This document shows, piece after piece, positions 1-64,000 of a DNA stretch of 64,000 nt. Where the stretch lies: contig OZ244620.1 of assembly GCA_965218395.1 (NCBI GenBank), forward strand, positions 1,342,930 to 1,406,929. Reading direction: 5' to 3'. Below the pieces are notes generated by a model. It saw only the letters and a list, made by a program, of their open reading frames with translations, ran no database searches and was not told the DNA's origin. How positions within the stretch are numbered: the first letter of the stretch is position 1; each line of letters opens with the position of its first letter. Source of the DNA: an uncultured Candidatus Binatia bacterium. GTDB lineage: Bacteria; Desulfobacterota; Binatia; Bin18. The position numbers were made by a program, and so were the translations under genes.

Positions 1-279
1 CTGACAAGCGCTCTCCGACCGCTGCCTCGATGTCATTCATCCTGACTTCCTACGGATATTCGTTCTCCGTGCTCCACTGTCGTGCTGCTTACCGATTGCG
101 AAAATGCGGGCGGTCAACTCGTCCAAGAGACCATAAGCGACCCGGATCGTGTTCTCAAGCTCTGTGTTATTGATGAGGAGGAGGCAAGCGCAGCATAGCG
201 GCGCTGCCGTACAGTCTTTTCTGTACGGTACGCAACCGTTACAGTGCAGTCCCATAGGGAATCACAAAAGGAGGCAGCA

Positions 280-1293
280 ATGAAATTCGGACTGATGCAT
301 GACTTTCGTAATCCCGCACCTTGGTTCCGGCCCTATTCCGATCTCTACCGGCTCTTGCTTGACCAGTGCGTGCGGGCCGATGAACTCGGCTATGACAATA
401 TCTGGCTGACCGAACACCACTTCAGCGGGGACTATAACCCCACGCCCTTACACGCCGCGACCGCCATTGCGGCGCGGACCGAACGCATCCGCATTGGCAC
501 CTTTGTGCTGCTGCTGCCTTTCTATCATCCCGTGCGTGTGGCCGAAGACGTGGCTTTCATTGACAACCTCTCCAAGGGACGGTTTGACCTCGGGGTAGGA
601 CAGGGCTATCGCGTCGATGAATTCTCCGGCTTTTGTATGCCCCGCAAAGAGCGTTCGGCCCGTCTGGCTGAGGGGCTCGACCTGCTCCGACGCCTGTGGA
701 CCGAGGAGACGGTTACGTTCGAGGGGAGGTTCACCCAGGTCAAAGAGGTGCATATCCAGCCCGAACCTGTGCAAAAACCCCATCCGCCTATCTGGATTGG
801 CGCGCGCACCGAAAAAGCCATGCAGCGAGCGGCCCGCGAGGGCTATCACCTGCACCTCACCCTTGGCCCGGACTGGGCTCCCCGCTACTATGAGCTGCTG
901 GAACAGCAGGGCCGCACGCCGGCTGACTTTTCGACCACCCAACTGCACTTCGTATATGTGGCACCGACTGAGGACGAGGCCTGGGAGGACATCCAGGACC
1001 AGGCCCACTGGATGATGCAGGTGTACGATGGCTGGTTTAAGACCAGCGGAGATGTCGCCGGCGACGAGCGGCTGTGGAACGTCAAAGAAGCACGCGACAT
1101 TCGCCACTCGTCCTATGGGCAGGCCTGGATGGTAGGCAGTCCGGACCAGGTGGCGCGCAAAGTCGAGGCGTTTGTCAAAACCTCATCCTGTACCCACTTA
1201 GTCATGGCTATGCAGGTCCCGGGGGTCGAGCCAGCCAAGGGTAGCCGCTCGATGGAACTGTTCGCGCAAGAGATCATGCCGGCATTCCGCTAA
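280..1293 (+). CDS. LLM class flavin-dependent oxidoreductase
   Basis: MKFG start, IWLTEHHF, HPVRVAED, GRFDLGVGQGY, PHPPIWIG, ELFAQEIMP; AAGGAGG RBS before ATG 280. Confidence 0.9.
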   Translation: MKFGLMHDFRNPAPWFRPYSDLYRLLLDQCVRADELGYDNIWLTEHHFSGDYNPTPLHAATAIAARTERIRIGTFVLLLPFYHPVRVAEDVAFIDNLSKGRFDLGVGQGYRVDEFSGFCMPRKERSARLAEGLDLLRRLWTEETVTFEGRFTQVKEVHIQPEPVQKPHPPIWIGARTEKAMQRAAREGYHLHLTLGPDWAPRYYELLEQQGRTPADFSTTQLHFVYVAPTEDEAWEDIQDQAHWMMQVYDGWFKTSGDVAGDERLWNVKEARDIRHSSYGQAWMVGSPDQVARKVEAFVKTSSCTHLVMAMQVPGVEPAKGSRSMELFAQEIMPAFR

Positions 1294-1342
1294 GGGCCAT
1301 ATTCCTCCTGGCGCAAGCCAAAGACGCGGGATGTTGATTCGG

Positions 1343-2620
1343 TTAGGCGGCGGCAGTGCGCAGTCGGGCCGCTCGTCTAACCTGTGGTTCCTTATGGAAC
1401 GCACCGTCCTTCATGATCATGAGGAGATTGTCCGGGTCCTGGAGTAGGCTGATATCCTCGACGGGATTGCCATCGACTAGGATCAGATCGGCCAGATAAC
1501 CCTCTTTGATCATTCCAAGCTGGTCACCGAAACACTCACCACCGGACTTGGTCGCCATCATGAGCGTTTCAGCTGGGCTGAATCCCATCAGATTCACAAA
1601 GTGTTCGAGGTCCCGAGCATCCGTACCAATCCGGTTCCAGGCAAAGCCATAGTCACCAAACGGCAAGACGCGCACCCCGCGTCTGTGTAGTTCTTGCGCG
1701 TTGTGTATGGCGCTTTCCAGTTCGTGCTCAAAGCCCCACGCTTCGGCCATAGCCCGAGTTACACCGTACTCTTCCATCTGGTTCAGCGTGGCATAACTGA
1801 GGCCGATGGCTGGATTGACGAAGTACTCGTCCTTGTTGGCTTCGAGTAAGTCGAGCGCTTCTTCGTCGCAAAAATTCGCGTGGTAGATGAGTGTGATGCC
1901 GTGCCGGATGCACATCTTGACAGATTCAGCCGTACGCGCATGCGCGATCACGCGCCGGTTGTGCGCGTGCGCCAGACTACAGCATGCCGCCACTTCGTCC
2001 TCCTGCATCACTGTCATTTGCGCGGTACCCGTTCGCACGAAGTTGTCCCCCGAAATCATTAGTTTAATAACGTCGACGCCCTCACGGATCATCAGCCGGG
2101 TATATTTCCGGATCTCTTCGGGGCCGTCGAGGACCTCCGCGAAACCTTCATGGTATATATGCAGCTGCCTCAAGTCGCCTAGCCCGCCGGTCACGGTGAG
2201 TTCTGGCGTGGCAGCTTGCATGCGTGGCCCCGGGATCTTGCCGGCATTAATCTCATTACGGATAACAATATCGAGTCTCGCCTTGGCAGAGGAGCCGTTC
2301 ACCAGGGCGGTGAAACCGTGATCGAGCATGGTCTTCACGTTATGCATGGTGATGAGCACATGCTCCTCCACGGGGATTTCGCCGGTCTCGTAGAGGTCTG
2401 CTCCCATGTTGGGATAGGTCGGGTGCCCGTGACAGTTGACCAAGCCTGGCATCAGTGTGGCGCCGTCACCGTTGACTAGTGTGGCACCGTCCCGAGCCAC
2501 GGTGTGAGCACCTGCAGCGATAGTCTTGATACGCGTATCCTGGACGAGGACCTCGCCCAAGTACGGCGCACTCCCACTTCCGTCGAGAATCATCACGTTG
2601 GTGAATACAGTATCCGACAT
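1343..2620 (-). CDS. Metal-dependent amidohydrolase (Xaa-Pro dipeptidase-like)
   Basis: MPGLVNCHGH (HxH), VIKLM, AHA, YHA, GDYG, ADLILVDGNP. Confidence 0.88.
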   Translation of the reverse strand: MSDTVFTNVMILDGSGSAPYLGEVLVQDTRIKTIAAGAHTVARDGATLVNGDGATLMPGLVNCHGHPTYPNMGADLYETGEIPVEEHVLITMHNVKTMLDHGFTALVNGSSAKARLDIVIRNEINAGKIPGPRMQAATPELTVTGGLGDLRQLHIYHEGFAEVLDGPEEIRKYTRLMIREGVDVIKLMISGDNFVRTGTAQMTVMQEDEVAACCSLAHAHNRRVIAHARTAESVKMCIRHGITLIYHANFCDEEALDLLEANKDEYFVNPAIGLSYATLNQMEEYGVTRAMAEAWGFEHELESAIHNAQELHRRGVRVLPFGDYGFAWNRIGTDARDLEHFVNLMGFSPAETLMMATKSGGECFGDQLGMIKEGYLADLILVDGNPVEDISLLQDPDNLLMIMKDGAFHKEPQVRRAARLRTAAA

Positions 2621-2837
2621 GGGCCTGCCCTCCTTCATGGTCGACAATGGTCGCCTTGGGCCACCAGACCAACTATCAACTATGCGCCATTATGCCATGG
2701 ATGCGTGCGTTCCAGAAGATGAAGGATTGAGGATCTTTACTTTACTCGCGAATGGCTTCTTCTTCTCGCTTGCCGGCTTGACATATCCCCCCCAATGGCA
2801 GGACAATCCAGGCTACAAAGACTAAAGGGAGGTCAGT

Positions 2838-3296
2838 ATGCTAGGAGCTGTCGCACATGTAGGGATTACCGTCCCGGATATGGAGAAAGCCATTGCCTTC
2901 TACCAGGATGTATTGGGGCTGACGGTGATTGGTGATTTTAGCATCGAGGGGGAAGAGATTAGCGATCTGGTCCAAGAGCCTGGGACCAAAGTGCGCTCGG
3001 TATTCCTGCGTAACGAAGACGACCGCCATAGCGCCCCGGTTGAACTCCTCCACTTCAGTGAATCTGCGGAGCAGGGTGGCCAGCCGTATGCGGGCGTCAC
3101 CCACAACGGGATTACGGAGATTGCCTTTTGGGTGAAAGACATTGAAAAGACCTATGAAGCGCTCCGGAACCAGGGCGTAGAGTTTTACTCGCGGCCCCAC
3201 ACCTTTACCCTCGACAACTATGGCACGGCGAAGGCGGTGTATTGCAAGGACCCGTTCGGCACGACCCTCGAACTGATGCAGATGGTCAAGGAGTAG
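2838..3296 (+). CDS. VOC/glyoxalase family protein
   Basis: HVGITVPDME..AIAFYQDVLG, VELL, DPFGTTLEL; GGAGG RBS. Confidence 0.88.
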   Translation: MLGAVAHVGITVPDMEKAIAFYQDVLGLTVIGDFSIEGEEISDLVQEPGTKVRSVFLRNEDDRHSAPVELLHFSESAEQGGQPYAGVTHNGITEIAFWVKDIEKTYEALRNQGVEFYSRPHTFTLDNYGTAKAVYCKDPFGTTLELMQMVKE

Positions 3297-3347
3297 CAGC
3301 AGTCAGTTGGATGAGAGGTCAGGTCCTGAACTGACCCCCTGGCGCGA

Positions 3348-3482
3348 CTAGAGCGATTTTCACTTGGGTTTACCACGCTTTTTCCCTCACCCCGAGTCAC
3401 TTCGCTCCTGTTTCCCCCTCCCACGGGGAGAGGGTTCTTCCTGATGGCCTCTCTCTACAAACGCAACTGTAGATTGCTCTAG
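3348..3482. mobile_element. 135-bp CTAG-bounded MITE-like element with CCCTCACCCC...GGGAGAGGG-type palindromic cargo
   Basis: Left end ctagagcgattttcacttgggttt vs reverse complement of right end ctagagcaatctacagttgcgttt (19/24 match); no ORF. Confidence 0.6.
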
Positions 3483-3624
3483 GACTGGGGGTCAGGTCTT
3501 GTATGTGTCCCCTCGCGAGAAACGACGCCCCCGGAAGATTGGACTGAATTAATCAAACACAGAGTTGACCCTGTAGCATGCGGGAGATACTGCCACCCTT
3601 AAAGTAAGCGTACAGAGGGACACG

Positions 3625-3807
3625 ATGAACCACCGACAAATCGTCGAGGCAAAGCTTTTAGAAGTGGGGATCAAACTCAGCAACGATGACCTTGAGCAGC
3701 TCGCTACGGCCTATGCCGCGTTGCTCGAATGGGAATCTGTCGTGCAGGGCATGGTGCGACCGGAGACAGAACCCGCCTTGATCTTTAAGGCAGCAGTGGA
3801 GGACTAA
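3625..3807 (+). CDS. Small AtzG/GatC-like putative amidase partner (60 aa)
   Basis: Ends 3 nt before the amidase; LSNDDLEQL..YA.L and C-terminal EPALIF; similar ORF at 32556-32759. Confidence 0.7.
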   Translation: MNHRQIVEAKLLEVGIKLSNDDLEQLATAYAALLEWESVVQGMVRPETEPALIFKAAVED

Positions 3808-3810
3808 ACA

Positions 3811-5211
3811 ATGGCACGCTCAAGCGCCGAATTCGCTTATATGTCGCTCGCAGAGGCCGCTGACCTCATCAAAAACGGTGAACTGTCCCCAGTTGAACTG
3901 GTCCAAGCCATGGTGGAACGCATTGCCGCGCTCGACTCGCAGGTCCACGCCTACGTCACAGTCTTTGCCGAAGAGGCGCTGGCTGCCGCTCAGGAGGCAG
4001 AAGAGCAAATCCGGGCTGGGGACTATCGAGGTCCGTTGCACGGCATTCCTCTGGCCGTCAAAGACATCTATGAAGCAGGTCGGACGACCGGAGGCTCAAA
4101 GTTACGTAGAGATTATACGGCTCAGCAGGACTGCACCTCCGTTGCGAAACTCAAGCAGGCCGGTGGGCTGCTGCTCGGGAAGTTGGCAACCTACGAGTTT
4201 GCCGCAGGAACGCCAACCCTGGCTTCGCATTTCCAGCCAGCCCGTAACCCCTGGAACCTTGAGATTGACCCAGGCGGATCGAGCAGCGGTTCAGGAGCGG
4301 CCCTGGCCGCCGGAATGATTTTCGGTGCCATGGGGAGTGATACGGGCGGCTCCATCCGCTGGCCTGCTTTCTGCTGTGGTATTGTCGGTATGAAGGCCAC
4401 CTACGGTCGGGTGAGCCGCACGGGCGTTTTCCCCCTGTCATGGAATCTCGATCACACCGGACCCATGACTCGAACCGTTCAAGATAGTGCGCTCATGCTC
4501 CAGGCTTGCGCTGGCTACGACCCCCTCGATCCGGCGTCTGCCAAGGTGCCAGTTCCCGATTTTAGTGAAAAGTTGGGCCGCGATATCAAAGGCCTGCGTC
4601 TCGGCATTCCGCGCACGCTCTTCCAAGACAACTGCGGGGAGGAGATCCTCGCCACGTTTAATGCGGCCGTGACACAAATGGAAACGCTTGGGGCTGAGAT
4701 CGTCGACGTGGAATCAATCACACTGGGCGAACTACAAGCAACATTCTGGCCGCTCACCTGTGCCGATGCTGCTGCGTATCATCTGGCCGACATGCAGACT
4801 CAGGCCGAGGACTACAACCAAGACCTGCGTCTCATCCTTGCGCTGGGCAATCTCGTGCGAGGGACGACCTATCTGCAATGTCAGAGAGTCCGAGAGCAAA
4901 TCCGTACTCAGCTGCTACAGCAATTGGAGACCGTTGACCTGTTCATGCTCCCCACTACTGGGGTGATGCCCGCCCCGATCCGGTCGGAGTCGCCCGGCCT
5001 GTATCTGATGGCCAAAGACTTCGCGATTTACACGCCGTTGTTCAACCTGACAGGCTTCCCCGCGCTTGCGCTACCCTGCGGCTTCAGCAGTACCGGGCTG
5101 CCCATTGGCTTCCAGCTAGCAGGTCGGCCGTTTGACGAGGCGACGGTTTTTCAGGTTGGGCATAGCTACGAGCAGTCAACACCGTGGCACACCCGCCATC
5201 CGTCGCTCTAA
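3811..5211 (+). CDS. Amidase signature family enzyme
   Basis: GPLHGIPLAVKD, GGSSSGS, GSDTGGSIR (Lys/cisSer/Ser triad). Confidence 0.93.
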   Translation: MARSSAEFAYMSLAEAADLIKNGELSPVELVQAMVERIAALDSQVHAYVTVFAEEALAAAQEAEEQIRAGDYRGPLHGIPLAVKDIYEAGRTTGGSKLRRDYTAQQDCTSVAKLKQAGGLLLGKLATYEFAAGTPTLASHFQPARNPWNLEIDPGGSSSGSGAALAAGMIFGAMGSDTGGSIRWPAFCCGIVGMKATYGRVSRTGVFPLSWNLDHTGPMTRTVQDSALMLQACAGYDPLDPASAKVPVPDFSEKLGRDIKGLRLGIPRTLFQDNCGEEILATFNAAVTQMETLGAEIVDVESITLGELQATFWPLTCADAAAYHLADMQTQAEDYNQDLRLILALGNLVRGTTYLQCQRVREQIRTQLLQQLETVDLFMLPTTGVMPAPIRSESPGLYLMAKDFAIYTPLFNLTGFPALALPCGFSSTGLPIGFQLAGRPFDEATVFQVGHSYEQSTPWHTRHPSL

Positions 5212-5212
5212 A

Positions 5213-5258
5213 CGAATACAAGATTCGCCCCTACGCACAGAATCGCCAATTGCTCTAG
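5213..5258. repeat. Partial element: GTAG-type REP half plus CTAG terminal repeat
   Basis: cgaatacaagattcgcccctac (reverse complement begins GTAGGGGCGAATC), then aattgctctag whose CTAG overlaps the TAG stop of the 5255-6328 gene. Confidence 0.5.
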
Positions 5259-6328
5259 CCGGTGGCGACGCAGTAGACCTGATCGGCATCGGCCGGCAGC
5301 GCCTGCGCATTCCAGGTCGCCCCGGCGTCGGCGCTGGTGAACACCTGGCCCTTTTTGCTGGCGCAGACCATGTGGTCAGTACGGCGTTGGTCGATGGACA
5401 TGGCGAACAGGGTGCTGTTGACCGCATGGCCGATATCCACCCGCTCCCAGCTCAGACCGCCGTCCTCGCTGTGGAACAGGCCGCCGACGTTGCTCTCAAA
5501 ATCTCCCCCGCCGGACAGCCACAGCTTGGTCGGAGCGCCCGGCACCTCGCGCAGGCAGCGGCAATAGGTGGTGCCATGATCGTTCAGTGGCTCGATGGGC
5601 ACGCGCTGCCAGTGGTCGCCCCGGTCGGTGCTGCGAAACATGCCGACGCGACAGATGGCCGTGACCGTTCCTGGGCTCAGACGGCTGGCCAGCACGCCGT
5701 GCATGTCCACGGTATCGTCGGTGAGGTATTGGCCGTGGCTGAGGTTCTGCCAGTGTTCCCCGCCGTCCAGAGACCGGAGCAGTCCCCCGACCTCCAGGGA
5801 GGCGTACAGTTCGTCCCGGTCGGCAACGCTGCCGGACATCATCAACACCCGCTTGGCCGGTATGCCCTGAGGAGGCATGGTCACATCCGGGAAGCGGACG
5901 CTCACCGGGAGCTGGCACCAGCTCTCTCCGGCGTCGTCGCTCCGATATATCTCCGCCGACTCGTAGCCGGCGAACATGACCTGCGGGTCGGCCGGGTGGA
6001 ATAATAACGACCACATGGGCAGACCGTGGTCGGGGACAGCCACCTTCTCCCAGTGGTCGCCGTGGTCATCGCTGCGGTACGGGCCGTCTTGGGTGGCGAC
6101 GTAGACCACCTCGGGCCGCTGAGGATGTATGGTGATAGCGCGGACCTCGGGTGCGTCCGGCAGCCCTTTTGTTATCGGCTGCCAGTCTCCCTGCCCGAAC
6201 ACACTCCGATACAAGCCGCTTTTGACCACCAGCTTGATGCCCATATGCTTTTCTACCCATTCGATGCCAGGGCTGGTATCACCGGCCAGACCGGCGAAGA
6301 CGTAAGAGTTGCTGTTATCCGTTGCCAT
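5255..6328 (-). CDS. BNR/Asp-box beta-propeller protein (Ycf48/sialidase-like)
   Basis: Repeated S-x-D-x-G-x-x-W boxes: RSDDHGDHW, RSDDAGESW, RSLDGGEHW, RSTDRGDHW, HSEDGGLSW, TSADAGATW. Confidence 0.85.
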   Translation of the reverse strand: MATDNSNSYVFAGLAGDTSPGIEWVEKHMGIKLVVKSGLYRSVFGQGDWQPITKGLPDAPEVRAITIHPQRPEVVYVATQDGPYRSDDHGDHWEKVAVPDHGLPMWSLLFHPADPQVMFAGYESAEIYRSDDAGESWCQLPVSVRFPDVTMPPQGIPAKRVLMMSGSVADRDELYASLEVGGLLRSLDGGEHWQNLSHGQYLTDDTVDMHGVLASRLSPGTVTAICRVGMFRSTDRGDHWQRVPIEPLNDHGTTYCRCLREVPGAPTKLWLSGGGDFESNVGGLFHSEDGGLSWERVDIGHAVNSTLFAMSIDQRRTDHMVCASKKGQVFTSADAGATWNAQALPADADQVYCVATG

Positions 6329-6341
6329 AGTCTCTTCCTCC

Positions 6342-7535
6342 TTATTTGAGCGGCGGCGCTATCTCGCCTGGGTCGAGCCCGAGTTCCAGGGTCCCGACGC
6401 TGGACAGACAATAGTCGCTGGGTGGAAACTGGACCGGACCAACGGCGCCGTCCCGGAACAGCCGCTCAAGCGGGACGGTCTTGAAGAGCGCATGGGCGCC
6501 GCCCAGCGTGAGCGCCGTCCGCGTGATCCGCGCCCCGGCCTCGCCGACCAGATACTTGGCGCGGAACAGCGCCGCCACGGTCTCCGGGGTCGGTCCCTGG
6601 GTGTCGCTGAGCCAGGCCGAATGATACGTCAGCAGCCGGGCGGCTTCCAGGTCCACGCTCATGTCGGCCACCCGCCGGCGCACGTCCGGATGGTAGGCCA
6701 TCGGCTGGGTATAGCCCCGCGGTATCCTTTCCCGGACCAACTCACGCACGGCGCTATAGGCCGCGGCGGCCACACCCAGATATACCGCCGTATATGAGGC
6801 CCACAGCCAGTTCGCCCCACTGCGGATGAACGGCAGGATATCGTCGGTCTGGTAGAGTACAGCGTCCTTAGACACGAAACAGTCTTCGAGAATGAGGGAG
6901 TCACTGCGCGTCGCCCGCATGCCGAGCGTATCCCATACCTCGTCGACGCGTCGTCCCGGTGCCTGGCGTGGAACCATCAGCAGGAGCGCCGCCCCCGGCT
7001 TATCGACCTCCTCGGGATGCGCCAACACCGCACAGAAGTCAGCCGCCTCCAACATGGAAGCAAACGCTTTTCTGCCCGTGATCCGGTAGCCGCCCGCAAC
7101 CTGCCGGGCGCGCGTAGCCGGTTGATAGGTAGCCAGCAGTCCGGACGTCCTCGGCTCGGAGAAGTTCCCGGCAATCAGCCTTTGGTCTTTGACGACCAGA
7201 TCGGCCAGGCGTTGCTTGGTGGACGACGGGACGATGGGACTTTCGAATAGGGGGCCGATAATCGAGAGATGCATATTGAACGAGAGGGCCGTGGCCGGAC
7301 AGCCCTGGGCGAGTTCCTCGGCCACCAGGGAGTAGTCGAGCAGCCCGACGCCCTCTCCGCCCATCTCTGTGGGAACGTTGAGGCTGTAGAATCCATCCCG
7401 GCGCAGGGCCGCATAGTTTTCCAGCGGATGGCTGGCTTCCCGATCGTGCGTCGCGGCTCGGGTGGCGAAGTCTGCTGCCAGCCGCCGGCTGCGTTGCTGG
7501 AGGCGGGTGCCTTCTTCGCTGATCTGAAAGTTCAT
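6342..7535 (-). CDS. Acyl-CoA dehydrogenase fold flavoenzyme (possibly monooxygenase-type)
   Basis: ITGRKAFAS, WDTLGMRATRSD, LERLFRD motifs. Confidence 0.85.
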   Translation of the reverse strand: MNFQISEEGTRLQQRSRRLAADFATRAATHDREASHPLENYAALRRDGFYSLNVPTEMGGEGVGLLDYSLVAEELAQGCPATALSFNMHLSIIGPLFESPIVPSSTKQRLADLVVKDQRLIAGNFSEPRTSGLLATYQPATRARQVAGGYRITGRKAFASMLEAADFCAVLAHPEEVDKPGAALLLMVPRQAPGRRVDEVWDTLGMRATRSDSLILEDCFVSKDAVLYQTDDILPFIRSGANWLWASYTAVYLGVAAAAYSAVRELVRERIPRGYTQPMAYHPDVRRRVADMSVDLEAARLLTYHSAWLSDTQGPTPETVAALFRAKYLVGEAGARITRTALTLGGAHALFKTVPLERLFRDGAVGPVQFPPSDYCLSSVGTLELGLDPGEIAPPLK

Positions 7536-7769
7536 GACCGCCCTCCTTACGCTCAGATACGAGGTCAGGCTGTCCAGAATCGGAGAGGAAACCTAGAGCA
7601 TACGGCTTTATCCCCCCTCACAAGCCTGCCTGTCAACCCAACGGCCCCCGAGCAGGAGAAATTATTCAACCGCAAGGCGACGCTAACAGCGTGGCGTCCA
7701 TTGTATTCCCTTCTGAGATGGAGCAGGATGGCGCCATATCCAAGGCTCGCACGTCAGACGAGGGATACG

Positions 7770-9005
7770 ATGCAAGACAGTGGACACACACACGTCAACG
7801 GCAAACGCTGGACGCTCGACCATCCGGAGCTGGGAACCGGGTCCTTACCCGTCACGCCTTACCTCTCTGCCGAGTATTTTGAGCGGGAGCGTGAGAAAAT
7901 TTTCAGCCGTACCTGGCTGAGTACGGGCAGGAAAGTCGAAGAAATTCCGCAGCCGGGCGACTATCTGGTGCTGGATATTGCGGTCGGCAAGACCTCGGTC
8001 CTGCTCGTTCGGGGCAAGGACGGGACGGTGCGCGGGTTTCACAATGTGTGCAAACATCGCGGCAATCGACTGGCCTGGAACGACCGTGGCGCCTGCGGGT
8101 CCGGGTTGACCTGCCGATTCCACGGCTGGACCTATGCCTCGGACGGCCGTCTTATAGGAGTGCCGGAAGAAGACATGTTCTTCGACTTTGACAAACGGGA
8201 CTACGGTCTGAGCCCGGTCGCCACGGATGTCTGGGAGGGGTTTATCTTTATCAATCTCGACTCCGACCCGCCGGAAACGCTGCATCAGTATCTGGGTGAG
8301 GTGGTTGACCTGCTGCGCGGCTATGCGTTTGACCGCTTGCCGCTGAGCTGGTCGTATACGGCCGAGCAGAAATGTAACTGGCGGATTCTGCGCGACTCGC
8401 AACTCGAATTCTATCATGGCAAGGCGCTGCACCAGCAGTTCGCCGGCAAGGTGATGATTAATAAGCAGCAACCATCCTGCCACGTCCTTGATGCCAAACT
8501 CTTTCGCCGCCACAGCATGATGTCGTTTTACGGCGATCGCCGGAATACCCAACGCACGCCCATGGAGCTGTTGATGGCCCAATTCGGGGCCAGCTTCAAA
8601 ACCTTTCCCGGTATGCGGGACATGGACCGCTGGCCCCTAGGGGTCAACCCCACGCGCAGCAGACAGTGGTTCTTTGATATTTATTACATCTTTCCGAATT
8701 TTCACCTGGTAATTCTGAGCCCCTTTCTGTTTGTCGCCCATACCATGTTGCCGGAGGCGGTGAATCGCTCGACCTGGAACGCGCGGGGCTATTTCCCGCA
8801 GCCCGCGAACGCCGCCGAGTTGGTGACCCGCGAATATAATAAATGCCTGGCGCGGGACGTGTGGCTGGAAGACGGCAGCACCCTGGAAAACACCCAGCGC
8901 GGGATCGAGTCGGGCGTCCTGAGCCACTATCCGGTGCAGGACCAGGAGTTGCTGATCCGCCACGCCCACAAGGTGGCGGAAGAGCTGCTCACCGGCGACG
9001 CATAA
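7770..9005 (+). CDS. Rieske non-heme iron oxygenase alpha subunit
   Basis: CKHRGN...CRFHGW Rieske motif; EFYHGKALH and LED mononuclear Fe ligands; ATG 7770 after GAGGG. Confidence 0.92.
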   Translation: MQDSGHTHVNGKRWTLDHPELGTGSLPVTPYLSAEYFEREREKIFSRTWLSTGRKVEEIPQPGDYLVLDIAVGKTSVLLVRGKDGTVRGFHNVCKHRGNRLAWNDRGACGSGLTCRFHGWTYASDGRLIGVPEEDMFFDFDKRDYGLSPVATDVWEGFIFINLDSDPPETLHQYLGEVVDLLRGYAFDRLPLSWSYTAEQKCNWRILRDSQLEFYHGKALHQQFAGKVMINKQQPSCHVLDAKLFRRHSMMSFYGDRRNTQRTPMELLMAQFGASFKTFPGMRDMDRWPLGVNPTRSRQWFFDIYYIFPNFHLVILSPFLFVAHTMLPEAVNRSTWNARGYFPQPANAAELVTREYNKCLARDVWLEDGSTLENTQRGIESGVLSHYPVQDQELLIRHAHKVAEELLTGDA

Positions 9006-9016
9006 GCGAGGGAAGC

Positions 9017-9367
9017 ATGTCCGATACGCGCCTGCCCGAGCCGTTCACCGACCTTGAGCCGCTGGCTGCGGTCTGGGCGCTGGCGACCGAAACCGAGCGC
9101 AACCAGCAGCGCCTCAGCAGCACCATGGCCCAGATTCAGGCCTTGTACGACACCCTGCTGCCCCGCATGGAGGCCGTCCTCACCTACCTGAGTACATTCC
9201 CGCCGGAGCCGCCTGACGCGCTGCCCCAAGAGGCCCGGCGGCTCTTATACCTGGCTCTGGCGATGGCCGAAATCACAACCGCCGTGGAGCTTCATCAGCA
9301 GCCAAGTGTGCCCGCCGGCTTCGAGCCGCGTCGCTTTATTCCCGACCACGAGCGAACGGAACGATAA
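9017..9367 (+). CDS. Conserved small protein coupled to Rieske oxygenase (116 aa)
   Basis: LPEPFTDLEP..WALATETER..RLSSTM..YD..PRME; paralog at 32893-33237. Confidence 0.8.
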   Translation: MSDTRLPEPFTDLEPLAAVWALATETERNQQRLSSTMAQIQALYDTLLPRMEAVLTYLSTFPPEPPDALPQEARRLLYLALAMAEITTAVELHQQPSVPAGFEPRRFIPDHERTER

Positions 9368-9368
9368 C

Positions 9369-10412
9369 TCAACTCAAGGCTGCGTTCACCTCCTCGGCCA
9401 GTTCAACCAGAGCAGGTGGGCTGACGATTGTTCCGTCTTTGACGATTTGCTGGTCGGCAATTGATATCGATTGCAGCGACATAACGGCGTCGGGGTGGTT
9501 TTCCCCTCCGCCCGGCATCCACGGTGGCAAACCTAGGCCGACGGCGTTATAGCCTGTGATGCGCTGATCTTCGATGAAGGATTTTCCGGTAAAGCGCGCC
9601 CCCGGATGTAGCCCACAAGAAAAGTGGACCACATAGCCGAATTCTCCACCTCCGGCTCGGCGTAAGGCACGTTCCATCACCCGCCGTTCCGGCCCGCCAC
9701 CGGTCACCTCCTGAATCGTTCCGTTCAGGGCGAGGCTGAGGGGTTCGGACATGGTCGTATAGTACTCATGGAAAACGGTCTCACATTTGATTACGCCGCG
9801 GACCGACTCTAACTCTGGAATCAAGACCACCGTGCCCGGAACAAAATACCCACCCGGCTTCTCGGCTTTGGCCAGCGCAAATCCATCTGGCTCGGCCAGG
9901 GTAAAGGTGACATCCGTGCCCAGGCGATTAGTAATGCGGCATTCCTTACCGCTCGCCTCGCCGACGAGCGCGCCAAAGGCATTCGAGAGGGCAAAGAGTT
10001 GATCGAGCTTGCCCTTGCCCAGCAGGCGCGCTAACCCGCCGCTCCCAATATCGGCGCCCAGGAAATATCGGGTTCGCCGGTTTTGCATCGCCGAGTCAAA
10101 AGCCTTGGACCCGGCCAGATAGGGAAAGCACAGATCAATCCAGACATCACATTCCTGGACTGCCGCCTTGAAGTGATCAGGCAGGTATTTGTCAGCCAAC
10201 GCACCCTGATACGGCAGCTGCGGCGCAAGCACGATCGTCGCGACCTTTGCCCCTGCACTGCAGCACGCGTTCTGGACCGCCTCCACTGCGGGCATGTCAG
10301 TGCTCGTATCGGCCGAGATCAGGACACTCTCGCCCGCTTTGATACACATCATATCCATCGCCAGCACCCAGGCGGCGTGGGCTAACTCCGGAGTAATCCC
10401 GTTGTTCATCAT
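9369..10412 (-). CDS. Peptidase M29/NicX-like metalloprotein
   Basis: IKAGESVLISADT, GTDVTFTL, VHFSCGLHPGAR, ENHPD, IVKDG. Confidence 0.65.
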   Translation of the reverse strand: MMNNGITPELAHAAWVLAMDMMCIKAGESVLISADTSTDMPAVEAVQNACCSAGAKVATIVLAPQLPYQGALADKYLPDHFKAAVQECDVWIDLCFPYLAGSKAFDSAMQNRRTRYFLGADIGSGGLARLLGKGKLDQLFALSNAFGALVGEASGKECRITNRLGTDVTFTLAEPDGFALAKAEKPGGYFVPGTVVLIPELESVRGVIKCETVFHEYYTTMSEPLSLALNGTIQEVTGGGPERRVMERALRRAGGGEFGYVVHFSCGLHPGARFTGKSFIEDQRITGYNAVGLGLPPWMPGGGENHPDAVMSLQSISIADQQIVKDGTIVSPPALVELAEEVNAALS

Positions 10413-10424
10413 GGCGTTTCCCCT

Positions 10425-10625
10425 TTAGTCGACCGGTTCTTTCTCAAAACCAATCCGCTTCATATTGTACGTAATCATATTATGCACGGCGGCTTCGTAT
10501 CTGGAGAACGGCCCGGGCCGATAGGCTTGTGATTTAAAGCTTCGCTGTAAGGACTGGACCATACTGACATCCTCCCCCAGTATCGTATGTAGGAACTCCT
10601 CATAGACCTGTACTTTTTCCTGAAC
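10425..10625 (-). pseudogene. C-terminal remnant of a Rieske oxygenase alpha subunit
   Basis: Hand translation VQEKVQVYEEFLHTILGEDVSMVQSLQRSFKSQAYRPGPFSRYEAAVHNMITYNMKRIGFEKEPVD*; no start codon or Rieske domain. Confidence 0.75.
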
Positions 10626-10646
10626 GGAATTGCCTAGTTTAAGGTC

Positions 10647-10994
10647 TTATTCGCTTGTTTTCGGTCGAGTCTTTTTGAGCCTCCTCTCCCATAGATAGAG
10701 AAGAACCTCCCACAGTTTCCTTTCTACGTCTGGCATTTTTCCCCTACCGAGATACCTGGACAGCAGTATCTTCATATCTCTTGGTGTGAGGTGAAGCTGG
10801 TACCAATGTGTGCTGCCATTAACAGGGCGAGCACGGATACCAAGGAAGAACTCCTTTCTATTGCTATCAAAGCCACAGGTAAGGGTTGCATAGCGAAAAA
10901 AGTCAGGAGAAGAAGAAGATCCCTCGGTCAACTCTTCATCAGCTAAGTAGCGTTCTCCATCATCACGCTTATACCCCCGTCTCCATAACCGCAT
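10647..10994 (-). CDS. Hypothetical protein (lower GC, orphan-like)
   Basis: 115 aa ORF with AAAGGAG RBS immediately after the LLM stop. Confidence 0.6.
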   Translation of the reverse strand: MRLWRRGYKRDDGERYLADEELTEGSSSSPDFFRYATLTCGFDSNRKEFFLGIRARPVNGSTHWYQLHLTPRDMKILLSRYLGRGKMPDVERKLWEVLLYLWERRLKKTRPKTSE

Positions 10995-11010
10995 TATGAT
11001 CTCCTTTCAG

Positions 11011-12051
11011 CTACGCACTTTTTTGAAAATGGGGCATGACCTCTCTGGCAAAGAGACGCATGGCGCGTACCGTTTTGGCCTGATCCACACCGGGGAACTG
11101 CATCCAGCACAGCAGATAATCCATGCCTAATTCGCGCTGGTATTGCTCAATCTCCCGAATACAGTGATCCGGGTCGCCGATAATGAAACGCTCCCGATGG
11201 GTGTCAAAGGTCACGCTCGCCGGGTCCTTGACCAACGCGCCCGTATCGTCCTTGAGCGGGCGAACATTGGCCCACTTGCCGTACATCCCGGCGTGCAGAT
11301 ACATGATGCCGTCCCGGGCCTCTTCCTCGGCCTGGGCCGTGGTCTCGGCCACATAGACCTCGCGAATGACCGGCGTGGCGCTGGCCGTCCTATTGAAGCG
11401 TTGGAGCTGCTGCCGATACAGCCGGTAGTGCTCTTTCAACTCGTTGATATGATGCCGGGGGGAGGCCACCAGGGCCGACCCCCACTGGGCCGCACGACGC
11501 ACCCCACCGCGGGTTGAGGCCCCGATCCAGATCGGCGGGTGCGGCTCTTGGACGGGCTTGGGGGTAATGGACAGGTCTTCTACCTGGTAGTACTGACCCG
11601 AAAACGAGAAGCGCTCGGTCGTCCAGCCCCGAATCATCAGATCGAGCTGTTCTTCCATGCGTTGCTCGCGCCCCGAACGCGGTTCTGCATACGCGGCGAA
11701 CTCCTCCGGTCGATAGCCGGTCGCCACGCCGAAGATAAAACGACCCGCGGCGATATTATCGAGCACGGCTACATCCTCGGCGGTCTGGACCGGTCGATGG
11801 AGCGGCAGGAGATACATGCTCGTCCCGATGGTGAGCTTTGATGTCCGCGCGGCCATGGCCGCCGCGGTCACCAAAAGCGAGGGGCAGATACCGTCTTCCA
11901 GAAAGTGGTGCTCAACCAGCCAGGCCGACTCGAACCCAAGCTCTTCGGCGATGACAATCTGGTCCAGCATCTCGCGATAGAGCTGAGCGTGGGTTTGGCC
12001 GGAGCCTGGCCGGATCTGCATAGAGAACGGACCGATCCCGAATCGCATCAT
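11011..12051 (-). CDS. LLM class flavin-dependent oxidoreductase
   Basis: SAWLVEHHF, PVQTAED, PHPPIWIG, LFAREVMP. Confidence 0.9.
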   Translation of the reverse strand: MMRFGIGPFSMQIRPGSGQTHAQLYREMLDQIVIAEELGFESAWLVEHHFLEDGICPSLLVTAAAMAARTSKLTIGTSMYLLPLHRPVQTAEDVAVLDNIAAGRFIFGVATGYRPEEFAAYAEPRSGREQRMEEQLDLMIRGWTTERFSFSGQYYQVEDLSITPKPVQEPHPPIWIGASTRGGVRRAAQWGSALVASPRHHINELKEHYRLYRQQLQRFNRTASATPVIREVYVAETTAQAEEEARDGIMYLHAGMYGKWANVRPLKDDTGALVKDPASVTFDTHRERFIIGDPDHCIREIEQYQRELGMDYLLCWMQFPGVDQAKTVRAMRLFAREVMPHFQKSA

Positions 12052-12328
12052 ACCCTGCCCTCCTCAGCCTGTGAAAATCACTCAAATTATTCTCCTCCGA
12101 ACAAGGACTGTCAATGTTTGGAGAGGCCGCAGCCGGTTCTCGAATCAGCGGTGCAGCGTGAGGGCTAGCCAGGAATGAGTTGACGGCCATCACCGAGTGT
12201 GCGAGACGGGAAAACAGCCCTGATAGGGGAGGTCGCTGTTATAGTCAGACAGACGGTACCGATACAGATCGACTACTGTGTCGCATGTCCAATGAGCGGC
12301 AAGACCATTTCGCAAAGGAGGGGCAATT

Positions 12329-13510
12329 ATGGACAGTTACCAGGTCATTTCGTCGGACAGCCACATCTTTGAGCCATCCGACTTATGGACCAGCAGAATA
12401 GAGTCTCAGTTCAGAGAGCGTGCCCCACGCGTTGTCCACCGTGCAGAAGACGCCACCGACTGGTGGGTCTGCGAGGGGTTGAAGGGAGTCAGCGGGGCGT
12501 CCGGGGGAGCCCAGACGGGTGTACGATTTGAGGAGCCCGAGAAGGTGAGTTTTACCGGGTCACTCAAAGACGTCTGGCCTGGGAGCTATATTCCCGAGGC
12601 CCATCTTAAAGACATGGAACTCGATGGAGTTGAGGGGAGCGTTATCTATCCCACCCAGGGGCTTGTGCTGTATGGCCTTCCCGATAGTGCGCTGCTCTCC
12701 GCCCTGTGCCGGGCGTATAATGACTGGCTGGCTGATTTCTGCCAGCCGTTCCCACACCGGATAAAAGGCATTGCGATGCTCAACCTTGACGAGGTTCAAG
12801 AAGCGGTCAAAGAGCTCACGCGCTGCGCCAAGCTCGGTCTGGCCGGAGCTATGATTACCGTGTCGCCTCCTGCCGGGCGGCCGTATGATTCAGCTGAATA
12901 TGACCCGCTGTGGGCTGCTGCCCAAGATCTGGATATGCCACTGAGCCTGCACGTCGGAACGAATAGGACAGGGCCACAGGACTCAGCGTTGGATGTCGAG
13001 GATATTCCGCCGGCTTTTTTCACGAATATTGACCACTGGGTACGCATGTCCCTGGCCCATATGATCTTCGGCGGCGTCTTCGAGCGCTATCCGCGCTTGC
13101 AGGTCGTCTCTGTAGAACAAGAGCTATCGTGGGCTCCACATTTCTTGAACCGGCTGGACAACACCTATACCCAACGCCCTCAAGCAAAGAGCCACCACCG
13201 GTTTAAGAACACGCTGCTGCCCAGCGATTATTTCCACCGCAACGTCTCTCTGAGTTTCCAAGAAGACGCCTTGGGCATTCGTGACCGGCACCTTATCGGA
13301 GTGGAGAATCTCATGTGGGGATCTGATTATCCCCATCCCGAGTCTACCTTTCCCCGGTCGCGGCAGATTCTCGAGCAGATTCTCGCTGAGTGCACCCAGG
13401 ACGAGAAGGCCAAGATAGCCGGGGGCAACGCAGCCAGGATATACCATTTCGATTGGGGGGACCACGAGCGACGCAGCAGGGGAGCTAGCGCATTTTACGA
13501 TACTGTGTAG
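12329..13510 (+). CDS. Amidohydrolase_2 family protein
   Basis: ISSDSHIFEP, AYNDWL, SLHVG, MWGSDYPHPE; last codons run into a repeat element. Confidence 0.9.
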   Translation: MDSYQVISSDSHIFEPSDLWTSRIESQFRERAPRVVHRAEDATDWWVCEGLKGVSGASGGAQTGVRFEEPEKVSFTGSLKDVWPGSYIPEAHLKDMELDGVEGSVIYPTQGLVLYGLPDSALLSALCRAYNDWLADFCQPFPHRIKGIAMLNLDEVQEAVKELTRCAKLGLAGAMITVSPPAGRPYDSAEYDPLWAAAQDLDMPLSLHVGTNRTGPQDSALDVEDIPPAFFTNIDHWVRMSLAHMIFGGVFERYPRLQVVSVEQELSWAPHFLNRLDNTYTQRPQAKSHHRFKNTLLPSDYFHRNVSLSFQEDALGIRDRHLIGVENLMWGSDYPHPESTFPRSRQILEQILAECTQDEKAKIAGGNAARIYHFDWGDHERRSRGASAFYDTV

Positions 13511-13587
13511 CCTTGTAGGTCGGGTTAGCCACAGGCGTAACCCGACATCCCGTACTTGTCGGATTACGCTCCGCTAATCCGACCTAC
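13485..13587. repeat. CTAG terminal repeat plus inverted GTAG-REP doublet (REPIN/BIME-like)
   Basis: ctagcgcattttacgatactgtgtagcctt, then gtaggtcgggttagcc..taacccgaca / tgtcggattacgctccgctaatccgacctac; near reverse complement of 23469-23571. Confidence 0.8.
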
Positions 13588-13590
13588 TGA

Positions 13591-13790
13591 CTAGAGCAAA
13601 TCACGATGCTATGTAGCGCGTCTCTCTCCTCCTTGAGGAGTGCGGGCTTCCAGCCCGCATGGCGGCCAGGATGGCCGCCCTCCCAGGCGGGGAGCCCCCC
13701 CCATCCCCTCCCTGGCCGCTTGGTGCCAGCCATTGTCTTTCCCGACGAGCGCGGACTGGCATGGCTACAACTTATCGTGAAACGCGCTAG
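13591..13790. mobile_element. 200-bp MITE-like element, copy 1
   Basis: CTAG at both ends, ~27-bp imperfect TIRs; 8 differences in 200 nt from the copy at 28292-28491 (hand count). Confidence 0.85.
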
Positions 13791-13907
13791 CCCCCGACCT
13801 CTGGATGCTGGATCACGTCCGGCTGGTGCGCAGGGCACACCCTACGGGCTGGTCTCCGGTCCTTTGGCGCCCGCCCGCTCCGCCCATCTGAAAACTGCTC
13901 CAGGCTT

Positions 13908-15380
13908 TCATATCTTGCTTGTCTTGCCCTTCTTGGGTGGACCATAACTCGCCATCAACTCATCGACGAGAGCGTGGAACTCCTCCCACGGGGTCTCCCG
14001 ATACGCATGGCCGCGCACGATGAATGAGGCCCCGGCATAGAACTTCTCATACTGCTGATGCCGGCCTGCGAATTCAGAGCCAACCATGTCCCAGGCCAGC
14101 TTGAACAGCTTCATGCGCGATACTGCGTCTGCCTGGGGTGTCTGAAAGTACGTCTCAAACTGCTCGGCGAGGTGTTCGTCCTCCATGACCGAGATGTCTG
14201 CCGGCATCTGAAACACGCCCCCACCGCACAGGTCACGCAGTTGGTCGATAAACTGAGTATAGTTCTGGGTGCACCAGTCGAGCGCCGCGTACATCATCCG
14301 TCGGTTAAAACACACATAGCCTTCCGGCCAGCGCTCATAGGCGTTGATCTGGCCGTGCACCATGCCGGCAATGGCGCCCTCGACCGAGGCCATTTTTCCG
14401 AGTGTCTCGCGCACGGCCGGGATCTGGGCCGCGCCGGTTGCGTGGGCAACCTGACTACACAGGCCGAGCAGCAGGCGCATCTTCGACCAATACCGCACGT
14501 TGGACTGGTGGTTACCAAAGCAGTGGCTCGGGGTCTTGAGGTAGATGTCCCGCGATAACACCGCGTCGTTATGAACAAAAACTTTCTCCCAGGGCACCTT
14601 CACCTGGTCACACATCACCATGCTGTCGGTTTCGTCATACCGATAGGCCAGCGGTGAATCAAACTCCGAGCGGCAAGCCGCTTCCATGGATTTACGTGAC
14701 CACAGACTCAACCCCGAGGCATTACACTGCACGGCACACGTGATCGCCTCTTTTTTCTGGTCAGGCGACAGGGGAATGACATTCCCTATCCAGATTTCAT
14801 TGGCGAACACCGCGCCCGTCGCCAGCATCTTCATGCCGGAGATCACGACGCCATCGTCTTCCTCACGGACCACACGGAGCGTGGGCACCGGCAGATTCTG
14901 GCGCTGGTAGAACTCCGGGTCTCGGGCGGCTTGGGGCGGCAGCACGGCATAGACGGTGTAGACATCGTTGTCGCGCGCGTGGCGATAATAGGCGAGCAGG
15001 TTGTCCGGGTTCCCGCATGGCGGTGTGAGTTCATCCGGTTTCATGGCCAGGCCGGTCACAAAACTGGCCACGTGGTCGGGCGACCGCCCGAACATCCCGA
15101 ATGTCAGGTCTGCGATTTTTCGATGCCCGACCATCCGCCGCTGCAAGTCATCGCGTGTCCTGGCCCGTAAATAATAAATCGAGTGTCGGTCGCCGTCCTC
15201 TTCATAGCTCAGCGTAGCGCGATTCGCCGGATCAGCCTTCATGTCGTAGATCGCTGCCACCGTACGCGCGGCGTTGCGGAACGCCGGATGGGTGGTGACA
15301 TCCTCGACCCGTTCACTGCCGATATAGACCACCCGTCCGTCCCGCAGGGACTCCAAATGTTCCTGACCGGTCTTCAGCAT
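13908..15380 (-). CDS. 4-hydroxyphenylacetate 3-hydroxylase (HpaB-like) oxygenase component
   Basis: LESLRDGRVVYI, DVTTHPAF, GRSPDH, RYDETD, FAGRHQQYEKFYAG. Confidence 0.9.
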   Translation of the reverse strand: MLKTGQEHLESLRDGRVVYIGSERVEDVTTHPAFRNAARTVAAIYDMKADPANRATLSYEEDGDRHSIYYLRARTRDDLQRRMVGHRKIADLTFGMFGRSPDHVASFVTGLAMKPDELTPPCGNPDNLLAYYRHARDNDVYTVYAVLPPQAARDPEFYQRQNLPVPTLRVVREEDDGVVISGMKMLATGAVFANEIWIGNVIPLSPDQKKEAITCAVQCNASGLSLWSRKSMEAACRSEFDSPLAYRYDETDSMVMCDQVKVPWEKVFVHNDAVLSRDIYLKTPSHCFGNHQSNVRYWSKMRLLLGLCSQVAHATGAAQIPAVRETLGKMASVEGAIAGMVHGQINAYERWPEGYVCFNRRMMYAALDWCTQNYTQFIDQLRDLCGGGVFQMPADISVMEDEHLAEQFETYFQTPQADAVSRMKLFKLAWDMVGSEFAGRHQQYEKFYAGASFIVRGHAYRETPWEEFHALVDELMASYGPPKKGKTSKI

Positions 15381-15720
15381 GGGCGTCTCCTTTCCAACAG
15401 CGCAGTACGAGCCGTGCATAGCACGCTTTGCGGGCGAAATCGCGTTTGAAACTCATAGGAGAGAAACTTTCCTCGCTGAGGCCCCACCAGCAGCAGAGAT
15501 GAGACAGATACAGATTCTCACGAAATCGATTGAATATGAGAGGGGGGGGGGCAGCGGGAGGACGCGACTCACAGCAAGTGATGGTATGTGAGCTAAGGGG
15601 GGAATCTCACTTGACTTTTACCGCCAACTGACCCAGTTTCTCTCCAATAGTTGTCGTTGTCTGGATGAATTCGCCACCACTGAAGAGCGCACGCACGGGC
15701 GCGCGCAAAAGGAACGTCAG

Positions 15721-16917
15721 ATGTACGAAATGTTATCCGGCCTTCGCGTGGTCGAAATGGGTCATATTGCCCTTGGCCCCCTAGCTGCCCAGATGTTGGG
15801 TGACTATGGCGCGGAAGTCATCAAAATCGAGCCGCCAAACGGCGATCTGTACCGCGCCCTCGGAATAAGCCGCAACCAGGGCATGAGCGCCCAATGGATG
15901 GCTTGCAATCGCAACAAACGCAGCGTGGCTATCGACCTCAAGCGGGAGGAAGGTCGGGAACTGCTGCGTGACTTACTGAAGACGGCGGACGCGTTCCTCC
16001 ACAATATGCGTCCACCCGCTATTCGCCGCTTAGGCTTCGACTACGCGGCGGTGCGCAAAATCAATCCCGACATCGTCTACTGCTTCTCCGGCGGCTTCGG
16101 ACAGAATGGTCCGTATAAGGATTACCCGGCGTTCGACGATATCATTCAAGCGTACTCGGGCATCGCTGCTGTCAATAGCCTGCAAACAGGACAACCTGAA
16201 CTGGTCCCCATGGTAGTGTGCGACACCATGACTGGACAAGCGCTCGGGCAAGCCCTACTCGCAGGGCTGCTCAGTCGTCAACTGCACGGCGAAGGAGTCT
16301 GCATCGAAGTGCCGATGTACGAGTTGGTTGTGAGCGCGCTCATGAATCAACACCTGAACGGCGAAGGCTTCGTTCCCGCGGAAGGGCCACTTGGTTACAA
16401 ACGCGTGCTGAACCCATCAAGACGCCCGTGTCGAACGAAAGACGGCTTCATGGTGCATGGCGTCTACAAGGTCGAGAACTGGCACAAGTTGTGCGAGGCG
16501 GTGGGCCGTTACGATTTGCTCGATAGCGGCATGCTAGACGACCAACACACCGTCGCGGCCAACATCTCAACCCTGTACAAAATCATGCTCGAAGAGATCA
16601 TGCCGCAACGCACGAATACCGAATGGGTCGCTCTCTTCAATGAATTGGACATTCCTTACGCTGAAGTCCAGCAGCTGGACACGTTACTGAACGACGCGCA
16701 CTTGCGTGCCGTTGGGTTGTTCGAAGAATATGAGCATCCGACAGAAGGCGCCGTGCGGCAAATTCGCCAACCGATCAATGTGACTGGACGTGACCGCCGC
16801 GGCGACCGGCCACCGCCGCAGGTCGGCCAAGACACCGTAGCCGTCTTGAACGAGCTGTACGGCGATGAGGACCAGGTACGCCAGCTCATCGATGACGGCA
16901 TTGTCGTCGCCAAGTAA
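15721..16917 (+). CDS. Family III CoA transferase (CaiB/BaiF)
   Basis: LSGLRVVE, GAEVIKIEPP, NRNKRS, GFGQNGP, PAFD. Confidence 0.92.
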   Translation: MYEMLSGLRVVEMGHIALGPLAAQMLGDYGAEVIKIEPPNGDLYRALGISRNQGMSAQWMACNRNKRSVAIDLKREEGRELLRDLLKTADAFLHNMRPPAIRRLGFDYAAVRKINPDIVYCFSGGFGQNGPYKDYPAFDDIIQAYSGIAAVNSLQTGQPELVPMVVCDTMTGQALGQALLAGLLSRQLHGEGVCIEVPMYELVVSALMNQHLNGEGFVPAEGPLGYKRVLNPSRRPCRTKDGFMVHGVYKVENWHKLCEAVGRYDLLDSGMLDDQHTVAANISTLYKIMLEEIMPQRTNTEWVALFNELDIPYAEVQQLDTLLNDAHLRAVGLFEEYEHPTEGAVRQIRQPINVTGRDRRGDRPPPQVGQDTVAVLNELYGDEDQVRQLIDDGIVVAK

Positions 16918-16975
16918 ACACATGCGAAGGAATCGAAAGTGGCACAATTCATCTCGAACAAACGGCGCCCATCTT

Positions 16976-17749
16976 CTAGCCCATATTCTTCACCATTCCG
17001 CCGTCGATGTCATACGCCGCACCCGTGATAAAGCTGGCTCGTTCTGAGCACAGAAAGGCAACCAGGTCGGCAATCTCTTCAGGGCGGCCAAACCGACCGA
17101 GCGGAATATTGGCGGTGGCAAAGTCGTTAATCATGCCGTCCGGGTCGTCGGGATTCAACGTCTTTGCCAAACCATCCCACAGTGGAGTCCGCGTCGGCCC
17201 TGGGCAGACGACGTTCACCAGGATGTTATCCTTAGCCAGTTCGTCGGCTAAGGTTTTGCTCAGACTGATGACAGCCGCTTTCGTTGTGTTGTAGTCGATC
17301 AATCCAGCGTTGGGCTGTTTGCCGAAGATCGACGAAATATTGATAATCCGGCCCCATTTTTGTTTTTGCATCAGGGGAATGGCAAGCCGGGAGCAGCGAA
17401 TCACGCTGAACAGATTGATATCAAGATTATCTTGCCATTCCTCATCTGACAGACCCAGCCCCTGACTTAAATGGTACCAGCCAGCATTATTGACCAGGAT
17501 ATCAAGCTTGCCGAACTGCTGTACCGTTGTATCAAAAAGGGTCTGGATGCCTGCCACTTTACTGACATCAGCCTGGACTGCTAGGGCATGCGGACCTAAA
17601 GCTTGGGCGGTGCGAGCTAATTGCTCCTCACCGCGTGCACAAATCACGACGTGGGCCCCCTCTTTGACCAGACGCTGGGCCATGGCCTCGCCCAGGCCGT
17701 AGCTCGCTCCAGTAATGACCGCTACGCGGTCTTTTAAACCAAGATCCAT
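16976..17749 (-). CDS. SDR family oxidoreductase
   Basis: TGASYGLG, NNAG, YNTTK, PLGRFG. Confidence 0.93.
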   Translation of the reverse strand: MDLGLKDRVAVITGASYGLGEAMAQRLVKEGAHVVICARGEEQLARTAQALGPHALAVQADVSKVAGIQTLFDTTVQQFGKLDILVNNAGWYHLSQGLGLSDEEWQDNLDINLFSVIRCSRLAIPLMQKQKWGRIINISSIFGKQPNAGLIDYNTTKAAVISLSKTLADELAKDNILVNVVCPGPTRTPLWDGLAKTLNPDDPDGMINDFATANIPLGRFGRPEEIADLVAFLCSERASFITGAAYDIDGGMVKNMG

Positions 17750-17968
17750 GTCTCCCTCCTTCCGACGTTATTACCTAGCAATTCGGGGTTGCGATAGCAA
17801 ACGATACTGGAGAAGGAGCGCTTCTCATGGTACCTCACATTGTGTTATCTTCGCGCGCTCCACTCATAACTTGACACCGCGTCGAACCATGTTATGCACA
17901 ATCATCATCGGTTCGAGATACATCCAAGCGACCTGAAAACCTCCGGGGATACTGTAGGGAGGAACACC

Positions 17969-19606
17969 ATGGCAAACGGAGCAGTCGAGCACTATGACGC
18001 GGTGGTCATCGGGGCGGGCTTTGGCGGCCTGTATGCCCTACACCATTTGCGCGAGACGGGCCTCTCGGTGCGCGTCTACGACGGTGCCGCCGGCGTGGGC
18101 GGCACCTGGTGGTGGAACCGCTATCCCGGTGCGCGGGTCGATTTTCCAGGCAGCCCCTTCTACTGCTACACGTTCTCGGAAGAGCTCGTACGGGAGTGGG
18201 ACTGGCCCGAGACTCAGCCCGATCAGCCCTCGGTTCTAGCCTATTTGGAGTACGTCGCCGACCGGCTCGACCTGCGCCGCGACATCCGGCTCGAGACCTG
18301 GATGCGCGACGCCCGCTACGACGAAGAGGCGCAGCGCTGGATGCTCGAGACGAGCGCCGGCGAGCGCGTCTCGACCCAGTTTCTGATCTGCGCGGTCGGC
18401 ACCCTCTCGGCGACGCACACGCCCGACATCCCTGGGCTCGACGACTTTGCCGGCGAGTGTTATCACACCGGCCGCTGGCCGCAGGAGCCCGTCTCCTTTG
18501 CGGGCAAGCGCGTCGGCGTGATCGGGACCGGCTCCTCGGGGGTGCAGGCGATTCCCGAGATCGCCCGCGAGGCGGCGCACCTGACGGTGTTCCAGCGCAC
18601 GCCGCAGTACACCATCCCGGTCCGCAACCGCCCCATGGACCCCAATGTGGTGCGGCAGGCCCGCGAGAACTGGGCCGCAATCCGTGCGAAGATGAAGGCG
18701 TCACCCCTGGGCGCGCCATTCGAGGTCTCCGAGCGCTCGGCCTTCGAGGACACGCCCGAGCAGCGCCAGGCGCTCTACGAAGAGCTCTGGCAGAAGGGCG
18801 GCTTCCACATCCTCTTTGGCAGCTATGCCGACATCCTGACCAACAAGGAGGCCAACCGCACGCTGGCCGACTTCGTGCGCGGCAAGATCCGCGAGATTGT
18901 GCGCGACCCCGCGACTGCCGAGAAGTTGATGCCCGACTACTACCTGGGCACCAAGCGCCAGCTCCTCGACAACGGCTATTACGAAACCTTCAACCGTGAC
19001 AACGTCGCTCTGGTCGATCTGCGCCAAGACCCGATTCAGGAGATCAGGCCCGAAGGCGTGCGCACCGCCAACAGCGAACACCCGCTCGACATGCTCGTGC
19101 TGGCGACGGGCTTCGACGCTATCACCGGCGCGCTGGTGCGCCTCAACCCGAGGGGACGCGGCGGTGTCAGCCTTGAGGAGAAGTGGCGCACGCGCTTCGA
19201 CTCCTACCTCGGCATGACGGTGGCCGACTTCCCCAACCTGTTTATGATCCACGGCCCAGGGTCGCCCTCGGTGCTCTTCAATATGCCGCTCGGCGCCGAG
19301 CTCGAGTCGGCATGGATCGGCGAGTGCGTGCGTTACCTGCGTAAACACGGTCTGGGCGCCATCGAGCCGACCCCCGATGCCGAGCAGCGCTGGGACCAAG
19401 AGGTCGCCGGGATCGCCAACGAGACGCTCTACCCCCTCACCGACTCGTGGTACACAGGGGCTAACATCCCGGGCAAGCACCGCCAGTTCTGCGTATACCT
19501 GGGCGGCCCCGACTACTTCCGGCGCCTCTCCGAGGTCGTTGCCCAGGGCTACGAGGGCTTCGTATTTGAGGAGGAACACCGCGCGGAGGTTGCCGCCGCG
19601 TCCTGA
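17969..19606 (+). CDS. Baeyer-Villiger monooxygenase (type I)
   Basis: GAGFGG, GGTWWWNRYPG, FAGECYHTGRWP fingerprint, GTGSSG, ATGFD. Confidence 0.93.
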   Translation: MANGAVEHYDAVVIGAGFGGLYALHHLRETGLSVRVYDGAAGVGGTWWWNRYPGARVDFPGSPFYCYTFSEELVREWDWPETQPDQPSVLAYLEYVADRLDLRRDIRLETWMRDARYDEEAQRWMLETSAGERVSTQFLICAVGTLSATHTPDIPGLDDFAGECYHTGRWPQEPVSFAGKRVGVIGTGSSGVQAIPEIAREAAHLTVFQRTPQYTIPVRNRPMDPNVVRQARENWAAIRAKMKASPLGAPFEVSERSAFEDTPEQRQALYEELWQKGGFHILFGSYADILTNKEANRTLADFVRGKIREIVRDPATAEKLMPDYYLGTKRQLLDNGYYETFNRDNVALVDLRQDPIQEIRPEGVRTANSEHPLDMLVLATGFDAITGALVRLNPRGRGGVSLEEKWRTRFDSYLGMTVADFPNLFMIHGPGSPSVLFNMPLGAELESAWIGECVRYLRKHGLGAIEPTPDAEQRWDQEVAGIANETLYPLTDSWYTGANIPGKHRQFCVYLGGPDYFRRLSEVVAQGYEGFVFEEEHRAEVAAAS

Positions 19607-19695
19607 GCACCTAAGAAAATCAGCCCTGGGGCCGCGCCGTACCGATCAGCTTTCGTAGCAGGACGTGTACGAGAGGGCGCGAGACAGTCAGGGGA

Positions 19696-19916
19696 TCACG
19701 GGGCCGTTGCTATCCTGGCAGTTGGCCTCGTACTCGTTAGCAGAGTCCGGACAAGTGGACACATTTGGGCGACGGCAACGATATTGGCGGCGCTGCAATC
19801 GGGTATCGGGCAGGGGGATCGTATGGCGGATGGTGATCTCTTTATCGGTGACGACGATTTTCTGTATCAGGAGCCGTAGGATTTTCTGTTTGGTCTCAAA
19901 GCTGGGCTGCTGATGG
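19696..19916 (-). pseudogene. C-terminal remnant of a large serine recombinase
   Basis: Hand translation QQPSFETKQKILRLLIQKIVVTDKEITIRHTIP resembles LSR C-termini; no catalytic domain. Confidence 0.55.
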
Positions 19917-20012
19917 GCCGACCCAGCAAATCGTGGGATGACTTTACAATACGGTGGGCAGGTACTAGAAGGTGAGTTGCCATAGGGACAGGTGATTCAG
20001 AAGGAGGCAACG

Positions 20013-21233
20013 ATGGCGATGGGACTGGACCAGGTACAACCAGCGGCCCCGCTGGATTTTTTGATGATTGATGCCGACCACCATTACTATGAGCCAGATG
20101 ATTGCTTCACGCGTCATATGGAATCAGCCTATGCCAACCGTGCGGTCAATATCCGCAGAGGCGAGGGCAAGTTTGGACGGGTGTATATCGGCGATGAACG
20201 TATGCGATTTTTTAGCGTCATTCCTGGTGACCACACGGGCGGGCCTGGCGCACTGCAGAAATTTCTCAAGAGCCACTCAGGCGAGGGCGATGGCCTGGTC
20301 TCGGGCGAGACGGTCTCAGCGCCAACGTTTCCCGAATCAACAGACTACAACGTGCGGTTGCGAAAGATGAATGAACAAGGGGTCGAGGCAGCCCTGATGC
20401 TTCCGACGCTGGGTGTCGGCATCGCGCATGAGCTCCGCCACGAGCCGCAAGCCTTGTTCGCCAATTTGCGCGCGTTTAACCGTTGGCTCGAGGAGGACTG
20501 GAGCTTTGGGAAGGATGGCCGTCTCTATGGTATTCCCGTCTTGTCACTCGTGGATATTGACCTCGCAGTCGCCGAACTCGAACGGGTTCTCGCCTTAGGC
20601 GCGCGAAGTGTGAACTTAACGCCAGGTCCGGTCAATGGGCACTCGCCGGCAGACCCGCTGTATGATCCGTTCTGGGCACGCTGTCAGGAAGCCGGCATTC
20701 CGGTTGTGTTTCATCTGGGCAATGACGGCCTGACCGAAATATACTCTTCACAATGGAGTGAGAACCCCTCCCCTCCGAGCCACCGGCTCAGTCCGTTCCA
20801 ACGGGTGATCGCTTCGACGGAACGCGCGACGGCTGACACCCTGAGCGCGCTCGTGTTCCACAATCTATTTGGTCGATTTCCGGGTCTACAGGTCGTGAGC
20901 ATTGAGAACGGGGCCACATGGATTGCGCCCTTACTCAAGGCTATGGACCACGCGGCGCGGTTGTCGGGTCCACGAGATTGGACATTCGGACATTCTCCGG
21001 ACCGACCCAGCGAAATTTTCAAGCGACACATTAAAGTCTCTCCCTTTCCGGAAGAGGACATTCCGGCGCTGGTCGAGGTCCTCGGGCCAGAAAACGTGTT
21101 GGCCGGTTCCGACTGGCCGCATCCTGAGGGATGTGCTGAGCCGATTGATTATGTGGAAGGGCTGGAAGGCTTGTCACCTGAGGTGGTACGTGCGGTGATG
21201 CGCGATAACACCCAGAAGCTCTTTGGCGTCTAA
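20013..21233 (+). CDS. Amidohydrolase_2 family protein
   Basis: IDADHHYYEP, AFNRWL, VFHLG, GSDWPHPEG; AAGGAGG RBS. Confidence 0.9.
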   Translation: MAMGLDQVQPAAPLDFLMIDADHHYYEPDDCFTRHMESAYANRAVNIRRGEGKFGRVYIGDERMRFFSVIPGDHTGGPGALQKFLKSHSGEGDGLVSGETVSAPTFPESTDYNVRLRKMNEQGVEAALMLPTLGVGIAHELRHEPQALFANLRAFNRWLEEDWSFGKDGRLYGIPVLSLVDIDLAVAELERVLALGARSVNLTPGPVNGHSPADPLYDPFWARCQEAGIPVVFHLGNDGLTEIYSSQWSENPSPPSHRLSPFQRVIASTERATADTLSALVFHNLFGRFPGLQVVSIENGATWIAPLLKAMDHAARLSGPRDWTFGHSPDRPSEIFKRHIKVSPFPEEDIPALVEVLGPENVLAGSDWPHPEGCAEPIDYVEGLEGLSPEVVRAVMRDNTQKLFGV

Positions 21234-21265
21234 CCCGACCCCACAGGTCTTTACGTGTCCCACGG

Positions 21266-21388
21266 GTCAAACGGGATATCCGCACCCGCATTGAGGAAAT
21301 GGGCCTCCCCTACACGATCGTGATTCCCGTCTCCCCCGAGTCGTAGGAACTGTTTGTGAATGAGGTCATGCCCGCGTTTGGGTCGTGA
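21266..21388 (+). pseudogene. C-terminal remnant of an LLM oxidoreductase with internal TAG
   Basis: VKRDIRTRIEEMGLPYTIVIPVSPES*ELFVNEVMPAFGS*; the end matches the LLM ELFxxEVMPAF motif. Confidence 0.6.
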
Positions 21389-21414
21389 GGGGACAATATG
21401 TTTGGAGAAAAACA

Positions 21415-22182
21415 GTGAGCGACATCAAGCAATCCGTCCACGATCAGTTCGGCCGGGCAGCCGCCCGGTATAAAACCAGCCAGGTCCATGCCACGGGCGA
21501 GGATTTGGTCCGGATTGGTAAGCTGGTACAACAGCAGGAACAGCCGTACGCCCTGGACGCGGGCTGTGGGGCGGGCCATGCCTCGATGGCTATCGCGCCG
21601 TATAGCCGGCGGGTCGTCGCCCTGGACCTCACCCCGCATATGCTGGAGCAGGTCGAGCAGTTGGCCGCCGAACGCGGCTTCTCTCATATCGAAACGCGCC
21701 AGGGCGATGTCGAACAGATTCCGTTCGGCGACAACAGCTTTGACCTGGTGATCTCCCGCTATAGCGCCCATCATTGGCCGGACCCTCTGACGGCGCTCCA
21801 GGAATGCGCTCGCGTGCTGAAGCCCGGCGGGCGGTTTATCCTGAGCGATACTGTTTCGCCTGAGGAGCCGGCGCACGATACCTTTTTACAAACGTTTGAA
21901 CTCCTGCGTGACGCCTCGCACGTCCGCGACCACACGCTTGCCCAGTGGCAGGCCATGTTTGAACGGAACGGGTTTCGGTCACGCGTCGTTTTCACCTGGC
22001 GCCTGCCGCTCGACTTCCAGGCCTGGACGGCACGGATGGCCACCCCGCCGGCACGAGTCGCCATGGTGCAGCACTTGTATGAGAACGCGCCCGAGGAGAT
22101 CCGAACGGCTTTCGCTATTCAGGACAATTACGATTTTGCCCTGTACGGAGCGTTGTTTGAGGCGACCTGTCAGGGCGACTAG
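21415..22182 (+). CDS. Class I SAM-dependent methyltransferase
   Basis: ALDAGCGAGH, GDVEQIPF, SFDLV, RVLKPGG; GTG start after GGAG. Confidence 0.9.
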   Translation: MSDIKQSVHDQFGRAAARYKTSQVHATGEDLVRIGKLVQQQEQPYALDAGCGAGHASMAIAPYSRRVVALDLTPHMLEQVEQLAAERGFSHIETRQGDVEQIPFGDNSFDLVISRYSAHHWPDPLTALQECARVLKPGGRFILSDTVSPEEPAHDTFLQTFELLRDASHVRDHTLAQWQAMFERNGFRSRVVFTWRLPLDFQAWTARMATPPARVAMVQHLYENAPEEIRTAFAIQDNYDFALYGALFEATCQGD

Positions 22183-22194
22183 CAGGAGGCAGCC

Positions 22195-23421
22195 ATGGGC
22201 ACGATAGTCTTGCGCGACGGTGTCATCTTCGACGGTCACAGTTCCGAGCTGCTCGACGGGGCGGACGTCCTGATCGCAGATGGTGAAATCAAGGAGGTCT
22301 CCGAGCGGCCGCTCAAGACCACCGGCACCCAGGAAATCCACCTGGGCGGGCGTTTTCTCATGCCCGGTCTGATCGACGCCCACTTTCATGCCTATGCCGC
22401 CCACGTCAATCTCGCCAGCCTGGACGACTGGCCCATGTCGCTTTTGAGTCAACACGCCCGCACACTGCTGGAAGACGCCTTGCAGCGTGGCTTTACCAGC
22501 GTGCGGGATGCGGCCGGGGCCGATTTTGGGCTGGCCGCCGCGGTTGAGCAGGGTCTGATCAAGGGACCCCGTCTCTTTTTCTCGGGCCGGGCCCTGAGCC
22601 AGACCGGCGGTCATGGCGATACGCGGCCGGTCAAACATTTTGAACCGTGCGCCTGCGGCTTTCAGGGCCGCCTGTCACAAGTCGCCGACGGGGTGGACGC
22701 GGTCCGCCGGGCGGCCCGGGAAGAACTGCGTAAAGGGGCGCACCAGATCAAAATCATGGCCACGGGCGGCCTCTCCTCACCGACCGACCCGGTCTGGATG
22801 CTGCAATACTCGGACGAAGAAATCCGCGCCGCGGTCGAGGAGGCGGCCTCGCGGCGCACCTATGTCATGGCCCACGCCTACACCGCGGAAGCCATTGCCC
22901 GCGTCGTCAAGCTGGGGGTGCGCTCAATCGAGCACGCCAATCTGATCGACCGGCCAACCGCAGAACTGGTCGCCCAGCACGGCGCGTATGTCGTCCCCAC
23001 CCTGGTAACCTATGAAACCCTCGGAGAGCTAGGCAAGGAGTTGGGCCTGCCCGAGGGTAATATCGCTAAGCTGAAAGAGATCCAGACCGCGGGTCTGACC
23101 TCGCTTGAGCTGTGTCAGGCGGCCGGAATCAAGCTGGGCTACGGCACCGACCTGCTGGGGAGTTTGCACGCCCAGCAGTGCCGCGAGTTCCTGATCCGGC
23201 GGGAGGTCCTCAGCCCTATCGATATTCTGCGTTCGGCAACGACGATTAACGCCGAGATCCTGAACCAGGCCGGAAAACTCGGGACAGTCGCTCCGGGAGC
23301 GTACGCCGACCTGGTTGTGTTTGACGGCAATCCGCTTGAAGACCTCGGCGTCTTACAGCCCGAGGCCGGTGGGCCGCGGCTGGTTATGAAGGCCGGCGCG
23401 ATCTACAGGAACTCGTTGTGA
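22195..23421 (+). CDS. Metal-dependent amidohydrolase (Xaa-Pro dipeptidase-like)
   Basis: MPGLIDAHFH, QIKIM, MAHAY, SIEHA, GTDL. Confidence 0.9.
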   Translation: MGTIVLRDGVIFDGHSSELLDGADVLIADGEIKEVSERPLKTTGTQEIHLGGRFLMPGLIDAHFHAYAAHVNLASLDDWPMSLLSQHARTLLEDALQRGFTSVRDAAGADFGLAAAVEQGLIKGPRLFFSGRALSQTGGHGDTRPVKHFEPCACGFQGRLSQVADGVDAVRRAAREELRKGAHQIKIMATGGLSSPTDPVWMLQYSDEEIRAAVEEAASRRTYVMAHAYTAEAIARVVKLGVRSIEHANLIDRPTAELVAQHGAYVVPTLVTYETLGELGKELGLPEGNIAKLKEIQTAGLTSLELCQAAGIKLGYGTDLLGSLHAQQCREFLIRREVLSPIDILRSATTINAEILNQAGKLGTVAPGAYADLVVFDGNPLEDLGVLQPEAGGPRLVMKAGAIYRNSL

Positions 23422-23468
23422 CGATACGGTTTATCCGCAACCTAGCCCCCGGCCTGTTCACCGAGTCT

Positions 23469-23571
23469 GTAGGTCGGATTAGCGGAGCGTAATCCGACAG
23501 GTCCGGGATGTCGGCTTACGCCTGCGGCTAACCCGACCTACAAGGCTCCACATCATGGTGAATTGCGCTAG
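23469..23571. repeat. GTAG-REP doublet plus CTAG terminal repeat (reverse copy of 13485-13587)
   Basis: gtaggtcggattagcggagcgtaatccgaca..tgtcggcttacgcctgcggctaacccgacctac followed by aaggctccacatcatggtgaattgcgctag; lies between convergent genes. Confidence 0.8.
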
Positions 23572-23573
23572 CC

Positions 23574-24062
23574 CTACACCTGTTCGGCGAGTCGCTGGGC
23601 GGTATCAATCAACGGTTGGGTAAGGGCCGCCACCTCGGGGTCGGCACACATCATAATCCTGTCCGGGTCCGCGGCGAGAGGGTCAACGTCCACATGGCGG
23701 TGCGCAATGCGCCACTGCCCGGCCTGTTTCACCAGACGGTCCACGTAACGCCCCTGGCCAAAGATCTTATACCCGCCCGGGGTCGCAAGCGCGGCCAGGA
23801 CGCTGACCTGTCCGGTCGCCTCGTTCCCGTTGATCTCGTACAGTAAATTGCTGGTCATATGCCGGCAGCGAATTTCCCGCACATGCACCTGGGCATACTC
23901 GCGCAGAGCCGCATGACCGCGGACCACCCAGGTTGCGACCTGAAAACCTCCGTCCGGGGTGAAGCACTGCACCCAGGCTTCGGGGTCCAGGTTGTCTATC
24001 GCGTGGGCATAGCGAGCACACAATTCTTGGATAGCGAGTTTCTCGATCCAGGTCTGTTCCAT
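23574..24062 (-). CDS. SnoaL/NTF2-like protein
   Basis: IQELCARYAHAID, FTPDG, RH, GRYVDRLVK..GQWRI. Confidence 0.85.
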   Translation of the reverse strand: MEQTWIEKLAIQELCARYAHAIDNLDPEAWVQCFTPDGGFQVATWVVRGHAALREYAQVHVREIRCRHMTSNLLYEINGNEATGQVSVLAALATPGGYKIFGQGRYVDRLVKQAGQWRIAHRHVDVDPLAADPDRIMMCADPEVAALTQPLIDTAQRLAEQV

Positions 24063-24238
24063 ACGCACCTCTCTTTCTCCCCACTCTCTCTCACGAATAC
24101 GCCGCCGGATTCAAGAGCGAGACTTGAGGCAGTTCGACTCGGCTGAGGGATGGTGACGAAAATTCCCTATGAAGTGAGAACAAATTGTTGCGGGTTACGG
24201 AGAAATGGTGCTAGGGATCAGGCAGAAGGGCCTCCTCG

Positions 24239-25249
24239 ATGAATCGCTTCGGTATCTCTATGGGTGTCAGTCCCCGCGAGCCGCTCGTCAAGGTCGGGGA
24301 GATGGCCAAAGCAATTGAAGCCAGGGGGTTTGAGACCCTGTGGTTCATTGATTTTCAGCTCGGCCTGAAGGATGTCTATACGGCCATGTCGCTTGCCGCT
24401 CTGGCGACCGAAAAGATCGCCATCGGTCCGGCGGTGACGAATGTAATCACCCGACACCCAACGGTCACCGCCAACGCGATAACCGCGCTGGATGAGCTTT
24501 CAGAAGGGCGCGCCCTGTTGGGGCTGGGCGCGGGTTGGTCGGCCGTACAGGGGGCGGGATGCAAACCGTCTACAGTGAACGAGGTCCGCGCCGGGATAAG
24601 CGCGTTCCGCCAGATGTTTACCGGCGAGGAGGTCGCCCTGTACGGGACGCGGGTTCAGCTCGCGACTGCTCGCCGTCAGCTCCCGGTCTACCTTGCGGCG
24701 GCCCAGCCGCGCATGCTCCGCTTGTGCGCTGAAACCTGCGACGGGCTCATCCTCATGGGGGCCGCCGAGCCGGCCTTTTGCAACTGGCAGCTCAACTCGC
24801 TGTATGCAGGTCTGGAGAAGGCGGGCCGAAACCGGAGCGAACTGACCATCGACCTGTTTGTGACGATGAGCATCAACGAGGACGAAGACTCGGCCCGCAA
24901 TGATGTCCGAGCCTGGGCCACCAGTCAGGCCGCAACCTTCCATACCTGGAAACAGCTTCCCCCGACCTGGGAGCGCTTTCGGCCGGATTTCGAACGCGCA
25001 GCGCAGCACTACCGGCTGGTTGAGCACTTGTCCCTGCGAGCCGGTCACAAAGAAATTGTGAGTGATGAATTTGTGCAGGCCGTCGCTATTGCGGGCAATA
25101 GACGCAGGTGTCTCGATCGACTGAACGAGTTGGCCCGGCTGGATATTGACCGCATAACGTTTGCCCTCCTGTCCGGTGGACGGATACGCCGCCTGGACGA
25201 GTTGGCAGACCATATTATGCCCGGCCTGGCTGGGGTCGAGCCGAGCTGA
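24239..25249 (+). CDS. LLM class oxidoreductase (Mer-like)
   Basis: IGPAVTNVITRHP, GRALLGLGAG, PVYLAA. Confidence 0.87.
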   Translation: MNRFGISMGVSPREPLVKVGEMAKAIEARGFETLWFIDFQLGLKDVYTAMSLAALATEKIAIGPAVTNVITRHPTVTANAITALDELSEGRALLGLGAGWSAVQGAGCKPSTVNEVRAGISAFRQMFTGEEVALYGTRVQLATARRQLPVYLAAAQPRMLRLCAETCDGLILMGAAEPAFCNWQLNSLYAGLEKAGRNRSELTIDLFVTMSINEDEDSARNDVRAWATSQAATFHTWKQLPPTWERFRPDFERAAQHYRLVEHLSLRAGHKEIVSDEFVQAVAIAGNRRRCLDRLNELARLDIDRITFALLSGGRIRRLDELADHIMPGLAGVEPS

Positions 25250-25252
25250 GCG

Positions 25253-25591
25253 TCAGGTCAGTGGGATAAAATCGTATTCGCCGGCCTGCAAAACCAAGAA
25301 CACGACTGACTCCTCCCCCGCGTTTGTCACAAGGTGGGGACGGCGTGGTACCACCGCGTAGGTCTCACCTTGTGCCAGGCGAACGTCTTCTTTGGGGTCT
25401 TGCATAAATATACGCAGACGGCCGTGGAGAACGTAGAAGGTATCCTGGACATCGGTGTGGAAGTGCCAGGGGACTTTCTGGCTTGGGCTGAGCTGTAGTT
25501 CGGCGATCTGAAATCCTGGTCGCTGGGCGTGGTAGACCAGGCGCTCGACTTCCAATAGAGAACCCGGATTCTTGAGCGGTTCCATTTTCAT
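25253..25591 (-). CDS. Cupin domain protein
   Basis: VPWHFH...D.FYVL.G, RPH.VTN. Confidence 0.85.
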   Translation of the reverse strand: MKMEPLKNPGSLLEVERLVYHAQRPGFQIAELQLSPSQKVPWHFHTDVQDTFYVLHGRLRIFMQDPKEDVRLAQGETYAVVPRRPHLVTNAGEESVVFLVLQAGEYDFIPLT

Positions 25592-25804
25592 TTGCTATTC
25601 CTCGTTGACTCGATCTCATGCGTAGATAAACCATGAGAGGCAGGCCAGGCAACGCTGAACACGATTTCGCCGGAGAGAGACACGTAGACAATTATATCTT
25701 GTTTCTTGCCGGGGCTGGTGCTAGGCGGGCACTAGAGGGCCTGGAGAGAATCTGTCCGTTCGCTTTGCATAGCATTAGTCTCACAATAGAAGGGAGGGCT
25801 GACC

Positions 25805-26932
25805 ATGGCACGTATTATTGATGCGGATGCACATTTTGCCGAGCCGCTGGATTTATGGCTCCAATACATCGAACCGAAGTATCGTGACCGCGCTTATCAC
25901 GTCGTGCTGGGGAAGGAAGCGGGGCGGGGGCAGGTGATTGTCGAGGGGAAAGTTTCTGCGTTGTTTCCACCGGAGTGGTTTCGTGATGTCGTTCCGCTCA
26001 CCATGGGCTTCGGGCAAACCGAACGCATCTTGGATCCTGATTTTACGTATTATGATGGAATTCCGGCGGCATACGATGCGGGGGAGCGAATCAAGTGGAT
26101 GGATGCCGAAGGGATTGACATGCAGTTCATCTATCCTACCTGGGGACTGCTGTGGGAAGGAGACATCGAAGACCCGGAGCTGGCGGCCGCACACTGCCGG
26201 GCCTACAACACCTGGCTGTGGGAGACGTGTTCTCCCTATATCAATCGCTTTGTACCCATTGCTCACATCTCATTACGAGATGTGGACTCAGCGGTAGAAG
26301 AGTTGAGGCGTGTCGCCAAGCTGGGAATGAAAGGCGTGTTCATCGGTTCCCGCCCACACCAAGGACGCAGTTTTGGGCACCCTGTCTATGATCCTTTTTG
26401 GACTGAACTCCAGGAGCTCGACCTGCCGGTAGGAATCCACATTGTGGTTTTTAAGGATTATATGGGAAGTGACTGGTATCGTGACGGGGCAACCTCTGAA
26501 GTGATGTATTTTTCCTATATGAGTCGGATGGATACCCGCTTGGCATTTAACAGTCTGCTCTACGATGGCGTATTGGAGCGATTTCCGCAGCTCAAAGTCG
26601 TGCTCGTCGAGTCGCAGAGTGGCTGGCTGGTGGAGTGGTTGGACGGGATTGATCACCGCTATCAATATCTCGGACGGTTGTCTGGGATGAAACGGACAGC
26701 GAACGAATATTTTCAGCGTCAGGTTTGGGTGTCCGTAGACCCGGAAGAGCGGACACTGGCTGCCACAACGGAAATCTTGGGAGCAGATAAATTCTTTTGG
26801 GGGTCAGATATCCCGCATGCAGAGGGGTATACGCATCCGGTGGAGGAAGCCAAGAAGCATCTCAATTCTCTGCCTGAAAGCGCTCAGAGAAAAATTTTGG
26901 CAGACAACGTCGCCAAACTGTACGGGCTATGA
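25805..26932 (+). CDS. Amidohydrolase_2 family protein
   Basis: IDADAHFAEP, AYNTWL, GIH, WGSDIPHAEG. Confidence 0.9.
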   Translation: MARIIDADAHFAEPLDLWLQYIEPKYRDRAYHVVLGKEAGRGQVIVEGKVSALFPPEWFRDVVPLTMGFGQTERILDPDFTYYDGIPAAYDAGERIKWMDAEGIDMQFIYPTWGLLWEGDIEDPELAAAHCRAYNTWLWETCSPYINRFVPIAHISLRDVDSAVEELRRVAKLGMKGVFIGSRPHQGRSFGHPVYDPFWTELQELDLPVGIHIVVFKDYMGSDWYRDGATSEVMYFSYMSRMDTRLAFNSLLYDGVLERFPQLKVVLVESQSGWLVEWLDGIDHRYQYLGRLSGMKRTANEYFQRQVWVSVDPEERTLAATTEILGADKFFWGSDIPHAEGYTHPVEEAKKHLNSLPESAQRKILADNVAKLYGL

Positions 26933-26989
26933 GAAAAACGGCTCACAGGCTCACAGCTCTTGAGTAGAGCAAAATAAGGAGGGGTGCGC

Positions 26990-27439
26990 ATGAAAAAAGA
27001 AGCGATCAATCCCGACAATGTCTGGAAGCCGGAGGACTACTTCAATATCTACCACTCCCCTGGCTTACCTACGGTCCCGCCCGAAAAATCGGGCTGGGAA
27101 CAAGCCGTCAAAAAGGGCAACTGGCTGTTTATCTCGGGCCAGACGCCGACCATGCCGGACGGAAAAACGATTGCCACCGATATGCACGCCCAGCTCCGAC
27201 AGGCACTGCAAAACACCCGGAATATTGTCGAGACCGTGGGCGGCGCGATGGATGATATTGTCTCGATCCGCTACTACTTCAAGGCCGGCTATATGGAGGA
27301 GGGACTGGCCGCGCTACGGGATTTGGGCGGCGAGTATTTTCAGAGTCCCTACCCCTCTACGACGTGCGTCGAGGTTGTGCGGGTGGCCTGGGCCGACCAT
27401 CTGTTGGAGGTTGAGGCCATCGCCATGCTCGATGAGTGA
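26990..27439 (+). CDS. RidA/YjgF family protein
   Basis: LFISGQ, YPSTT, LLEVEAIA. Confidence 0.8.
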   Translation: MKKEAINPDNVWKPEDYFNIYHSPGLPTVPPEKSGWEQAVKKGNWLFISGQTPTMPDGKTIATDMHAQLRQALQNTRNIVETVGGAMDDIVSIRYYFKAGYMEEGLAALRDLGGEYFQSPYPSTTCVEVVRVAWADHLLEVEAIAMLDE

Positions 27440-27458
27440 GGAAAGTTCCCTCTACGTA

Positions 27459-28256
27459 TTACTCGTCAAACGTCGCCTCGACGCGCCCGAGCGGGCCAAA
27501 GTCGCCCAGCACCCGGACACCCGGAGCGATGTCAGTCGGCTGAATACACGTTCCGGTGGTCACGATCTGTCCGGCCTTCAGACCGCCGGCTCGGACCGTG
27601 AGCTCATTGGCCAGCCAGGTGAGGGCAATACGCGGGTCGCCGAGCACGTTGGCGCCGCACCCCTCGTCGGCCCGGACGCCGTTCAGGCTGAGCCAGACGG
27701 GATGGGCGGCAAGGTCGAGCGTTCGCCAGTCAGATGCCGATTCGCTTCCCCAGACGAACAGCCCGGCGCAGGCACTGTCCGCGATGAGCTGGGCGGGACC
27801 GGCGGTGCTGAAATCCAGGAAGCGCGAGTCGGGGACTTCAATGGCCGGATGCAGGCTGGCGACGCTGGCCATGACCTCGTCCATCGAGTAGGCGTGACCG
27901 CGAGGGGGCAGGTCACGCGCCAGCCGGAAGGCAAACTCCAACTCCACCACGCGCATCCCATTCGCGCCGAGGGAGAGCGTTGCCGGGCTGCGGCTGAGCT
28001 TCCCCGCCAGTAGCCGCCCCGCCAGCGGCCCATCCACACCGATATGCGCCTGTCCGGCCTGACTGGTGGCGGCAATCTTCCAGCCCGAAACGGCCTGTCC
28101 TGAACAGCTTGCCAGCCTTGCCTGAACCGCATACCCATCCTCAACGGTCTGCGGCCGACACTCATCAGGTAATCGTTCGAGCTTTCGGCCATCCTGCCAG
28201 ACGTTCCAGAGTAACTGGGCCGCCTCTTGTATTTGCGCTTGGTCCATGAGCTTCAT
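27459..28256 (-). CDS. 2-keto-4-pentenoate hydratase/FAH family protein
   Basis: GWKIAATS, ELEFAF, AIEVPDSR, VTTGT. Confidence 0.88.
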   Translation of the reverse strand: MKLMDQAQIQEAAQLLWNVWQDGRKLERLPDECRPQTVEDGYAVQARLASCSGQAVSGWKIAATSQAGQAHIGVDGPLAGRLLAGKLSRSPATLSLGANGMRVVELEFAFRLARDLPPRGHAYSMDEVMASVASLHPAIEVPDSRFLDFSTAGPAQLIADSACAGLFVWGSESASDWRTLDLAAHPVWLSLNGVRADEGCGANVLGDPRIALTWLANELTVRAGGLKAGQIVTTGTCIQPTDIAPGVRVLGDFGPLGRVEATFDE

Positions 28257-28291
28257 CCAGTCTCAATACGGAACCACGCTCAGTTCCTCAG

Positions 28292-28491
28292 CTAGAGCAA
28301 ATCACGATGCTGTGTAGCGCGTCTCTCTCCTCCTGGAGGAGGGCGGGCTTCCAGCCCGCATGGCGGCCAGGATGGCCGCCCTCCCAGGCGGGGAGCCCCC
28401 CCCATCCCCTCCCTGGCCGCTTGGGGCCAGCCCTTGTCTTTCCCGACGAGCGCGGACGGGCACGGCTACAACTTATCGTGAAACGCTCTAG
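28292..28491. mobile_element. 200-bp MITE-like element, copy 2
   Basis: ctagagcaaatcacgatgctgtgtagc ... gctacaacttatcgtgaaacgctctag; ~96% identical to 13591-13790. Confidence 0.85.
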
Positions 28492-28507
28492 TACCGGGGT
28501 TATACCG

Positions 28508-28987
28508 CTATTGCCCGGCTTTGACTTGCCACTCCTCCGTAATCCGCTTCTCTTCTCCGCCAGGCGTCCAAATCACCAAGGCATGCACGGGGTCCTTGGA
28601 TTTCACCGTGTGACGTGTCGGCGTGTTGGCCGGTACCAGACAGGCCATACCAGCGCTGAGCGTCTGCACCTTGCCCTCACTCGTTTGTTCCATTTCTCCG
28701 GACAGAATATAAAAAGTTTCGGTTGACCGGTGGATGTGGTCGGGCACATCCACCCCAGGTAGCACGACCAAGTACCCGAGCGTCAGCTCTGTCGTCCCCC
28801 CGAGGTGTTGATCGATCAAGATGGTAATTTCGGTCTTCGTGACCGGATCGATGTAGGTCGTGGCTTGTTCGGGGCGGACGAAGCGCGACACCTCCTCGGC
28901 CAGGGCTGTTGTCGTTGGAAGAATGGACACCAGCCCCGCCAGTATCACCGGCATACTCGTCCAACGTGAGAGACACAGGCTCGGCAT
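28508..28987 (-). CDS. Cupin domain protein with probable signal peptide
   Basis: Hydrophobic N-terminus ending ALA-EE; PDHIH..ETFYIL.G; H in motif 2. Confidence 0.78.
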   Translation of the reverse strand: MPSLCLSRWTSMPVILAGLVSILPTTTALAEEVSRFVRPEQATTYIDPVTKTEITILIDQHLGGTTELTLGYLVVLPGVDVPDHIHRSTETFYILSGEMEQTSEGKVQTLSAGMACLVPANTPTRHTVKSKDPVHALVIWTPGGEEKRITEEWQVKAGQ

Positions 28988-29122
28988 GGTTGAAATCTCC
29001 TTTTGACATTCGCTCCCGTTTGGCAGGATAATACCGGACAGTCAGCACCGGAAACGCTCCAGTCCACCTTAGGACGATCACTCAGGCGACGGCAAGAGCC
29101 GTACAGAACAGGAGGGATTCTT

Positions 29123-30211
29123 ATGGCCGGCAAAGACAGCAGCGATCGCAGCCTGCGTATCGCCTCGATGACAACCATGCTGGATTATCACTGGATGTTT
29201 CTGCGCAGCCTCTCGTCTTCGGTCCGGGAGTACTTGGGCGAGGCCGGCCTGGCGGCGCTTGAGCGCGGCTTCCGGCGGGCGGGCTATTCTCGCGGCCAGC
29301 GCATTCGCGACCGCCCGGAGACCTTTGCCGAAGGACGCGACGCCCTGGCGCTGATCCGCCACTGGGATATGGGCGAGCACGCCATGGCCGCGGAGACGAG
29401 CCCGTTTGCAGTCAGCGGCACCGGGGCACGGGCGACCGTCAGCCTCCCCTACGTTCCCGGCGCGGACTACTTCAGCACCCACGCCGGGGGCGAGATACTG
29501 GAGCCGTATTGGCGCAATACCCTGGCGGGTATTGCTGAGGGTTACGACGAGGCAGTTGGGGTTGAGTTCTCCACCCTGACGCCTGATCTCAACACGCCGT
29601 GGCAGCTCACCTGGACCTACCAGGGCGAATCCGAAGAGGTCACTGCCGGGCCACCGGAGGATGTTTTTGCTCAGCCGGCCAAGGCCATCCAACTCACCCG
29701 CAGTACCTTTGCCGCGTTTGCCGCGATGCAGATGTATGTCGGCTTCGAGCTGATTGATCGGTTTGACGCCTCAGGCGAGCGGGCGCTGCGCGAGGCGCTG
29801 TATCAGTTCGGGGTTGAGCGCGGCCAGGGCATGCGCGAACAGGCGCTGAGCCAGGGACGGCCGCTGGACTTTCAGTCCTGGTTCGAAGTGCTCCAGGAGC
29901 GCGACCCGGCCGAATCGGTCTTTGTCTTTCGCGGCGATACCCATATCTCGCCCGGCGTCATGCAGGCCGAGTGCACCTACTGTCCGCTGGCCGAGGTCTG
30001 GTCGGGAGAGGGCGAGCGCGGCCTGAAGCTCGGCTATATGTACGATGTCGAGGTCCATCGGGGCTTGGTGGAATCCTACCATCCGGGTGGCAGGATACGC
30101 TGGAATACGGTCAAGACCCGTGGGGACCGGACGTGCAAATTCTACTTCTCCATTCCCGAACTGGTGACACGGAACGATCCCGACTGGGCTCAGCCGCGCC
30201 CTCAGAAATAG
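29123..30211 (+). CDS. Tandem ATC-hydrolase/V4R-like domain protein
   Basis: Internal duplication (AGLAALERGFRRAGYSRGQRIR vs SGERALREALYQFGVERGQGMR); CTYCPLAEVW and GDRTC in the C-terminal half; GGAGG RBS. Confidence 0.65.
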   Translation: MAGKDSSDRSLRIASMTTMLDYHWMFLRSLSSSVREYLGEAGLAALERGFRRAGYSRGQRIRDRPETFAEGRDALALIRHWDMGEHAMAAETSPFAVSGTGARATVSLPYVPGADYFSTHAGGEILEPYWRNTLAGIAEGYDEAVGVEFSTLTPDLNTPWQLTWTYQGESEEVTAGPPEDVFAQPAKAIQLTRSTFAAFAAMQMYVGFELIDRFDASGERALREALYQFGVERGQGMREQALSQGRPLDFQSWFEVLQERDPAESVFVFRGDTHISPGVMQAECTYCPLAEVWSGEGERGLKLGYMYDVEVHRGLVESYHPGGRIRWNTVKTRGDRTCKFYFSIPELVTRNDPDWAQPRPQK

Positions 30212-30221
30212 GAGGCTCACT

Positions 30222-31160
30222 ATGTTAGAACTGCTCGACAACCCCGTCCCGTGGCCCAACGGCGCGCGCTGTGCGGCCTCCATTACGTTCGACATGGACA
30301 CGGACAGCGCCCTGCACCTGTCGCATGCCGACGCCTACAAACGGGTGGCCGCCCTGTCGTGGTTACGCTACGACGAGGTGGCGGTGCCGCGGATCGTGAA
30401 GCTGTTTAACCACTACCATATCAAGGGGACCTTTTTCGTGCCGGGCTGGTGCGTCGAACGCTATCCGGCCACGGTCGAGACGATTGTCGCCAGTGAGCAC
30501 GAACTGGCCTATCACGGCTATCTGCACGAGAACCCCATGGACCAGACCCGCGAGGGCGAGCGCTACTGGCTGGAGCGCAGCATCGAGGCGATCGAGCGCC
30601 TCAGCGGCAAACGACCGGCGGGCGGGCGGGCGCCGTATTACAACTACTCGCCCCATTCCACCGGGCTGCTGGCCCAGGCCGGCTTTGTGTACGATTCGAG
30701 TCTCATGGCCGATAGCCAGCCCTACGTCATGCGCGCGCCCGAGGGCGAGGTCATCGAACTGCCGACCGACTGGGCCATGGACGACTGGCCGCAATATGCG
30801 CATAGCCCGGACTTTCGGTATCTGATGCCTACGCGTGCGCCGGATAAAGCCATGGAAGTCTTCATGGCCGAGTTCGAGGCGGCCTATGCCTTCGGCGGCC
30901 TGTGGGTCACGGTCTGGCATCCGTTTGTGACCGGACGGCTGGCTCGCCTCGCCGAAGTGGCCAAGATGATAGAAGCGATACAAGACCGGGGCGACGTGTG
31001 GTTTGCCAGCATGGAGGAGATCGCCCTGCACGTGCGGCGCTGTATCGCCGACGGGAGCTATACCCCGCGCGTTGTTGCCATGCCCTATTATGAGGAACCG
31101 ATCCCGGAATTGACCGAGGGATTTCCCGCCGGCCTGGAACTCAGAAAGCCGAGCGGTTAG
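30222..31160 (+). CDS. Polysaccharide deacetylase (CE4/PuuE-like) family protein
   Basis: TFDMD, TFFVPG, HELAYHGYLHE, RAP, YDSS, WHP. Confidence 0.9.
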   Translation: MLELLDNPVPWPNGARCAASITFDMDTDSALHLSHADAYKRVAALSWLRYDEVAVPRIVKLFNHYHIKGTFFVPGWCVERYPATVETIVASEHELAYHGYLHENPMDQTREGERYWLERSIEAIERLSGKRPAGGRAPYYNYSPHSTGLLAQAGFVYDSSLMADSQPYVMRAPEGEVIELPTDWAMDDWPQYAHSPDFRYLMPTRAPDKAMEVFMAEFEAAYAFGGLWVTVWHPFVTGRLARLAEVAKMIEAIQDRGDVWFASMEEIALHVRRCIADGSYTPRVVAMPYYEEPIPELTEGFPAGLELRKPSG

Positions 31161-32566
31161 GCCGGATGTTGTTTATGCCACGCCGTGCTTTGCTCGTAGG
31201 CATACGCAACCTGCAGGACCGTCGCTTCCTCAAACGGCCGCCCAACGAGTTGGAGCCCGATCGGGAGACCGTCTTGTGTAAACCCGCACGGCACCGAGAT
31301 GGCGGGCAGGCCGGTCATATTAAACGGTCGGGTTGCCCGAGCGATGTGGGCCGCAACAGGGAATTCCTTGCCTCCTATGCTGACGCTCGGCTGATCTATC
31401 CTGCTGGCCGCCAGGACGGTCGTGGGCGTCACCAACGCATCCACCCGGCCGAGCAGGTCGAGCATCTCCTGGCGTAACAACGACCGAAAGCGTTGGGCCT
31501 GGAGATATTGGGCGGCCTGCACGCAGGCTCCCAGCAACAGCCGGGTGCGCACGTCAGCGCCATAGTCCTGGCTGCGCGTCTGCATGGTCCGGGCATGAAT
31601 CTCATACGCCTCCGCGGCAATAATGGCGGTCGAGCTGGCAATCACATGCTGAATGCTGGGGATCGAGACGGCTTCGACTGTCGCCCCGAGGGAAGATAAA
31701 TGCTGTATAGCAGCCTGCACGCCCTCTCGGACTGCCGGCTCAACGTCTTCAAAAAAATACTCGTGTGGCACACCGAGACGCAGCCCGCGGAGGTCCTCCT
31801 GCAGGGCCGCCGTATAATCCGGCACCGCCGCCGCGCTGGCGGTCAGGTCGTTGGGGTCGGGACCGGCAATGGCGTGCAGCAACACGGCAGCATCGGCAAC
31901 CGTTCGGACCATAGGACCGACATGATCGCACGAAGGGCTGAGCGGATAGACCCCGAACCGACTCACCCGCCCATACGTCGGCTTGAGACCGACAATGCCG
32001 CTGAGCGAGGCCGGAATACGGACCGAGCCGCCCGTATCCGTTCCGAGCGTCCCCAGGGCCAGTCCGGCCGCCATGGCCACCGCCGAGCCACCGCTCGACC
32101 CACCCGGAAGACGGGTGCGGTCCCACGGGTTGCGGGGGGTGCCGTAGTGCGGATTGAGCGAGGTCCCACCCCAGGCGAACTCGTGCATATTGAGTTTCCC
32201 CAGCAGAATCGTGCCGGCCTGCCTGAGTCGGGTGACAACCGTGGCATCGCTGTCCGCAATATGATCGGCCAGAATCTTGGAGCCGCACGTCATGCGTACG
32301 CCCTTGACCGCAAACAGGTCCTTGAGCGCGATGGGAATGCCGTGGAGCGGACCCCTATACCGCCCGTGTACGATTTCCTGTTCCGCGGTGTGCGCTGTGG
32401 CCAGCGCTTCGTCTCTGAGGATAGTAAGATAGGCCAGGTATTCGTCATTCAGGCGGTCAATCCGCTCCAGATAACCCCGGGTCAGCTCTACGGGCGAGAC
32501 TTCTTTCTTTTGGATGAGAGGCGCTAACTCGACAATGCTCGTGAAGGCCAACTCTTCAGTCTTCAT
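31157..32566 (-). CDS. Amidase signature family enzyme
   Basis: GPLHGIPIALKD, GGSSGGS, GTDTGGSVR. Confidence 0.93.
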   Translation of the reverse strand: MKTEELAFTSIVELAPLIQKKEVSPVELTRGYLERIDRLNDEYLAYLTILRDEALATAHTAEQEIVHGRYRGPLHGIPIALKDLFAVKGVRMTCGSKILADHIADSDATVVTRLRQAGTILLGKLNMHEFAWGGTSLNPHYGTPRNPWDRTRLPGGSSGGSAVAMAAGLALGTLGTDTGGSVRIPASLSGIVGLKPTYGRVSRFGVYPLSPSCDHVGPMVRTVADAAVLLHAIAGPDPNDLTASAAAVPDYTAALQEDLRGLRLGVPHEYFFEDVEPAVREGVQAAIQHLSSLGATVEAVSIPSIQHVIASSTAIIAAEAYEIHARTMQTRSQDYGADVRTRLLLGACVQAAQYLQAQRFRSLLRQEMLDLLGRVDALVTPTTVLAASRIDQPSVSIGGKEFPVAAHIARATRPFNMTGLPAISVPCGFTQDGLPIGLQLVGRPFEEATVLQVAYAYEQSTAWHKQHPA

Positions 32567-32759
32567 CGCGTTTGCCCTCCGACACGACAAAGCGCACTGC
32601 CGGCTCTATATGACTGAGGTTCAAGGCGTCCAGCGCATCGAGTCCCGCAGACAATTGTGCATACAGCGTCGTCAGCTCTTTGAGCGCATCTTCGCTCAGC
32701 GGTTCTGCGAGCTTGTCTCGGAGAAGAGCCGCCACGAGTTCTCGATCTCCCATGTCCAT
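32556..32759 (-). CDS. Small AtzG/GatC-like putative amidase partner (67 aa)
   Basis: Overlaps the amidase start; LSEDALKEL..LYAQL..EPAVRF; GGAGG RBS. Confidence 0.7.
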   Translation of the reverse strand: MDMGDRELVAALLRDKLAEPLSEDALKELTTLYAQLSAGLDALDALNLSHIEPAVRFVVSEGKRDED

Positions 32760-32828
32760 TTCGCCTCCCTCAGAAGCTGTTGCCTGTAGATCAGCGCCGA
32801 GTGGTCCGTCGCGCGGATTTTGCGAGCT

Positions 32829-32861
32829 TGTCATTCTGGGGAGCGAAGGGGAAGAATGACA
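32829..32861. repeat. Short TGTCATTCT...AGAATGACA palindrome
   Basis: Perfect 9-bp inverted arms in intergenic DNA. Confidence 0.45.
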
Positions 32862-32892
32862 CCAGGCATCTTCACTCGGGTAAAGCCGTGTC

Positions 32893-33237
32893 TCAAAACC
32901 TCGGTTCGTGTCTCGGCACGAACCGAGTGGACTCAAAACCGTCAACCACCTCCGGCTGTCCAAACAATTCTACTGCTGGTGCAATCTCCGCCAAGGATAA
33001 TGTCAGAAAAAATAGCCGCCGCGCTTCCTCAGGCATTGCATCGGGAGGGAACCGCTTCAGATATTCAAGAATGACCTCCATCCGGGGAAAGATCGCATCA
33101 TAAAAGGTCTGGAGCTCTTCCCTGGTGCTTGATAGACGCTTTGTATTGCGTGCCCTTTCTTCCGCCAGAGACCATGCCCTGACGAAAGGCTCAAGGTCGG
33201 TAAACTGACTCGGCAACAAACCGTCAGGCATAGGCAC
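32893..33237 (-). CDS. Conserved small protein coupled to Rieske oxygenase
   Basis: LPSQFTDLEP..WSLA..R..KRLSST..FYD..PRME; paralog of 9017-9367. Confidence 0.8.
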   Translation of the reverse strand: MPMPDGLLPSQFTDLEPFVRAWSLAEERARNTKRLSSTREELQTFYDAIFPRMEVILEYLKRFPPDAMPEEARRLFFLTLSLAEIAPAVELFGQPEVVDGFESTRFVPRHEPRF

Positions 33238-33241
33238 CCCC

Positions 33242-34459
33242 CTATTGTCCGCTGTCGCCTATAAAGTCTTCCGCAACCTTATTCGCGTGTCTGATCATGA
33301 CCTCCTGATCTTGCAGAGGAGAGTGAGTTATGGCCCCAGAAGTGAGTCCTCTTTGCACGTTCTCAAGGGTGCTGCCGTCTTCCAGCCACACATCACGGGT
33401 TACGCATCGCGTATATTCCTGGCTAAACCATTGGGCGGTATCTTCTGCCTTGGGTAAATACAAGCGGGCTTCCCAAAGCGACCGATCGACCGTTATCGGC
33501 CACATATAATGCGTGAGGCAGAACCCACCAAACAGTAAGAAGTGGAAATTCGGGAAGATATAATAGAGGTCAAAAGACCAATTCGGACTTCTGGTCGGAT
33601 TGAGCACCTGCGGGGGCAGCCGCTCGAGAAAGGAGCCGCTTGCCTCCCCACTGAGCATCGCCCCGAATCGGGCCGCGAGGGCTTCGACGGGAGTTGGCGT
33701 ATGACTCTGATTCCCGTAGCCCGAGAGCATACTATGGCGCTGGTAGAGTTTGATGTCGAGGGTGTGAACAGCAGGATTTTCTCTATTGGTGAAAAAATCT
33801 GGAATCGTACGCGCGTGCAGGCTCTTGGCGTGATACGCTTCGAGCTGGGAGTCTCGCGCAACTCTCCAGTTGCATTGTAGCTCCGCCTTATATGAGTAAC
33901 AGGCCGGCAGCTCCGCGAAGGGGAATTCCCTCAATACCGTGGCCACCTCGCCCAGATACTGCTGCAAGGTTTCCTGTGGGTTGGGATCCAGATGGATGAA
34001 GATAAACCCGCCACACATGTCCGTGGTAACCGGAGTCAGCCCATATTCCTTTTTCTCGAAATCAAAGAACATCTCCTCTTCCGGCACCCCGACCAACTGT
34101 CCATCTGGTGCATAGGTCCAGCCGTGGAATTTGCACGTCAATTTCTGACACGAACCCGACCCATGCCAAACAAGCTTATTCCCTCGATGTTTACACACAT
34201 TATGGAAAGCCCGCACGACTCCGTCCTGTCCGCGAACAACAAGGATTGAGGTGTTGCCCACAGCGAGGTCCTGAACAAAGTAGTCTCCGGCCTGCGGAAT
34301 TTCTTCCACTCTTCCGACGTTGAGCCACACCCGCCGAAAGATCCGTTCGCGTTCCAACTCAAAATATTCCGGCGAAATATAGGTTTCAATCGATGCCGGG
34401 CCGGTTCCCAGCTCAGGATATTGTGTGGTCCAGCGTGGATTGTTGGTGGCAGGCTCCAT
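33242..34459 (-). CDS. Rieske non-heme iron oxygenase alpha subunit
   Basis: CKHRGN...CKFHGW, EAYHAKSLH, WLEDG. Confidence 0.92.
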   Translation of the reverse strand: MEPATNNPRWTTQYPELGTGPASIETYISPEYFELERERIFRRVWLNVGRVEEIPQAGDYFVQDLAVGNTSILVVRGQDGVVRAFHNVCKHRGNKLVWHGSGSCQKLTCKFHGWTYAPDGQLVGVPEEEMFFDFEKKEYGLTPVTTDMCGGFIFIHLDPNPQETLQQYLGEVATVLREFPFAELPACYSYKAELQCNWRVARDSQLEAYHAKSLHARTIPDFFTNRENPAVHTLDIKLYQRHSMLSGYGNQSHTPTPVEALAARFGAMLSGEASGSFLERLPPQVLNPTRSPNWSFDLYYIFPNFHFLLFGGFCLTHYMWPITVDRSLWEARLYLPKAEDTAQWFSQEYTRCVTRDVWLEDGSTLENVQRGLTSGAITHSPLQDQEVMIRHANKVAEDFIGDSGQ

Positions 34460-34509
34460 ACTCTCTCCCTCCTTATCTGAATGTGTTTTGAGGGGAACCT
34501 ATGCCCAGG

Positions 34510-34905
34510 CTAGAGCAGGTCTGCCCCAGCCTGAGCACACTCCTCGTCCTGCTGACCAGTCCCTCCACCAACGCCGCAGCCGCCCTCAAGTACCCCGTCG
34601 CGCATGATCGCAACGCCCCCCTGGCTGGCGATCATGTGGCCCCCTTCTGCCGCAACAATCCCACGTACAATCGGGCTGTCGGCCATTTGTTGAAGGGCAC
34701 CACTGGGCCGGGCAAAACCGGCTGAAGCGACGGCCTTCCCCTGAGAGCCGTAGACGCCGGCCCACAAGGCATCATCCATGCGGTTGAAAGCCACGAGGCG
34801 TCCCCCAGCGTCACACACGGCTACGCTGATCTTGATGTTGAGCTCTTGCGCCTTGGCTATGGCCCCGGCAGCAATGCGGTTCGATTCCTCCAATGTCAGT
34901 GCCAT
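34510..34905 (-). CDS. GlcG/HbpS family heme-binding protein
   Basis: VAVCDAGG, RMD, GKA, QGG, GVGG. Confidence 0.88.
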   Translation of the reverse strand: MALTLEESNRIAAGAIAKAQELNIKISVAVCDAGGRLVAFNRMDDALWAGVYGSQGKAVASAGFARPSGALQQMADSPIVRGIVAAEGGHMIASQGGVAIMRDGVLEGGCGVGGGTGQQDEECAQAGADLL

Positions 34906-35026
34906 ACGGTAAACCCTCCTCTCTCAGTATAAGATTGAACTTGCAAATTCCGAGCAATTTTGCAAACGATGCAGATACAAAAGACGGTACCATTGTTCGA
35001 GAAACCCACAGGAAAGGAGCAGTCAT

Positions 35027-35740
35027 ATGAGGGCAGAGAGTCTGGAATATAAAGATGGGGATGTCACGCTCAAGGGATTTGTGGCGCTGGATGACCAGAG
35101 CAACCATAAGCGACCCGGGATTCTGGTGATGCCCGAGGCGTTTGGATTGGGCAAGCAGGCCAAGGACCGTGCCCTGCGACTGGCCTCACTCGGCTATGCC
35201 GCTCTGGCGGGCGACCCGTATGGCAACGGCCTGGAGGTCAGCGATTTGCAGGAAGCGATTAAACACGCGGGAGCCATACGCGAGGATAACACCAAGTTCC
35301 GCCAGCGCATCCGCGCCGGACTCGACGCGCTGATGGCGCTGCCACAGGTTGATACCGACCGACTTGTGGTCTTGGGCTATTGTATGGGTGGCTCCTGTTC
35401 CCTGGAGATGGCGCGGGACGGCGCACCGCTCAAGGGCGTGGTCTCATTTCACGGCGCCCTGGAAACGCAGAGTCCGGCAGAGCCGGGCAAAGTACAGGCA
35501 AAGGTCCTGGTCTGCCACGGTGCGGATGATCCCTTTGTCCCGGTCGAGCATGTCACTGCCTTTGAAGAGGAGATGACCAAGGCCGGAGTTGACTGGCAGG
35601 TCATCAGCTATGGTGGCACGGTGCATAGCTTTACGAATCCGGAGGCCGACGGTTCCATAGAGGGTATTTGCTACAATAAACAGGCGGATGAGCGCTCGTG
35701 GCAGGCGATGCAGGCGTTTTTTGACGAGATTTTTGCCTAG
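35027..35740 (+). CDS. Dienelactone hydrolase family protein
   Basis: PE, GYCMGG nucleophile elbow, HGADD, HSF. Confidence 0.9.
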   Translation: MRAESLEYKDGDVTLKGFVALDDQSNHKRPGILVMPEAFGLGKQAKDRALRLASLGYAALAGDPYGNGLEVSDLQEAIKHAGAIREDNTKFRQRIRAGLDALMALPQVDTDRLVVLGYCMGGSCSLEMARDGAPLKGVVSFHGALETQSPAEPGKVQAKVLVCHGADDPFVPVEHVTAFEEEMTKAGVDWQVISYGGTVHSFTNPEADGSIEGICYNKQADERSWQAMQAFFDEIFA

Positions 35741-35743
35741 CCG

Positions 35744-36409
35744 CTATCCCGACCGGCCCGACCGGATTGCGTACACATCGACCTCTTCACGTCCAGCCAT
35801 CCAGGCCGTCTCGCGGTGCTGGACCTGGACGTGAAAGCGGGCGGCGGCGAGTTGTTCTAAAAATTTTTCGACACCCTCCCGCCGGGGGTCGCCAAAAAAG
35901 GCCCTGCCGCCCGTTCTGAGCGTGGCCGCCGAGAGCTTATACATCCAGCCGCCGTCGACCGCCTCGTACAGTACGTCAGCGCCGACAAGCACATCGTACT
36001 GGCCAAGCTGACGCACGCTGTTCTCATCCAGCCAGCAGCGGCACTGTTCCTGAACGCGGGGGACAGTATTGAGTTCACAATTCCGCTGGACCAGCTTCAG
36101 GGCTTCGGGAATATGATCCAGCGCGGTGACCTGCGCGCCCAGCGAAGACAGCACCACGCTCTCCAGCCCGACCCCACAGCCAATCACCAAGGCCTGCTTC
36201 TCGCGCCACCACTCAGCCGGATAGGTCGAGGCGAGATACTGCGACAGGGCGAGGCTGGCCGGCCAGGCCAGATGCCAGTAGTCGTTTGCGCCACAGTACG
36301 GGCAGCGGGAAAAATCGGGCTGGACGTTGCGAAGTTCAATCAGGCGCACGACGAGCTGCGGCGTGACCCGATACGGGAGAATGCTTTCTTCAAACAACTG
36401 TGTCGCCAT
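35744..36409 (-). CDS. Class I SAM methyltransferase (METTL21-like)
   Basis: YW..AWPAS, IGCGVGL, GADVLYE, DP.R. Confidence 0.8.
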   Translation of the reverse strand: MATQLFEESILPYRVTPQLVVRLIELRNVQPDFSRCPYCGANDYWHLAWPASLALSQYLASTYPAEWWREKQALVIGCGVGLESVVLSSLGAQVTALDHIPEALKLVQRNCELNTVPRVQEQCRCWLDENSVRQLGQYDVLVGADVLYEAVDGGWMYKLSAATLRTGGRAFFGDPRREGVEKFLEQLAAARFHVQVQHRETAWMAGREEVDVYAIRSGRSG

Positions 36410-36482
36410 GGTCTTGAGATAGGCGGCCCTTTCGGGTCCACTGCTCTTTTCGCAGCAGGTGCGGGATTAGCTTGAGGGTCAA

Positions 36483-36788
36483 TTATGGATGAATGCCAGG
36501 ATACCCGTCATCATACGAAAATGTCGCTCGGCGCATGCGACAGGGTTCATTTTCATGTCCGACACAGGTGACAAAAGGGTGCAGTTCTGACTCCTGGGCC
36601 GCATGAAAGACTTCCACCGGACTCTGCCCAGACACAATCACCTGGCCGTTTGCGAAGCCTATCCACTGATCGTGGTATCGGGGGAGCAACTGTTCACGCT
36701 GCACCCAGTACTCGGCCTCATTTTTACACCAGTCAGGGTGAATCTTCTGAGCCACTTCCGGCGGCAAGCCTTCAATCAGGCTTTTCAT
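36483..36788 (-). pseudogene. DUF5678-like protein, probably truncated
   Basis: LLPRYHDQWIGFANGQVIVSG pattern; abrupt end after FSYDDGYPG. Confidence 0.45.
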
Positions 36789-37009
36789 ACAACACCTCAA
36801 AGGCACTCGTCCTATTTTCCCCAAGAGGATTATACACCGATAGCGACTCCGGTAGCGAGACAGGAAAGCGGGAAGCGACCCAGTCTTGGATCGGGAGCCC
36901 ATTTTCGCTTGACAGCGGTCGTTCCGGTGCACTAGGACGGAGGCACGAGGAGACCGCGGGGAGCACCCCCCGTTTCTTTCAGTCAACATTGAGCGAGAGG
37001 AGGGACACT

Positions 37010-37606
37010 ATGGCACGGCTCAGTTTCGTTGACCCCAAGCAGATGAGTCCGCAGTATGCGCAACTGGTGGAACGGGTAAAGGACGCGGACGGCTATGTCA
37101 ACTTTTTGAGTATGATGGCCCACCGCCAGGAGGTCGTCGAGCCCATGTGGCGGGCCTATGTCGATATGTTCGAGGGCGGCATCGTCGAGCCCCCGCTCAA
37201 GGAGTTGGTCCGTATCAAAATTGCCTATCTGAACGGGTGTTTATTTTGACAGGGCTTTCGCTATGCATCGGTGATGCAAAAAGGACTGACCGAAGAAAAA
37301 ATCGCCCAACTCGAGGATTATGAAAACAGCCCGGCCTTTACTCCCCGCGAGAAGAGCGCCCTCCGCTATGCCGAGAAGCTGGCCGTTGATGTCGACGCGA
37401 TGGATAACGACGAGTTCTTTAGCGGGCTACAGCAACATTTTACCGACGCCGAGATCGTCGAGCTCGGCATCGTGATTGGATATGACATTGCCTTTGGTCG
37501 GCTGCTGCGCGTGTTTGACGCCGACCCGAAAGTGTGTGAAGTCCCGGAGCATCGTGAGGTTGACATAAACGTGAGCCAATCTCCCGCTCTGTCCGCAGCA
37601 AAATAG
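37010..37606 (+). CDS. AhpD/carboxymuconolactone decarboxylase family selenoprotein (Sec at codon 80, CxxU)
   Basis: LKELVRIKIAYLNG-C-L-F-[TGA 37247-37249]-QGFRYASV continues in frame into GLTEEKI..FTPREKSALRYAE..HFTDAEIVEL; hairpin directly downstream; GAGGAGG RBS. Confidence 0.85.
37250..37288 (+). promoter_or_regulatory. Putative bacterial SECIS element
   Basis: Upper stem TGCATC(37264-69)/GATGCA(37273-78) with GGT apical loop 20 nt after the UGA; lower pairing CAG..CTTT / AAAG..CTG. Confidence 0.75.
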
Positions 37607-37693
37607 CGCGTGCTACGGGTGGGTCAGGCCGGCCCACCCTCTTCTCTTGGATAGCCTACCGAAACGTCTCGGTGCCGTCGTCGAACAGCGCCC

Positions 37694-38923
37694 TCATATC
37701 CGTTCGATAATGGTGGCAATACCCATGCCGCCGCCGATACACATGGTGACCAGCCCGGTGGTTTTATCCTGACGTTCGAGTTCGTCGAGGACGGTGCCCA
37801 TGAGCATGCTGCCGGTTGCGCCGAGCGGATGACCGAGGGCGATCGCCCCACCGTTGACGTTGACCGTGTCCGGGTCCATGTCACAGTCGCGCATGGTTTT
37901 CAGCGGGACAACCGCAAATGCCTCGTTGATCTCAATCAGATCAATATCCTTGATCGTCATGCCGGCTTTTTTGAGCACCTTTTTGGTCGCCGGAACCGGT
38001 GCGGTCAACATGATAATGGGCTCATCCCCCGCCGTTGCGGTGGCGACAGTCCGAGCGCGCGGCTGCATGCCGTGGCTGCGGGCATACTCCGGAGAGGCCA
38101 GCAGCAGGGCTCCCGCGCCGTCAACGATGCCCGACGAATTGCCGGCGTGATGCACATGGTTGATCTCTGTCACGTCCGTGTAGCGTGACAGCGCCTTTTC
38201 GTCGAAACTCAGCGTGTCGCCCTTTTGCACATACTCTCCCAGTTTCGCAAAGGACGGCGGCAGTTGACCCAGCCCCTCAAGCGTCGTGCGTGGTCGCGGA
38301 TATTCGTCTTGTTCCAGGACCGTCGTGCCGTCGGCAGCGCGCACGGGAATCAGGCTCTTTTTCAGGCGACCTTCTTTATGAGCACGGGCGTAGCGCTGCT
38401 GGCTCGACAGCGCGAAGGTGTCGCAATCTTCGCGGCTGAACCCTTCTCGGGTGGCAATCAGATCGCCGGAGATGCCTTGCTGGACAAGCGGGTGGAGTTG
38501 GCGCAGATGCCGATTATGGCCGTCAATCCCACCCCGGTCCGCATTCATCGGCACGCGGGACATGGACTCCACCCCACCGGCCACCACCACGTCCTGCTCG
38601 CCGGACTTGATGCCCATGGCCGCAAAATTGACCGCCTGCTGTCCCGAGCCGCAGAAACGGTTGATCGTCACCCCGGTCGAATCGTTCGGCCACTCGGCTG
38701 CCAGCACGGACATCCGGGCGATGCACATGGCCTGTTCGCCATACGCCGTCACACAGCCAACCACTACGTCGTCCACATCTCGCGGGTCCAGGTGGTTTCG
38801 TTCTTTTGTGGCATTCAGGACCTGCGCCATGAGTTCCTGAGGATGGAGTCCTGCCAGCGCACCATCTTTCTTTCCCCGTCCGCGTGGGGTGCGAACGGCA
38901 TCAATAATCCAGGCTTCAGCCAT
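37694..38923 (-). CDS. Acetyl-CoA C-acyltransferase (thiolase)
   Basis: [25 protein letters not shown]. Confidence 0.93.
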
Positions 38924-38998
38924 TGCTTCCTCCATCGTTTCCTGTCAGGCAATTCGGTTGGGCGAGGCGGTGTTCCTGACACCGCGGTCACGGTCGGC

Positions 38999-39652
38999 TC
39001 AGTGCGGCGAGATCGCCATCGCCATCATCACCGAGCGTTCGATTTCGGCGATGACGCTGCCGACCTCGTGGCCGATCAGGTCCATCTTGCGCAACTGCTC
39101 GATACGGGGAGTGGCCCGTTCGAGTTCCCGGGCGGAAAATATGTCGCGCAGGAAGCCGGAGGCATCGACCAGACAGATCATGGCCACATCCCTGGGGTCG
39201 GGAATATCGTCGGACAGCAACACATCCGCAATCCGCAGTCTGACCTCGCGTTCGACGCGTCCGTCGATGGTCGGATAGCGCCGCGCCCGGAAGACCCACA
39301 GGAATTTCTTGTCCTGGGACTCCAGAATGCCACGCTCAATCAAACTGGCCAGCGCCTGCTGCCGGATTTCGGTCGTATCCTGGCCGGCCAGGGTCTCTAT
39401 CCAGCCCCTGGGGTCCTTGGGCTGACTGGAGTTCGCAATATGCGCCAGGGCCTGATCGAGGATCGGGTTCCCGGTCGGCGTCGGGTCGAGACAGGTGAGA
39501 TGTTCGAGGTCGTTATCGATGCGGTTGGCAAAGGCCAGGTCCATCAGCACCGCGCCGGCGAGGATGTATTCCACCGCCCCGCCACGGGTCGGCAGGAATA
39601 CCCCGTCGTCGTCCAGCATTAACAGCAGTATCTCTTCGGCAAAGGTCAGCAT
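38999..39652 (-). CDS. GPP34/GOLPH3-family protein
   Basis: LTFAEEILLL.LDD, LAGAVLMDL, L.ERGIL....KKFLWVF...RYP. Confidence 0.8.
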   Translation of the reverse strand: MLTFAEEILLLMLDDDGVFLPTRGGAVEYILAGAVLMDLAFANRIDNDLEHLTCLDPTPTGNPILDQALAHIANSSQPKDPRGWIETLAGQDTTEIRQQALASLIERGILESQDKKFLWVFRARRYPTIDGRVEREVRLRIADVLLSDDIPDPRDVAMICLVDASGFLRDIFSARELERATPRIEQLRKMDLIGHEVGSVIAEIERSVMMAMAISPH

Positions 39653-39661
39653 GGCGCGTCC

Positions 39662-39997
39662 TCAGGACTGGGCCGCCAGGGCACTCTCGCGTGTGTCGTA
39701 GTAGTCGAGCATGGTCAGGAAGCCGCTGACCTCCATGACGGATTTGCAGGTGGCCCTGAGCGTGCAGAGCATCAACTTGCCACCCCCCTGTTGGCATTTT
39801 TTTGCACCCACCAGCACGACGCGTAGGCCGGCGCTGCTGATGTAATCCATCTTGCTGCAATCAAGCAATATCCGGGTATCACCGCGCTCAACGACTGCCG
39901 AAATGTGCTGCTCCAGGTCCGGGGCGGTGGAACCGTCCACCCGCCCGTCCAGTGAGACCACAACCAGGGGGTCTATCGTTTGCTCTTCAATTTTCAT
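39662..39997 (-). CDS. STAS-domain anti-sigma factor antagonist
   Basis: GRVD, LDCSKMDYISSAGLRV. Confidence 0.9.
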   Translation of the reverse strand: MKIEEQTIDPLVVVSLDGRVDGSTAPDLEQHISAVVERGDTRILLDCSKMDYISSAGLRVVLVGAKKCQQGGGKLMLCTLRATCKSVMEVSGFLTMLDYYDTRESALAAQS

Positions 39998-40214
39998 CGG
40001 ACAGCCTTTCTCTTCAATCTCGACCGACTAGTCGTGTTCAGCCGTCTGGCTGAGGCAGGGATAGCACAGCGGCCGGTAGGCGGCAACCCATTTCTTGGCC
40101 GACGTTCGAGTCCTCCCACCCGTGGCAATCGTCACTCTTGGCGAGTTGGGCAATTGCTGGCAGAATGTCCCGAAGTCACGGGGCTGGACACCTCAATCGA
40201 ACAGGGAGATGCAT

Positions 40215-41435
40215 ATGCACAACGGAATTCTATCGGGACTGCGCGTAATCGACTGCGGGACCTATGTTGCCGGACCGGCCTCGACGACCATCATGTCGGA
40301 TTTCGGGGCCGAGGTGTTGAAGATCGAGCGACCCCAGGGCGGAGACCTCTACCGCTCCATGTCGGATTTACCCGGCTTTGCCAAGGCAGACCTCAACTGG
40401 GGCTGGATTCTGACCAGCCGGAATAAGAAGAGCGTCGCCCTCGACCTGGCTTCACCCCAAGGCCGAGAGGTGCTCATTCGGCTGGTCAAGACCGCGGACG
40501 TGTTTGTCTCCAACTACCAGCATCCGCTGCTCGAAAAGTTCCGGCTGACCTGGGCCGACCTTCAGCCGGAAAACGAGCGGCTCATCTATGCCCATCTGAG
40601 CGGTTACGGAGATGCGGGCGAGGATGCCGACGCACCGACATTTGACGCCCTGGCCTATTGGGCGCGCTCGGGCCTGATGATGAGCGTCGTGGGCATGGAC
40701 GGCACGCCCGGCGGCCCACGCCCCGGCATGGGCGACCACCCGACCTCGGTCTCTCTGTTTAGCGCGATTATGCTCGGCCTGTATCAGCGCGAACGTACCG
40801 GACGGGGCTTAAAAGTCGGGACCTCGTTGCTGGCCAGCGGAGCCTGGGCCAACGCCTGCGACCTCCAGGCCAAATTCTGTAACGCCACCTTTCCGGAACG
40901 CGGTGAAGACGGCACGCCGCCCAACCCGTTGGCGGCCGGTTATCGGAGTCGTGACGGCAAAGCCTTCTTGGCCATCCTGCTCGACCCCGACAAGGAATTG
41001 CCAAATCTGTGCAAGGCCCTCGGCCAGGCCGACCTGGCCACCAACCCGCTGTTCGCCACCAACGAGGCCAGGGCGGAGAATGCCACGGCCCTGTTTGCCA
41101 TTTTACAGGGCCAGTTTGAATCGCGGGACCTGGATGAATGGCGGGTGCTGTTCAAGCAGTCCGACATCAAATGGGCGCCCCTGCCTGTACGGGACGAGGT
41201 GGTCGAAGACCCGCAGATGCGGGCCGCCGGCGCTTTCGTGGATATGGAGTACCCTGGGTACGGCACGCTGACGACCGTCAACAGCCCCATTTTTACGACC
41301 GCCGGCGAAAAGCGAACACCAACCCCAGCACCGCAGTTGGGCGATCATACCGGCGAGATCCTGCGCGACCTGGGCTATGACGAAGCAGCCATAGCCGCGT
41401 TGGTGCGCGACGGCGTGGCCGCAGTTGGTGAGTAA
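40215..41435 (+). CDS. Family III CoA transferase (CaiB/BaiF)
   Basis: LSGLRVID, GAEVLKIE, RNKKS, GYG, PTFD. Confidence 0.9.
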   Translation: MHNGILSGLRVIDCGTYVAGPASTTIMSDFGAEVLKIERPQGGDLYRSMSDLPGFAKADLNWGWILTSRNKKSVALDLASPQGREVLIRLVKTADVFVSNYQHPLLEKFRLTWADLQPENERLIYAHLSGYGDAGEDADAPTFDALAYWARSGLMMSVVGMDGTPGGPRPGMGDHPTSVSLFSAIMLGLYQRERTGRGLKVGTSLLASGAWANACDLQAKFCNATFPERGEDGTPPNPLAAGYRSRDGKAFLAILLDPDKELPNLCKALGQADLATNPLFATNEARAENATALFAILQGQFESRDLDEWRVLFKQSDIKWAPLPVRDEVVEDPQMRAAGAFVDMEYPGYGTLTTVNSPIFTTAGEKRTPTPAPQLGDHTGEILRDLGYDEAAIAALVRDGVAAVGE

Positions 41436-41441
41436 CTTCAA

Positions 41442-41486
41442 CCGGCGGTGTCGGATTACGCTTGCGGCTAATCCGACCTACGGGAC
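41442..41486. repeat. Single GTAG-REP copy left of the R-M cassette
   Basis: tgtcggattacgcttgcggctaatccgacctac; same family as 13557-13587. Confidence 0.8.
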
Positions 41487-41679
41487 AGTGGAGTTGGGTG
41501 ACGCTGCACGTATCGTTCTGAGAAATGGGAAATACGATGAGCGATCCACCCAATATTGATCCATCACTTCGAGATTTCATCAAAGAGGAAGCAGACAGAG
41601 CTCGGGACGAAGCGTGTTCTCGGCACGGGAGAAATGCTTATAGATTACTTGATCGTCCCTCAAAATCCTGTTGAACTCA

Positions 41680-43020
41680 ATGCCGATGCCAATAGCGACT
41701 GAGACGCTTCCCAATACGAGAGGCACCCGGAATGACCAGAACAAGCTCCGGCCCGAAGACCGGCCGGTTCACGACTGGTATCGGTTTGTGCTGTCATTCC
41801 CACCCCACTTGGTCCGGGACTACCTCGGGCGATTTGGTGTTTGTCCCTCCGAGACGGTTCTCGATCCATTCTGCGGAACCGGCACCACGTTGGTTGAGTG
41901 TAAGAAACTCGGCCTGCGGAGTGTCGGAATCGAGTCGAACCCGATGGCGCAGCTCGCAAGCTCGGTAAAAGTCGATTGGTCGGTCGATCGCACCGGACTT
42001 TTAGACTACGCCGAGCAGGTCGTCACGTCGGCGAGAAAGACTCTGGAACAACAGGGGATGGATGAATGGACCGGTCTCCCATTGTTTACCACCACTGGTC
42101 AGGCACAATCGCCGCTGACCGAACTGCGTCCTGAGCAGTTAAAATTACTATTAAAGGACTCAATCAGTCCGCTCCCCCTGCACAAGACCCTGCTGTTGCT
42201 GGACGCAATTGACCGACAGGGCGACCGCCAGATGCAGCACTACGGACGGCTCGCGCTGGCCAGTGCGCTGGTACGGCGTATTGGCAACCTGAAGTTCGGC
42301 CCAGAAGTGGGGGTGGGGAAGGTGAAGGATGACGCTCCGGTCTTCGATGCCTGGCTTGACCGTGTCCGGTCCATGGCAAGCGACATTGGCCTTGTCGGAG
42401 ACCGAGCTGATGTGACCGCCCGAGTCATCAAGGCCGACTCCCGACAGATTGACCGGATTCTGGAGCCGCAATCGGTCGATACGGTCATCACGTCCCCACC
42501 CTACCCAAACGAGAAGGACTATACGCGCACGACGCGCTTGGAGTCTGTTATCCTCGGGTTGATACGCGACAAACAGGAATTGCGGTCACTGAAGCAGGAT
42601 TTGGTCAGATCCAATACGAGGGGCGTGTACAAATCGGATACGGACGATCTTGAGGTTGCGGACAATGTCGAAATACGGAATATCGCTGAAGCCATTGAGC
42701 AACGTCGGGTTGAGTTGGGAAAAACCTCGGGCTTCGAGCGGCTCTATCCACGTGTCACCCGGCTGTACTTTGGCGGCATGGCACGCCATCTGGCTTCCCT
42801 CCGGCCCGTCCTCAAACCGGGGGCGCGACTCGCTTATGTGGTGGGTGACCAAGCATCGTATCTGCGGGTTATGATTCGGACAGGTCACCTGCTTGCCGAA
42901 CTGGCGCAATCGTTGAACTACACCGTTACCGGCCTTGATCTGTTTCGGACCCGGCTGTCAACGGTGACCGGCGAGCAGCTTCGGGAAGAAGTCGTTCTGC
43001 TCGAATGGCCGGGGCACTGA
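41680..43020 (+). CDS. Amino-type DNA methyltransferase (likely N4-cytosine)
   Basis: Motif I DPFCGTGTT precedes motif IV TSPPY; LKPG. Confidence 0.88.
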   Translation: MPMPIATETLPNTRGTRNDQNKLRPEDRPVHDWYRFVLSFPPHLVRDYLGRFGVCPSETVLDPFCGTGTTLVECKKLGLRSVGIESNPMAQLASSVKVDWSVDRTGLLDYAEQVVTSARKTLEQQGMDEWTGLPLFTTTGQAQSPLTELRPEQLKLLLKDSISPLPLHKTLLLLDAIDRQGDRQMQHYGRLALASALVRRIGNLKFGPEVGVGKVKDDAPVFDAWLDRVRSMASDIGLVGDRADVTARVIKADSRQIDRILEPQSVDTVITSPPYPNEKDYTRTTRLESVILGLIRDKQELRSLKQDLVRSNTRGVYKSDTDDLEVADNVEIRNIAEAIEQRRVELGKTSGFERLYPRVTRLYFGGMARHLASLRPVLKPGARLAYVVGDQASYLRVMIRTGHLLAELAQSLNYTVTGLDLFRTRLSTVTGEQLREEVVLLEWPGH

Positions 43021-43835
43021 CCGAGAGGGGGTACGCTATTCCGTCCCGGAACCGCTATGTGGCGATCATTGAGGCGATTTTCCACGCTAAGTATCAACCT
43101 GGACAACGGGCGGTGGCGTTCGAGCGAGAAGACATCGTCACGTTCGCCTCCAAACTGAATATCCGGCTTCCCAAGAATCTGGGCGACCTGGTCTACAGCT
43201 TCAGATATCGAACGGCCCTCCCGTCCAGCATTCTTGCCGAGGCCCCCGCGGGAGAAACCTGGATCATTCGTCCCGCAGGGCGGAGTCGATACCAATTTGT
43301 CCTGGTGGCCGACCGACCGCTCATTCCTAACCCGAATCTTGCGGTAACGAAAATCCCTGACGCGACTCCCGGAATAATCGCAAAATATGCGTTCAACGAT
43401 GAGCAAGCCGTCCTGGCTCGCATTCGTTACAACCGATTGATCGACATCTTCTTGGGGATAGCCTGCTATTCGCTCCAAAACCATCTGAGGACGACTGTGC
43501 CTAACATGGGCCAAGTAGAGACGGATGAGATATACGTGGGTGTGGACAAGAGTGGCTCTCATTACGTCGTACCTGTCCAGGCCAAAGGGGAGAGGGACAC
43601 GCTCAGCAGAGTCCAGATTGAGCAAGACATAGGGCTGTGCGCCGATAGACTCCCGTCTCTGATCTGCCGGCCCGTTGGAGCGCAACCCATGCGGGATAAC
43701 CTGATTGTGCTCTTTGAGTTTGAGCAAGCGAGTGGCGATGTCAGAGTAGTTTCGGAAAAGCATTATCAACTCGTACCGCCGGATGGCGTGACCACAGAAG
43801 ACCTGACCGCATATCGACAACGCCTGTCGGATTGA
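43005..43835 (+). CDS. Putative PD-(D/E)xK-type restriction endonuclease
   Basis: Overlaps the MTase by 16 nt; ETDE...VQAK catalytic-like pattern. Confidence 0.7.
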   Translation: MAGALTERGYAIPSRNRYVAIIEAIFHAKYQPGQRAVAFEREDIVTFASKLNIRLPKNLGDLVYSFRYRTALPSSILAEAPAGETWIIRPAGRSRYQFVLVADRPLIPNPNLAVTKIPDATPGIIAKYAFNDEQAVLARIRYNRLIDIFLGIACYSLQNHLRTTVPNMGQVETDEIYVGVDKSGSHYVVPVQAKGERDTLSRVQIEQDIGLCADRLPSLICRPVGAQPMRDNLIVLFEFEQASGDVRVVSEKHYQLVPPDGVTTEDLTAYRQRLSD

Positions 43836-43838
43836 TAG

Positions 43839-43883
43839 CCAGTGGTGTCGGATTACGCCTACGGCTCATCCGACCGACGGGAC
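43839..43883. repeat. Single degenerate GTAG-REP copy right of the R-M cassette
   Basis: 39/45 identical to 41442-41486, same orientation. Confidence 0.75.
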
Positions 43884-43919
43884 TCTCTGCTCGGGGGCAA
43901 GAAAGAAAGAAGCGCAACC

Positions 43920-44471
43920 GTGGAACGAAGAATCGGTATGCTCGCCCTGATTCTGATCCCCGTATTCTGTCTTGGTCTCGTCAATCTCTCCTTCTCTGGT
44001 GACGCGATTCATCTGGAAAGCTGGCGGCAGAGGCCGAATGAGGGAAACTTTGCCCAACGGATTGCGGGAGTCTATCTCATCCGTCACCCCACAGACGAGG
44101 GAACGCCGAGTCCCTTCCGATTGATTTCCTTAACCGCAGGGGGAAATTGGGCCAGCACCCATTCCGGTCAGCACGACATCTTCAGCCCCGCCCGATTCAG
44201 CGACCAACACGGGGTATGGGCACGGTCGGGATGGCGGGAAATTACGGCTGAGGTGGTCGATTTCAACCTCGACGCCGCTACTGGAGCGCATACCGATATC
44301 GTGCGCGTCCGCTATGTGGTGCAATTCAGCAAAGATTTACAGTCCATCGCCGGCACGCAGATGGGGCGAGTCTTTCCGGTAGATCAAGACCCGCTTGCCT
44401 CGGATGCGGTGCCGGCCATGCAGTTTGACTCGATATTCACCGGACGGCGCGTGACGGTCGGGTCCGATTAG
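43920..44471 (+). CDS. Hypothetical exported beta-rich protein
   Basis: Basic then hydrophobic N-terminus; start codon uncertain. Confidence 0.6.
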   Translation: MERRIGMLALILIPVFCLGLVNLSFSGDAIHLESWRQRPNEGNFAQRIAGVYLIRHPTDEGTPSPFRLISLTAGGNWASTHSGQHDIFSPARFSDQHGVWARSGWREITAEVVDFNLDAATGAHTDIVRVRYVVQFSKDLQSIAGTQMGRVFPVDQDPLASDAVPAMQFDSIFTGRRVTVGSD

Positions 44472-44532
44472 CAACGGCGTGGGTGACGCCGAAGGAATCT
44501 GTCATGAGCGCTGTTATTTGCCGACCTGCGGA

Positions 44533-44727
44533 CTACGCTGTTTCCGCCATACAGGCTTTAACGTCGTCAATATCAAGGTCGGGGTAATACTTTTCACTAA
44601 TCTCCTTAAAGGGCATGCCTTCTTGGACCAGTTCCAGAACATGCTCAACTAATATCCGCGTCCCCCTGATACACGGTTTTCCGAAATGGACCTGTGGGTC
44701 TACACTGAGACGGTCACGATACTTCAT
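44533..44727 (-). CDS. DUF433 family protein (putative antitoxin)
   Basis: DPQVHFGKPCIRGTRI, YPDL..DDVKA. Confidence 0.88.
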   Translation of the reverse strand: MKYRDRLSVDPQVHFGKPCIRGTRILVEHVLELVQEGMPFKEISEKYYPDLDIDDVKACMAETA

Positions 44728-44817
44728 AGAACGTCTACCTTCCTGAGCGTCAGCCTGGGACCTCTGGGCATATCTTTGAAATAAACAGTCACTTCACCGC
44801 TTCTCATTCAACCAAAC

Positions 44818-45702
44818 TCAACGTGGATCGTTGGGGAGGCTGCGCTGGGTGAAGCCCACTACCATCCCAAAGGCTTGGTCCGGCCCGAGGATAATGGTGT
44901 CTGCGCCGTCCGGCTCGGGCTGGAGTTGCTTGTCTCTCAGAAAATCCTGGGCTTGGCCGAGGTCGGCGGTCTTGAATATCAGGGAATAGATGCCCTCACC
45001 GTTTTGCTCCAACTCACGGCCTTCCGGGCTGGTCGCAGCAAGAGGCTGGGTCAGTTCCACGACCGTATCTTCCCCGACGGCAACAAAGGCACTCTGCTTG
45101 CGACCCTCGGTGTGCTCTTCGTGGAGCAGGCTCCCGCCCAGGATGTCGCAATACAGCCGCTTGGCCGCGGACAAATCCCTGACGACTACACCGATATGCG
45201 AGGCGCGCTGGATGCCGAGCGGATGCCGGCGCCAGGGGGCGCTTGACCAGCCCGGTTCCAGGCGTGGGTCGGCGATGTAATCGCCGGACAGGGCAAACTC
45301 CAGTTGGCCTTGTGTCTGTCTCGGATGCGTCCAGATGGCCGCCGTATTGTATGGCGGCTGCACCTCTTTGCCGACAAGATTATAGAGCCGCAGGCCGGCC
45401 GTATCGAGCCGGGCGGAGATGGCCGCAACATCATCCACATACCAGGCGATGGAGTGGAAGTGCTGCCCGAAACGGTCGTGAAATCTTTTCACCGACGGAT
45501 TCCTGAGGTTCTCCACGCGGGCGGGCATCATCGGCTCCATGATGACATCCCCGATGGCAATCAGGGAGGCATTACGACCGGCCAGCTCTTCATAGCCGTT
45601 ATAGAAGCGCGTGACCGAGAACACGTCGTCATACCAGGCGTCAACGGCTTCGAGGTCGTCCACAACGTGGGTGAGATGAAACAGCTTGCCTATTTTGAAC
45701 AT
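44818..45702 (-). CDS. Two-domain VOC family protein
   Basis: FHLTHVVDDL, HSIAWYV, HIGVVVRDL, VEL.QP. Confidence 0.85.
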   Translation of the reverse strand: MFKIGKLFHLTHVVDDLEAVDAWYDDVFSVTRFYNGYEELAGRNASLIAIGDVIMEPMMPARVENLRNPSVKRFHDRFGQHFHSIAWYVDDVAAISARLDTAGLRLYNLVGKEVQPPYNTAAIWTHPRQTQGQLEFALSGDYIADPRLEPGWSSAPWRRHPLGIQRASHIGVVVRDLSAAKRLYCDILGGSLLHEEHTEGRKQSAFVAVGEDTVVELTQPLAATSPEGRELEQNGEGIYSLIFKTADLGQAQDFLRDKQLQPEPDGADTIILGPDQAFGMVVGFTQRSLPNDPR

Positions 45703-45719
45703 GGTGCCTCCTTTCAGCC

Positions 45720-46322
45720 TCAGAGAGAATTTAGAGCTCTCACCCGCCCGGCAAACGGTGCAAATCCGTTGGGACAGCGGGCTTCAAGTTTCTCCATATC
45801 AGTTCTTTTTGCTATCTCTGCATACATCTCTCTTGGACTGAGTTGAGAGGGAGCCTCATTTCTCAAATTTTCACATCTGCTCTTGGGATCGTCCTCAGAC
45901 TCAGGATTCGGTGAGAGATCAATATGCGTCCCTAACACCGCTGATAAGGCCTGCTCATCGGCAAGCATCCAGGCATCAAAAGTCTTGATTGCCACGCCGA
46001 GCGCTCGCGGGAGCGGCAATCGGGGATCATCCTGAGCCCGGTCGAATTGCTGTCCCCTCTCCTCGTCGCCATCTTGATCAATAACGAGAATGATTGCGTC
46101 ATAGCCTTCACGTTCGGCCAGACGAATCCAGCCCAAAGCACGCTTCTCGTAGCGTCCGCCTTTCCCCTGCTGTGTGTGCAGTCGAACTTCCGAGCTACTC
46201 ACTTTTTTCCGCTCAAAGCTCACGTTTCCATCGAGCAGTCTGGACGCCAGCATCACGAGAGCACCGTCAAGACTGTTGTCACCTAGTTCGTGTACTCCTT
46301 CGGAGACAACGAGAATTCTCAT
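45720..46322 (-). CDS. DUF4276-like TOPRIM-fold protein
   Basis: VVSEG..E, VIDQD (DxD), FDAWMLAD, DPK; ATGA-type 4-nt overlap with the ATPase. Confidence 0.72.
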   Translation of the reverse strand: MRILVVSEGVHELGDNSLDGALVMLASRLLDGNVSFERKKVSSSEVRLHTQQGKGGRYEKRALGWIRLAEREGYDAIILVIDQDGDEERGQQFDRAQDDPRLPLPRALGVAIKTFDAWMLADEQALSAVLGTHIDLSPNPESEDDPKSRCENLRNEAPSQLSPREMYAEIAKRTDMEKLEARCPNGFAPFAGRVRALNSL

Positions 46323-47521
46323 TTACTGGTTGCCACACGGGGAGAAGAGGTTTCGGCCAGGGCTTCATCACCTTCGGCTGTCCAGATCTCACCTAACGTG
46401 AACACGTCAATTTGTTCTTTGACAGTTCGGCTCTCGGAGAGCTGATGGACTACGACCGACCCATCCTTTTCCTTATGACACAGAGAGACCTCGCCGGGTT
46501 GGAACTGGTCAACAACATAAGGGGAATGTGTGGTGAGGATGATTTGCGTATGCCCTTGCTCGGCGATCAGGTCGCGAAGAATCTGGAGCACATCCTGCAA
46601 GCGTTTGGGGTGAATACCATTTTCTGGTTCTTCGATAAGGAGAACGCGCGGGGGTTGCGGCAGATATAAGACAGTCAGGTACGCCAAAACCAGGAGCATC
46701 CCATCGGAGACTTGAGCGGCGGGAAGCTCTTGTTTGTTTTTTTGAAATCTGAAGTAGAGTCCTTTTCCGTCAGCTCGCTCAAGCATAGGAATCTGTTCCG
46801 GATCGTCTATTGGTCCGGTAAATGCCTCTTCTCGAAGGAGCAGAATGGAATCGACTTCTGGAAAAATCCGCTTAAAGTGGTTCTCCAGATTCTCGAATCG
46901 TCGTCTGTCATAACCAAGAATGTCGTCCAGGCAGAGCGCTAATCCAAAGCCGGTCGATTCCATCCGAAACCGGCGTTTAGATTGTGCGGCAACAGGCAGG
47001 GAGAGCAGTCTTGGCACCCAGCGGTACAGGTGAACTCCGGAGAGAACGTGGGAGAGATCGCTCGCAACAGAGTGTTGATCAAAAGACACTTCTTCACGGC
47101 GACCTAGTACAGTAATCTCATACACCAAGGTTGCCCGAGAGAGGCCTAGGTGGCTCGTCTCTACAGCCTCCTCCGACTCAGAGTCAAACTTTAATACCTC
47201 TTCTGCGATTTTGACATCTCGACCCTTTTTCTCGAATCGGCATCCGAGCCTGTATTTCCAATCTTTCTCACCGACCTTCCCCTCGGCTTCAAGAGCAACG
47301 AGCTGGTCAATCTCCCCTTTCCATACGAGGTCAGTACCCTGCCAGGACCCAATAAATGCCTCTGGCAATTGATGATCCACGCTCCGACAGAGAGAGGCGA
47401 GGGCTTCCAGAATGCTCGTCTTGCCAGAGTCGTTCGGACCAATCAGGACATGCATGGGCGTCAGGTCCAGCGTCACATCGCGCAGAGCCTTGTAGTTTTG
47501 GACCCGAAAACGGATGATCAT
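46319..47521 (-). CDS. AAA_21/ABC-type ATPase
   Basis: NYKAL, GPNDSGKT, VSDG, LLIEEPENGIHP, TTHSP. Confidence 0.9.
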   Translation of the reverse strand: MIIRFRVQNYKALRDVTLDLTPMHVLIGPNDSGKTSILEALASLCRSVDHQLPEAFIGSWQGTDLVWKGEIDQLVALEAEGKVGEKDWKYRLGCRFEKKGRDVKIAEEVLKFDSESEEAVETSHLGLSRATLVYEITVLGRREEVSFDQHSVASDLSHVLSGVHLYRWVPRLLSLPVAAQSKRRFRMESTGFGLALCLDDILGYDRRRFENLENHFKRIFPEVDSILLLREEAFTGPIDDPEQIPMLERADGKGLYFRFQKNKQELPAAQVSDGMLLVLAYLTVLYLPQPPRVLLIEEPENGIHPKRLQDVLQILRDLIAEQGHTQIILTTHSPYVVDQFQPGEVSLCHKEKDGSVVVHQLSESRTVKEQIDVFTLGEIWTAEGDEALAETSSPRVATSK

Positions 47522-47583
47522 TTTTCGTTCCCTAGTCTGGATTAGCTGCCTCTAGGATAACATGAGACCTCGCGCCGCTTTGC

Positions 47584-48042
47584 TCAGTCGTTGTTGGCCC
47601 AGCTCTTTTCGTAGTTCGTGCTCATGCGGCCACGTGCGCGGAGGTGCTGAATCTTCCATTCTCCGTTCACTTTGACGTAATCGTCTTCATAGCGCGCCGC
47701 CAGCCACTTGGCCTGATTGTTCTCGTAGAACGTGAACGGTCCAAAGAAGTACCAGATGCCCGTGGCCCGCTCGCCGTCGATTTTGATGATCGGGTTCAGC
47801 ACCTGGTGCTGGGAGAAGCTGATCAGCGTCTGGAATTTTTTGAACAGCTCACGGATGGCCGCATGGCCCTGGGCCTTGCCGAAACCGGCACCTTCCCAAA
47901 TGCCGTCGTCGGCAAAAATCGTGGTGATGCGCTCCGGGTTGTGATCGTCATCGCAAATATCGCAATAGGTTGCCTTGAGTTGCTTGATGGCCTCAAGGTC
48001 CTCAATACGGGTTAATCTCTGTTCGAGCTCAGCTACATCCAT
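47584..48042 (-). CDS. SnoaL_4/NTF2-like protein (BaiE/LinA-like)
   Basis: EDLEAIKQLKATYC, FADDG, H.V.NP.I, Y.D.YVK.NGEWKI. Confidence 0.87.
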   Translation of the reverse strand: MDVAELEQRLTRIEDLEAIKQLKATYCDICDDDHNPERITTIFADDGIWEGAGFGKAQGHAAIRELFKKFQTLISFSQHQVLNPIIKIDGERATGIWYFFGPFTFYENNQAKWLAARYEDDYVKVNGEWKIQHLRARGRMSTNYEKSWANND

Positions 48043-48069
48043 TGTCTTTCTCCTTCCCGTGTTTCAGAC

Positions 48070-49773
48070 TCAGTTCTCACCCGCCCGGAGCACCTGTCCC
48101 GGCAGGCCGCCGACATGTTCTCCCTCTTCGTACAGCACTTGTCCGTTGACAATCGTGTATATAATACCTTCCGACTGCGTCACGAGCCGCCGCCCGCCGC
48201 CGGGTAGATCATGACGTACCTCCGGGCGTTCCGGAGAGCGAACGGTGGTCAGGTCAAAAATTGTGATGTCAGCCGCCATTCCGGGCTGCAACAGGCCGCG
48301 CCGGGGAAGGCCGAAATACTGCGCCGGCTCGGAGGTGATGCGCTTCACCGCATGTTCCAGCGTAATCGCCTGTTTGTCGCGCACGAACGTGCCTAACAGA
48401 TAGGTTGGATAGCCCGCGTTACACAGCATGTCGACGTGCGCACCACCGTCGGAGATGCCAATCAGCGTGCGTGGGTCGCTGAACTTCTTTGCCACCCGTT
48501 CCTCATTGATATCGAGCCGCGGCAGCATGTAGTCAATTTGGAGCCCGTCTTCAAGCGAGAGATCAAAGAAGGTGTCGAGTGGCGCCACGCCACGAGCATG
48601 GGCTATCTGTGCGATCGTTTTCCACTCAAGCGCCTTGAGGGCGGGCTGCGTCGCTTCCTTCACCTGCGTATTCTTCCAGATGTCACGCAAAAGCGGACGG
48701 TGTTCCAGGTCAACAGCAAACGCGCGGCGAAACTCCGCGTCCGCATAGGTCCGCTTTTGATCTGCGAGCGAGGCATCACCGAATACCGGTTTCATCGAGC
48801 GCATACTGGCGAACAAGAACGGGTTGCGCAAATTAAACTCAACCGTCAGTGGCCGCACCGCAACTTGCGGGCGGCAACCGCGGGCGAGCAGCGGCGCAAC
48901 CTGGTCCAGGGTATCAGTCCACGCTTCCGGTGCGTCATCCCGGTCGCGCAGATTGAGCCAGGTGACGGGCCGTCCGCTCTCCGCCGCGAGCAACTCAAGC
49001 AGCGCGTATTCTTTTTCGGAAACCGTGCTCGGCTGTTTCGTCAGCGCGATTTCAATTGTGCCCCGACCCCGTTGTCCGAGCAGCCTGGAATAGGCTCGCA
49101 ATTCAGCCTGGCTGGCCAAACGGCAGGCCAGCGGTTTCGCTTTGTAGCCGATATGCTGGGGCAGGACCGTGAGAGAGAAGCCCAGGGCACCGGCCTCAAG
49201 CGCCTCGCCCAGCAGCGCGCCGATCTTGCCCGTTTCTGCCTGTGTGGCCTCACGCTCCATAGCCTCGTCCCCCATGACGAACTGACGGAACGGAGACAGG
49301 GCGGCCAGGAATCCGACGTTGATACCAATCCCACGCCGCGCGGCCGCGTCCATATACTGCGGGAAACTTTCCCAGTCCCACGGCAGGCCCTGACTGAGAA
49401 CCTCGTAGGGAATGGCCTCAACGTGGACAAGGTTCGAGGTCGCAATAGCGCGCTCCTCGGGCTTGCAGGGGGCCAGTCCGACACCGCAATTGCCCAGGAT
49501 CACGCTGGTCACGCCATGCCAGGATGAACAGGTGACCAGCGGGTCCCAACAGATTTGGGCGTCGTAGTGGGTATGCGGATCAATAAAGCCCGACGCAACA
49601 ATGAGATCCGAAGCGTCGATGACGCGCGCGGCCCCAGCCGTGATCCTGTCCGAGCCTTTGCCTATCTCAACGATACGGCCAGCGCGGACTGCCAGGTCGG
49701 CACGAAAGGCGGGTCTCCCGCTCCCATCAACGACTGTTCCATTTTTTACGAGTAGATCGTAGGCCATTACCAT
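48070..49773 (-). CDS. N-acyl-D-amino-acid deacylase-like amidohydrolase
   Basis: GFIDPHTHYD, GNCG, SDGGAH. Confidence 0.9.
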   Translation of the reverse strand: MVMAYDLLVKNGTVVDGSGRPAFRADLAVRAGRIVEIGKGSDRITAGAARVIDASDLIVASGFIDPHTHYDAQICWDPLVTCSSWHGVTSVILGNCGVGLAPCKPEERAIATSNLVHVEAIPYEVLSQGLPWDWESFPQYMDAAARRGIGINVGFLAALSPFRQFVMGDEAMEREATQAETGKIGALLGEALEAGALGFSLTVLPQHIGYKAKPLACRLASQAELRAYSRLLGQRGRGTIEIALTKQPSTVSEKEYALLELLAAESGRPVTWLNLRDRDDAPEAWTDTLDQVAPLLARGCRPQVAVRPLTVEFNLRNPFLFASMRSMKPVFGDASLADQKRTYADAEFRRAFAVDLEHRPLLRDIWKNTQVKEATQPALKALEWKTIAQIAHARGVAPLDTFFDLSLEDGLQIDYMLPRLDINEERVAKKFSDPRTLIGISDGGAHVDMLCNAGYPTYLLGTFVRDKQAITLEHAVKRITSEPAQYFGLPRRGLLQPGMAADITIFDLTTVRSPERPEVRHDLPGGGRRLVTQSEGIIYTIVNGQVLYEEGEHVGGLPGQVLRAGEN

Positions 49774-49804
49774 TGCCCCCTTTTCTTTTGTCTTGGGTGC
49801 TTTC

Positions 49805-51589
49805 CTAATCACTGCCTGTGGCAAGGGCGAGTTCGGGCTGCTCCCGCGGTCCGATCTGCCAGGTACGGGCGAGGTCCTGAGCCCGCACCATGCGCGCATA
49901 GGCCCGGTCATGAACCAGCAGACTCTCGTGCGTGCCCTGCTCCACCACCCGGCCGTGGTCCAGGACCACGATCAGGTCGGCGTTGCGGATGGTACTGAGA
50001 CGATGGGCTATGGCCACGGTGGTGCGTTGCGCGGTGAGGCGCGAAATCGCCTCCTGGATCAAATGTTCGGTTTCGGTGTCTACCGAAGAAGTCGCCTCGT
50101 CGAGGATCAGAATGGGGGCGTCTTTGAGCAGCGCCCGCGCAATGGACAAGCGCTGCTTTTGCCCGGCGGATAATCGGACCCCGCGCTCGCCAATGAGCGA
50201 GTCATAGCCCTGGGACAAACCGAGGATGAATTCCTCGGCGTTGGCCGCCCGCGCCGCGGTGCGCAGCTCGGCCTCCGAGGCGTCCGGCCGGCCAAAGAGA
50301 AGATTCTGGCGGACGGTGCCGTGGAAGAGAAAGACATCCTGCAACACCATGGCGATATTGCCGCGCAGAAAGTCGAGGTCCAAAGATTGCACCTCGTGTC
50401 CGCCAACGCGGACAGCACCGTGTTGGGGGTCGTAAAAGCGCGGAATGAGGTTGGTCACCGTGGTTTTTCCCGCACCGGTCGCGCCAACCAGGGCGACCAT
50501 GGTCCCGGCCGCAGCGGTGAGGTTGATATCGCTGAGAACCGGCCGGTCCGGCTGATAGCCAAAGGTGACGTCTTGGAACTCCACGTCCCAGCTCATTCGG
50601 GCCGGCCGCACGCCGTGGGGCGGGCTGACAATATCGGGCTGGAGATTGAGCAGTTCAAACACCCGCTCCGAACTGATCGTTGCCTTCTGGAGCGTGTCGT
50701 TGATATTGGCGAGTTGCAAAAAGGGCTGATAGATCTGGGTCAGATACACAATGAAGACAAACAAATCAGCCGCACTCACCCGACCGCCGAGCGCCATGAT
50801 GCCGCCCAGGAGCGCGATCAGCACCACCCCGACGCCGCTGGTGACTTCGATCACACCGACCGGAACGAACGACAGGGTACTGGCCCGCAGCATATCGTCC
50901 CGCAGCCGTTGGCTGCGGTGTTCGATTGCCCGCGCCTGAAGCTTTTCCTGAACAAACGACTTGATGACCGTCACACCGGACAGATTATCCTGCACTTGGG
51001 CGGTCAGGTCTTCGAGACGCTGCCGCACGGGACGCCACTCGGTGCGGACTTTTGACACCGAGCGAAAGACGATCCAACTGGCCACCGGCAGCGGCAGCAG
51101 GGCGACCAGGGCGAGCTGCCAGTTCAGATAAAACAGCACACAGATCATAGCCGTCGGCAGCACAAAAGCGTTGATCGTTTCCGGAATCCCGTGAGCGATA
51201 AAATCCTCGATGGCCTCAATGTCATTGATCGAGCGGGCAATCAGCCCGCCGGTGCGTTGCGTATGGAAAAAGCTGTGGGGCAGACTCTGGAGATGGGTAT
51301 ACACCCGGACCATGAGGCTGTGCAGAACATCGAAGGACACCTCGTGAGAGAAACGCCCATAGCCATACCGAAACAGCCCCCGACCGATATACACCACCAG
51401 CAGCAGCCCGGTAATGACGAGTAGGGCGGGCAGCGTTCCACCCCCCTCGGTGATCCACTGAATAATCCGGCGGATGAGCAGCGGCGGCACCAGACCGGTG
51501 CCGGCGAAGAGCAGACCGCAGGCGACCGCCAGCAGCATCTTCTTTTGGCTGGCGCGCAATAATTGCAACAGACTCAGCAGGGTGGGCAT
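49805..51589 (-). CDS. ABC exporter, fused permease and ATPase
   Basis: TM helices, GATGAGKT, LSAGQKQR, ILDEATS, IAHRLST. Confidence 0.93.
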   Translation of the reverse strand: MPTLLSLLQLLRASQKKMLLAVACGLLFAGTGLVPPLLIRRIIQWITEGGGTLPALLVITGLLLVVYIGRGLFRYGYGRFSHEVSFDVLHSLMVRVYTHLQSLPHSFFHTQRTGGLIARSINDIEAIEDFIAHGIPETINAFVLPTAMICVLFYLNWQLALVALLPLPVASWIVFRSVSKVRTEWRPVRQRLEDLTAQVQDNLSGVTVIKSFVQEKLQARAIEHRSQRLRDDMLRASTLSFVPVGVIEVTSGVGVVLIALLGGIMALGGRVSAADLFVFIVYLTQIYQPFLQLANINDTLQKATISSERVFELLNLQPDIVSPPHGVRPARMSWDVEFQDVTFGYQPDRPVLSDINLTAAAGTMVALVGATGAGKTTVTNLIPRFYDPQHGAVRVGGHEVQSLDLDFLRGNIAMVLQDVFLFHGTVRQNLLFGRPDASEAELRTAARAANAEEFILGLSQGYDSLIGERGVRLSAGQKQRLSIARALLKDAPILILDEATSSVDTETEHLIQEAISRLTAQRTTVAIAHRLSTIRNADLIVVLDHGRVVEQGTHESLLVHDRAYARMVRAQDLARTWQIGPREQPELALATGSD

Positions 51590-51597
51590 ACGCCTCC

Positions 51598-52728
51598 TTA
51601 TGCGTCCAAATGGTATATTCTGGCGGTATTGCCGCCGACAATCCTGGCTCGCTCCTCCTCGCTGCACTCACTCAGAATCTCGTTGAGAATCTGCTGTGAC
51701 CGGGGAAAGGTGCATTCGGGATGAGGGTAGTCCGACCCCCACAGGAGATTGTCCACGCCGATAAAATGCCGGTCTCTGATGCCCAGGGCGTCTTCCTGAA
51801 AGCTGATAAAGGCGTTGCGGTGGAAATAGTCGCTGGGCAGCATGTCCTCCTTGAATCGATACGCGCCGTGCTGCGGTCTCTGGGTATAGGTATAGTCCAG
51901 ACGTTCGAGGAAATGAGACGCCCAGGAGACCTCCTGCTCGATTGAGCCCACCCGGAGTTTCGGATAGCGCTCGAAGACCCCACTCAAAATCAGGCGGGCG
52001 AGCGACATGCGCACCCAGTGATCCACATTCACCAAGGCCGGGTAGTCTATGGCCTCAAGGCTGCTCTCATCGATATAGCCCGAACCCGGCCGATTGGTCG
52101 CCAGATGGAGACTGAGCGGCAGGTCCAAATCCTGGGCAGCCGCCCATAACGGTTCGTACATCGGTCGATCGTACGACTTCTGCTCGGCCGGATAGACAGA
52201 GATCATCGCCCCGACCAGCCCCAGTTTGGCGCAGCGCTCCATCTCACGAATACCCGACTGGACATCGTCGATGTCGAGCATGGCGATGCCTTTCAGACGG
52301 TCGGGGAAGGCGCCGCAGAACTCGGCCAGCCAGCTATTATACGCGTGGCATAAGGCGGACAGCAGTGCGCTATCCGGATGGCCGTACAGCAACAGCCCCT
52401 GGCTGGGATAGAGCAGCGCGACATCAATGCCATCCGCGTCCATATCTGTAATGCGCGCTTCGGGGATATAGGCTCCAGGCCGGACATTGTCCATGCTATC
52501 GGCAAAGCTCATCTTTTCCGGGGCCTCGAATCGCATCCCCATCTGCGATCCGCCCGACCCGCCACTGGCTCCGATGAGTCCGTCGCACACCCACCAGTCG
52601 GTGCCATCCTCCGCGCGGTGGACCACGTGGGGAGCGCGGTCTCTGAACTTCTCCTCAACCCGGCTCGTCCACAGATCGGCCGGCTCAAAAACATGGTCGT
52701 CCGACGATATGACTCTCCGGCGCGCCAT
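51598..52728 (-). CDS. Amidohydrolase_2 family protein
   Basis: ISSDDHVFEP, WGSDYPHPE; close paralog of 12329-13510. Confidence 0.9.
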   Translation of the reverse strand: MARRRVISSDDHVFEPADLWTSRVEEKFRDRAPHVVHRAEDGTDWWVCDGLIGASGGSGGSQMGMRFEAPEKMSFADSMDNVRPGAYIPEARITDMDADGIDVALLYPSQGLLLYGHPDSALLSALCHAYNSWLAEFCGAFPDRLKGIAMLDIDDVQSGIREMERCAKLGLVGAMISVYPAEQKSYDRPMYEPLWAAAQDLDLPLSLHLATNRPGSGYIDESSLEAIDYPALVNVDHWVRMSLARLILSGVFERYPKLRVGSIEQEVSWASHFLERLDYTYTQRPQHGAYRFKEDMLPSDYFHRNAFISFQEDALGIRDRHFIGVDNLLWGSDYPHPECTFPRSQQILNEILSECSEEERARIVGGNTARIYHLDA

Positions 52729-52742
52729 AGCACTTCCTCCCT

Positions 52743-54485
52743 TTATACGGCCGCTCCGTGGCGGAGCAGTTTACCCGGGGTCGCCTGGGTACACTGCCCG
52801 TCCTCGAAGATGACGACCCCGTTGACCAGAATCTGCCGATAGCCTTCGGCTTTCTGCACGCGTCGCCATTCGTTGGTCGGCAGATCGTGCACTACCTCTT
52901 CCGGCAGCGAGCGAAGCTGCTCCAGTGCATACACCACGATGTCCGCCGCCATGCCGACGCGCAGGCTGCCTCTATCTTTGAAGCCGGCTGCCCAGGCCGG
53001 CATCCCGCTCAACCGAAAATGTGCTTCCTCCAAGCTGATGATCCCGGCATCCCGGACCAGCCAGGATAACACTTCAGTCGGATAGATGGCCGGCGTGATG
53101 AATTTGACGTGGGCCCCCCCGTCGGACAGGCCCGGCATGGTGTAGGGCGAATTCATGACATCCCGGTAGCCCTCGATATTGGCGTTAGTGGTCGGCCCCG
53201 CCCATTCGGTCCGCAGATCGTCCGCCACCGACAGGTCGAGCATGGCGTCAACCACATGCTTCTGTTCCCGCTCGGCAATCTGAGCCACCGAGAGCCCCTC
53301 ATAGGTAGTTTTGAGGGCAGGATTGCGAACCTTCCGGGCGATGTAGCGCGTCAACGCCCCAAAGGCGAGGTCCAAGGTTTCAAAGCCGCCCTGGTCGTAG
53401 TCCTGCCGCATGGCCCGACGCAGTTCAGGCTTGGACAGTTTCGCTTTCTTTTCTTCCACCGTTCCGAGCGTCGCCTCGCGCCACAGCGGGGAGCCATCGA
53501 ACATATTCCAGTGTTCGAGTGTCATCCGAACCGGTGCCCGGGCAGTCACCGCTTGGCCAAACACGCGCCGGCCGCGGTCATTCGCCTCGGCGATCCATTT
53601 GAGCTGCGACTGGTGCGACTCCGGATGGGCATCAAAAATCTCCACCGAGTTGTACAACAACGGCCGGCCACTCTCCGCCGCCAATTTTTCTAAAAAGATA
53701 AAGTCCGCCTCGATACCGAGCAGGCTTTCGCCCGCTCCGGATTGGGAAAACTGGATGCAGCCCTCCCCCCGTTCAGCCAGCGCTCGCCCCAGGGCCAGAT
53801 AGAATTCGTCCGGCAGGATGTCGGTAATCATCGGCGTGCCATCATAGTCGCGTTGGACCGAGATCCGGCTCTCCGGCACAAAACGCTGGGCCGACCAGCC
53901 CACCGCCCCGGCGTCCAAAGCCGTGTGCAGCTGACGGATAATGGCCTGCGTCTCCTGTTCGTTCGGAAACCGCTGCTTGGCCGCATCAAAGCCGCCCATC
54001 TCATACGCGACGGCTGGGGCCACTGGAAACAGGTGCGAGATATTGATCCCCAGCGGCATCCGGGCGAGCGCATCCATATATTGGGGAAAGGTCTCCCAAT
54101 CGGCCTGGATCGAGACTTTCATGGGCTCAAGCGGAATAGCCTCGTTGCGGGACAAAGCCAGCATGGCCCGCTCGGCATCCTGCGCGCGGAGCGGCGCAAA
54201 GCCAAAGCCACAGTTCCCGATCGTCACGGAGGTTACCCCATGCCAACTGCTGATGGTACAGTAGGCGTCCCAGTGAATCTGCGCGTCGTAATGGGTATGC
54301 AGGTCAATGAAGCCCGGCGCGACAATATGTCCGCTAGCATCAATCACGCTGGCTGCCTGACTGGTCTCGAGGTTGCCGATTGCCGCGATCAGGCCGCTCT
54401 TAATACCGATATCGGCTCGGTAGCGCGGCACCCGGGTGCCATCGACGACAGTCCCGTTTTTGATGATCGTATCAAATTGCGGCAT
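52743..54485 (-). CDS. N-acyl-D-amino-acid deacylase-like amidohydrolase
   Basis: GFIDLHTHYD, GNCG, SDGGAH. Confidence 0.9.
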   Translation of the reverse strand: MPQFDTIIKNGTVVDGTRVPRYRADIGIKSGLIAAIGNLETSQAASVIDASGHIVAPGFIDLHTHYDAQIHWDAYCTISSWHGVTSVTIGNCGFGFAPLRAQDAERAMLALSRNEAIPLEPMKVSIQADWETFPQYMDALARMPLGINISHLFPVAPAVAYEMGGFDAAKQRFPNEQETQAIIRQLHTALDAGAVGWSAQRFVPESRISVQRDYDGTPMITDILPDEFYLALGRALAERGEGCIQFSQSGAGESLLGIEADFIFLEKLAAESGRPLLYNSVEIFDAHPESHQSQLKWIAEANDRGRRVFGQAVTARAPVRMTLEHWNMFDGSPLWREATLGTVEEKKAKLSKPELRRAMRQDYDQGGFETLDLAFGALTRYIARKVRNPALKTTYEGLSVAQIAEREQKHVVDAMLDLSVADDLRTEWAGPTTNANIEGYRDVMNSPYTMPGLSDGGAHVKFITPAIYPTEVLSWLVRDAGIISLEEAHFRLSGMPAWAAGFKDRGSLRVGMAADIVVYALEQLRSLPEEVVHDLPTNEWRRVQKAEGYRQILVNGVVIFEDGQCTQATPGKLLRHGAAV

Positions 54486-54495
54486 AGCGCCCTCC

Positions 54496-55407
54496 TTATG
54501 GTGTGTTTTCTGAGCGGCCTGAACTTGACACCGGGCGGCGACCGGTGTGCAGGTCAGCCGCACAGACCCAATCGTGCTCGCCACGGCCGCTGGCAACTCC
54601 AGCCTCAAAGAGCCGGGTCAGGGCATCAAACATCTCGGGGTCAATGTCCGCGTCTCGACTGTAATTAGCAATCAGCCGGCTGATAACAACCATGACGCTG
54701 ACGCTGCTTTCAATCTTGTCGGGGTTGGTTGCAAAATCCTCTTGATGAGCCTTGTCCAGGATATCCGTCACCATCAACGGAATAGTCTTTTTGATGAAGG
54801 CTTCATACTGATAGAGGGGAACGCCTTCACTCCGGCAGATCTTCACCGCCTGGAGTAAACCGACCACCAGGGGAACAACAGGGATGATGCACGACAGGTC
54901 GAAGGCGGACGCGACCCCAGGGTTCTCGCCCAGAAAGAGGACGCCACCGAGCCGCTCCAGCATGGTCCGGCAGGTCGCAAAGGCCGCCGGGTCCCCGCTA
55001 CACAGAATCTGGAGCTGGGGGGTTCCCACCAGATTGGGATAACCAATGATCGCCCCGTCCAGATAGCGTCCACCGGCCGTGGTGATGTGGGCTCCCAACC
55101 GACGCGCTTCGTGCGGCGTGCCGGTCGTCAATTCAATGATGATTTTCCCTCTCAGCCGGCGCTGTTCATTTTCAAGTAGGGTCAGGCAGTCGGCACAGTT
55201 CGCGATATTGAAAATCGTCCACGGGCTGGCTTCAAGGGCCGCTCCAACAGAGTCGGCGACGGTCACCCCGGTCACGCCGGACTGGACCACCGCCTCGGCT
55301 TTCTGCCGGGTACGATTCCAGATTGTAAGTGGGGTCCCGCCCTTTGCCAGCGTGCGGACCAGGGCCGATCCCATTAGCCCGCAACCAATGACGCTGATCT
55401 CGCTCAT
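54496..55407 (-). CDS. NAD(P)-dependent oxidoreductase, imine reductase-like
   Basis: GCGLMG, WNRT, LTTGTP, YLDGAI, AFD. Confidence 0.8.
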   Translation of the reverse strand: MSEISVIGCGLMGSALVRTLAKGGTPLTIWNRTRQKAEAVVQSGVTGVTVADSVGAALEASPWTIFNIANCADCLTLLENEQRRLRGKIIIELTTGTPHEARRLGAHITTAGGRYLDGAIIGYPNLVGTPQLQILCSGDPAAFATCRTMLERLGGVLFLGENPGVASAFDLSCIIPVVPLVVGLLQAVKICRSEGVPLYQYEAFIKKTIPLMVTDILDKAHQEDFATNPDKIESSVSVMVVISRLIANYSRDADIDPEMFDALTRLFEAGVASGRGEHDWVCAADLHTGRRPVSSSGRSENTP

Positions 55408-55567
55408 AGCCCCCTCCTCTTCATCACCTACCATATTCTCGCGGAGAAAAGGAGTTGTCAGCTTTCCCTTTTAACCGCGGAACAAATCGGCTAGGACAGG
55501 TGGAAACACCTCGCTCGGCGGGACACGGACTTCCGTACGCCCTGCCGCGCAGGAGAAGGAGAGCAGC

Positions 55568-56437
55568 ATGACAGCCAACCGGACGTATGACATTGAGGTA
55601 GAAGACGTTGAATATCTCCGTCACGGGGATACGCCCTTACTGGCACGTTTATTCAAGCCGCGCGGGCCGGGGCCGTTTCCGGCCATTATCGAACTCCACG
55701 GCGGAGCCTGGTGTCTGGGCGACCGCCTGATGGATGTCGCCATCAACGAACCCCTGGCAAAAAGTGGGGTGGTCGTGGCCGCGCTCGACTTCCGGGTGCC
55801 GCCCGAGGCCTCGTATCCCGGCTCCCTGGCTGACATCAACTACGCCATCCGCTGGTTCAAGACACAAGCGACGAAGTTTGGTAGTCGCCCGGACCTGGTG
55901 GGCGCGTTAGGCAGCTCCAGTGGGGCCCATCAGGCCATACTGGCGGGTATGCGACCGGCCGATGCCAGATACGCGGCCCTCCCCTTGCCCGCCGGCGCGC
56001 CGGACGTGGATGCGAGCCTGGGCTGCGCCGTCCTGTGCTGGCCGGTTATCGATCCGCTGGCGCGTTACCATTATGCCAAGAAGCTGAAAGCGGGCGGGAA
56101 ACCCTACCCCGATTTAATAGACCTGGTGCTGCCCCTGCACGATAAGTACTGGAAGACCGAAGAGGCCATGGCCGAGGGCAATCCGGTCCTCGCCCTGGAA
56201 CGCGGCGAGCCGGTCGAGCTGCCGCCGGCGCTCTATATACAAGGCACCCAGGATAGAGCCCACCCCCGTCCCGACCTTGACCGTTTTGTCGAACACTACC
56301 GCCAGGCCGGCGGCCAGGTCGCCCTGGAGCTGTACGAGGGCGAGGCCGAGGGATTTATTATCAGGAATCCGTCTTCAGCAGCTTCCGCACAGGCCCTTGA
56401 GAAAATCATCGCCTTCGTTCACGCCCAACTCCGGTAA
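55568..56437 (+). CDS. Alpha/beta hydrolase (HSL-like)
   Basis: HGGAW, GSSSG, QG.QD. Confidence 0.85.
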   Translation: MTANRTYDIEVEDVEYLRHGDTPLLARLFKPRGPGPFPAIIELHGGAWCLGDRLMDVAINEPLAKSGVVVAALDFRVPPEASYPGSLADINYAIRWFKTQATKFGSRPDLVGALGSSSGAHQAILAGMRPADARYAALPLPAGAPDVDASLGCAVLCWPVIDPLARYHYAKKLKAGGKPYPDLIDLVLPLHDKYWKTEEAMAEGNPVLALERGEPVELPPALYIQGTQDRAHPRPDLDRFVEHYRQAGGQVALELYEGEAEGFIIRNPSSAASAQALEKIIAFVHAQLR

Positions 56438-56439
56438 AG

Positions 56440-57837
56440 ATGACCGCCTCTGATTTCGCGCAGTTGGGCATTGCTGATGTTGTCGGCCTGATTCGGGCCG
56501 GCCAACTCTCGCCGGTAGAGCTCGTGCGGTTTTGCCTCGACCGTATCGAGTCGCTCAATCCTGGGTTGAACGCCTACCTGACCGTCATGGCGGACGCGGC
56601 GCTGGCTGCGGCCAAAGCTGCGGAACAAGCGGTGGCGGCGGGAGACGCCCTCGGGCCGCTCCACGGCGTGCCCGTTGCGCTGAAGGACAACTGCGAAGTC
56701 GCCGGGGTTCGGCTGACCGGCGGGACTCCGTTCCTGAGAGATCACGTTGCGCCCGTCGATGCCGAGATCGTCGCGCGCCTGCGCCAGGCGGGCGCCATTA
56801 TTCTGGGCAAGCTCAATATGCACGAGTGGGCCATCGGCGGCACGACGCGCAATCCGCATTACGGCCCGTGTCATAACCCCTGGGACCCCACGCGTATTCC
56901 CGGCGGTTCCAGCGGGGGCTCGGGCGCAGCCGTTGCGGCGGATCTGGCCTTGGTCACAGTCGGCACGGATACGGGCGGGTCGGTACGTATTCCGGCGGCG
57001 CTGAATGGAGTCTGCGGTCTTCGACCGACGATGGGCCGCATCAGCAATCGGGGCGTTATCCCGGTCAGTTGGACCTTTGATACGGTTGGTCCGCTGGCCC
57101 GACGGGCAGAGGATATCGCGCACGTACTGCAAGTCCTGGCCGGTTATGATCCACACGATGTGACCTCGCGCGATCAGCCGACCGGGAATTATCTGGCCGG
57201 ACTCAACGACGGCGTCAGCGGCTGGCGTGTGGGCCTGCTCGGCGGACATTTCCAGACAGAGCCCCAGCCGGCGGTGGTGGCGCTCGTCACGCAAGCGGCC
57301 GGCGTGTTCGAAGAGCTGGGCGCCGACGTGGAGGAAGTGGAGCTAGACGGCGCGGCAGGAACGATTGAGCGCGCGAGTGAAATGCTCCTGGCGGACGCCG
57401 CCGCCTTTCATCAGGCCCGGCTTGCGGAACGGGCGGACGGTTTCGGACCGGACGTGCGGACGCGGCTGCGGATTGGCGCCCTGGTCAGCGGCAGCCAGTA
57501 TGCCCTCGCCCGCCAGGAGCAGCGCCGCTGGCAACGCCAGCTCTCTCAGACCTTCGAGCGCTACGATCTCCTCCTGGCACCGACCTGTGGCATTCCGGCT
57601 CCGCTCATCGAAGAAAGCGAAGGCGTGGAGACGACCCGGCTCCTGACCCGTTTCACCTATCCGTTCAGTTTAGCCCAACTGCCCGTGCTGAGCGTCCCGT
57701 GCGGGTTTACCCAAGGTCCGCTGCCGGTTGGCATGCAGCTCATAGCCCCGGCCTGGGCAGAGGCCGCTATCCTGCGCGCGGCCCAGGCGTATCAGCAGGC
57801 CACCGACTGGCATCTGCGACGGCCTAACGCGGAATAA
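56440..57837 (+). CDS. Amidase signature family enzyme
   Basis: GPLHGVPVALKD, GGSSGGS, GTDTGGSVR. Confidence 0.93.
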   Translation: MTASDFAQLGIADVVGLIRAGQLSPVELVRFCLDRIESLNPGLNAYLTVMADAALAAAKAAEQAVAAGDALGPLHGVPVALKDNCEVAGVRLTGGTPFLRDHVAPVDAEIVARLRQAGAIILGKLNMHEWAIGGTTRNPHYGPCHNPWDPTRIPGGSSGGSGAAVAADLALVTVGTDTGGSVRIPAALNGVCGLRPTMGRISNRGVIPVSWTFDTVGPLARRAEDIAHVLQVLAGYDPHDVTSRDQPTGNYLAGLNDGVSGWRVGLLGGHFQTEPQPAVVALVTQAAGVFEELGADVEEVELDGAAGTIERASEMLLADAAAFHQARLAERADGFGPDVRTRLRIGALVSGSQYALARQEQRRWQRQLSQTFERYDLLLAPTCGIPAPLIEESEGVETTRLLTRFTYPFSLAQLPVLSVPCGFTQGPLPVGMQLIAPAWAEAAILRAAQAYQQATDWHLRRPNAE

Positions 57838-59566
57838 CAGGCAACACGATATGGGAGGGCCGACTCTCATCGTGGAACACGCGCTGCAAAGCCGGCTCCA
57901 GTTGCCGCGCCTCGGCGGCGGCTTGTCCGGTCTGCGGATTACGATCAAAGCGCGGGAAATTCGAGCTGGCGATCTCAACCCGCAGGCGATGGCCGGCTTT
58001 GAAGACATTGCTGGTGGCCCATAAGTCTATGGAGTAGGCATAGACCTCTCCCGGGGTGAGCAGTTTCGCCGTTGCGCGCGATTCCCGGTAGCGCCCGCGC
58101 AGGATGCCGTCGGTGAGATTGCGCGCATAGCCGTCCGGCTGAACGTCCACCAACTTGGCGGTAAAATCCGTATCCACGGCGCTGGTCGCCGCGTACAAAC
58201 TGAGCGTGATGGGACCCGTCACCTCCAGGTCTCGCTCCAGGACCGGCGTGGTGTAGACCAACACATCATGCCGCTCCTCGATGGCGCGCTGATCAAACGC
58301 GCCGCCCGGCATAGCCGCCGGCCAGCCGGTGACCCCACCCCCTCTGGTTGGCACGGGCTGGCGTGGGTCTGAGACATACACATCCGCCGGTTCGGTACGC
58401 GGCGGCTCGGGACTCAACCCACCATCGCCGCGCAGGCTGTTGGCGTGCCCGTTACTGTGGAGGTAGTATTTTGTGTAGCGGGTGCGGGCGAGCGGCCATG
58501 CATCCTCCGTCCGCCACACATTCTCGCCCATGACAAAGAGGCGCACCCGCGGCTCTTCCAAGAGCCCGTTCTGTTTTCCTTTGAGCCAGTAGTCAAACCA
58601 TTTGAGGTGGAGGCCGTCCAGGTCCGTGACGACGGCATGACTGGCAAAGCCGTAATCCACCTCTCCGACTACGTTGCCGAGGGGTAAGGTGTGATACCAG
58701 GGACCAATAACGAGTTTTTGTCCCTGCCGGGCTGCTGGGGTCGCCCCATGCTCACCCATGCCGACATAATTTCGCAGCGTGCCACCCAGAAAAATATCGT
58801 ACCAGCCGCCCACATTGCAGACCGGCACCCGGATCGCGCGATGCCGGGCTTCGATATTCCAGCGCGCCCAGTACTCGTCGTCGTCAGGGTGGGCAAGCCA
58901 GTCGTAAAAATACGGGGCAGCCTCATGCAGGAACGGAAAATCGTTCAGGGGCAGATGCTGAAACCATACGCGCAGGTCATCAATCGCGCCGATCAACTGC
59001 CTGAGTTGGTCCGCCGGCGCGCCAGCTTTCCGTATGCGGCGCATAGACGTATCCGGCGCAAGGCGCGCCAGCGTCCAACTGGCGTTAAACCCGAGGGCAA
59101 AGGCGCCGCCCTGATACGTCCAGCCTTCGTGATAGTCGGAGGCCGTAATCAGGGGAAAGATCGCTTTGAGATGGGGCGGCGCACTGATCGCGGCCAGCCA
59201 CTGGGTCGCGCCCACATAGGATGCCCCATACATGCCAACCTTCCCATCGGACCAGGCTTGGGCCGCACACCACTCGACTGAGTCATAGCCGTCTGAAATG
59301 TCATCGCGAAAGGCATAAAACTCCCCGTCGGAGGCGTACCGCCCGCGGGTGTCCTGGATGACCACGGCATACCCCTCGCCGGCCGTCCGCACGACATCAA
59401 GCATCAGCACCACTCCGGCCAGCAGATTTTTATTATACGGCGTGCGTTGGAGGATAACCGGATATTTCCCCGGTGTCGCCGGACGGTACACGTCGGCTCG
59501 TAATACGGTCCCATCCCGCATCGGGACCGGCACATCCTTATCAATAACGATACTCGACTCAGCCAT
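57824..59566 (-). CDS. CocE/NonD family hydrolase
   Basis: MRDG..L.ADVYRP, RTPY, GASY, GWYD, GPW.H, SSNFPRF. Confidence 0.93.
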   Translation of the reverse strand: MAESSIVIDKDVPVPMRDGTVLRADVYRPATPGKYPVILQRTPYNKNLLAGVVLMLDVVRTAGEGYAVVIQDTRGRYASDGEFYAFRDDISDGYDSVEWCAAQAWSDGKVGMYGASYVGATQWLAAISAPPHLKAIFPLITASDYHEGWTYQGGAFALGFNASWTLARLAPDTSMRRIRKAGAPADQLRQLIGAIDDLRVWFQHLPLNDFPFLHEAAPYFYDWLAHPDDDEYWARWNIEARHRAIRVPVCNVGGWYDIFLGGTLRNYVGMGEHGATPAARQGQKLVIGPWYHTLPLGNVVGEVDYGFASHAVVTDLDGLHLKWFDYWLKGKQNGLLEEPRVRLFVMGENVWRTEDAWPLARTRYTKYYLHSNGHANSLRGDGGLSPEPPRTEPADVYVSDPRQPVPTRGGGVTGWPAAMPGGAFDQRAIEERHDVLVYTTPVLERDLEVTGPITLSLYAATSAVDTDFTAKLVDVQPDGYARNLTDGILRGRYRESRATAKLLTPGEVYAYSIDLWATSNVFKAGHRLRVEIASSNFPRFDRNPQTGQAAAEARQLEPALQRVFHDESRPSHIVLPVIPR

Positions 59567-59591
59567 AACGATTCTTCCCTTCTGCAGTCAT

Positions 59592-60100
59592 ATGAACTGT
59601 GCTCGTCGTGTCTTTAAGCAAGCCCGAGAGGCCGGCGCCTACGATGAGTACCCGGTGTTGCCTGAGAGTATTGACCCGCAACTCCATTCGAGTCGCCCTG
59701 TCCGGCCGCAGCCATTCTATCTGATCTGCGAGCATGATACCGTCCTGTCCCAGATGGCTGGCCAATCGAGCGTCGAAGGCAAAGCGCCCTCAGTCGTATC
59801 TCACCTCCTGGAACCGGGTGACTTTGTGTATGTTCCAGCCGGCACCCCCCACCGTATCATTCCCCACACGGACTCAGTTCAACTGCACTATAAAGCAAAG
59901 CAGGCGGGACTGGAGGGCATGAAGAGGGGGATACAGCCGAGGAACTGCCTCAGGAGGGATAGTGGCGCGTCTCCCAATTGTTTAACGCGCACGACACAAA
60001 GCGTATGTGTAGCCGGTGTGGGGCTGAACACCCGCCGGTTGACTTGACGGGCATTCGCTGGCCAGAGATTGCGTCTGCAATCCGGAGTGAACAGGACTGA
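59592..60100 (+). pseudogene. Disrupted 3-hydroxyanthranilate-dioxygenase-like cupin
   Basis: YDEYPVLP..DPQLH..YVPAGTPHRI..AGLEG, then a frameshift to DTAEELPQEG*(TAG 59960)WR..FN..RMCSRCGAEHP..RWPEIA. Confidence 0.65.
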
Positions 60101-60110
60101 GAGGCACTAT

Positions 60111-61214
60111 ATGGACACGCAGAATGGGAAATTTGTCGATTGTTCGGGCGTATCAGCACCAAAGCTGAACCTCTGGCCGTCCGTCCTCATTACCAAGGAA
60201 GACATTGAGGCTGAGGTCGTCCGCCTCGCGGATGGCTCCACACCGGCGAATGGCCGGCGCACCTCCCTGATCGTCCATCCAAACGCCCGTGAACCAGGCC
60301 TCGGGCTTGCGCCTGGCATCCGCGTGACGCTGAGCGTGCTGCGACCGGGCGAGCAGACACGGCCGGTTCGCCATAACTCCACCCAAGTGGATTTTTGCAT
60401 CCGCGGTACGGGCTCCGCCCTGGTGCATGGCCGGCGTATCGACTTCGGGCAGTACGATGTGTGGAATACCCCATCGATGGCACCGTATTGGTACGTGAAT
60501 GACGGTGAAGAGCTGCAAGTGCGACTCACGTATAGTAACGCCGCTCTGCTCGAAAAGATGAATGTGCATGTTGTGGATGACGACCCACCGCTGACAGAGG
60601 GGCCTGAGAAAGCGCCGGAAGGAGAGGCCCGCGCGCAGGCTGAAAGCCCTTTTGGCACCTTCCAATTAAGCGAGGACGGCGCGTTCTTAATGCCCTACGA
60701 GCGCCTTATTAATCCGACAGCAGTAGCCTCCAACCCGCTGCACTGGCCCTGGCAGCGCGTCAAGACGGAACTCGATAAGCTGGCTGCGCTGGGCAAGGAC
60801 TATGTCGGACGACGATTGTATCTGCTGTATAATCCAGCCACCGGCAGAACAAACGGCACAACGCAGAATTTCTTTGCGACCATGACGATACGTCCGCCCC
60901 GAATAGTTGACCGTCCACACCGTCATACCTCGGCGGCGATCAACTATTATTTTGCCGGTAGTGGACGCAGCACAGTCGAGGGGAAAATCTACGAGTGGAA
61001 GGCTGGCGACCTGATGCTGTCAGCACCCGGCTGGGGCGTCCACAACCATGCATCGTATGATGAACCGGTCTACGAGCTGACGATTCAAGACCAGCCACTC
61101 AATATCGCTATGGAGTCTCTGTTGTGGCAGGAGAGTGTACAACAGCCTCTGAAAGTGCTTGGTGCGCAAGCCGGTTTCGCTACCAACCGGAAGGTTGGGG
61201 GGAATGAGGGATGA
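60111..61214 (+). CDS. Bicupin, gentisate 1,2-dioxygenase-like
   Basis: LRPGE..RHN, NPATG, PHRHTS, W.AGD, HNH. Confidence 0.8.
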   Translation: MDTQNGKFVDCSGVSAPKLNLWPSVLITKEDIEAEVVRLADGSTPANGRRTSLIVHPNAREPGLGLAPGIRVTLSVLRPGEQTRPVRHNSTQVDFCIRGTGSALVHGRRIDFGQYDVWNTPSMAPYWYVNDGEELQVRLTYSNAALLEKMNVHVVDDDPPLTEGPEKAPEGEARAQAESPFGTFQLSEDGAFLMPYERLINPTAVASNPLHWPWQRVKTELDKLAALGKDYVGRRLYLLYNPATGRTNGTTQNFFATMTIRPPRIVDRPHRHTSAAINYYFAGSGRSTVEGKIYEWKAGDLMLSAPGWGVHNHASYDEPVYELTIQDQPLNIAMESLLWQESVQQPLKVLGAQAGFATNRKVGGNEG

Positions 61215-61327
61215 GCGAGGCAACCGAAAGTCTGGCACAGCCTGTTGCGATATATCGACTTCATCTCAACTGAACAGCACAGACTTGGTTATTGACACAG
61301 CGCTACGGCCCCATAAAGGAGACCTTG

Positions 61328-61489
61328 ATGAAAATCGGATTCAATATGCCGCAGCTCAAAGAGTGTAAGGAAGCTGGTATCGATGAAGTCGTAATCGATA
61401 CCAGCTTCCTTCAGGAAATGACGAGTGAAGACGACTGGATCGCTCAACCCGACTTTTTTAAGCCACTGTTAGATGCAGCGCATCGATAA
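61328..61489 (+). pseudogene. Internally deleted LLM/F420 oxidoreductase
   Basis: LLM-type start MKIGFNMPQL fused directly to LLM-type end KECKEAGIDEVVID...; AAGGAG RBS retained. Confidence 0.55.
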
Positions 61490-61504
61490 TTGAGGAGTAC
61501 AGTC

Positions 61505-62635
61505 ATGCCTGCACGCCTTGCAGACGGATACGTCTCGGCCGACGGCCATGTCGTTGAGCCGGCCGATTTATGGACGACCCGAATGGACCGGCGTTTCCGC
61601 GACCGGGCGCCCCACATCGAGACCCGCAAGGCGGTCGATTTCTATGTGATCGACGGGCTCGACCCGGTGGCCGTCGGCCTGGATGGCGCGACCCTGGAAA
61701 GCAAGATTGCCGGTAAGGTTGAGTCGCCGGTGGCCCGTCACGCGGATACCCGCCCGGGCGCCTGGGACCCGCAGGAACGGCTCAAGGACCAGGCGCTCGA
61801 CAACCTGCGGGCCGAGGTGATCTACCCCGGCCAGTGGAGCCTCATGTTCTACCGTATTGCAGATGCCGAGTATCAACGCGCGGCCGTGCGGGTGTATAAC
61901 GACTGGCTGAGCGAGTTCTGCGCCTACGCGCCGCATCGCCTGCTCGGCGCCGCTATCTTACCCATGCAGGGCCCCCTCGAATGGGCTGCCGAAGAAGCCG
62001 AACGCGCCGCCAAGATAGGTCTCAAGGCGGTCATGATCCCGGCCGCCGTGCCGGCCCGACCGTATATTCATCCCGACTATGAACCCTTGTGGGCACGCTT
62101 GGAAGCAATCGGGCTACCAGCGGTCGCCCACTCGGGGACCGCTGCTGATATCGGCGCCTCCACCCACGAGAAAGCTCGTCGGATCGGTCCGGGTATGGCG
62201 TTTATGGACGAAAAGGCATTCCAACCCATGAACGCGCTGACCGAGCTGATCTGGAGCGGCGCGCCCCAGCGTTATCCCAGGCTGAAGTTTATCATCTCCG
62301 AGGGCGGGATCGGCTGGATTGCCTGTCTGCTGCGCTTGATGGATCACTGGTGGGAAGACCATCGCCACTGGATGCAACCCCAACTCGACGAGCCGCCCAG
62401 CACCTATTTCAAGCGCCAGTTCTGGGCCACGTTTGAAGATGACCGGGCCGGGATTCTGACCCGCGAACTCATTGGCGTTGAACGCCTCATGTGGGGGGCC
62501 GACTATCCCCACACCGAGGGCACCTTTCCCAAGTCCCGGCAGCAGATTGCCAAGGATTTTGTCGGCGTCCCGGACGACGAAGTGTATCGGATGGTCGTCG
62601 GCAACGCGGCGCAGCTCTTCGGGATACCGCTCTGA
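61505..62635 (+). CDS. Amidohydrolase_2 family protein
   Basis: VSADGHVVEP, VYNDWL, WGADYPHTEG. Confidence 0.9.
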   Translation: MPARLADGYVSADGHVVEPADLWTTRMDRRFRDRAPHIETRKAVDFYVIDGLDPVAVGLDGATLESKIAGKVESPVARHADTRPGAWDPQERLKDQALDNLRAEVIYPGQWSLMFYRIADAEYQRAAVRVYNDWLSEFCAYAPHRLLGAAILPMQGPLEWAAEEAERAAKIGLKAVMIPAAVPARPYIHPDYEPLWARLEAIGLPAVAHSGTAADIGASTHEKARRIGPGMAFMDEKAFQPMNALTELIWSGAPQRYPRLKFIISEGGIGWIACLLRLMDHWWEDHRHWMQPQLDEPPSTYFKRQFWATFEDDRAGILTRELIGVERLMWGADYPHTEGTFPKSRQQIAKDFVGVPDDEVYRMVVGNAAQLFGIPL

Positions 62636-62652
62636 CCGGAAGGAGAACACCT

Positions 62653-63720
62653 ATGATCGAACCGTATAATGCCGTTGGCTTGATTCCGACGTTTTGGGGT
62701 ATCCGCACGCGGGCGGACATGCAGAAGAATATCGAGCATATCCGCAGTCTGACCAAAGCCGCCTTCTGGCTCTCCAATCTTGATATTCCGGTCCGCCTGC
62801 TCGCCATCCCGGAGGGCGCGCTGCAAGGCTTTAACGACGAAGTCCTGGACGTCGATCACACCGAGTTTGCGCAGACCTGCGCGATTGATATCCCCGGCCC
62901 GGAGACCGACCAACTCGGCCAACTGGCGCGCGAGTACGGGGTCTTCATCATGGCCCAGGCCAAGGCGCGGCATGAAGACTGGCCCAAGCTGTTCTTCAAC
63001 GTCGGCTTTATTCTCGACCCGGATGGTCAGTTGATTCTCAAACACTATAAGATTTCCGCCCTGTTGCCGTGTGAGCGCTCGGTGTCGCCCCACGATCTCT
63101 TTGACTGGTGGATTGAAAAATACGGACGCAGCCTGGAGGCATTCTGGCCGGTGGCCGACACCGAGATTGGCCGTCTGGGCGTCATGATGGCCATGGAGGG
63201 CAATTATCCGGAGAACGGCCGCGGGCTGGCGATGAATGGCGCGGAGGTCGTCTACCGCGCCTCCCTGCCCGGCCCGTTCACCCAGAACGATATCTTTGAG
63301 ATTTCCAACCGCGCCCGGGCGCTGGAGAACAATATGTATATCGTTGCTCCCAACATCGGCGGCTATCACCTCTACCCGGACAGCGAGACGCCGATTGACG
63401 CCGGTAGCGGTCAGTCCATGGTCGTTGACTACAAGGGGGCAATCGTCGGCAAGCAGCGCGACACCAACGGGTCAACCTATGTCCGGGGCGTGATCGACAT
63501 CGAAGCCTTACGCCACCACCGGGCCAACGCCCAGGTCACGAACTGGATGAAGGACGTGCGGGCAGAAATGGCGCAGCTCATCTACGAAAGGCCGATCTAC
63601 CCCAAGAATCGCTATATCGACAAAATCCCCGGCAACCACGCCCAGTACAAAGCAGAGGTCATCGACCAACAGATTGCCCTGATGCAAGCCCGCGATATCT
63701 GGAAGAAACCGGCGAAGTGA
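62653..63720 (+). CDS. Nitrilase/carbon-nitrogen hydrolase fold protein lacking the catalytic Cys
   Basis: IPEG (Glu), HYK (Lys), GVMMAMEGNYPE..R.LAMNGAE, RA.EN. Confidence 0.85.
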   Translation: MIEPYNAVGLIPTFWGIRTRADMQKNIEHIRSLTKAAFWLSNLDIPVRLLAIPEGALQGFNDEVLDVDHTEFAQTCAIDIPGPETDQLGQLAREYGVFIMAQAKARHEDWPKLFFNVGFILDPDGQLILKHYKISALLPCERSVSPHDLFDWWIEKYGRSLEAFWPVADTEIGRLGVMMAMEGNYPENGRGLAMNGAEVVYRASLPGPFTQNDIFEISNRARALENNMYIVAPNIGGYHLYPDSETPIDAGSGQSMVVDYKGAIVGKQRDTNGSTYVRGVIDIEALRHHRANAQVTNWMKDVRAEMAQLIYERPIYPKNRYIDKIPGNHAQYKAEVIDQQIALMQARDIWKKPAK

Positions 63721-63784
63721 GGGGAAGTAGGTGCAGGAGGATGGATCGAGAGAACAGTTTCTGGCAGTAGAAGAAGGGGCTGAC

Positions 63785-64000
63785 GTGCCAGATAGACGTA
63801 GACAACAGTTACTCCGAAGATTGCTCTCTGGTTCAAGGAATATCCGGTTTGCTGATGCAGTGGCGTGTGCAGAAGCGTTTGGGTTTCAACTTTCCCGCGT
63901 CAGTGGTAGTCACCATATCTACGTCCACCCAGCAGTTCCAGAACTCGTCAATCTGCAAAACGTCAAAGGTCAAGCAAAGCCGTATCAAGTTAGACAACTC
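63785..64000 (+). CDS. hicA: HicA family toxin (partial, runs off the window)
   Basis: Hand translation from GTG: ..SRNIRFADA..EAFGF.LSRVSGSHHIYVHP..ELVNLQ..GQAKPYQVRQL; absent from the ORF track. Confidence 0.88.
   Translation, partial: MPDRRRQQLLRRLLSGSRNIRFADAVACAEAFGFQLSRVSGSHHIYVHPAVPELVNLQNVKGQAKPYQVRQL

Follow-up and report, generated by a model that had tools for sequence, protein, structure and literature searches.

Selenoproteins of the AhpD-like type, in which selenocysteine (Sec, U) takes the second position of a CxxC redox motif, were described in 2005 (PMC1088965) and 2008 (PMC2398784). The first of these papers reports 27 predicted CxxU sequences of COG2128 in Sargasso Sea data, and the second, dealing with the GOS data, gives two families, 'AhpD-like 1' (COG2128, 299 sequences) and 'AhpD-like 2' (pfam02627, 70 sequences). 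A table in a 2026 review contains AhpD-like (TIGR01926), CMD-like (PF02627), NF041047 and NF041238 forms (PMC13188914). For PA0269 of Pseudomonas aeruginosa and AhpD of Mycobacterium tuberculosis a proton relay has been described that runs through Glu, Cys, either His or Tyr, Cys and His and includes Glu118, Cys130, Cys133 and His137 of AhpD, and passages of the same paper term both Cys residues and the His invariant in AhpD-like proteins (PMC3141380). The CMD fold can also catalyze reactions other than peroxide reduction, as indicated by the dehalogenation ascribed to Bmp8 (PMC7918430).

The gene analyzed here, from an uncultured Candidatus Binatia bacterium, occupies positions 37010-37606 of the window (the whole stretch of 64,000 nucleotides of DNA that was analyzed). 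It shares with the AhpD-like CxxU selenoproteins the fold family, Sec at the second CxxC position and a G in the small apical loop of the SECIS hairpin, and in both cases Cys homologs are widespread and the gene is usually missed by gene callers. In contrast to the catalogued families, it has a Binatia host and its product scores below the cut-offs of the NF053654 and TIGR01926 models; Arg, not His, stands four residues past Sec, the catalogued AhpD-like 1 family having been compared by its description. An earlier reading of the DNA (the sequence-only reading) overstated the novelty of this locus, AhpD-like proteins with CxxU having already been catalogued as a selenoprotein family (PMC1088965, PMC2398784, PMC13188914). 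No paper on a selenoprotein or selenocysteine in Binatia or Binatota was found in a literature search.

The results presented below indicate that 37010-37606 is very probably one functional selenoprotein gene whose UGA at codon 80 is decoded as Sec. The proposal of a Sec enzyme made in the sequence-only reading is supported by a conserved UGA at a site where homologs have Cys, a conserved and covarying stem-loop with G in its loop, Sec machinery in the genome and a reading frame that is under purifying selection before as well as after the UGA. The product is a selenoprotein of a known kind (AhpD-like CxxU).

Reading frame and public annotation

The frame at 37010-37606 consists of 198 codons and a TAG stop, and TGA 37247-37249 is its sole interruption when TGA is translated as U. 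Two listed ORFs, 36650..37249 and 37271..37606, share one frame, that of ATG 37010, so both the sequence and the ORF list agree with the earlier observation that only this TGA lies between them. Read-through gives a 198-residue product (MARLS...NGCLFUQGFR...SAAK) with U as residue 80; the translation thus confirmed a single protein having the TGA at the second redox position (C77-L-F-U80). The assignment of this product to the CMD/AhpD type was upheld by a Pfam match to CMD (PF02627) with an E-value of 9.6e-11 and 42 bits, above the cut-off of 23. The features of the gene, all on the + strand, are as follows.

36999..37003, +, Shine-Dalgarno-like GGAGG, 6 nt 5' of ATG 37010 (read from the sequence, putative function)
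37010..37606, +, coding sequence, very probably of a Sec protein with the CMD/AhpD fold (translation, Pfam, 18 of 18 orthologs full length from MARLS, dN/dS)
37202..37204, +, codon of Glu65, counterpart of AhpD Glu118 and PA0269 Glu36 (invariant in the family alignment, aligns with the PA0269 Glu; role of the counterpart from PMC3141380)
37238..37249, +, redox motif Cys77-Leu-Phe-Sec80, TGT TTA TTT TGA (aligns with actinobacterial CLFC and PA0269 CAYC)
37247..37249, +, UGA codon 80, very probably read as Sec (TGA in 18 of 18 orthologs and 15 distant homologs)
37259..37261, +, codon of Arg84, which aligns with the AhpD catalytic His (CxxCxxxH in PA0269, Atu0492 and 2OYO)
37264..37278, +, putative SECIS hairpin, stem 37264-37269 with 37273-37278, GGU loop 37270-37272 (covariation)
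37535..37537, +, codon of Cys176 (VCEVP), third conserved Cys, near the C-terminus (Cys in most alignment rows)
37617..37649, +, terminator-like hairpin of 9 pairs (37617-37639) followed by a T-rich tail, 11 nt past the stop (consensus match only)

Annotation pipelines had been expected to split such a gene, and public collections indeed hold it as 79-aa and 110-aa pieces. The exact 79-aa N-terminal piece belongs to an unnamed cluster of 41 members and the 110-aa C-terminal pieces to unnamed clusters of 25 and 85 members. The nearest database proteins were C-terminal pieces of 108-116 aa, 75-99% identical at 49-56% query cover, and no full-length form was found in a database search over proteins of 108-347 aa.

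Fold and relation to characterized proteins

The best NCBIfam match of the protein was NF053654 'YciW-related (seleno)protein', whose cut-off of 310 bits was missed with a score of 87.8; the score for TIGR01926 'peroxidase-related enzyme' was 37.6 bits, the cut-off there being 81.8. The protein scored below the curated cut-off of every NCBIfam model, and is a relative, not a member, of the NF053654 and TIGR01926 models, below whose cut-offs the four Sec paralogs of the same genome fell as well. An AlphaFold2 model built on a 29-sequence alignment had a mean pLDDT of 81.2 and a pTM of 0.79, with pLDDT below 50 at residues 176-179. Foldseek matched it to PDB entries 2PRR, 2OYO, 2PFX, 3C1L, 6K40, 2IJC, 2O4D, 7XW1, 6OHJ and 6OHI at TM scores of 0.52-0.76. 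Pfam and Foldseek together place the protein in the AhpD/CMD family, with an all-helical fold and CxxU on the catalytic helix.

The best PDB sequence match was PA0269 (2O4D, 2IJC, 7XW1), with E-values of 9.5e-14 for the single sequence and 4e-28 for the profile. The two proteins carry Glu and the CxxC residues on one and the same helix-turn-helix, PA0269 having about 145 aa, without the N-terminal 35 residues matched in the target. Compared with PA0269 and AhpD, the target carries F79 at the place of Tyr/His, R84 at the place of His and Sec instead of the second Cys. The TIGR01926 structures (2PRR, 2OYO, 2PFX, 3C1L) and 6K40 of Deinococcus radiodurans superposed along the full length at TM 0.69-0.76 over 176-189 columns, at 18-22% sequence identity to the target; the 2OYO motif, CLYCAVSH, is of the His type, unlike that of the target. 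The Bmp8 debrominase (6OHI, 6OHJ), a thiol-dependent dehalogenase of the CMD family, was matched by Foldseek (E 2.9e-4, TM 0.69) and by the profile (E 1.6e-13) at 13-16% identity, and no halogenase or bmp-like genes were found near the target locus.

The target falls outside AhpD proper. It has the Glu and the first Cys (E65 and C77), but Sec in place of the second Cys, Phe instead of His or Tyr just before it and Arg84 in place of the His, and the locus shows no ahpC linkage: ahpC, peroxiredoxin and reductase genes were all absent from the 9 neighboring ORFs, about 3.7 kb on either side.

The Arg-type subfamily

The motif CxxCxxxH was found in PA0269, Atu0492 and 2OYO, in alignments covering five of the 17 PDB matches, and the corresponding residues of the target are E65, C77, F79, U80 and R84. 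The absence of the AhpD His noted earlier in QGFR was real, Arg84 lying four places after U. A profile search of 1.84 billion representatives retrieved 17,978 proteins when E was limited to <=0.001, and 172 with the stricter limit of <=1e-30. When the best 149 representatives were aligned, 94 had E/C/C/R and 21 had E/C/C/H, a ratio which is biased because the profile was built from Arg-type sequences. The covarying signature separating the two types is, unlike that ratio, unbiased, and comprises the following columns.

Position 68: Arg in 94 of 94 Arg-type sequences and in 0 of 21 of the His type
Position 79: Val, Ile or Leu in the Arg type, Tyr in 21 of 21 of the His type
Cys near C176: present in 58 of 94 Arg-type sequences and in 0 of 21 of the His type

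The distinct subfamily envisaged in the sequence-only reading was thus recovered, with Arg at the AhpD His site in 94 of the best 149 representatives and columns that vary with it. These alignments support the placing of the target in an uncharacterized subfamily, in which E65 is kept, R68 and R84 stand where the His/Tyr relay would be and a C-terminal Cys (C176) is often present. The source names of its proteins are limited to 'alkylhydroperoxidase family enzyme', 'peroxidase-related enzyme' and 'CMD family protein'. Since two Arg residues stand in place of the His/Tyr relay, the substrate is probably not that of classical AhpD.

It is also conceivable, though we regard it as rather unlikely, that proteins with the pattern E...R...N-x-C-x-x-[C/U]-x-x-x-R are no peroxiredoxin reductases of the AhpD type but enzymes of a class of their own, whose thiolate or selenolate, activated by Arg, would attack some other electrophile. 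These proteins have two invariant Arg residues, no His/Tyr relay and often a C-terminal Cys. By analogy, the electrophile could be a peroxide, with direct attack like that of peroxiredoxins, or an organohalide, the substrate type of Bmp8. Sec-dependent deiodinases are a further analogue of the organohalide chemistry. Binatia retain 4-6 Sec paralogs per genome, and this DNA occurs in sequencing runs that include libraries labelled sponge metagenome. If it were correct, Binatia would be a selenoprotein-rich lineage in which selenium is used for such Arg-activated chemistry.

The hairpin downstream of the UGA

The hairpin reported in the sequence-only reading has the coordinates and shape given there. 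A perfect 6-bp stem, TGCATC 37264-37269 with GATGCA 37273-37278, encloses the loop GGT 37270-37272, the stem beginning 14 nt and the loop 20 nt from the TGA. Folded as a lone sequence, the 54 nt after the UGA gave an MFE of -10 kcal/mol, which was equalled or bettered by 52 of 200 shuffles (z = -0.58); since this single-sequence stability is not significant, the case for the hairpin rests on covariation.

Covariation was determined in an alignment (A1) of 32 sequences, 22 of them distinct; the paralog L026, because of its 5-nt loop, and the pseudogene L049 had been removed beforehand. The six stem pairs were formed in 96.2% of cells, as against 20.5-50% when the 3' partner was slid by 1-3 columns, and five of the six pairs had changes on both sides. 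The covariation score was 0.635, compared with a shuffled mean of 0.197, and was matched by none of 500 shuffles. MFE folds gave a 6-8 bp stem and a triloop at a constant distance from the UGA in every clade. The stem letters varied by paralog clade (UGCAUC, UGCACA, CGCGCU, GUUGCUUU, UGCCUC), with the position and the G-rich triloop (GGU, GGC, GAU or GGA across clades) remaining constant. These results indicate that the hairpin is kept among homologs with compensatory changes, its conservation being one of the checks proposed in the sequence-only reading.

Among the orthologs the closing pair was U-A in 5, C-G in 13 and mispaired in none. The change on the 5' side is synonymous (Tyr TAT to TAC) and that on the 3' side replaces Gln90 by Arg, a combination that points to constraint at the RNA level. 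Three non-Sec homologs taken as controls had 2, 2 and 1 of the 6 stem pairs at these columns. In one of them, the Cys form L082, a hairpin of 5 bp with the loop UCG lies one nt off the SECIS position, and a hairpin at this place is therefore not exclusive to Sec forms. A search of 36300-37800 against Rfam at E up to 1 gave no match.

The covariation bears on the reading of the locus as two small proteins (79 aa and 110 aa), or as an N-terminal piece left alone by termination at UGA80. Public collections do store the pieces in this manner (clusters of 41, and of 25 and 85), and GTG 37271 is callable as a start. However, the split would fall within the CxxC active-site helix of a single fold, the Cys homologs form one chain, GTG 37271 lies in the hairpin loop with no Shine-Dalgarno motif seen ahead of it, and the hairpin covariation would be left without explanation. 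We consider this reading very improbable, and a single selenoprotein is preferred.

Sec machinery and other selenoprotein genes of the genome

The source genome (5.02 Mb, 2 contigs, 98% complete) contains a tRNA-Sec gene (68.7 bits against a gathering score of 47; anticodon TCA by ARAGORN) adjoining selA (597.8 bits), together with selB (381.5 bits) and selD (307.9 bits). All four exceeded curated cut-offs, and the Sec machinery that had been named as a check is thus in place. The 64,000-nt window itself contains neither sel genes nor tRNAs, in agreement with the absence of sel genes noted before. In SelD, selenophosphate synthetase is fused to a pyridine-nucleotide disulfide oxidoreductase domain (Pyr_redox_2), giving a protein of 755 aa; the Ndh-SelD fusion type is mentioned in the GOS paper (PMC2398784).

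Five CMD genes with one in-frame TGA each were found in the genome, the target at C1:1379939 and four more obtained in the scan for paralogs. These four genes and the selD fusion are located as follows.

G000:C1:255247-255789, CMD/AhpD Sec paralog L022, one TGA at CxxU, then a hairpin
G000:C1:3065135-3065647, CMD/AhpD Sec paralog L023, one TGA at CxxU, then a hairpin
G000:C1:1894245-1894763, CMD/AhpD Sec paralog L024, one TGA at CxxU, then a hairpin
G000:C1:877056-877562, CMD/AhpD Sec paralog L026, one TGA at CxxU, then a hairpin with a 5-nt loop, His type CHYUVPTH
G000:C1:3886708-3887625 (L018:262-2526), Ndh-SelD-type fusion (domain matches)

One further CMD paralog of the source genome has CxxE and is without TGA. 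Most large genomes of the genus gave 4-6 CMD matches each. A Sec peroxiredoxin gene (L083, G000:C1:2968600-2970000) was also found, with TGA at locus position 607 in the motif FTPGU and a candidate SECIS (5-bp stem CGGGC/GCCCG, loop AGGAA) 17 nt past the UGA, which differs from the CMD-family hairpin.

Several of the Sec paralogs are terminated by a second TGA. TGA is thus also an ordinary stop in this lineage, which argues against a reassigned code; reassignment was rejected on this ground and on the occurrence of Cys, not Trp or Gly, at the column in homologs.

Read-through of UGA80 as Cys or Trp, either near-cognate or by Cys carried on tRNA(Sec) under selenium scarcity, would be compatible with the computed results as such and with the interchange of Sec and Cys between lineages at this column. 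Against this stand the full Sec machinery, the covarying SelB-type hairpin at the canonical distance and the same arrangement in four paralogs and one peroxiredoxin of the source genome, and such read-through appears highly unlikely. Insertion of Sec at UGA80 would, judging from the sequence, be carried out by SelB.

Conservation of the TGA and selection on the gene

TGA was present at codon 80 in 18 of 18 full-length orthologs of one Candidatus Binatia genus, which are 87-99% identical in protein and 83-99% in DNA, and was kept too in loci L076, L078 and L079 (79-87% identical). A further 15 homologs, more distant at 22-44% identity, had C-x-x-U at this column, within the motifs NNCFTU, NQCLFU, NECRTU, NACRTU, NNCHLU, NDCALU, NDCNLU, NECQLU and NSCHYU. 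A search of 61 related genomes, including the source genome (G000), gave matches in 39 at E <=1e-15, and by hand count an in-frame TGA occurred in all but 3 of about 120 matches listed from them. Cys occupied the Sec column in 9 actinobacterial-type homologs (INGCLFCQDWR, CLFC), and TGC stood there in two Binatia-class homologs. The check for TGA or Cys at codon 80 of homologs thus gave TGA in all 18 orthologs and TGA or Cys in the distant ones. An unrooted family tree of 29 members placed the Sec clades in a polytomy with the Cys clade.

Mean dN/dS over the 18 orthologs was 0.061 in the part before the UGA (codons 1-79) and 0.097 in the part after it (codons 81-198). The low values on both sides of the UGA indicate that both halves are translated in this frame.

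The TGA was also examined in contigs of four further sequencing runs, which listed no difference at 37247-37249. It was bridged, with at least 31 letters on each side, by contigs of three runs (two RNA-seq libraries and one DNA run) originating from other studies, and so came through the check for an assembly error unchanged. The RNA-seq-library contigs over the TGA had at least 99% identity and are no proof of transcription, because DNA can occur in such libraries. In run X5 no single contig spanned the TGA with 31 letters on both sides.

Two side observations concern this region. Contigs of all four runs broke at about 37258-37308, at the TGA/SECIS segment, and segment 37238-37309 appeared as short contigs of high depth in both DNA runs (for X5 a depth of 255-353, compared with about 88; for X12 one of 116-191, compared with 71-93). 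The breaks and the rise in depth suggest a stretch that is identical among co-occurring strains and collapsed in the assembly graph. Separately, a genome of the same genus carries a decayed copy of the gene (L049/L080, G019:C1:6024924-6025427) with TGG at the Sec codon, frameshifts and extra stops.

A pseudogene or assembly error, that is, a nonsense mutation or sequencing mistake in an ordinary CxxC gene, has a negligible chance of being correct and is refuted by the comparative data, for although gene callers handle the gene as broken and the relative G019 has a decayed, frameshifted copy, the TGA is found in each of the 18 orthologs, which come from separate assemblies, both flanks of it have dN/dS values of about 0.06-0.10, contigs of three further runs bridge it unchanged, and the G019 copy shows TGG and frameshifts, with no clean TGA.

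Organism and neighboring genes

The taxon labels of 21 related loci were Candidatus Binatia (18), Binatota (1), Thermodesulfobacteriota (1) and 'uncultured Enterobacteriaceae' (1). The two loci with discordant labels, L076 (an 87%-identical ortholog, 'uncultured Enterobacteriaceae bacterium') and L069 ('Thermodesulfobacteriota bacterium'), probably derive from mislabelled Binatia bins.

The gene is preceded by a SAM-methyltransferase gene and followed by a thiolase gene, both of which lie on the minus strand. All 18 ortholog loci retained the methyltransferase neighbor and 17 of them the thiolase, and the nature of these flanking genes suggests no redox partner. An upstream minus-strand ORF of 168 aa matched no Pfam family at E up to 0.001. 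For its 101-aa core (MKSLIEGLPPEVAQKIHPDW..., 36483-36788, minus strand) only a sub-threshold hint of DUF5678 (E 0.071) was obtained. This 101-aa ORF is carried by a stretch of about 400 nt within the gap of 600 bp that separates the methyltransferase and the selenoprotein genes. Of the 18 ortholog loci, only L021, L034, L037 and L045 have this stretch, the gap being about 230 bp elsewhere, and it may be a small inserted gene.

Proposed mechanism and significance

In the proposed mechanism the hairpin at 37264-37278 would act as a bacterial SECIS recruiting SelB with Sec-tRNA(Sec), the latter being made by SelA and the Ndh-SelD fusion, which are encoded elsewhere in the genome. The product would be a 198-residue protein with the all-helical AhpD fold, of the COG2128/YciW 'peroxidase-related' type, and with Cys77-x-x-Sec80 as its redox center. 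In the most likely cycle the selenolate of Sec80 would be the nucleophile attacking an oxidized partner or a peroxide, Cys77 would resolve this to a selenenylsulfide with Sec80, and a thiol reductant would then reduce the latter. In AhpD of M. tuberculosis the second Cys is the attacking residue, which fits Sec at that site. This putative cycle is borrowed from AhpD, although the His that is invariant there is missing in the target. More speculatively, R68 and R84, in place of the His relay, might activate the selenolate directly or might reflect an anionic or other substrate.

The main value of these results is the correction of the annotation of the target gene, its four Sec paralogs and their Binatia counterparts. 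Since the Binatia genes are stored as unnamed fragments of 79 aa and 110 aa, selenoproteome and redox inventory counts for this uncultured lineage are too low. The results also provide a modest biochemical lead, namely a large, uncharacterized Arg-type branch of the AhpD fold without the catalytic His of the textbook AhpD mechanism; in the Sec forms of this branch, the presence of Sec identifies the second redox position as reactive.
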